24,694 bases of DNA, from positions 1 to 24,694 of the forward strand of contig DAIENX010000077.1 of the NCBI GenBank assembly GCA_027340875.1, read 5' to 3'. Positions within the stretch are counted from its first letter, which is position 1, and every line of letters begins with the position of its first letter. The stretch comes from Elusimicrobiota bacterium. Its GTDB lineage: Bacteria; Elusimicrobiota; Elusimicrobia; Elusimicrobiales; UBA9959. The notes under the pieces are model-generated. The model searched no databases and was not told the origin of the DNA. It was given only the letters and a program-made list of their open reading frames with translations. Below, one piece after another: positions 1-24,694 of this stretch. A program made the translations under genes and the position numbers.

Positions 1-1
1 C

Positions 2-2908
2 AACGAGGTCTACGCGGCCGGCGCCACCGCGGCCGAGGACTGGGTGGAGCTCTTCAACAACACCGCCTCCACGATAACCCTGACCGGCTGGAAACTGGTC
101 TACGATCAGGGCTCCATAGACCTGCCGGGACTTGAGACCACCGTCTGGACCGGGACCAGCGTGGATACGGTGAACGTCAACGGCTTCTTCGCGGCCGCCC
201 CGTCGCTGGACCTCAACGGCGCGCAGAGCTATCACCTGATCCTGAAGGACTCCGGCGGCAACGTGGTGGACAGGGTGCAGTGGCCCGCGCTGCAGTCCGG
301 CCGCTCGTTCGCGCGCGTCACCGACGGCAACGCCGACTACTTCGACGCCGATCCCACTCCCACGAAAGGCTACGCCAACGCGATAGCCACCGATCCGGTC
401 AAGATAAACGAGGTGGCCTACGGCGCCCTCGCGGACCAGTTCATAGAACTCTACAATACCGGCGCCTCCACGCCCGCGCTGGCCGGCTATTGCCTGCGCG
501 GCTCGTACAACGGCCGCTTCAGGTTCACCAGGAATATCTACGCCCGTTCCTACGCGCTGATAGACGCCTCCTCCCTCAGCGACGAGGCCCTGCCCTACGC
601 GTCGGTGTTCGGCGCCTCCGGCCTGAACCCCGCCGGGGACTTCGTGGCGCTGGAGAACGCGGCCGGGCAGACCGTGGACCGGGTGACCTGGCAGTCCGGC
701 GCTAATTACTCGCTGCGCAACTACAAGTCCGCCCTGGTCAGCGCCGCGGCCTGGGCGCCGGCCAACGCGTCCGGCTCCATAGGCAGGAGCCCTTCGGAGG
801 GGTCCGACACCGGCAGCAACGCCGCCGACTTCGCGGCTTTCGCTTCCGCCACGCCGGCCTCGCGCAACAACGGCGCCGGCCAGGGAGCGGCGAATACGCT
901 GGCCTATCCCGCGGCCTCGCAGATACTGCCGCGCCGGTTCCCGCTGCGGCTGACCCTCGGCGCCGATTCCTCGTCCGGTACCGGCAACTACCTGGTGCTT
1001 ACGCGCACCGGCGGCGCGGCGGACAACTACTCGCCGCATCTCTACCGGCTGGCCGACATCGGCTTCGCCCCGGCCTCGCTGGCCGCCCAGTCCACCTCGC
1101 AGCTGGGGATATCCTTCTACGACCAGGACGGCCGCGGCCTCTCGGACGGCGCGGCGTACAAGCTCGTCCTGAACACCGACAACGGGGCGGTCTCCGCCCC
1201 GCCCGTGGTACGCGCGGGCGTGACCTACGACGCCGCAGTGCATTCCGTAAGCGCCGCGCCCACCGCGCCGCTGAGGCTGGGCGAGGGCTATTCGGGCTCG
1301 ATGGTCTCCATCAAGGTGGACGATACGAGCCTTTCCGGGCGTAATTCGGTGGCGCTGGCGAGCGTCACCGTGCGTCTGCTGGACCCCGGTCTCGTTCCTC
1401 TGAACACCGCCCAGGCCAGGAGCCTCTTCTCCGGCGTTTCCCTGGTGAAGGACTCGGCCGGAGGCACCAGCGGCCTCTACGAGTCGGGGTTGGACATCCA
1501 GGTGGCCGCCTCGCTGCCGAACGCCGGCATCACGCTGGACGCCTCCGGAACGCTGCTGCTGCCGGTGCCGCCGGCCGCCGCGGCCTGGACGCCTGCCGCC
1601 TCCACGGCGGCCTACTTCGTGGTCTTCACCGCCGCGCAGTACGCCTCCACGCAGACGCCCAACGCGTTCCGCGTAAGCTTCGATCCCGCCACGGACCTGG
1701 TGCTGACCGACGCCCCCAGCGCCGAGCCGCAGGCGCCCGCGGCCGGCGCGGCGGTGCAGACCTCCTCCACGGTCATCATGGTGTCCGCCAAGCCGCCCGC
1801 TGGCACCTTCTGGCCGTTCGACGCGGGCACGCAGGCCGGCGTGACGGCGCCAGTGGATTACTACACCGGCGGCCTGGTGCAGTCGGCCGTCTACGTGCCG
1901 GGACTGGACGGCACACTGCGCGGGCTGAGGCTGGACGGCACTTCCAAGTGGGATTTCCTGACCTTCCCGCTCAGTTCCGTGAAGACCTCCCCGATGGTGC
2001 GCGAGGAGTCCGGCGGCGTATACCTTTACTTCGCGGACGTGGCCGGCGACATCTACAAGATCAGGGACAACGACGCCTCCTCGCAGCAGATCTGGAAGCG
2101 CCAGCTCGGCGTTTCGGTGGTCTCCAATCCGATAGATTCCAGCGCCAAGCTCTATTTCGGCGCCGCCGACAACAGGGTCTACTGCCTCAACAAGGCCGAC
2201 GGCTCCGACTGCCTCGGCTGGACCTACGACGCCGGCTTCACCGCGCCGATCTCGGGCACGCTGGCGCTGGACGACCGCACGCCGGGAGTGAACGCCTCCT
2301 GGATAGGCCTGGAGGACGGCAAGGTGGTGCGCTTCCTTACCGCTTCTGGGGCCATCTCCAGCTGGTTCCAGACCGGCGGCGCCATCAAATCCTCGCCGTT
2401 CGCCGACGCCGCCTACCTGGGAGGCAACAACCTCTATATAACCTCCACCGACGGCAAGCTCTACGCCAGGACCTCGGCCAATCTGACCACTCAGCCGGCG
2501 AACTGGATGGACTTCGTTTCCGGTTCCCCGATCTACACCTCGCCGTTCAAGGACCTCGATACCGGCAAGTACGTGTATTTAGGCAACGATGCCGGCAGGT
2601 TCTACAAGGTGGACGCGGCCAGCGGCACGGAGGTCATGAGCTTCCAGGCCGGCGGCCCGATACGCTCCTCGCCGGTAGTGATCCCCGGGACGTGGCTGGG
2701 TCTGCCGGCCGGAGAGGATTACGCCTATTTCGGCTGCGACGACGGCTATATCTACGCGGTGAACGTGAATACGGGCCAGTTGAGGACCGGCTGGCCCGTG
2801 CCCACCGGCGGGCCGGTGCGCGCCGATCCCGTGATAGACACCGGCAGCCTGACGCTGATAGTCGGATCTTCGGACGGGAAGACCTACGTGCTGTACATCG
2901 GGCCCTGA
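2..2908 (+). CDS. Large surface/secreted protein with lamin-tail domains and a C-terminal PQQ-like (BamB-type) beta-propeller; 5'-truncated by the window edge
   Basis: Frame is open from base 2 (NEVYAAGATAAEDWVELFNN), so the GTG at 44 is internal. Two lamin-tail-like motifs (NEV...WVELFN; KINEV...FIELYN). C-terminal repeats such as LYFGAADNRVYCLN, YFGCDDGYIYAVN, IVGSSDGKTY. Confidence 0.85.
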   Translation, partial: NEVYAAGATAAEDWVELFNNTASTITLTGWKLVYDQGSIDLPGLETTVWTGTSVDTVNVNGFFAAAPSLDLNGAQSYHLILKDSGGNVVDRVQWPALQSGRSFARVTDGNADYFDADPTPTKGYANAIATDPVKINEVAYGALADQFIELYNTGASTPALAGYCLRGSYNGRFRFTRNIYARSYALIDASSLSDEALPYASVFGASGLNPAGDFVALENAAGQTVDRVTWQSGANYSLRNYKSALVSAAAWAPANASGSIGRSPSEGSDTGSNAADFAAFASATPASRNNGAGQGAANTLAYPAASQILPRRFPLRLTLGADSSSGTGNYLVLTRTGGAADNYSPHLYRLADIGFAPASLAAQSTSQLGISFYDQDGRGLSDGAAYKLVLNTDNGAVSAPPVVRAGVTYDAAVHSVSAAPTAPLRLGEGYSGSMVSIKVDDTSLSGRNSVALASVTVRLLDPGLVPLNTAQARSLFSGVSLVKDSAGGTSGLYESGLDIQVAASLPNAGITLDASGTLLLPVPPAAAAWTPAASTAAYFVVFTAAQYASTQTPNAFRVSFDPATDLVLTDAPSAEPQAPAAGAAVQTSSTVIMVSAKPPAGTFWPFDAGTQAGVTAPVDYYTGGLVQSAVYVPGLDGTLRGLRLDGTSKWDFLTFPLSSVKTSPMVREESGGVYLYFADVAGDIYKIRDNDASSQQIWKRQLGVSVVSNPIDSSAKLYFGAADNRVYCLNKADGSDCLGWTYDAGFTAPISGTLALDDRTPGVNASWIGLEDGKVVRFLTASGAISSWFQTGGAIKSSPFADAAYLGGNNLYITSTDGKLYARTSANLTTQPANWMDFVSGSPIYTSPFKDLDTGKYVYLGNDAGRFYKVDAASGTEVMSFQAGGPIRSSPVVIPGTWLGLPAGEDYAYFGCDDGYIYAVNVNTGQLRTGWPVPTGGPVRADPVIDTGSLTLIVGSSDGKTYVLYIGP

Positions 2909-2951
2909 GACTGTCGGCGGCGCTGGAACGTTGTTTTTTTAGGAAAGCTAT

Positions 2952-5900
2952 ATGAAACGGCTCATCTGCGCGTTCTTTATGGCGGCCTTGCCGCTCTCGT
3001 ATAACTGCGCCGCCTTCGCGGCCGACTGGCCGATGTTCAGGGCCGACCGGGCCCGCACCGGTTATCTGCCGGAGCAGGCCTATCCGCCGCTGACGCAGAT
3101 GTGGGAGTTCCAAGTTCAGGGCGACGTGGTGGCGGGCCCGGTGGCAAGCGGCGGAATGGTCTACGCGGCCGCGCGCTCCGGCAGCGTCTACGCGCTGAAC
3201 GCGTACACAGGCGAGCTCATCTGGGACTATTCCACCAACGACTGGGTGGACGCCCCCCCGACCGTGTCCAGCGGGACGGTGTACGTGCCGTCGAGGGACG
3301 GGCATCTATACGCGCTGGACAGGCTGACCGGCGGCGTCCTCTGGAGCGCCGCTCTCGGAGGCCCGTCTATCTCCAGCCCGCTGGTGCTGGACGGCAAGGT
3401 GTACGTGGGCGTCGGGGCCCCGCAGAACATGCTGAAAGCCTTCGACGCCGCCACCGGCGCCCCGCTCTGGCAGTACGCGGCGCTGAGGCCGCAGCCGGTG
3501 GAATCGGCCCCGTCCACGGACGGCCGTACTGTCTATTTCGGCTCCAACGGGGGGAGGGTCTACGCGCTGGAGAAGGACACGGGCCAGCCGGCCTGGACCT
3601 TCTCCGGTACGCAACAGACCATGGGGAGCTTCGGCAGCGGCGCGCTGCCGGTCAGCAGCGGGTCCGTTTACGCCCTGCCGGGCCACGACGAGAGGAGGCT
3701 GCTGCGCTTTTCGGCCGCTGACGGCAATCAGACCGCCGAGAGCGCCCCGTTCGCCGAGCTCGTAGGCCAGGCCAGCGAGAACGAGGTGACCACCCCCGTG
3801 ATCTCTCCGTACGGCGTGTTCGCCGGGGCCGGTTCGCGCCCGCACCATATCTACGCCTTCGACCCCTAGTCGCTCTCCGACATAGCCTTCAGTTCCCCTT
3901 CGGCGGGCGGGACGCTGGCCTTCGGGGTGCTCTCGTCGCCCTCTATGGCCAACGGCGTGATGTATCTGGGCACGGTGGACGCCCGGATGCTGGCCGTCAG
4001 CTCTTCCGGCGCCGTACTGCAGTCCCTGGCGGTCTCTTCGTCGGTCTATACCTCCCCGGCCGTTTCGAACGGCTGGGTCTACGCCGGCACCATGGGCGGG
4101 ACCGTTCTGGGCTTCAAGGCCGCCCTCGCCGCCTCCATCTCCTACCCGGCGACCTACCAGGTGGTGGACGGCACGGTGCCGGTGCGGGGCTGGCTGCGCA
4201 ACCCGGCCCTTTCCGGCTACCTGCTGGAGTACGGGCAGGGTGAGGCGCCGGCGTCGTGGACCACGCTGGTCTCCACGACGGCCTCCTCCGAGGTGTCCGG
4301 CGGCCAGCTGGGCTCCTGGGACGTCACCGGGCTGGCGAACGGGCTTTACACGCTGCGGCTGACCGCTTCGGAATCGTCGCCGTCGGGTTCGCTGCCGCGC
4401 GGCATGGTCACCGCGAGAGTCAACCACAGGCCTCAGCCGCCCGTCTCGCTAGCCGCCGCGGACAATCCCGGAGACAGCGGCAACAGGCTGGCGCTGTCCT
4501 GGACGGCTTCGCCTTCGTCGTGGGTGACGGCCTATAACGTCTACCGTGCCCCTGCCGGAGGGGGGTTCTCCTATCTGGCCGGCGTCAGCACCCCGGCCGT
4601 GAGCTATCTGGACGCCACCGCAGTGACTGGCTCTACCTTCACTTACGCGGTCCGCGCCTTCGACGGCTACGATGAATCCGCGGATTCTCCGTACGTATCC
4701 GCTTTCTCCGTCAACGATAATCCCTCCTCCGATGTCGTGGCCCCGTCGGCTCCGCACGCCCTGGCCGCCGCGCCCGGCGCGGCCGGAGGCTCGGTGGACC
4801 TGTCCTGGACTGCTCCGGGCGGCGATGGCGACGTAGGCGCCGCCGCCGGTTACGAGATACGCTACGCCACCTGGCCTTCCTTCGACTGGGCCACGGCCGC
4901 GGTCTGGAAGAGCACGCGTGCCGCGTCAGGACCCTACGGCACGGCCGAGATCGAAACGGTGCGCGGCCTGTTCGGAGGGGTGACGTACTATTTCTCGCTG
5001 GAGGCCTACGACCTCAATTCCAACTATTCCGTTCCCTCCGCCGCCGTTTTCGCGGCGGCGACGCGCGACCTTGTCGCGCCGGGGGCCCCGGGCGGGCTTT
5101 CCGTGGCCGATAGGCCCGGCGACCACGGCGGGGCGCTGACGCTGTCCTGGACCCGCTCCGCGGACGACGGCGCCGGGGCCGGCGACGTCTACGGCTACAG
5201 GGTGTTCCGGGCCCTTCACTCCGGAGTGCAGCTTTCCACCTCTCCTTACGCCGAGGTGGGCGCCGGTACGGCGGTCTATACCGACACGTCCGCCCCGTCG
5301 AACCTTAAGTTCTATTATGCCGTGGCGGCGTTCGACAGCACCAACCTTTCCACCGCGACGGCCGAGGCCTCCGGCATCTCCGCGGACAACTGGCGGTTCT
5401 TCGACAAGTCCAACGGCGGCTCGGTGCGGCTGACCGACGGCGCGGAGGTCAGCATCCCCGGAGACGGCGCCTCCCAGAACGACAACCTGCTGGTGACCCG
5501 GTTGGACCAGGCCGAGTATTTCGGGACCTCGGCGCGCGTGAAGGCGGACACCGGCGGCGCCAGGCCCACCGGCATAGTCTACGAAGTGAAGTTCGAGAAT
5601 CCGTCCACGACGCTGCTGAAGCCGGCTGTGATCTATCTTCCCTACACCGACGCCGAGACCGCTTCCGTGCCGGCGGCGAGCCTGCGCGTCTATCTGCTCG
5701 ACGGCGCGCGCTGGGTGCTGATGAACACTTCCAAGGCGCTGCCGGAACAGCATAAGGTCAGCGCCGAGGTCAAGCATTTCTCCGTGTACTCGCTGCTCGG
5801 CTACGTGCCTTCCGGGGCGCTGCTGACCTCCGACCGGGTCTACACCTATCCCAATCCGGCCCGCGGAGATACGCTGACGTTCAGGTTCCTGCCGGCTGAC

Positions 5901-6104
5901 AACTCCGACGTGACCATCGACGTGTACAACGTGGCCGGCGAGAAGGTGGCCAGGCTGGCCAAGGACTCCTGTCCTGGCGGCGTGACCTCGGAGATAGTCT
6001 GGCGCGTGGCCAACGTGGCCAGCGGGGTGTACGTGTACCGGCTGGAGGCCAGGAGCCCTTCGGGCACCAAGTCGATCACCAAGAAGCTCGCCATAGTACA
6101 TTAA
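2952..6104 (+). pseudogene. Single ~1050-codon gene interrupted by one in-frame TAG (3867-3869): signal peptide, PQQ-like beta-propeller, Fn3-like repeats, ZU5-like domain, T9SS type-A-like C-terminal sorting domain. Nonsense allele, readthrough or sequence error
   Basis: ORFs 2952-3869 and 3927-6104 share a frame, and the 19 codons between them are stop-free (SLSDIAFSSPSAGGTLAFG). The first part has a signal peptide plus DWPMFRADRARTG. The second starts mid-propeller (LSSPSMANGVMYLGT) and ends YTYPNP...IDVYNVAGEKV...SGVYVYRL...TKKLAIVH. Confidence 0.7.
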
Positions 6105-6120
6105 AGGGAAGGACCAGGGG

Positions 6121-7656
6121 ATGGATATGCCGAGAGAAAGCGAATCGAAGAGGACGTGGCAGACGGCCGCCGCGCTGCTGGCGGCCGTATGCCTCTGCGC
6201 AACGGCCGCGGATTCCCGCGCGGCCAGGATCTACCCTTCCGCCGGCACCACCTCCGCCGCCTTCCTGAAGATAGGAGTGGGGGCCCGGCCCTCAGCTATG
6301 GCCGGGGCCTATACCGCCCTTTCCGACGACGCCTACGCCGTTTACTGGAACCCGGCCGGTCTGGCGCTGGGCCCGGGCAAGACGCTGGTCTTCACGCACA
6401 ACGACTACTTTCAGGGACTGGGGCAGGAATATTTCGGCTTCACGCTGCCGGGCGAGGAGACCGGCCTGTTCAAGAGCGGCCCGCTGGCGCGCGGCACGCT
6501 GGGCCTGGGTCTGGACTATTTTTACACGCCCAAGGACCTGGAGCGGCGCAGCGGCCTCAACGAGGCCGACCCGCTGGTCCCGATCTCGCCCGTGGAGGGG
6601 AAGTTCAGCGCCTACGACATGGCCTTCTCGGCCGCCTACGGCTTCAGCTACAGCCAGGACCTGCGCCTGGGCGCGGCCCTGAAGTTCATCCGCCAGAGCA
6701 TAGACAACGACGCAGGCAACACCGTAGCGCTGGACCTCGGCGCGCTCTATGATTTCAACTGGCTGGACAGGCAGTTCACCGCCGGTTTCGCGGTGCAGAA
6801 CTTCGGGCCTGGAATAAAGTTCGTTTCCCGGAGTTTCGACCTGCCGCTGACCTTCAGGGCCGGCGTCTCCCACCGGATCTATCAGAAGGGATTGCTGCTC
6901 TCGGCGGACCTGGTCAAGCCGATAGACAACTACCCGTCGCTGGCGTTGGGGCTGGAGCACCCGCTGCCCGGCGGCCTGGCCCTCAGGACCGGCTACCGTT
7001 ACCGCCAGCACGGTAACGAACTGGGAGCCTGGTCCGGCTTCGCGGCGGGCCTCGGCTTCGTCTACAACCAGCTCAGCTTCGACTACGCTTTCTCCCCGTT
7101 CGGCGATCTCGGCTCTGCCCACCGCGTCTCGCTGGCTTTCAGGTTCGGGGCCCCGCCCAAAGCGGCGCCCAAGCCGCCTACCGGAGCGGAGCCGGCCGCG
7201 GAACGGGTAGAGGGAGCGGCCTTAAGCTACGAGGTCACGCTCCTGCCGCTGAAGATCTCCAACCTGAGCGCCGAATTCGAGGTAAAGGCCTTTTCCGACA
7301 AGGCGGCGCTCAGCGGCATGGAATTCAGGACCAGGCAGCGCGGCGGAGGAGAGCCGCGGCTGGAGGTGATGGAAGGCGCTTTGCCGCCGGGACTGCGCGC
7401 GGCCCTGCCCGGCGGCTTCACGCCGCTCGCGGCCTGGCAGCTGGGTTCGGGCTTTGCCGGGGTCAGCGGCGATATCAGCATGACCTTCCGCTTCCTGGAG
7501 CCGGCCGTTAACTCTGGCGAGACCTGGTTGTTCTATATGACCTCTTCCGGCTGGCGGCGGGTGCCGGCGGAGAAGGGGGGCTGCGACGGAGGGATCTGCG
7601 AGCTCTCCGGGAAGGTTCCGCTTAGCTCGCATTACGCGCTGGCCGTGAAGAACTAG
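6121..7656 (+). CDS. PorV/PorQ-like (UPF0164/FadL-related) outer-membrane beta-barrel with a C-terminal extension
   Basis: Signal peptide, then FLKIGVGARPSAMAGAYTA...AVYWNPAGL, typical of the PorV/PorQ family. Barrel ends DYAFSPFGDLGSAHRVSLAFRFG, followed by a Pro-rich linker and an extra domain. Start could be 6127. Confidence 0.8.
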   Translation: MDMPRESESKRTWQTAAALLAAVCLCATAADSRAARIYPSAGTTSAAFLKIGVGARPSAMAGAYTALSDDAYAVYWNPAGLALGPGKTLVFTHNDYFQGLGQEYFGFTLPGEETGLFKSGPLARGTLGLGLDYFYTPKDLERRSGLNEADPLVPISPVEGKFSAYDMAFSAAYGFSYSQDLRLGAALKFIRQSIDNDAGNTVALDLGALYDFNWLDRQFTAGFAVQNFGPGIKFVSRSFDLPLTFRAGVSHRIYQKGLLLSADLVKPIDNYPSLALGLEHPLPGGLALRTGYRYRQHGNELGAWSGFAAGLGFVYNQLSFDYAFSPFGDLGSAHRVSLAFRFGAPPKAAPKPPTGAEPAAERVEGAALSYEVTLLPLKISNLSAEFEVKAFSDKAALSGMEFRTRQRGGGEPRLEVMEGALPPGLRAALPGGFTPLAAWQLGSGFAGVSGDISMTFRFLEPAVNSGETWLFYMTSSGWRRVPAEKGGCDGGICELSGKVPLSSHYALAVKN

Positions 7657-8465
7657 TATTCCCCCAGCGTGCCGGCCTTCCTGGCGCGGCGCACCGAAAG
7701 ACCGAACAACCAGACGGCGGCCGGGGCGAGCGCCGCGTCGAAAGCGGCCAGCGCCAACAGGTCGCCTTTTATCGCGCCCAGGCCCGACCCGCCGTTCAGC
7801 GCCAGTTGGAAGGCCCTCACCGCGTAGGTGACCGGCAGAAGCTTCGATACCGCCAGCAGCCAGCCAGGCAGCACCGTTACCGGGAAGTACACCCCGCCGA
7901 GCAGCCCCTCGAAATTGTTCAACAGCCAGGCCGCCGGGTTGCCGCGCTTGTACAGCATCACGAAGCAGGACGAGATCACACCGAGGGACGCGAAAGCGGC
8001 CGCCGAGAGCAGGAAGACCAGCGCGGCGGCCAGCCAGTTCGCCTGCGGGAAGCGCAGGCCGAAGACGAAGAAGCCGGCCAGCGCGTAGACCAGCAGCTCG
8101 AACGTCGCGAAGACGAAGTTCCAGGCCGACAGCGCGGCCAGCAGCGGCAGCGTGCCCAGCGGGGTGGAGAGCGCCGCCTCCAGCGTGCCCTGGGTCTGCT
8201 CCAGGCGCAGCCTCTCGGCGTACGAGCCGGCCCCGGTACCTATGTAGCCGAAGAAGGCCAGCGACGCGAAGGCGTAGGCGAAGTAGCTGCAGCGGTAGGG
8301 CGCGAGGTCGGGCGCCAGAGCGTCCCCGAACAGGCGGCCTATGAAATAGAAGACGGCGAGGTTCGCCAGCGAGGCCAGCGCCCCGAGCGCGAAAGACAGG
8401 CGGTAGCTGCTCTCCGTCAGGAAGTCCCGCCTGACGAAAGCGAGGATCAGACGCGCAAGGCTCAT
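7653..8465 (-). CDS. ABC-2 type transporter permease
   Basis: About six hydrophobic segments, with E..QGTLE and GVYFPVTVLP.WL...LLPVTYAV motifs. Overlaps the ATPase gene by ATGA; its stop overlaps the convergent barrel gene's stop (CTAG, 7653-7656). Confidence 0.9.
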   Translation of the reverse strand: MSLARLILAFVRRDFLTESSYRLSFALGALASLANLAVFYFIGRLFGDALAPDLAPYRCSYFAYAFASLAFFGYIGTGAGSYAERLRLEQTQGTLEAALSTPLGTLPLLAALSAWNFVFATFELLVYALAGFFVFGLRFPQANWLAAALVFLLSAAAFASLGVISSCFVMLYKRGNPAAWLLNNFEGLLGGVYFPVTVLPGWLLAVSKLLPVTYAVRAFQLALNGGSGLGAIKGDLLALAAFDAALAPAAVWLFGLSVRRARKAGTLGEY

Positions 8466-9133
8466 TGCCCGCCCCCGCCGCGCACGCGGCCTTTTTCCAG
8501 AGCCGCCACCCTGGGCGCGGCCTCGCGCAGCAGGCCCGGGGAATGCGAGGAAAGGATAACCGACGCCCGCCTGCCGCGCTCCTCTATCAGCCCCAGCAGG
8601 CCGTTGACCGCGGCGGGGTCCAGGCCGCGGAAAGGCTCGTCGAGCAGCAGGAAGACCGCGGGGCGTGAGAAGGCCCGTATCAGCGATACCTTCTGCATAT
8701 TGCCCTCTGACAGGCGGTCGAAGCGGCGTTCCAGCTCCGCCTCCGGCAGGCCCAGCCTGGCGGCCAATTCCCGGGCCAGCGGCAGCGAACGAGCCGGCTC
8801 CAGCCCGGCCAGCGAGCCGAAGAAGCGCAGGTTCTCGGCAGCGCTCAGGCGGAAGTAGAAGCTCCTGGGATTGGGAGGGCAGAGGGAGACTAGCTTCCTG
8901 AGGTCGGCGGGGCCGGACTGCCTGCCGCCGGAGCTTATGCTCCCGCCGTCGGCCTCCAGAACCCCGGCCAGGGTCTTGAACAGGGTGGTCTTGCCGGAGC
9001 CGTTGGGGCCTTCCAGGCCAAGCACGCCCGGCCCGGCCGCCAGGTCCACGCCGTCCAGCGCGCGCAGGGCGGCGCCGCCGCTGAACGGCGGCGGCGGGAA
9101 GACCTTGACCAGCCCGCGGGCTTCCAGTATCAC
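8462..9133 (-). CDS. ABC transporter ATP-binding protein
   Basis: Walker A GPNGSGKTT, signature-like LSEGN, Walker B LLLDEP, H-loop SSH. GTG start. Confidence 0.9.
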   Translation of the reverse strand: MILEARGLVKVFPPPPFSGGAALRALDGVDLAAGPGVLGLEGPNGSGKTTLFKTLAGVLEADGGSISSGGRQSGPADLRKLVSLCPPNPRSFYFRLSAAENLRFFGSLAGLEPARSLPLARELAARLGLPEAELERRFDRLSEGNMQKVSLIRAFSRPAVFLLLDEPFRGLDPAAVNGLLGLIEERGRRASVILSSHSPGLLREAAPRVAALEKGRVRGGGGQ

Positions 9134-9139
9134 GCTAGT

Positions 9140-9150
9140 ATCATAGCACA
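9140..9150 (-). promoter_or_regulatory. Extended -10 promoter (TGTGcTATGAT) for the ABC operon, probably leaderless
   Basis: Minus strand reads TGTG-C-TATGAT-actagc-GTG: 6 nt separate the -10 from the start codon, and there is no SD. Confidence 0.55.
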
Positions 9151-9208
9151 GAGGCGCCCGCGGGCAGAAGCCGGACCGGGGCGCCTTTCGCCGGCGGTCC
9201 TTTTATTA

Positions 9209-9217
9209 TGATAAAAT
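9209..9217 (+). promoter_or_regulatory. Extended -10 promoter (TGaTAAAAT) for the hpf-PTS cluster
   Basis: TG-N-TAAAAT inside an AT-rich patch (9201-9226) in GC-rich DNA, about 65 nt upstream of hpf. Confidence 0.5.
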
Positions 9218-9281
9218 ATATAGATAACTCCGCCCCTGAAGCGGGGGAGTCTTTATTTTAGCAACGGCAGCATGGAGGATA

Positions 9282-9806
9282 ATGATGAGAATACATATAG
9301 TGGCCCGCAAAATTAAGATGACCAAGCCGATAAAGGAGTTCATCGAGAACAAACTCGAGAAGCTCCACGAGTACCTGGACAACATAGTCTGGGCGCAGGT
9401 CATAGTTTCCGTGGAGAAGAAGATCCACGCCGCCGAGGTGATCGTGCACGCCGGCCACCAGACGATGAAGGCCGCCGCCGAGTCCGACGAGATGTACTCC
9501 GCCATAGACAAGGCGATGGACAAGATGGAGTCGCAGGTTAAGAAGTACAAGGAGCGCTTCACCGACCACCACGCCGCCGAGGTCGCCGACCTGGGCGAGT
9601 TCACCACGCTGGTCGGCCCCGAGATCCGCTTCTCCGTGGTCAAGGACGTCCCGCTGAAGCCGATGAACAAGGAAGAGGCCGTCATCGAGATGGAGAAGCT
9701 CGGCTTTAACTTCTGGATGTTCCAGGACAGGGGCTCCAAGCAGCTGCAGGTGGTCTTCAAGCGGCTCGACAGCACCTACGGGCTGCTGCAGCCGGTGAAG
9801 AAATAA
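9282..9806 (+). CDS. hpf: Ribosome hibernation promoting factor, long form (RaiA/S30AE)
   Basis: Motif EMYSAIDKAMDKMESQVKKYK and C-terminal KPMNKEEAVIEME..GFNFWMF domain. SD GGAGG at 9274-9278; true start may be 9285. Confidence 0.93.
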   Translation: MMRIHIVARKIKMTKPIKEFIENKLEKLHEYLDNIVWAQVIVSVEKKIHAAEVIVHAGHQTMKAAAESDEMYSAIDKAMDKMESQVKKYKERFTDHHAAEVADLGEFTTLVGPEIRFSVVKDVPLKPMNKEEAVIEMEKLGFNFWMFQDRGSKQLQVVFKRLDSTYGLLQPVKK

Positions 9807-9819
9807 GCGGCGAAGCCCG

Positions 9820-10782
9820 ATGTCAGTGCAGACCAAGCCGGCCAAGCATATCACCGTCCGGGAACTGCTCAGGTCCAGGGGCAGGATCCTGGGCCTGAAG
9901 GCCGTCGCCGGAGCGGGGAACCTCAACCGGCACGTCACCGTCAGCGAGATAAACCGCCCCGGCCTCGCGATAGCCGGCCACATGGAGCAGTTCCGCGCGG
10001 AACGCATCCAGATCATAGGCCAGGGCGAGTACGCCTACTGCCAGAAAGAGGATTCCCGCCGGGTCTCGGCGAACCTGCAGAAAATGTTCTCCGCGCAGGA
10101 CATTCCGTGCGTGATAGTGACCGGCGGCGCCAAGCCGCTGACGGTGATAAAACAGGCCTGCGCGAAGGCCCGGGTCCCGCTGCTGACCACGACCTCCGAC
10201 ACGTCGGCGTTCATCCGCGAGCTGACGATGTTCCTGGACGATCAGCTGGCGGCCATCACTTACGCGCACGGCGTGCTGGTCAGCGTCTACGGCCTGGGCG
10301 TCCTGATCCAGGGCGACTCCGGGGTGGGCAAGTCGGAGTGCGCGCTGGAGCTGCTCAAGCGCGGACACATCCTGATAGCCGACGACGTGGTCGAGGTGAA
10401 GCGCCGCATCGGGTACATGCTGGTCGGCAACTCGCCGAAGAACATCAAGCACTACATGGAAGTGCGCGGCCTCGGCATCATCGACGTGGAGCTGCTGTTC
10501 GGCATAGGCTCCACTATGGACCAGTCGCTGATAGAGATGCACGTGAAACTGGAGAGCGTGCCGTCCGGTTCGCTGGCCAACTACGACCGCACCGGCCTGA
10601 AGGCCGACAGCGTCAGCATCCTGGAGGTGCCGGTGCCGTCGCTGCGGCTGCCGGTGACCCCGGGCCGCAACCTGGCCGTGCTGATAGAGGTGGCCGCGCT
10701 GAACCAGCGCCTGAAGAACCAGGGCTACTTCGTCGCGAAGCGCTTCAACGACAGCCTGATACGCGAGATGGGGAAGAAATAG
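9820..10782 (+). CDS. hprK: HPr(Ser) kinase/phosphorylase
   Basis: INRPGLAIAG, HGVLV, GDSGVGKSECALEL, IADD, MEVRGLGII and PGRNLAVLIEVAA motifs. Confidence 0.97.
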   Translation: MSVQTKPAKHITVRELLRSRGRILGLKAVAGAGNLNRHVTVSEINRPGLAIAGHMEQFRAERIQIIGQGEYAYCQKEDSRRVSANLQKMFSAQDIPCVIVTGGAKPLTVIKQACAKARVPLLTTTSDTSAFIRELTMFLDDQLAAITYAHGVLVSVYGLGVLIQGDSGVGKSECALELLKRGHILIADDVVEVKRRIGYMLVGNSPKNIKHYMEVRGLGIIDVELLFGIGSTMDQSLIEMHVKLESVPSGSLANYDRTGLKADSVSILEVPVPSLRLPVTPGRNLAVLIEVAALNQRLKNQGYFVAKRFNDSLIREMGKK

Positions 10783-11646
10783 ATGGCCAGGACCGGAATA
10801 AAGGGCAGGATATTCATCATCACCGGCATGTCCGGCGCCGGCAAGAGCCAGGCGCTGAAGTCCTTCGAGGACCTCGGGTTCTACTGCATCGACAACCTGC
10901 CGATCTCGCTGATCCCGCAGTTCGCGGGGCTGGTGGGCGACAGGCGTTATCTGAGGAACGTGGCGCTCGGTATAGACATCCGCGAGGGCCGCTTCTTCAA
11001 GGATTTCATCCGCACGCTGGACAACCTCGGCAAGCTGGGGCTGGACTACAAGATCATGTTCCTCGACGCCTCCGACGAGGTGCTGATGCAGCGCTTCTCC
11101 GAGACCCGCCACCGCCATCCGCTCGGCAAGAACATCGCCGCGGCGGTCAAGGAGGAGCGGCGGCTGCTCTTCGAGCTGAAGGCCCGTGCCAACAAGGTCA
11201 TCGACACCACCAAGCTGACGCTGGGGGAGCTCAAGGAAGTCCTCTCGGCCGCGCTGGAGCTGAAGCGCACGGCGGAGATGAAGCTCTCGGTGATCTCCTT
11301 CGGCTATAAGTACGGCATCCCGCTGGACGCCGACATCGTGATGGACGTGCGCTTCCTGCCCAACCCGTATTACGTGGCCTCGCTGCGGAAGAAGACCGGG
11401 ATGGACGCGTCCGTCGGGGTCTACCTGCGCAGGCAGCCGGGCTTCAAGAGCTTCCTTAAGTCCTATACCGAGCAGATCAGGACGCTGCTGCCGCTCTACA
11501 TCAAGGAGGGCAAGTCCTATCTTACTATAGCGATAGGCTGCACCGGCGGCAGGCATCGCAGCGTCTACATAGCCAGGCAGATAGCCGAGACGCTCTCCGC
11601 GGGCGGCTTCTCGGTCTCCGAGTACCACCGGGACATCCGCAAGTAA
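10783..11646 (+). CDS. rapZ: RNase adapter RapZ / YvcJ-family P-loop NTPase
   Basis: ITGMSGAGKS, YCIDNLP, FSETRHRHP, SFGYKYGIP, DVRFLPNP and GCTGGRHRSV motifs. Confidence 0.96.
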   Translation: MARTGIKGRIFIITGMSGAGKSQALKSFEDLGFYCIDNLPISLIPQFAGLVGDRRYLRNVALGIDIREGRFFKDFIRTLDNLGKLGLDYKIMFLDASDEVLMQRFSETRHRHPLGKNIAAAVKEERRLLFELKARANKVIDTTKLTLGELKEVLSAALELKRTAEMKLSVISFGYKYGIPLDADIVMDVRFLPNPYYVASLRKKTGMDASVGVYLRRQPGFKSFLKSYTEQIRTLLPLYIKEGKSYLTIAIGCTGGRHRSVYIARQIAETLSAGGFSVSEYHRDIRK

Positions 11647-11675
11647 CGCCGCGCCGGAGCGCGGCCGGAGTTCTT

Positions 11676-12083
11676 ATGATAAATATCATCGTCATTACGC
11701 ACGGGGAGTTCGGTGCCTACCTGATAGAGGCGGCCGAGGGCATAGTGGGCGCCCAGCACGAGGGTCTGAAGAACGTCTCCATCTCCGCGCGCATGACGCT
11801 GGAGCGCGTCAGGGAGGCCATCTCCTCCGCGATAGAAGAAATGCGCTCCGACGACGGCATGATCTTCCTGATAGACATGCCCGGCGGCACGCCGATGAAC
11901 GTGGTGCTGCCGCTGGCCAAGGACATCGCGAGGAGCGCGGTGATCTGCGGCGTCAACATCAACATGATGACCTCCGCGTTCGCCTACAGGCAGTCCCTGG
12001 ATTTCGACAGGCTCGCGGTCAAGATAGTGGAGGACGGCCGGAAGGCCGTCTGCGAAGTGAAGAGCCTTCTGATGAAGAAGTGA
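11676..12083 (+). CDS. PTS mannose/fructose/sorbose family IIA component
   Basis: IIVITHG (phospho-His), LIDMPGGTP, CGVNINM. Confidence 0.9.
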   Translation: MINIIVITHGEFGAYLIEAAEGIVGAQHEGLKNVSISARMTLERVREAISSAIEEMRSDDGMIFLIDMPGGTPMNVVLPLAKDIARSAVICGVNINMMTSAFAYRQSLDFDRLAVKIVEDGRKAVCEVKSLLMKK

Positions 12084-12090
12084 GGACGGC

Positions 12091-12567
12091 ATGATAATCC
12101 TTTACAGGGTCGACGACAGGCTGGTTCACGGCCAGGTGGTGGAGGGCTGGGTGCCGCTTTTGAAGGCGGAGGAGCTGGCCGTGGTGTCCGACGAGATAGC
12201 CGCCGACGAGATGCGGCAGACCATAATGCGCTTCGCCACGCCCGAGGGCGTGGACCTGAAGATAATGACGGTGGCCGACGCCGAGACCTATCTCCCGGAG
12301 GCGGAGAAGTCCGGCCGGCGCGTGCTGCTGCTGCTGCCGGGCCTCGCGGAGGCCGTGGCGCTCTCCAAGAACGGCGTGAAGATGCCGTCCCTTAACATCG
12401 GCGGAATGCACTATTCGGCCGGCAAGAACCTCTCGATAGGCAAGGCCATCTTCCTGAACGAAGCCGACTGCGCCGCGCTGCGCGAGCTCTCGGCCGCCGG
12501 CATACAGATAGAGGGACGGGGCGTCCCCTCCGACAAGCCGCTGAACCTGATGGAGGCCATAGCCTGA
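12091..12567 (+). CDS. PTS mannose/sorbose family IIB component
   Basis: RVDDRLVHGQV (phospho-His) and LNIGGMH. SD GAGG upstream. Confidence 0.92.
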   Translation: MIILYRVDDRLVHGQVVEGWVPLLKAEELAVVSDEIAADEMRQTIMRFATPEGVDLKIMTVADAETYLPEAEKSGRRVLLLLPGLAEAVALSKNGVKMPSLNIGGMHYSAGKNLSIGKAIFLNEADCAALRELSAAGIQIEGRGVPSDKPLNLMEAIA

Positions 12568-12609
12568 CCATGGGAACCGCGCAGCTCAACGGCGCCGCGG
12601 GAGGGCGGA

Positions 12610-13215
12610 TTGCTTAAGGCTCTCGTCTCCTCGGCCCTCGCCGGGCTGCTCGGCCTGGACACCGTCCAGGCGGGGCAGTTCCTGCTGTCGCGGCCGGCGC
12701 TGATCGGGCCGCTGCTGGGCTGGCTCAACGGCTTTCCGCTCGAAGGGGCCCGCCTCGGGGCCATCATCGAGCTGCTGTACATGGATTTCATCCCGGTGGG
12801 CGGAGTGGTGCCGCCTAACGGGGCGGTGGCCGCCGCGGCCGCGGTGCTGGCTCACGCGGCGGGCGGACTGGCGCCTTCGCTGGCCTTCTTCATCGGCCTG
12901 GCCGCCGGCTCGCTCTTCTCCCCGGTGGAATACAGGCTGCGCGCGGCCCGCTCCTCCTGGGGGCGGAAGCTGGACGCGCAGGTCATGGCCGGGGATCTCG
13001 GCCTCGGCCGCTGGGTGACGTTCTCCCTGGCTTCAGAGGCCGTGGTCACCGCGGCGTTCGTTATGTGCTGCACGGCCGCCGCCGGCCTGCTGGCCGCGGT
13101 CCCGGGGGTCGCCCGCCTCTATCCCGGCACGGATTTCGCCTATTCGCTGATGCCGTGGCTGGGACTCAGCGGGCTCTATTTCAGGTTCAGGACGCAGATC
13201 TACAAGAAAGGATAA
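12610..13215 (+). CDS. PTS mannose family IIC component (short)
   Basis: GQFLLSRPALIGPLLG...GAIIELLYM..IPVGGVVPP. TTG start with GGAGG at 12600-12604. Confidence 0.8.
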   Translation: MLKALVSSALAGLLGLDTVQAGQFLLSRPALIGPLLGWLNGFPLEGARLGAIIELLYMDFIPVGGVVPPNGAVAAAAAVLAHAAGGLAPSLAFFIGLAAGSLFSPVEYRLRAARSSWGRKLDAQVMAGDLGLGRWVTFSLASEAVVTAAFVMCCTAAAGLLAAVPGVARLYPGTDFAYSLMPWLGLSGLYFRFRTQIYKKG

Positions 13216-13217
13216 AG

Positions 13218-14054
13218 ATGTTCGGGTCGATGTTCGTGAGGTCGTTCTTCATGCAGGCGGGCTGGAACTACGAAAGGTTCCAGAACCTCGGCTTCGCCTT
13301 CACGCTGCGGCCCGCGCTGGAGAGGATCTACCCTGACCGGGAGAAGCTGAAGGCCGCGCTGCTGCGCCATCTCCAGCTGGTGAACACTCAGCCTTACATG
13401 GCCTCCTTCGTGGCCGGCAACGTGGCCCGCATGGAGGAGAAGGCGGCGGCTTCCGCGGACCAGGAGGCGGCCCTCAAGAGCCTGCCCGGGGTCAAGCAGG
13501 CGCTGGCCTCGAGCTTCGCCTCGATAGGCGACAGGATCTTCTGGGGCAGGCTGAAGCCGATGACCACGCAGATCTGCCTGCTGGTCTGGGCCGCCGGCGG
13601 TTTCTCGGGCTGGCTGTTCACCGGGATGGATTCAAAGGCCGGCATGCCGCTGCTGCTGGCGGGCCCGCTGACGGGGATAGTTTTTTATTCCGCCTTCGCG
13701 GTCTACTGGCGCTGGCGCGGTCTTAAGACCGGGTACGCCTGCGGCGGCACCGCCGCCTGCGGCCTCGACAGCGTCAACTGGACCAGGATGATACGCAGGC
13801 TCTCGGCCGCCGGCTTCGCGATGTCGCTGGCCATATCGCTGCTGGCCCTGGGCATGCTGCTGGCCCTGAGCGGCATTTCCTGCGCCCCGGGCGGGATAGC
13901 CATGAGGGCCGGGGCCGTGCTGGGAGTGCTGGTCCTTCACCGCGTCTGCCGCGCCACCGGCAGGTCCGTGTTCTTCGCGGCGGCGGCTCTGCTGTTCGCC
14001 TCGCTGCTGCTGTTCAGCGTTTTCGACTTCAGGCCTTTCGAGCTTTACATATGA
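13218..14054 (+). CDS. PTS mannose family IID component
   Basis: RSFFMQAGWNYERFQNLGF, NTQPYM, ASIGDRIFW. The ATG at 13218, just after the IIC stop, is preferred over the track start at 13065. Confidence 0.88.
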   Translation: MFGSMFVRSFFMQAGWNYERFQNLGFAFTLRPALERIYPDREKLKAALLRHLQLVNTQPYMASFVAGNVARMEEKAAASADQEAALKSLPGVKQALASSFASIGDRIFWGRLKPMTTQICLLVWAAGGFSGWLFTGMDSKAGMPLLLAGPLTGIVFYSAFAVYWRWRGLKTGYACGGTAACGLDSVNWTRMIRRLSAAGFAMSLAISLLALGMLLALSGISCAPGGIAMRAGAVLGVLVLHRVCRATGRSVFFAAAALLFASLLLFSVFDFRPFELYI

Positions 14055-14317
14055 CAAAAAGAACGATCAAGATCATCAACGAACTGGGCATACACGCCCG
14101 CCCGGCCGGCATGATAGCCAACACCGCCTCCAGGTTCGCCTGCGACATAAGGCTGGTGAAGGACGGCATGGAGGTCAACGCGAAGAGCATCATGGGCATC
14201 ATGACGCTGGCCGCGGGCAAGGGCAGCGCGATAGAGATAACCGCTAAGGGCTCGGACGAGGGCGAGGCGGTGGCGGCGCTCGCCGATCTGTTCGAGAAGA
14301 AATTCGACGAGGATTAA
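14051..14317 (+). CDS. ptsH: Phosphocarrier protein HPr
   Basis: GIHARPA (His15) and NAKSIMG (Ser46). ATGA overlap with IID. Confidence 0.96.
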   Translation: MTKRTIKIINELGIHARPAGMIANTASRFACDIRLVKDGMEVNAKSIMGIMTLAAGKGSAIEITAKGSDEGEAVAALADLFEKKFDED

Positions 14318-14332
14318 CGCTACAGGGGAATT

Positions 14333-16060
14333 ATGCTGATAAAGAAAGGGGTGCCGGCCAGCCTCGGAATAGCCATAGGCAAGGCCCATATCGTCAAAGA
14401 GGAGAACATCCTCATCGAGCAGAAGGACGTTCCGCCCGAGAAGATCAAGGCGGAGGTGAAGCGCTTCAAGGAGGCGCTCGACAAGACCAAGCTCGACCTC
14501 GACGCGATACGGGGCAAGATCCTGAACGTGCTCGGCAAGCAGCACGCCAAGCTGATAGACGCGCACCACCTGATCCTGCAGGACCCGCTGATCACCAAGG
14601 AGGTGCCGAAGCTGATCGTCTCCAAGGGGATGAACGCCGAGTTCGCTCTCTCCGAGATACTCGACAAGGCCGAGGAACAGTTCGAGAAGATAGACGACGA
14701 GTTCTTCCACGAGCGCAAGCACGACATCTTCGACGTGGGCAAGAAGATCATCTCCAACCTGGTCAACAGCAAGAAGACCTCGTTGAAGGACCTGAAGGAC
14801 CCGGTCATCATCGTGGCGCACAACCTCTATCCGTCGGATACGCTGCATATCCGCGAGTCCAACAAAGTGCTGGGCTTCTGCATGGACCTCGGCTCCAAGT
14901 CCAGCCATACCGCCATCTTCGCGCAGAGCATGGGCATACCGGCCGTCGTCGGACTGTCCGACATCAGCCGCCAGATCCAGAGCGGCGACACTCTGGTGGT
15001 GGACGGCGAGCAGGGGATGGTCATCATCTCGCCCACCACCGAGATCATCGAGAAGTATAAGGTGCGCAAGGAGGAGCTGCAGAAGCAGGAGCACTTCTTC
15101 CACCGCCTGAAGGGCCTGCCCGCCACCACGCGCGACGGCCACAAGATCAGCCTGATGTGCAACCTGGACTCCGCCGAGGACGCGCCCGAGCTGCCGGCCG
15201 TCAAGGCCGAGGGCGTGGGCCTGTACCGCACCGAGTTCCTGTATATGAACCGGGATTCGGTGCCTACGGAGGAGGAGCAGCTGACCGCGTATTCCTCGGT
15301 GGTGAAGGCCGCGCCGGGGATCCCGCTGACGATACGCACCGCCGATATCGGCGGCGACCGCGCCACCCAGCTCGGCATCAAGGGCTTGAAGGACGAACGC
15401 AACCCTTTCATGGGCTTCCGCGGCATCCGCCTGTTCATCAAGTACCCCGAGCTGCTGAAGACGCAGCTGCGGGCCATCTACAAGGCGAACACCGAAGGGA
15501 ACATCAAGGTGATGATCCCGATGCTGTCCTCGGCCGACGAGCTGCTGACCGTGAAGCGCATAGCGGCCGACGTGAAGACCGAGCTGGCCGAGGAGGGCTT
15601 TAGCGTCGGCAAGGACCCCGAGTTCGGCGTGATGGTGGAGATCCCGGCCGCGGCCATCATTCTGGACTCGCTGCTCGGCGAGATCGACTTCGTCTCGATA
15701 GGCACGAACGACCTGGTGCAGTACACGCTGGCCGTGGACCGCATCAACCAGTACGTTTCCGAGCTGTACGAGCCTTTCCACCCGGCGGTGCTGCGCCTGA
15801 TAAACCTGGTGGTGCAGACGGCCCACAAGAAGGGCAAGCCGGTCTCCGTCTGCGGCGAGATGGCCTCCGACCCGTACGCGATACCGCTGCTGATCGGCCT
15901 CGGCGTGGACATACTCTCGGTGCCGGCCAAGATGTACCTGCGCTCCAAGCACTCGGTCCGCTCGATGAGCTTCGAGAAGTTCACCGGCATAGCGCAGCGC
16001 GCGCTCAGCATGGCCACCTCCGACGAGATACGCCGGCTGGTCGAGGAAGAGGTGAAGTGA
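14333..16060 (+). CDS. ptsI: PEP-protein phosphotransferase, Enzyme I
   Basis: SSHTAI, GVGLYRTEF, ERNPFMGFRGIR, SIGTNDLVQY and CGEMASDP motifs; 575 aa. Confidence 0.97.
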   Translation: MLIKKGVPASLGIAIGKAHIVKEENILIEQKDVPPEKIKAEVKRFKEALDKTKLDLDAIRGKILNVLGKQHAKLIDAHHLILQDPLITKEVPKLIVSKGMNAEFALSEILDKAEEQFEKIDDEFFHERKHDIFDVGKKIISNLVNSKKTSLKDLKDPVIIVAHNLYPSDTLHIRESNKVLGFCMDLGSKSSHTAIFAQSMGIPAVVGLSDISRQIQSGDTLVVDGEQGMVIISPTTEIIEKYKVRKEELQKQEHFFHRLKGLPATTRDGHKISLMCNLDSAEDAPELPAVKAEGVGLYRTEFLYMNRDSVPTEEEQLTAYSSVVKAAPGIPLTIRTADIGGDRATQLGIKGLKDERNPFMGFRGIRLFIKYPELLKTQLRAIYKANTEGNIKVMIPMLSSADELLTVKRIAADVKTELAEEGFSVGKDPEFGVMVEIPAAAIILDSLLGEIDFVSIGTNDLVQYTLAVDRINQYVSELYEPFHPAVLRLINLVVQTAHKKGKPVSVCGEMASDPYAIPLLIGLGVDILSVPAKMYLRSKHSVRSMSFEKFTGIAQRALSMATSDEIRRLVEEEVK

Positions 16061-16070
16061 ATGCCGAGCA

Positions 16071-16202
16071 GTGCCGTGGCGGGGCAATGGCGCAGAGGGT
16101 ACTCGCGCAGGGCGAGGCTTGCGCAAGCGCCGAGCCCGAGCGGTAGCACGCGCACGGTGTGCGCGATAGCGTGCCCGAAGCGTCATTGCCCCGGCATGGC
16201 GC
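16071..16202 (+). repeat. Structured interspersed element, copy 1 (between ptsI and lepA)
   Basis: 23-bp outer stem 16071-16093/16180-16202 (three G-U/T pairs, one mismatch). It encloses GCTT-gcgc-AAGC (16117-16128) and CGCGCAC-GGT-GTGCGCG (16149-16165). Core aligns with 21555-21636. Confidence 0.8.
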
Positions 16203-16226
16203 GACTAAAGTTCTAAGAATAGCAAC

Positions 16227-18038
16227 ATGAAGATACGCAACTTTTCCATCATAGCCCACATCGACCACGGCAAATCCACGCTGGCGGACCGCTTCATACA
16301 GCTGACCGACACCGTGCCTGACCGGCAGATGAAGGAGCAGTTCCTGGACGGCATGGAGCTGGAGCGCGAGCGCGGCATAACCATCAAGGCCAAGGCCGTG
16401 CGCATGCTGTACAAGGCCGACGACGGCGAAGAGTACGTGCTGAACCTGATCGACACCCCCGGCCACGTGGACTTCTCGTACGAGGTGTCCCGCGCGATGG
16501 CCGCCTGCGAGGGCGCGATACTGCTGGTGGACGCGTCGCAGGGAGTGGAGGCCCAGACGCTGGCCCACGCGCACCTGGCGCAGTCGCTCGGCCTCAAGAT
16601 CCTGCCCGTCATCAACAAGATAGACCTCGAGCACGCCGACCCCGACGCCACCGAGGAGCAGATCTGGGAGGTCCTGAAGAACCCCGTGGAGGCCTCGCGC
16701 ATCAGCGCCAAGGACGGCCGCGGCGCCAAAGAGGTGCTGGAGCGCGTCATAAAGGAGATACCTCCGCCCGAGGGCTCGCCGGAAAGGCCGCTGAAGGCGC
16801 TGGTCTTCGACTCCTTCTACGACGTCTACAAGGGCGTCATCATCTATACCCGCGTGGTGGACGGCGAGCTCAAACCCGGCCGCCACATCTCGTTCTGGTC
16901 CAACGGCAAGTCCTATAAGGTGGAGGAGGTCGGCTACCTCAACCCCAAGATGCAGAAGTCCGAGTCCATACGCACCGGCGAGGTGGGCTACATAGTGCCC
17001 GGCATACGCGACATCCACGAGATAAAGATGGGCGACACCATCTCCGAGAAGGAGAGGAAGATAGACGCGCCGCTGCCGGGCTACAAGGACGTCAACCCGG
17101 TGGTCTACGCCGGCTTCTACCCGGTCAATACCACGGACTATACCGCGCTGAAGACCGCGCTGGAGAAGATCAGCCTCACCGACTCCTCGTTCACTTACCA
17201 GGGCGAGACGTCGAAGGCCCTGGGCTTCGGCTTCCGCATAGGCTTCATGGGGCTGCTGCACCTCGACATCATCCGGGAGCGCATAGAGCGGGAGTTCGAC
17301 ATACCGCTGATAGCCACGAACCCCAACGTCATCTACAAGGTGCTGGCCAAGACCCATCACGCCTCGAAGGAGTCGAAGTACGTGGAGGTGACCAACCCGG
17401 CCGACTTCCCGCATTACGGGGACGTGCTCGACATCATGGAGCCGTACGTGCACGCCAACATCATAGCGCCGCTGACCTACATGGAGGGCATCATTAACCT
17501 CCTGAAGGAGAAGCGCGGCGAGCACCTGAAGATAGAGTACATCTCCACGACCCGCGTGATCGTGGAGTACCTGCTGCCGCTCTCGGAGATCATCATAGAC
17601 TTCTACGACAGGCTGAAGTCGGTGTCGAAGGGCTACGCCTCGTTCGACTACGAGCCGTTCGAGTACCGCTCCTCCGACATGGTGAAGATAGAGATGCTGC
17701 TGCACGGGGACGTGGTGGACGCCCTCTCCTTCATCACGCACAAGACCAAGTCGCTCTCGGCGTCGCGCCAGCTCTGCGAGAAGCTCAAAGAGCTGATCCC
17801 GAAGCACATGTTCGAGATAGCGGTGCAGGCGCAGGTGAACGGCAAGATCATCGCGCGCGAGACGATAGGCGCGCAGCGCAAGGACGTGCTGGCCAAGTGT
17901 TACGGCGGCGACATCACCCGCAAGAGGAAGCTGCTCGAGAAGCAGAAGGAAGGCAAGCGCAAAATGAAGCTGATGGGGTCGGTCGAGATCCCTCAGGAGG
18001 CCTTCATGTCGCTGCTCAAGATCAGCCAGGACAAATAG
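16227..18038 (+). CDS. lepA: Translation elongation factor 4 (LepA)
   Basis: IRNFSIIAHIDHGKSTLADR, ERERGITIK, LIDTPGHVDFSYEV, KCYGGDITRKRKLLEKQKEGK. Confidence 0.99.
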   Translation: MKIRNFSIIAHIDHGKSTLADRFIQLTDTVPDRQMKEQFLDGMELERERGITIKAKAVRMLYKADDGEEYVLNLIDTPGHVDFSYEVSRAMAACEGAILLVDASQGVEAQTLAHAHLAQSLGLKILPVINKIDLEHADPDATEEQIWEVLKNPVEASRISAKDGRGAKEVLERVIKEIPPPEGSPERPLKALVFDSFYDVYKGVIIYTRVVDGELKPGRHISFWSNGKSYKVEEVGYLNPKMQKSESIRTGEVGYIVPGIRDIHEIKMGDTISEKERKIDAPLPGYKDVNPVVYAGFYPVNTTDYTALKTALEKISLTDSSFTYQGETSKALGFGFRIGFMGLLHLDIIRERIEREFDIPLIATNPNVIYKVLAKTHHASKESKYVEVTNPADFPHYGDVLDIMEPYVHANIIAPLTYMEGIINLLKEKRGEHLKIEYISTTRVIVEYLLPLSEIIIDFYDRLKSVSKGYASFDYEPFEYRSSDMVKIEMLLHGDVVDALSFITHKTKSLSASRQLCEKLKELIPKHMFEIAVQAQVNGKIIARETIGAQRKDVLAKCYGGDITRKRKLLEKQKEGKRKMKLMGSVEIPQEAFMSLLKISQDK

Positions 18039-18096
18039 CCGCGCAACCGCGCCCCTTTCAGGGCCGTATGCCTTGAGGGGGCGGGCCGGCGCGGGC
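18038..18096 (+). other. Intergenic GC-rich stem-loop between lepA and lepB
   Basis: CGCCCCTTTCAGGGC (18050-18064) pairs with GCCTTGAGGGGGCG (18070-18083) and can be extended outward. No U-tract. Confidence 0.5.
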
Positions 18097-18109
18097 GGAG
18101 ACATACATC

Positions 18110-19108
18110 ATGGAAGAAAAACTTTTCTGGATAGGCGTGCTGATGGGCGCGCATCTGTTCCTCTCCCATCATTTCAAGGACAAGGGCAGGTTCAAGGCCG
18201 ACAACCGCTTCACGCGGGGCTGGCACGCCGTCTTCGCGGCTCTGGCCGCCTTCGTGGCGGCCGTGCTGCTGTCCGTAAGCCTCGACAACAGGCGCGGGGA
18301 CGTGGTGACCTCCATGCTCTTCAGCTGGCGGCAGCTCTCCTACGGCCTGCTGGCCGCCGCGGCCGCCGCCTCTTACGCCATGTGGAGGGGGCTGGCCGGC
18401 AAGACCAAGCTGAAGGACGGCATGAACGTCACGATGAAGGAGGACATGGAGTGGTCCGAGACGGTGTTCTCGGCCGTGCTGCTGGCCTCGGTGGTCATGT
18501 ACCTGTTCATCCAGGCCTTCAAGATCCCGTCCGGTTCCATGGAGAACACGTTCCTGATAGGAGACCACCTGTTCGTCAATAAGTTCATCTACGGGTTCAG
18601 GGTGCCGTACACGCACAAGAAGTTCCTCGCGCTGCGCCACGTCAAGCGCGGCGACATCATCGTGTTCCAGTTCCCGTCCACAGACCCGCGCGAGTTCCAG
18701 TGCGGCGGCAGCCAGTATGGCAAGGATTTCATCAAGCGCGTCATCGGCATGCCCGGCGACACCGTGGAGGTGCGCGACGGCCAGCTCTACATCAACGGCG
18801 ACAAGGCCGGGGAGGAGCCGTACGCCCGCTACGCGGACGCCTTCCGCTATCCTAAGGCCACGGGGAAGGTATCCCGGGAGGACTACCAGTCATACTGGCA
18901 GGACCGCATGCTGGGCAAGATGTTTTCGGAGTACGTGCGCGACAATTTCGGTCCGGTCACCGTGCCGCAGGGCCAGTATCTGGTCATGGGCGACAACCGC
19001 GACCGCTCCTGCGACTCGCGCTACTGGGGCGCCGTGCCGGACTACCTTATAAAGGGCAGGGCCTGGTTCCGCTACTGGCCCCCGTCGCGCATAGGTTTCC
19101 CGGAATGA
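18110..19108 (+). CDS. lepB: Signal peptidase I (S26A) with extra N-terminal membrane segments
   Basis: IPSGSMENT (catalytic Ser), DFIKRVIG (catalytic Lys), MGDNRDRSCDSRYWG. Follows lepA. Confidence 0.95.
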   Translation: MEEKLFWIGVLMGAHLFLSHHFKDKGRFKADNRFTRGWHAVFAALAAFVAAVLLSVSLDNRRGDVVTSMLFSWRQLSYGLLAAAAAASYAMWRGLAGKTKLKDGMNVTMKEDMEWSETVFSAVLLASVVMYLFIQAFKIPSGSMENTFLIGDHLFVNKFIYGFRVPYTHKKFLALRHVKRGDIIVFQFPSTDPREFQCGGSQYGKDFIKRVIGMPGDTVEVRDGQLYINGDKAGEEPYARYADAFRYPKATGKVSREDYQSYWQDRMLGKMFSEYVRDNFGPVTVPQGQYLVMGDNRDRSCDSRYWGAVPDYLIKGRAWFRYWPPSRIGFPE

Positions 19109-19971
19109 AGGTCACCGAGCGCCTCAAGGCCGGCGGCAAGGTCTTCTCCTTCGAGTTCTATCCCCCAAAGACGGAGGCGGACGCGAAGCGGCTTTTCGAC
19201 GCGGCCAGGGAGCTCAAGACCCTTTCCCCTGACTTCGTCTCGGTCACCAACTCCTCGGCCGGCACCCTGCCGTACCGCACCGTGGCGCTGTCCGGAGTGC
19301 TGAAGAACGAGATAGGCCTGGAGGTCGTGGCGCACCTGACCTGCCTGGCGCATACGCGCGCCGAGATCCTCGAGATAGTCTACGGCCTCAAGAAGATGGG
19401 CATCGAGAACGTGCTGGCGCTGCGCGGCGACAGGGAGAACGTGGTGGGCGAGCCGCCCGGGGATTACAAGTACGCCTCCCAGCTCGCCGCCGATATTGCC
19501 GCGGACGGCTGGTTCTCCGTGGGCGGAGCCTGCTACCCGGAGAAGCACCCGGAAGCCGCCACGCTGCAGGAGGACATCGCCCATCTCCGGGAGAAGACGG
19601 CGGCCGGGACCTCGTACCTGATAACGCAGCTCTTCTTCGATAATTCGCTTTATTTCGGCTTCCTGGAGAAGACGGCCGCCGCCGGCATTTCCGTGCCGAT
19701 ACTCCCCGGGCTGATGCCGATCACCGGCTACCGCCAGATACAGAAGTTCACCCAGCTGATGAACGTCTCGGTGCCGGCTGCGCTGCGCGCCGGCATAGAG
19801 CGCTGGGACGGCGACAAGGACGGGATGTTCAAGTTCAGCGTGGATTACGCCTCAAGACAGGCCGAGGAGCTGCTGAAGGGCGGGGCGCCGGGCCTGCACC
19901 TGTACACGCTGAACCGCAGCAAGGCGGCTATCGAGATACTCAGGAACGTCAGGGGCGGGGCGCTTAAATAA
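19105..19971 (+). CDS. metF: 5,10-methylenetetrahydrofolate reductase
   Basis: FSFEFYPPK, AHLTC, LALRGD, YPEKHPE, ITQLFFD and HLYTLNR motifs. ATGA overlap with lepB. Confidence 0.95.
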   Translation: MKVTERLKAGGKVFSFEFYPPKTEADAKRLFDAARELKTLSPDFVSVTNSSAGTLPYRTVALSGVLKNEIGLEVVAHLTCLAHTRAEILEIVYGLKKMGIENVLALRGDRENVVGEPPGDYKYASQLAADIAADGWFSVGGACYPEKHPEAATLQEDIAHLREKTAAGTSYLITQLFFDNSLYFGFLEKTAAAGISVPILPGLMPITGYRQIQKFTQLMNVSVPAALRAGIERWDGDKDGMFKFSVDYASRQAEELLKGGAPGLHLYTLNRSKAAIEILRNVRGGALK

Positions 19972-19980
19972 GGGGGCGGG

Positions 19981-20727
19981 ATGGAGACGGTTCACAGCGG
20001 GTCTGCGAGGGCCCTGGTGGAGTTGCAGAAGAGGGACACGGCTATAGCCGCGCTGAAGGCCAGGATCGCCGGAGTGCCGGTAAGGCTCAAGGCCGTCAAT
20101 GATGCCTTCGAGGCGAAGAAAGCGGCCATGAGCGCCGCCAGAGAGACCCTGATGGCGCTGCAGTCCAGGAAAAAGGACTCGGAACTCCGGATAGCCGAGG
20201 CGGAAGAGGGGATACGCAAGCACCAGCGGGAGCTCAACATGGTGAAGGACAACGACGCCTTCAAGGCCCTGCTGAAGGAGATCGATAACGACAAGGCCGC
20301 CAAGGACGAGCTGGAGACCGGAGTGCTCGAGCTGCTCGAGGAGATAGACAAAGCCTCCGTGAAGGACAAGGCCGAGCAGGCCGAGGTGGCCGTGGTAGCG
20401 GCGCAGCGCGACAAGGAAGCCGCGGCGCTCGAGGCCGAAGGCCGCGAGGCGGCCGGGATGCTCTCCGAGGCGGAAGCCGGCAGGGCCGGGGTGGCCGCCG
20501 GCATCGAAGCCGACCTTCTGGAGCGCTACGACGCGCTGCGGGCCAGCCGGGCGAACCTCGCGGTAGCGGAGGTGCACGCGGACCAGGCCACCGGCAAGCT
20601 CTCCTGCGGAGGCTGCCATATGGGCCTGACGCCGCAGAAGGCGCTGGATGTAAAGAAGCACGATACCTTCGCCGTCTGTCCGGAATGCAGGCGCTGGATG
20701 TACCTCGAAGCGACGATAAAAGGGTAG
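19981..20727 (+). CDS. Coiled-coil protein with C4-type zinc ribbon (DUF164/COG1579-like)
   Basis: Long charged helical region, then CGGCHM...CPECRR. This family often lies upstream of rnpB. Confidence 0.88.
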   Translation: METVHSGSARALVELQKRDTAIAALKARIAGVPVRLKAVNDAFEAKKAAMSAARETLMALQSRKKDSELRIAEAEEGIRKHQRELNMVKDNDAFKALLKEIDNDKAAKDELETGVLELLEEIDKASVKDKAEQAEVAVVAAQRDKEAAALEAEGREAAGMLSEAEAGRAGVAAGIEADLLERYDALRASRANLAVAEVHADQATGKLSCGGCHMGLTPQKALDVKKHDTFAVCPECRRWMYLEATIKG

Positions 20728-20742
20728 CTGATGGGTTTCGCC

Positions 20743-20767
20743 GGGAATTTTTTCGATGAAAATTCCC
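20743..20767. terminator. Possible terminator-like hairpin after the zinc-ribbon gene
   Basis: GGGAATTTT-ttcgatg-AAAATTCCC is a perfect 9-bp inverted repeat, but has no downstream U-tract. Confidence 0.3.
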
Positions 20768-20768
20768 C

Positions 20769-20931
20769 CGCGCATAGCGCGGGCGCTGGAGGCGCGGTAT
20801 ACTGGCCAATGGCCGTGCCGTATCAGGCGCAATGCGCTTCAGACGGCCACCCTCTCGGGCGCTGCGCGCATAGCGCTTGGCCCTTAGGGCAATGCCCATG
20901 CCGCATCAGGAGCTATGCTCTTCAGGCGGCC
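20769..20931. repeat. Two-unit structured direct repeat (45-nt units at 20804-20848 and 20887-20931, each preceded by CGCGCATAGCGC)
   Basis: Units are 37/45 identical, and 6 of the 8 differences form 3 compensatory pairs. The 12-mer CGCGCATAGCGC occurs at 20769-20780 and 20865-20876. Confidence 0.85.
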
Positions 20932-20976
20932 GACCCGCTGAAGCGGGGAACCCTGCAAACAGGGTTCGGGATAAAT

Positions 20977-21351
20977 TTTCAGACCGCGGACGGAGGGCCG
21001 CTCTTCCCGAAAGGGAGGGGAGGAACTTCCGAACTTCACAGGGCAGGGTGCCGGTTCAAAGCCGCTAAGCGGCCATAGGCCGGGAGGCGGGGGCCATATC
21101 CCCCGTCGACGGACAGCGCCACAGAGAACATACCGCCCGCAAGGGTAAGGGTGAAAAGGTGCGGTAAGAGCGCACCGCGCGCCGGGCGACCGGCGCGGCA
21201 GGGCAAGCCCCTCCTGAAGCAAGGCCAAAATCGCGCCATGGACTGCCCGTCCGCCCTTCGGGGCAGCGCGGAGTGGGCCGCACTAGATAAATGGTCCTCC
21301 AGATGCCGCAAGGCATTGGACAGAATTCGGGGTACAGTCCGCGGTCTGAAA
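20977..21351 (+). ncRNA. rnpB: RNase P RNA, bacterial type A, atypical
   Basis: P1 20977-20991/21337-21351; P2 20992-21000/21292-21300. Conserved blocks GAGGAAnnUCC, CACAGAGAACAUACCGCC, GGUAAGGGUGAAAAGGUGCGGUAAGAGCGCACC, AGCAAGGCCAAA, CUAGAUAAAUG, ACAGAAUUCGG. Confidence 0.96.
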
Positions 21352-21358
21352 GAATTCC

Positions 21359-21491
21359 GGGTTCGTCCCCGGGCCAGGTCTCAAAAACAGGGTCGGCCAC
21401 ACCGTGGCCGCCCTTCCGCGCCTCAGCCCTCGCGCTTATGCAAGCTCGGGCTTCCGGCACGGTTTTTCGACCTGGGCCCGGTTCCGAACCC
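21359..21491 (-). repeat. Structured interspersed element, copy 2 (reverse orientation, immediately after rnpB)
   Basis: Outer stems GGGTTCG/CGAACCC, CCGGGCCAGGTC/GACCTGGGCCCGG, AAAAAC/GTTTTT. Minus-strand core GCTT-gcat-AAGC (21434-21445) and GGCCAC-GGT-GTGGCCG (21394-21409). Confidence 0.75.
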
Positions 21492-21509
21492 TACATGGCG
21501 GGAACTTGG

Positions 21510-21678
21510 CGGCAGGCTGATAACGGGAGCGGGTGGCGAGGGTTCGCCTTCGCAGGGGCCTCGCGAGCGCGAGGCTTGCGAAGCGACGAGCACGAGTGAA
21601 AGAGCGAGGCCACGGTGTGGCCGCGCGTACCCGGAGAAGGCAACCCTCGACAGGACCCGCGGACTTGCAGGCCTGCCG
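21510..21678 (+). repeat. Structured interspersed element, copy 3
   Basis: Nested outer stems CGGCAGGC/GCCTGCCG, GCGGGT/ACCCGC, CGAGGGTTcGCCTTC/GAAGGCAACCCTCG. Core GCTT-gcg-AAGC (21574-21584) and GGCCAC-GGT-GTGGCC (21608-21622). Confidence 0.8.
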
Positions 21679-21697
21679 GCACATTAAGGGGAAACTT

Positions 21698-21970
21698 ATG
21701 GATTCACTGGCGGCGAAGATACCGGAGATAAAGTACTCGTCCGACGCGGGGGAGATACCGTGGGACGACGCCGTGGTCTGGAGCCAGATGCCGCGGGTGG
21801 GGCCCCGCGTATACGAGTGGATAGAGGGTTCGCATATCCGCTACGTTTCATGGAGCAACGGCCTGGTCAACATCCTGCCGGACAATAGTTCCATCCTCAG
21901 CTCGCATTGCCAGTGCATAGTGCTTCCTTCCGCTTTCGTCTGGGTCGGCAAGAACGTCAAGGTGGGCTGA
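21698..21970 (+). CDS. Hypothetical protein, 90 aa
   Basis: ATG at 21698 preceded by AAGGGG; codon style matches neighbouring genes (MDSLAAKIPEIKYSSD...). The upstream extension in the ORF track runs through repeat copy 3. Confidence 0.75.
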   Translation: MDSLAAKIPEIKYSSDAGEIPWDDAVVWSQMPRVGPRVYEWIEGSHIRYVSWSNGLVNILPDNSSILSSHCQCIVLPSAFVWVGKNVKVG

Positions 21971-21975
21971 CGCCG

Positions 21976-22005
21976 TTGACCGCGGGCGCCGGTAAATAAT
22001 AGACT
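21976..22005 (+). promoter_or_regulatory. Candidate sigma70 promoter for the amylase gene
   Basis: TTGACC (21976-21981), 18-nt spacer, TAGACT (22000-22005). Confidence 0.4.
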
Positions 22006-22040
22006 TGGCCTTAAGAACTCCCTGAGGGGTGAAGATCCGC

Positions 22041-23711
22041 ATGAGAAACGTATTGCTGGCTTCGCTGCTGCTGGCCGCCGCAGGCCGGGCGGGCCTTTGT
22101 TTCGATCTGCCGGCCATGAAGGCGGGGGATATAAAGGCCGCGGAAGCCGTGGTCCCGGCCGCGGCAGGCGCTCCGGAAGCCGGGGCGAAGACCGCCAAAG
22201 ACGGCTGGGATTTCCGCGACGAGACCATCTATTTCCTCCTCACCGACCGCTTCGTGGACGGCGACACCGGCAACAACAATATCTACGGCGACGAGTACTG
22301 GCCCGGCAACCTGAAGTACTACCAGGGCGGAGATTTCAAGGGGCTCATCCAGAACCTTGACCATATCAAGGCCATGGGCTTCACCGCCATCTGGATAACC
22401 CCGCCGGTGATGCAGCCGCCCGGGCGCTACCAGAGCCAGGACGGCGGCTACGACGCGGCCGGCTACCACGGCTACTGGGCCTGGGACTTCTCGAAGATAG
22501 ACCCCCACCTGGAGTCCAAGGGCGCGGCCTACCGGGACCTGATAGACGCGGCCCACGCCAAGGGAATAAAGGTGATACAGGACGTAGTGGCCAACCACGG
22601 CCACGGCGGCTACGTCAGCTCCGGGGTGAAATGGTTCGCCGACCGCGGCCGGCTGTCCGGCCTGGGCCGCTCCTTCGACTATTACAACGACCGGGAGAGC
22701 TGGTTCAACCACGGCGGTCCCGCAATAGCCGACCTGCTGGACCTCAACGACAGCAACCCGGAGGTGCTGAAGTGGTTCCTGCAGATCTACGAGAGCTACC
22801 AGGACATGGGCGTGGACGCCTTCCGCATAGACACCGTGGCCTGGATGAAGCCCGAGTTCTGGAAGGGCTTCACCGCCGGCCTGCACGGGCACAAGAAGGA
22901 TTTCTTCATGTTCGGCGAGGTCTGGACCAACGGCGACTTCAACTGGCTGGCGAGCTACACACACCTGGCGCCGGGCGACCCGATGAACGCCGGGATGAGC
23001 GTGGTGGACATGCCCTCCTCCTCCATGGGCACCTGGGGGCAGATGGAGCAGGTCTTCAAGGGCGGTGATTACCGCCGGGCGGCCGAGCTGCTGAAGAACG
23101 ACTCCAAGTACGGGGACGCCAGCTACCTGGTGACCTTCCTCGACAACCACGACAAGCCGCGCTTCAACGGGCCGGGCTGGGACGGCAGCGCCGCCTCCAC
23201 CGAGCAGTATTTCGACGCGCTGAACTTCTATTTCACCGCGCGCGGCATACCGTGCGTCTATTACGGCACCGAGGTGCAGATGGTCGGCGGCAACGACCCG
23301 GACAACCGCAGGATGCTGGGTCAGGACGGCATACAGCGCGCCAAGAGCGACCCGGTCTACAACCACCTGCGCAAGCTGAACGCCGTGAGGAAGGCCAGCG
23401 CGGTCCTGCGCAAGGGCAAACAGACCACCATCTACGCGGAACAGGACCAGTTCGCTTTCAAGCGGGAGTACGGCGGCAAAGCAGCCTATGTCTTTCTGAA
23501 CAAGGGCTGGGGGAGCTCCGTGATAAACGCCGGCGGCGTGGCCCCCGGGGACTATACCGACCTGTATACCGGCCAGACCATATCGGTCAGCGGGAAAAGG
23601 GCCGCGGTGGAGGTGCCCGCCCACGGCGTGCGCGTGCTGGTGCGGGACCCGGAGGGTCAGCCCTGGAAGCTGGACGGCTGGGATTCCAGGCTGCCGCGCG
23701 GCTCGAAATAG
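22041..23711 (+). CDS. Secreted alpha-amylase family glycoside hydrolase (GH13)
   Basis: Signal peptide; GGDFKG, YHGYW, DVVANH, FRIDTV (nucleophile), FGEVW (acid/base), FLDNHD. ATG 22041 has a better-spaced SD than GTG 22029. Confidence 0.93.
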   Translation: MRNVLLASLLLAAAGRAGLCFDLPAMKAGDIKAAEAVVPAAAGAPEAGAKTAKDGWDFRDETIYFLLTDRFVDGDTGNNNIYGDEYWPGNLKYYQGGDFKGLIQNLDHIKAMGFTAIWITPPVMQPPGRYQSQDGGYDAAGYHGYWAWDFSKIDPHLESKGAAYRDLIDAAHAKGIKVIQDVVANHGHGGYVSSGVKWFADRGRLSGLGRSFDYYNDRESWFNHGGPAIADLLDLNDSNPEVLKWFLQIYESYQDMGVDAFRIDTVAWMKPEFWKGFTAGLHGHKKDFFMFGEVWTNGDFNWLASYTHLAPGDPMNAGMSVVDMPSSSMGTWGQMEQVFKGGDYRRAAELLKNDSKYGDASYLVTFLDNHDKPRFNGPGWDGSAASTEQYFDALNFYFTARGIPCVYYGTEVQMVGGNDPDNRRMLGQDGIQRAKSDPVYNHLRKLNAVRKASAVLRKGKQTTIYAEQDQFAFKREYGGKAAYVFLNKGWGSSVINAGGVAPGDYTDLYTGQTISVSGKRAAVEVPAHGVRVLVRDPEGQPWKLDGWDSRLPRGSK

Positions 23712-23732
23712 CGCCTATAGGACTTCGTACGG

Positions 23733-23763
23733 AATGCCCGCCCGCCCGGCGGGCATTTTTTTT
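23733..23763 (+). terminator. Rho-independent terminator
   Basis: AATGCCCGCC-cgccc-GGCGGGCATT, with a T-run extending to 23763. Confidence 0.9.
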
Positions 23764-23794
23764 CGGCCGCCTGTCCCGCTCACCGGGATATTTG

Positions 23795-23800
23795 TATAAT
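23795..23800 (+). promoter_or_regulatory. -10 element (TATAAT) upstream of the PLP enzyme gene
   Basis: Perfect TATAAT in an AT-rich patch, 36 nt before the ATG. No clear -35. Confidence 0.5.
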
Positions 23801-23836
23801 AAAATCAGATTTTCGCGAAGATATTACGGAGACGAC

Positions 23837-24694
23837 ATGCCTAAACTCAAGATAAACGCCGCTATAGTGAAGAAGAACGCCGCGCTGTGCAGGAAGCGCG
23901 GCATCATCATGCCGACCTTCAAGCAGATGAAGGACCCGAACCTGATACCGGAGAAAATAAAGAAGGCCCTCAAGCCCGTCGGCCTCTGGGACATCGAGCC
24001 CATCAACCTCTTCCGCATCAACTGGCACAACGACCCCAAGACCGGCGGCTTCGGCCCGGTGAACATGCTCGAGATACCGCGCGAGATCACCGGCATCAAG
24101 GCCCGCGTGGTGGGTCTCGTCGGCAAGTACTTCCCGACCGGGGCGCACAAGGTCGGCGCCGCTTTCGGCTGCCTCGCGCCGCGCATGGTGACCGGCGAGT
24201 TCGACGCGCAGGCGCAGAAGGCCGTCTGGCCCTCCACCGGCAACTACTGCCGCGGCGGCGCGTTCGATTCCAAACTGCTCGGCACCACCCCGGTGGCGAT
24301 ACTCCCCGAGGGCATGTCGAAGGAGCGCTTCGACTGGCTCAAGAAGATAGGCTCCGAGGTGATAGCGACCCCCGGCACCGAGAGCAACGTGAAGGAGATC
24401 TACGACAAGTGCTGGGAGATCAAGAAGACACGCAAGGACTGCGTGATCTTCAACCAGTTCGAGGAGATGGGCAACCCGACGTGGCACTACCACGTGACGG
24501 GCGCCGCGCTGGAAGAGGCCTTCAACGTCGTTAAGGGCCCGAAGAGCCGCATGGCCGGCTTCTGCTCCGCCACAGGCTCCGCCGGCACGATAGGCGCGGG
24601 CGATTACCTGAAGAAGAAGTTCCCCGGCTCTTTCATCACCGCCAGCGAAGCTCTGCAGTGCCCGACCATACTGCAGAACGGCTTCGGCGAGCAC
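23837..24694 (+). CDS. PLP-dependent enzyme, fold type II (cysteine synthase/TrpB-like); 3'-truncated
   Basis: Manual translation from ATG 23837 (SD GGAG): MPKLKINAA...FPTGAHKVGAA (PLP Lys)...WPSTGNYCRGG...ATGSAGTIGAG. Open to the window end. Confidence 0.9.
   Translation, partial: MPKLKINAAIVKKNAALCRKRGIIMPTFKQMKDPNLIPEKIKKALKPVGLWDIEPINLFRINWHNDPKTGGFGPVNMLEIPREITGIKARVVGLVGKYFPTGAHKVGAAFGCLAPRMVTGEFDAQAQKAVWPSTGNYCRGGAFDSKLLGTTPVAILPEGMSKERFDWLKKIGSEVIATPGTESNVKEIYDKCWEIKKTRKDCVIFNQFEEMGNPTWHYHVTGAALEEAFNVVKGPKSRMAGFCSATGSAGTIGAGDYLKKKFPGSFITASEALQCPTILQNGFGEH

Follow-up and report, generated by a model that had tools for sequence, protein, structure and literature searches.

The copies at 16071–16202, 21359–21491 and 21510–21678 of the window (the whole 24,694-nucleotide stretch of Elusimicrobiota DNA analysed here) are members of one intergenic repeat family of ~145 nt. 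We read the element, with about an even chance of being correct, as a liberated subterminal module of IS1380 insertion sequences (ISs): it likely arose in IS ends, lost the terminal inverted repeats (TIRs), and persists as a self-renewing intergenic repeat. IS1380/ISEcp1 elements are noted for degenerate ends and gene capture; we found no literature description of a conserved branched fold within their non-coding ends. The family consists of hundreds of covarying natural variants, and it includes MITEs and tip-less solos as well as intact IS copies, and thus allows a direct test of whether folded DNA is read by the transposase or by a different enzyme. The element also marks sites of foreign-gene acquisition in Elusimicrobia. 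Should its copies prove passive, it is just one more lineage-specific repeat.

Window copies and the three-way junction

Copy 1 (16071–16202, + strand; fold and covariance model R1, 96.8 bits) is a solo element between ptsI (14333–16060, +; Pfam PEP-utilisers) and lepA (16227–18038, +; Pfam LepA_C and GTP_EFTU). Copies 2 (21359–21491, − strand; fold and covariance model, 107.8 bits) and 3 (21510–21678, + strand; likewise, 62.7 bits) are the left and right members of a 5′-to-5′ pair, copy 3 being a long form with extra outer arms. The pair lies 3′ of rnpB, the RNase P RNA gene (20982–21350, +; Rfam RF00010, 197.9 bits), in a gap that is an element hot spot, occupied at 19 of 30 loci in the genus. 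A conserved 90-aa ORF of unknown function (21698–21970, +) flanks copy 3; Pfam gives no match for the frame overlapping it. The sequence-only reading had placed all three copies, with their strands, correctly and called them structured, which agrees with RNA fold z scores of −7.2, −8.2 and −5.2 against shuffles for copies 1, 2 and 3.

The source genome has 78 family loci, and the family is present in 33 of 36 same-genus genomes. The Y-shaped repeat is also spread over related uncultured Elusimicrobia. It covaries strongly, and at none of the 78 loci does a called gene contain an element. RNase P is the sole Rfam match within the window, and nothing matches in five element loci at E up to 1; the sequence-only reading had not recognised the element as a named family. 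A phage origin was considered and set aside: of four viral pattern matches, none has a convincing profile match. Likewise, no pattern match outside Elusimicrobia is backed by a profile match (27 of 135 loci are without any).

The element had been described as two hairpins in fixed order. The order of the two motifs holds, but they form arms of a single three-way junction, in which there are tandem GA mismatches. The arms of the CAC-GGT-GTG hairpin (arm 2 tip of copy 1, 16153–16161, +) covary, as claimed. The GCTT/AAGC pairing claimed for hairpin 1 fails, as the AA is absent in 44 of 71 parsed genome copies. Hairpin 1 consists instead of a stem followed by a TT bulge and, at the tip, a GC-GN(N)A-GC mini-hairpin, exemplified by the TT bulge and GC-GCAA-GC tip of copy 1 (16117–16128, +); the stem-TT bulge-GC-loop-GC pairing, with at least two further pairs, is found in 63 of 71 genome copies. 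One alignment gave GCTT/AAGC at 98.8%, an artefact of selecting its members with a pattern that demanded a 4-nt loop, and this loop-selected alignment contains no two-sided change at the pairing.

At 48 of 71 copies the arm 1 tip matches the DNA mini-hairpin consensus GCGN(N)AGC (PMC13037366); GNA triloops are far more stable in DNA (PMC13037366). Of the 71, 17 have GNRA-compatible loops, and the arm 1 loops of G136-type copies are not GNA triloops. Other copies carry, inserted at the arm 2 loop CAC-GGT-GTG, a distinct element of 46 nt (locus L266, filled versus empty). The junction geometry is fixed across families. The outer stems, earlier called unrelated, are indeed strongly variable, yet they have a weak consensus and subtypes in common; they also have recurrent 3′ tails. 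A 5′ GGAG foot occurs at a fixed place in 95 of 393 copies of this long, branched element, versus 4–8 in control windows; GTAG takes its place in 9 of 393. In copy 3 the foot is at 21526–21529.

The module in IS1380 ends

The IS1380-family DDE enzyme is the sole transposase repeatedly found beside homologues. At 9 of 30 IS loci, a homologue identified by covariance model lies between the stop codon of the PF13701 transposase and the right TIR; by tool tallies, these nine come from seven genomes, in three genera of family f8 plus f6. The remaining 21 loci have no convincing model match, in some cases for want of a 3′ end. For the closer transposases, the non-coding stretch 3′ of the gene measures 215–234 nt with a model match versus 195–245 nt without; with lengths so similar, the module was not added there as an insert. 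Where IS ends and MITEs are intact, the 3′ tail of the module points outwards to the terminal repeat, and the 5′ side faces inwards.

In f1 ISs, the left end up to the promoter block measures 261–303 nt with a module versus 112–123 nt without, so that the module here looks like an insertion into the IS. At locus L725 a window-type core sits between the left TIR and the transposase promoter, and the unit inside this left end aligns with the arms of copy 3. Those arms are seen again at other loci, and the 3′ tail of copy 3 is also found in IS1380 left ends.

TIR-bounded MITEs of 246 and 341 nt, with 5–6-bp target duplications, are built from sister cores that have this outer stem (L727 has the sister core; L732 is a match to the same IS-end probe). 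Solo copies form a decay series. Two (L663 and L675) retain a whole right TIR, with no transposase within the 3-kb locus; three (L636, L655 and L668) have worn TIRs, as read by eye; and 18 of 21 G136 copies have the inner TIR half-site alone, for which the two control counts are 1 and 0. In f1, 2 of 402 copies have a TIR-like motif on their 3′ side, compared with 7 on the side used as control, and none of the window copies has one. The sequence-only reading took the element for the reverse of a classical MITE. The inner core is the conserved part and the window copies have no TIR, yet the element is tied to MITEs, since it forms the inner module in IS ends.

A search for PF13701 genes found none in the source genome (G000, a MAG 92% complete) or in G023, G009 and G136, IS copies often failing assembly; the query transposase is matched in 9 of 79 family genomes, again with MAGs often missing IS copies. 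No 5-bp duplication stands out at the window pair, at five G136 pairs or at nine full-length ISs. According to PMC12589106, ISEcp1 captures genes, makes use of degenerate right ends and generates 5-bp duplications.

To summarize the proposal, the three-way-junction module of ~145 nt lies in the ends of some Elusimicrobia IS1380-family ISs and likely originated there, and the window copies are likely descendants without TIRs. The 5′-to-5′ pairs would be worn two-ended units, the interior of which, once the transposase, may now be a short spacer or passenger genes; such an origin would explain foreign DNA on the 5′ side. The fold is probably read as single-stranded DNA, judging from the DNA mini-hairpin consensus at the arm 1 tips and a strand choice independent of transcription. 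Least securely, current turnover may proceed by cutting or stalling at a folded copy, after which another copy is copied in, rather than by TIR-dependent transposition.

Turnover, cargo and rival explanations

Copies turn over fast. In the closest relative, 7 of 44 copies are unchanged and 11 of 44 are at new sites; copy 2 keeps its outermost stem there around a different core. Copy 3 is absent from G023. The ptsI-lepA site in relatives is empty in some cases, and in others holds another subtype or orientation or other hairpin families. A given site can be refilled in either orientation, new copies land within old ones, of which an arm survives, and modules are exchanged while outer stems remain. 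By eye, 26 identical cores were counted among the 62 matches in G009, which we count as a lineage burst. General target duplication is seen in 1 of 291 cases, much as in the control, the one being 18 bp long. Breakpoints between G000 and G023 show no polarity (17 vs 16), and no conserved CTT/TTAC target tetranucleotide was found in f1. Contigs from four DNA sequencing runs include a joint that puts 78 other letters in place of copy 1, likely from another organism. Those from the RNA runs contain short, low-identity pieces alone and are uninformative on expression.

Close pairs are in the (−,+), i.e., 5′-to-5′, arrangement in 39 of 40 cases, and a minority of copies have foreign-looking genes, which lie on a constant side. 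Of 176 copies, 17 have a low-GC flank on the 5′ side and one on the 3′ side, and all 16 cases in G136 have the lower GC content 5′. The 5′ excess is not significant when a smaller set is analysed with 350-nt windows (11 vs 6 of 164), and in distant copies the bias is weak (17 of 27). Locus L426 has a tandem element-ORF6N array of four units. A tentative extension of our reading, to which we give well under an even chance, makes the freed IS1380 ssDNA module a polar, self-renewing gene-capture site that is recognised or cut when folded and replaces earlier copies. Its inverted pairs would bracket defence and orphan genes (AbiTii, an ATPase with DUF4238, a DNA methylase, YhcG and toxin-antitoxin genes), much as an integron would if it were dispersed and had no integrase. 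If so, IS1380/ISEcp1-type transposition has an unrecognised folded-strand step.

The sequence-only reading inferred a REP/REPIN-like element, possibly mobilised by an HUH/RAYT enzyme. The element is mobile, multi-copy and structure-conserved and probably acts as folded DNA, but the mobiliser is not supported: the element lies near 1 of 65 Y1 loci examined (about 60 further Y1 matches were left out), as cargo by that gene's own repeats. Other candidates were rejected as well. ORF6N is cargo, with an element at two clear and one weak of 30 loci. IS110 has one clear and one weak of six, one at the 5′ foot and one apparently inside the element. There is no element at 20 tyrosine integrase loci in five genomes or at three IS91/Y2 loci. 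For the small GIY-YIG nuclease, the adjacency in the source genome is a polymorphic tRNA-adjacent gap with differing subtype and orientation; the tRNA-linked gene has an element upstream at 13 of 31 loci, and other small GIY-YIG loci have one at 0 of 11.

Possibly, though we think it less likely than not, the module is instead an independent REP-like ssDNA element whose own nuclease cuts near the GGAG foot, and which invades IS1380 ends, tRNA, rnpB and other gaps. TIRs missing in 400 of 402 copies, fast turnover in genomes where no transposase was found, new copies within old ones with an old arm left, the foot itself, the longer IS left ends, the identical G009 cores and the one 18-bp duplication would all fit. 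It leaves unexplained the half-TIR tails of solos and the constant right-end length, and no cognate gene was found among the Y1, small GIY-YIG, integrase, Y2, ORF6N and IS110 loci.

It is improbable that the element is a structured RNA, such as the transposase message's 3′ end, which either is copied back into the genome or serves as a stabilising or regulatory RNA. At right ends the fold is indeed on the transposase sense strand, its 3′ end fixed inside the TIR and its 5′ side variable; the GNRA-compatible loops and the single long duplication, compatible with target priming, also suit it. At f1 left ends, however, the fold lies on the strand opposite to the transposase sense strand, there are no long duplications beyond that one, GNA triloops are much stabler in DNA, and orientation is independent of host transcription. 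A discrete ncRNA, suggested earlier, is likewise not supported: in gaps between codirectional genes, the folded strand is the sense strand 19 times and the antisense strand 27 times, and sites are refilled either way round. Equally improbable is passive debris, that is, IS remnants which host recombination and hairpin-templated repair alone keep paired and shuffle, no dedicated enzyme being at work today. This would agree with the swapping of modules within persisting outer stems and with no enzyme having been found, but the fixed junction geometry, the new sites, the opposite-orientation refills and the lineage burst are hard to obtain passively.

Comparison with known systems

As described in the REP/BIME/REPIN literature (PMC3733652, 10.1101/279083), repeats served by RAYTs (TnpA-REP) are, like our element, intergenic, multi-copy and strand-polar, with head-to-head dimers. 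The GGAG foot is a partial likeness, present in just a quarter of copies. The element differs in being 145 nt long and branched, whereas a REP is a 20–40-nt hairpin; no REPtron was found, and the repeats that flank local RAYTs are different ones. The NTS/SRM repeats served by Ssn GIY-YIG ssDNA nucleases are also polar hairpin repeats tied to variable genes, and are read as ssDNA, according to PMC11893778. In contrast, the element consensus has no CGTC-type 28-nt motif, and the adjacent small GIY-YIG gene is near-universal behind its tRNA, where the gap is filled no oftener than the rnpB gap. An Ssn reading is not supported: the consensus has no CGTC-tagged SRM hairpin of the kind flanking cd10448 ssnA, and none of the 11 other small GIY-YIG loci has the element.

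With integron attC sites and the DUF1874 motif, the element shares a conserved structure, a variable sequence and a place by cassette-like genes; branched ssDNA motifs are rare, as stated in PMC5737381. Unlike attC, it occurs mostly as dispersed solos and inverted pairs, with no integrase adjoining (0 of 20 loci). Compared with IS1380 MITEs, the window copies are without TIR or duplication, no transposase was found in their genome, the conserved part is the inner three-way junction, and cargo lies between the inward-facing 5′ sides of two modules. The likeness to IS1380 (ISEcp1 type) and its MITE/MIC derivatives is nonetheless direct, as the PF13701 transposase lies beside homologues, and TIR-bounded MITEs with 5–6-bp duplications have the same outer stem.

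Fold and copies of the element

The three copies that the sequence-only reading placed in the window are present. Copy 1 (16071–16202, +) occupies the ptsI-lepA gap, and copies 2 (21359–21491, −) and 3 (21510–21678, +) lie immediately 3′ of the RNase P RNA gene, rnpB. Each folds into a long stem capped by two arms (z of −7.2, −8.2, and −5.2, respectively). Their proposed multi-copy status was upheld by a profile search of the window's genome, G000, in which 37 seed copies yielded 83 matches, merged into 78 loci; with genes called by a simple in-house caller, 0/78 fall within a gene. RNase P is the window's sole Rfam match, and five element loci gave no match at E up to 1. No description of the element family or of a structured IS1380 end was found in the literature searched; the motif tables of PMC5737381 and ISfinder records could bear on novelty. 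The element is real and, apparently, an undescribed variant.

The intact element is ~145 nt long and comprises a 5′ foot, a three-way junction on an outer stem of ~25 bp, and 3′ tails that recur among copies. The foot, GGAG, is found in 95 of 393 copies, versus 4–8 in three control windows. In arm 1, the stem bears tandem GA mismatches and a TT bulge and ends in a GC-loop-GC tip. Of the 78 G000 loci, 71 could be parsed for this arm and 7 could not. The GCTT/AAGC pairing originally read for hairpin 1 is broken in 44 of the 71; the bulged pairing holds in 63, and the tip matches GCGNAGC or GCGNNAGC in 48. The predicted covariation did appear: in a 43-row alignment of related rows, which were chosen by a pattern requiring a 4-nt loop and whose structure was derived from the same sequences, two-sided change is seen in 42 of 51 pairs, 78% of cells are paired versus 63.7% in shuffles, and the score is 0.366, versus 0.153 for shuffles and no more than 0.232 when slid. 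On the same measures, the divergent form in G136, another Elusimicrobia genome, gives 92% paired and 29 of 51 pairs; its loop sequences are different.

Some copies bear optional modules. A separate 46-nt element inserts precisely into the arm-2 loop, after CACGGT, as seen by comparing L266, from the closest relative G023, with G000:C30:5150–5200. It is also present on contigs C13, C44, C65, C71, C80, and C110, and arm 1 is likewise a target. Its location inside the element's arms makes it a small mobile element nested within another.

Side features include a 90-aa ORF of unknown function (window 21698–21970), conserved 3′ of rnpB in most genus members, and, at window 3927–7656, a gene for a T9SS-tail protein with a PorV-like gene behind it, in an Elusimicrobia genome. 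The gene names uvrA, rpsJ, and moaA and the label UPF0213 are our putative assignments from the sequences.

Distribution, turnover, and candidate enzymes

A strict-pattern search was positive for 33 of the 36 genomes from the same genus and for 0 of 24 from the order's other families; the reversed-pattern control gave zero matches. Carriers are placed in Elusimicrobiales. R1, the covariance model that scores the window copies, matches 8 of 141 phylum genomes and is multi-copy in four genera of the window's family. R2, built from the G136 form, was run on 146 genomes of the class, matching 8, and on 41 G136 relatives, matching 12.

Turnover at shared sites is established. Among 28 ptsI-lepA loci with both flanks, the element fills four gaps (two alike, one of a different subtype, one reversed), the spacer is ≤33 nt in 10, and most remaining gaps, read by eye, hold unrelated hairpin families. 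At L044–L073, no fewer than four further families of hairpins or short repeats, differing by species, were seen in this gap; some share ends with repeats flanking local RAYT genes. The gap 3′ of rnpB is filled in 19 of 30 loci (15 antisense, 2 sense, 2 pairs). In G023, copy 3 is missing and the outermost stem of copy 2 is kept around a different core. Of 45 G023 loci fetched, 38 have syntenic flanks in G000, where they account for 44 copies. Of these copies, 7 are unchanged, 20 are replaced, 6 are matched only by an opposite copy, and 11 by none; orthology is doubtful at five of the loci, and a few "replaced" copies differ chiefly by the 46-nt insert. New copies are often located within old ones. 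An 18-bp duplication marks one clean empty site (1/291), the remaining sites being like the control. At L262:440–640, the insertion is at an overlapping stop/start junction and the downstream gene's first 18 bases are duplicated, so that both genes stay intact.

The RAYT-type mobilizer suggested earlier gained no support, as the element is no regular neighbor of the RAYT loci checked. The small GIY-YIG, ORF6N, IS110, IS91, and integrase loci checked likewise lack regular flanking by the element. One element has at its 5′ foot an IS110-family element (L559:960–2470) whose 3′ non-coding region spans 420 nt, and a relative (L558:1–400) is apparently inserted inside an element. Element and ORF6N gene are repeated together as tandem arrays at L426:6200–9400 and L198:1450–2770, with four units in the genome G208; a palindromic promoter-like upstream block is common to ORF6N and RAYT genes. 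The tRNA-GIY-YIG locus is found in two near-identical copies on G000 contigs C73 and C108, suggesting that the assembly mixes strains (5.5% contamination).

The element in IS1380 ends

The genomes G276 and G289 each contain a single R2 copy, 51 and 75 nt downstream, respectively, of a 435-aa gene that encodes a PF13701 transposase; both copies lie within terminal inverted repeats (TIRs). This transposase has relatives in 36 of 393 genomes of the class and, for the window's family, in 9 of 79 genomes; none was found in G000. The position and orientation of the element in IS ends, and a series of decay, are established. Among 30 IS loci scanned (25 of 30 from the transposase search plus 5 fetched), an element copy sits between the transposase stop codon and the right TIR in 9, from 7 genomes. 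Solo copies keep the whole TIR at L663 and L675 and a worn TIR elsewhere; the TIR inner half is retained in 18 of 21 in G136. In the window's family, a dead IS (L725) has a window-type core between its left TIR and its promoter block, and IS left ends and MITEs carry a sister core with the same outer stem. Of 402 copies in that family, only 2 retain a TIR. Duplications of 5–6 bp flank two MITEs; none was found at nine full ISs.

A second three-way-junction core within the same outer stem (L714, L723–L748, L323:1690–1750) turned up in left ends of IS1380 elements, in MITEs, and as solos in 12 of the 79 family genomes, and it also lies upstream of copies in G136. At L684–L710, TGTGGATAA, which we take to be DnaA-box-like, recurs where the IS1380 3′ non-coding region begins, just past the transposase stop codon.

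Polarity, cargo, and proposed origin

Pair polarity is also established. After de-duplication to 349 copies, a 5′-to-5′ orientation is seen in 39 of 40 pairs less than 300 nt apart and in 8 of 13 wider pairs. Flank GC below 0.48 is found on the 5′ side in 17 and on the 3′ side in 1 of 176 copies with both 500-nt flanks; kin are not independent here, but no clustering was seen among the cargo proteins. For G000, low-GC flanks number 5 (5′) versus 0 (3′) of 69, with 13 of 1232 sides in element-free gaps, and in G136 the lower-GC flank is the 5′ one in 16/16. Between paired copies in G136 lie AbiTii, an ATPase of 2032 aa together with DUF4238, and orphan genes; further 5′ cargo includes DNA methylase, YhcG, Gp49, ParE, and HipA genes. 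Cargo is absent at most copies. Counter to this bias are 11 versus 6 of 164 copies with 350-nt windows and 17 of 27 in additional class-wide copies. No polarity of breakpoints was found. At L367:745–8026, an inverted pair encloses the 2032-aa ATPase gene and the DUF4238 gene, a candidate defense locus.

The explanation we prefer, taken as a whole, seems to us evenly poised between right and wrong. The element would have originated as a subterminal IS1380 module; pairs would be worn two-ended units, the interior replaced by spacer or cargo; the element would act as folded ssDNA, and its present-day spread would proceed via copy-in at existing copies. An independent element may instead have invaded IS ends, a possible but distinctly weaker candidate. 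Left ends in the window's family are 140–190 nt longer with the module than in ISs lacking it, and for the closer transposases, ISs with and without it have non-coding stretches of similar length.

Spread by an RNA route is improbable. The folded strand is sense in 19 codirectional gaps and antisense in 27, and the GCGNAGC/GCGNNAGC mini-hairpin consensus is reported in PMC13037366 to have far greater stability as DNA than as RNA. That the copies are passive debris is just as hard to credit. The element's connection with IS1380 ends, its turnover without tips, and its one-sided cargo can be put to the test and would come as a moderate surprise to a specialist.

The window copies differ from IS1380 MITEs in being without TIR and without target duplication; since both were looked for and found absent, they are not filed as such. 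They look like the freed core of IS1380 MITEs.

Follow-up and report, generated by a model that had tools for sequence, protein, structure and literature searches.

Two copies of a short direct repeat stand upstream of rnpB, the gene for RNase P RNA, in a 24,694-nt stretch of DNA from an Elusimicrobiota bacterium (the window). They differ from one another in ways that keep their predicted stems paired, raising the question of whether this is a noncoding RNA or a regulatory motif maintained next to its neighbour, or a DNA element that came to rest there. The original prediction, made from the sequence of the window, pointed to a REP-like or ncRNA family. The first of these alternatives has held up: the unit is a gene-less, non-autonomous mobile element, REP-like in size and fold, and its siting upstream of rnpB is incidental. 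The second has not, as it is probably not an RNA gene.

Architecture of the units

The 45-nt direct repeat predicted ahead of rnpB is present in both places (Table 1), but the repeated core is not the whole unit: one extra 5′ base (20803 and 20886, respectively) brings the true length to 46 nt. A comparison of the units shows that their cores differ at eight positions, namely the three compensatory pairs already proposed (3/9, 18/40 and 25/33) plus the unpaired positions 12 and 28. Folding likewise returns the expected architecture for both units—a 4-bp triloop hairpin followed by a stem with an internal loop and another triloop—on both strands, whether folded as RNA or as DNA (z from about −1.6 to −3.1), and a covariance model run on the window gives unit 1 an E value of 4e-16 and unit 2 one of 1e-14. 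In the GTG motif at the base of the long hairpin, the T and G are invariant in the own-genome alignment of units (that is, of the genome to which the window belongs); we regard this conserved GTG as a candidate guide or recognition motif for the 46-nt unit.

Table 1. Positions in the window of the two units, their hairpins and the surrounding features.
Feature	Position	Strand	Description
Upstream gene	19981–20727	+	CT398-like coiled coil plus C4 zinc ribbon; 5′ of the units
Host repeat 'B'	20741–20974	+	About 140 nt without the two units; five or six hairpins
Unit 1	20803–20848	+	46-nt mobile element, T plus 45-nt core (core 20804–20848)
Hairpin 1, unit 1	20804–20814	+	4-bp stem, C-[A/T]AT-G loop
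GTG at 5′ foot of long hairpin, unit 1	20815–20817	+	Conserved in 157 of 164 distinct copies
Long hairpin, unit 1	20817–20847	+	5-bp stem, 5 × 5 internal loop, 4-bp stem, triloop
Unit 2	20886–20931	+	46-nt element, 45-nt core 20887–20931
Hairpin 1, unit 2	20887–20897	+	As hairpin 1 of unit 1
Long hairpin, unit 2	20900–20930	+	As long hairpin of unit 1
rnpB	20982–21350	+	RNase P RNA class A; Rfam match

Unit 1 lies in a longer repeat, host repeat B, which it enters at TAC|ACC, giving junctions C|T on the left and C|A on the right. The left junction of unit 2 is atypical, reading T|A and not C|W (W being A or T). Because an identical unit 2 allele with identical oddities occurs in a related genome (G020; L025/L272), unit 2 is an older insertion. 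The GCGC-ATA-GCGC hairpins that had been assigned to the front of each unit do exist, but they belong to the ∼140-nt host repeat, since this repeat occurs unit-free in relatives.

Among relatives without an intervening gene or insert, most have the CT398-like zinc-ribbon gene 5–21 nt from rnpB. The gap holds an extra gene in 10 of 28 relatives (L259–L262, L273, L274, L276, L277, L279 and L282), which we take to be RNase HI-like by its motif, and another inverted repeat in two (L261 and L284); these extra genes and inverted repeats mark the gap as a hot spot. On the other side of rnpB follows a 90-codon gene without a Pfam match (21698–21970), whose position is conserved genus-wide.

Conservation of the fold

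The predicted conservation of the structure is borne out by 44 distinct own-genome copies, in which 97.9% of cells are paired and double changes occur at nine of 15 pairs. None of 500 shuffles and no slid structure matched the pairing score of these copies, kinship being ignored in this comparison. Among 123 distinct copies, mostly from relatives and at loci partly chosen with a pattern in which bases of the loop and the stem foot are fixed, pair 25/33 occurs as A-T (47), C-G (42) and G-C (32), pair 3/9 as C-G (62) and G-C (55), and pair 18/40 as T-A (80) and C-G (35).

The internal loop is less uniform than the invariant ATCAG/TTCAG of the original prediction and reads A(T/A)CAR opposite NTCAR. 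Position 20 is an A in 41 of 148 copies, which disrupts a T-A pair and, on the other strand, the proposed tandem G-A pairs (CUGAA/CUGAU) alike. As a consequence, neither tandem G-A pairs nor a K-turn can be required, and this reading is rejected. C21 stands opposite C37 in 121 of 123 copies, and this near-invariant C·C suggests base-specific recognition by a protein. The other strand of the unit has A-N-A triloops, a stable type of DNA loop.

Evidence for mobility

That the 46-nt unit is mobile is near certain. Its mobility, its length and its C|A/C|T junction rule are additions to the original prediction. Excision of exactly 46 nt leaves a sequence that also occurs at another place in the genome (at least 22 of 24 bases matched) for 29 of 49 copies, five of these being tandem self-matches; removing 45 nt from the same 49 copies restores four sites, and removing 47 nt none.

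Orthologous rnpB loci form a series that leads from an empty site via the host repeat only and the host repeat with unit 2 to the host repeat with both units. Of 30 such loci examined, two were unreadable, and neither unit nor host repeat is present at 25 of the 28 readable sites; these include G023, which is the closest relative and has a 19-nt gap at the rnpB site. The other readable sites are one with the host repeat only, one with the host repeat and unit 2, and the window with all three. Host repeat B occupies the same rnpB site in five genomes (G024, G022, G020, G004 and that of the window), including two, beyond the 30 loci, whose host repeat is unit-free in one case and carries a unit at a different site and in the opposite orientation in the other. 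The site of unit 1 is empty in L007, L014 and L025, and the alignment has 46-column gaps at both units. A unit also splits a Bro-N gene in G086: compared with an intact plasmid homolog, the gene portion upstream of the unit extends to residue 177 and the portion downstream of it begins at residue 178–179. The break thus falls exactly at 177/178, demonstrating an insertion without loss or duplication.

The flanks of the unit follow a simple rule. For this comparison, sites from the own genome and its relatives were de-replicated to 151 independent ones, tandem-internal junctions were removed and the search pattern left the junction flanks unfixed. The base before the unit is a C at 139 of these sites (background 0.30) and the base after it an A at 89 and a T at 39 (128 of 151); metagenome loci have a C before the unit in 106 and A or T after it in 98 of 109 cases. 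Given that the unit itself begins with T or A and ends with C, both junctions read C|W with one shared C, beyond which there is no target duplication.

Units also occur in tandem. Eighteen of 28 neighbouring units closer than 120 nt are spaced at exactly 46 nt, head-to-tail; arrays contain up to four units, and L593 has a tandem of a 24-nt piece bounded by an internal C|A and the right end. Further units are inserted in the host repeat, in a CGACA-N7-TGTCG palindrome and in one another. At the window locus, four contig sets contained no 46-nt excision joint; one contig of a co-occurring relative has the gene joined to rnpB without an insert, and a contig from another run has a head-to-tail unit junction.

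Copy number and genomic context

A profile search of the own genome gave 70 matches, 49 of them full length, compared with only two (E 0.09 and 0.16) in the reversed genome used as a control; the covariance model counts 59 copies. With the same model, the unit is found in all 43 genomes of the genus, at 1 to 70 copies each, and in 70 of 80 genomes of the family (10 of 13 genera). Among 151 genomes drawn from the phylum, nine contain it, only three of which lie outside the family, one of them marginal, and matching genome records are nearly all Elusimicrobiota. One unit (L155) is located close to the edge of a short contig that bears an Omnitrophota label, a case of mis-binning or transfer. The exact pattern had no match in viral contigs.

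In the own genome, 48 of the 49 full-length copies lie outside predicted genes, next to unrelated housekeeping and accessory genes. A transposase beside other copies, a point that the original prediction had proposed to check, was not seen among 139 flanking proteins scanned, and genes flanked on both sides by units are ordinary genes. Relative to genes, 13 units are sense, 15 antisense, 10 convergent and 7 divergent, with three at contig edges and one possibly in a reading frame; compared with the majority gene strand, the split is 21 versus 16, and a crude proxy reveals no replication-strand bias.

These counts bear on the reading that the unit is a functional ncRNA or a cis-regulatory motif under host selection, for example in rnpB processing, which we consider highly improbable. 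Such a role would be in keeping with the strong covariation, the position adjoining rnpB and the fact that some copies supply a stop codon or may stabilise transcripts. Yet the empty orthologous sites, including that of the closest relative, speak against it, as do the random neighbours and orientation and the wide range of copy numbers within the genus. There is no promoter or terminator consensus at 20650–21050 and no Rfam match besides rnpB in either gathering or E-value mode, and orientation independent of transcription argues against an RNA gene. In the RNA runs, the share of the window's words was at most 0.07 in any run.

Five units sit exactly at stop codons and supply a new TAG (G000 C48:832, C55:3099, C56:1355, C60:1144 and C99:443), one of them at rplR within a ribosomal protein operon. 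Contig C85 carries the empty version of the rplR site. G000, the own-genome bin, has a contamination of 5.5% and contains near-duplicate contigs (C73 with C108 and C56 with C85), which suggest that the bin includes a second strain.

Other repeats as landing sites

Host repeat B, present in seven copies in the own genome, is either a mobile repeat or an RNA; one copy lies beside a tRNA gene on C73. Twelve unit copies sit in the loop of the CACGGTGTG element (CACACCGTG family). The two families are distinct, as had been proposed, and the units use the CACGGTGTG element as a landing site. The CACACCGTG family is itself a multi-hairpin repeat of roughly 130–150 nt with heavy covariation and, by a rough pattern, ∼53 intergenic copies; those in the window are at 16073–16200 (−), 21395 (+) and 21611 (−), the latter two facing each other downstream of rnpB. 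A third module of ∼21 nt around GTCGCTTCGCTCCA is present or absent within the CACACCGTG family and other repeats (e.g. on C1, C21, C44, C65 and C81) and is apparently a clean insertion after C as well.

Most TIRYT and ISCR transposase genes (L075–L099, L285–L324 and L457–L469) have upstream of them the CGACA-N7-TGTCG palindrome followed by a −10-like box, and the palindrome looks like a shared operator. It has 19 intergenic pattern matches in the own genome (C11, C68, C69, C79 and C80), two of which stem from another repeat.

How the unit may move

The best explanation, to which we assign a probability of roughly two in three, is that the 46-nt element is non-autonomous and moved as single-stranded DNA by an HUH-type enzyme acting in trans. 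Cleavage of single-stranded DNA occurs at C|T with the TnpA-REP enzymes of E. coli and S. maltophilia, and at either C|T or C|A with that of Marinomonas; models of TnpA-REP action comprise excision of a circle, its re-insertion elsewhere and tandem amplification (PMC8266576, PMC3333891). The junctions, tandems and nesting of the unit fit this chemistry step by step, so that HUH single-strand transposition is favoured. An HUH-type enzyme would bind the folded unit, cut C|W at both ends through a 5′-phosphotyrosine and release a 46-nt single-stranded circle with a C|W junction, which would then be joined into another C|W within transiently single-stranded DNA. A circle re-inserting at its own junction would create head-to-tail tandems, and the use of internal C|A sites would create nested units and arrays of the 24-nt sub-unit. 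Pairing would persist through selective recognition and spread of the folded copies, not through any need of the host for an RNA.

It is unlikely that the unit moves by a DNA route without an HUH enzyme, be it a recombinase with a minimal C/CW core (IS110-like or of the host) or nick-and-repair template switching at hairpins, where hairpin-templated correction could yield some compensatory changes without selection. The single C common to both ends would suit such a route, as would the placement of A-starting units mostly at C|A (41 of 52), which comes close to a 2-nt core, the strong preference for other hairpins as targets and the lack of a linked HUH gene at the Y1 and unit loci. T-starting units, however, occur at C|A (43) as often as at C|T (33), meaning that no 2-nt core is duplicated. 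Moreover, the own genome has no IS110 match, Xer-type integrases number only two at E<1e-20, no clear unit lies near 30 integrase loci, and slippage on a 1-nt repeat would hardly give exact 46-nt tandems at many loci.

It is also improbable that the unit moves via an RNA which a reverse transcriptase turns back into DNA, a route that was reportedly proposed for cyanobacterial small dispersed repeats. On the written strand, the RNA of the two units folds with z −2.6 and −3.1 and G-T outnumbers A-C by 21 to 10 (p 0.07), but this excess comes from the own genome (9 versus 1) and is gone in relatives (12 versus 9). Insertion without duplication and the presence of copies in transcribed operons are also consistent with an RNA intermediate, against which stand the even distribution over sense and antisense orientation and an own genome without a reverse transcriptase match.

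The search for an enzyme

If an HUH-type enzyme does move the unit, its identity can be named only tentatively: a resident ISCR/IS91-family transposase is one possible candidate, a RAYT/TIRYT-type Y1 protein acting from elsewhere has a similarly slender chance, and another HUH protein seems doubtful. None of the 70 Y1 loci examined, among 113 PF01797 matches listed in the genus, has a unit; conversely, none of 311 unit loci has a Y1 gene, and unit copy number does not follow Y1 count (rho 0.01 in 43 genomes). The Y1 genes of the genus are mostly of the TIRYT type with terminal repeats of their own, and the own genome (92% complete) has one Y1 gene, the TIRYT-like L031 (G000:C111:16347). L031 is flanked by AAAAGGTACC-W-GGTACCTTTT palindromes, which represent a separate small repeat family. 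IS200-type TnpA occurs in only four of 80 family genomes. At one such locus, L072 (G008:C20), a perfect hairpin encloses the tnpA start codon, and the first 13 bases of this hairpin are identical to the unit's left end; the ends of this IS are dissimilar to the unit, and the hairpin reflects either chance or the origin of hairpin 1.

The ISCR/IS91-family element encodes a protein of ∼480 aa with Y2_Tnp and Zn_Tnp_IS91 domains and occurs, often fragmented, in 46 of the 80 genomes of the family. At 10 of 65 distinct loci of this element, units lie within it or at its ends, compared with 2 of 130 control loci (p 4e-4, kin not being independent), the controls being Y1 (0 of 70), DDE (1 of 30) and integrase loci (1 weak of 30); against DDE loci alone, the enrichment is not significant (10/65 versus 1/30, p 0.16). 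With unit-selected loci added, units occupy more than 10 different positions in the ISCR element, in both orientations. Of the 70 unit-positive genomes, 45 have the element, as does one of the 10 unit-free genomes; within the genus the correlation between element and unit is rho 0.35, or 0.24 (p 0.12) when contig number is allowed for.

In the own bin, ISCR survives only as an ori-like remnant. ISCR follows a target rule other than C|W, with R-W-T behind its ori end (T at +3 in 22 of 26 flanks), and the unit is unlike the ISCR ori end, its profile matching ISCR loci solely as inserted copies. Decayed ISCR copies are neutral ground for insertion, and the link between ISCR and the unit may reflect a mobiliser or merely a source of single-stranded target DNA. 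On a tentative view, the two-hairpin 46-nt DNA may be the complete minimal substrate of an ISCR/IS91 rolling-circle transposase in trans, chosen by structure and C|W rather than by ori/ter homology.

Other searches of the own genome returned no match to DUF559 or ISCR, as for IS110 and reverse transcriptase; the Y2 search was blank as well but weak, since the Y2 control matched nowhere. GIY-YIG proteins were rejected as movers, with the matches consisting of two near-identical small genes plus UvrC, without units on both sides. Also rejected was an AAA_14/DUF4143 gene found near units at nine loci, partly in one shared cassette, which had no tblastn match in the own genome.

Relation to known repeat families

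The closest likeness is to REP, BIME and REPIN sequences with their TnpA-REP (RAYT) enzymes, especially those of group 2, with a bulged long hairpin, and the Marinomonas TnpA-Mb system. They share with the unit a size of 20–50 nt, extragenic and dispersed location, an imperfect hairpin whose mismatches are conserved, junctions at C|T and C|A (read from the sequence in the case of the unit), tandem amplification and nesting in palindromes (PMC8266576, PMC3333891, PMC3116915, PMC6006769). In contrast to REPs, the unit lacks a GT[AG]G tag, its foot reading N-GTG then C; it is a single sharp-edged 46-mer with two hairpins where a REPIN is an inverted doublet; and no REPtron surrounds it in 70 Y1 loci and 311 unit loci. 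The unit thus behaves as a TnpA-REP-mobilised REP would, yet the missing tag, REPtron and doublet place it outside the REP class.

Several other families resemble it in part. IS91/ISCR elements share the lack of target duplication and, in the mechanism proposed here, single-stranded circles and HUH chemistry, and units concentrate in the resident ISCR-type element; IS91, however, needed ∼80–90 nt at each end in the cited assay (bioRxiv 10.1101/2025.01.24.634351). A derivation from IS91/ISCR by its ends is rejected because there is no ori-end homology and the target rule is another. Like IS200/IS605 elements, the unit has hairpin-marked ends, precise loss and no duplication (PMC8266576, PMC6006769), but a derivative of these is rejected given the lack of a 4–5-nt target (only C|W is conserved) and the rarity of TnpA in the family. 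CGTC-tagged REPs and TIRYT-linked repeats are palindromic and without a dedicated transposase, and some REPs lie within other palindromes (PMC3733652); the unit has no CGTC tag, and TIRYT genes here carry their own terminal repeats and never the unit. A DDE-mobilised MITE is rejected, there being neither terminal inverted repeats nor a target duplication of at least 2 nt, and so is an Rfam ncRNA family, with no match above the gathering score.

Cyanobacterial small dispersed repeats (SDR) are said to be very small, structured, site-preferring mobile repeats of 21–27 nt, and we know of no enzyme for them. Compared by description, the unit resembles SDR in these properties and differs in being about twice their size, in having merely C|W as its target and in belonging to a different phylum. 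The SDR work (Elhai et al. 2008, Genome Res 18:1484) is cited in PMC5861425. No prior description of the 46-nt family, including among Elusimicrobia repetitive extragenic repeats, was found in a literature search that covered mainly openly accessible papers.

Outlook

The spread of REP-sized repeats is poorly understood, particularly where a family has no RAYT gene. The present family offers exact ends, a two-base junction rule, an empty-to-filled orthologous series and a short list of resident HUH enzymes, and its natural variants, numbering in the hundreds, show which structure is required. It also illustrates that a short intergenic motif with strong covariation can be selfish DNA instead of an RNA gene. 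If the ISCR/IS91 reading were true, it would name an enzyme for RAYT-less nested mini-elements and provide a scarless insertion module of less than 50 nt.
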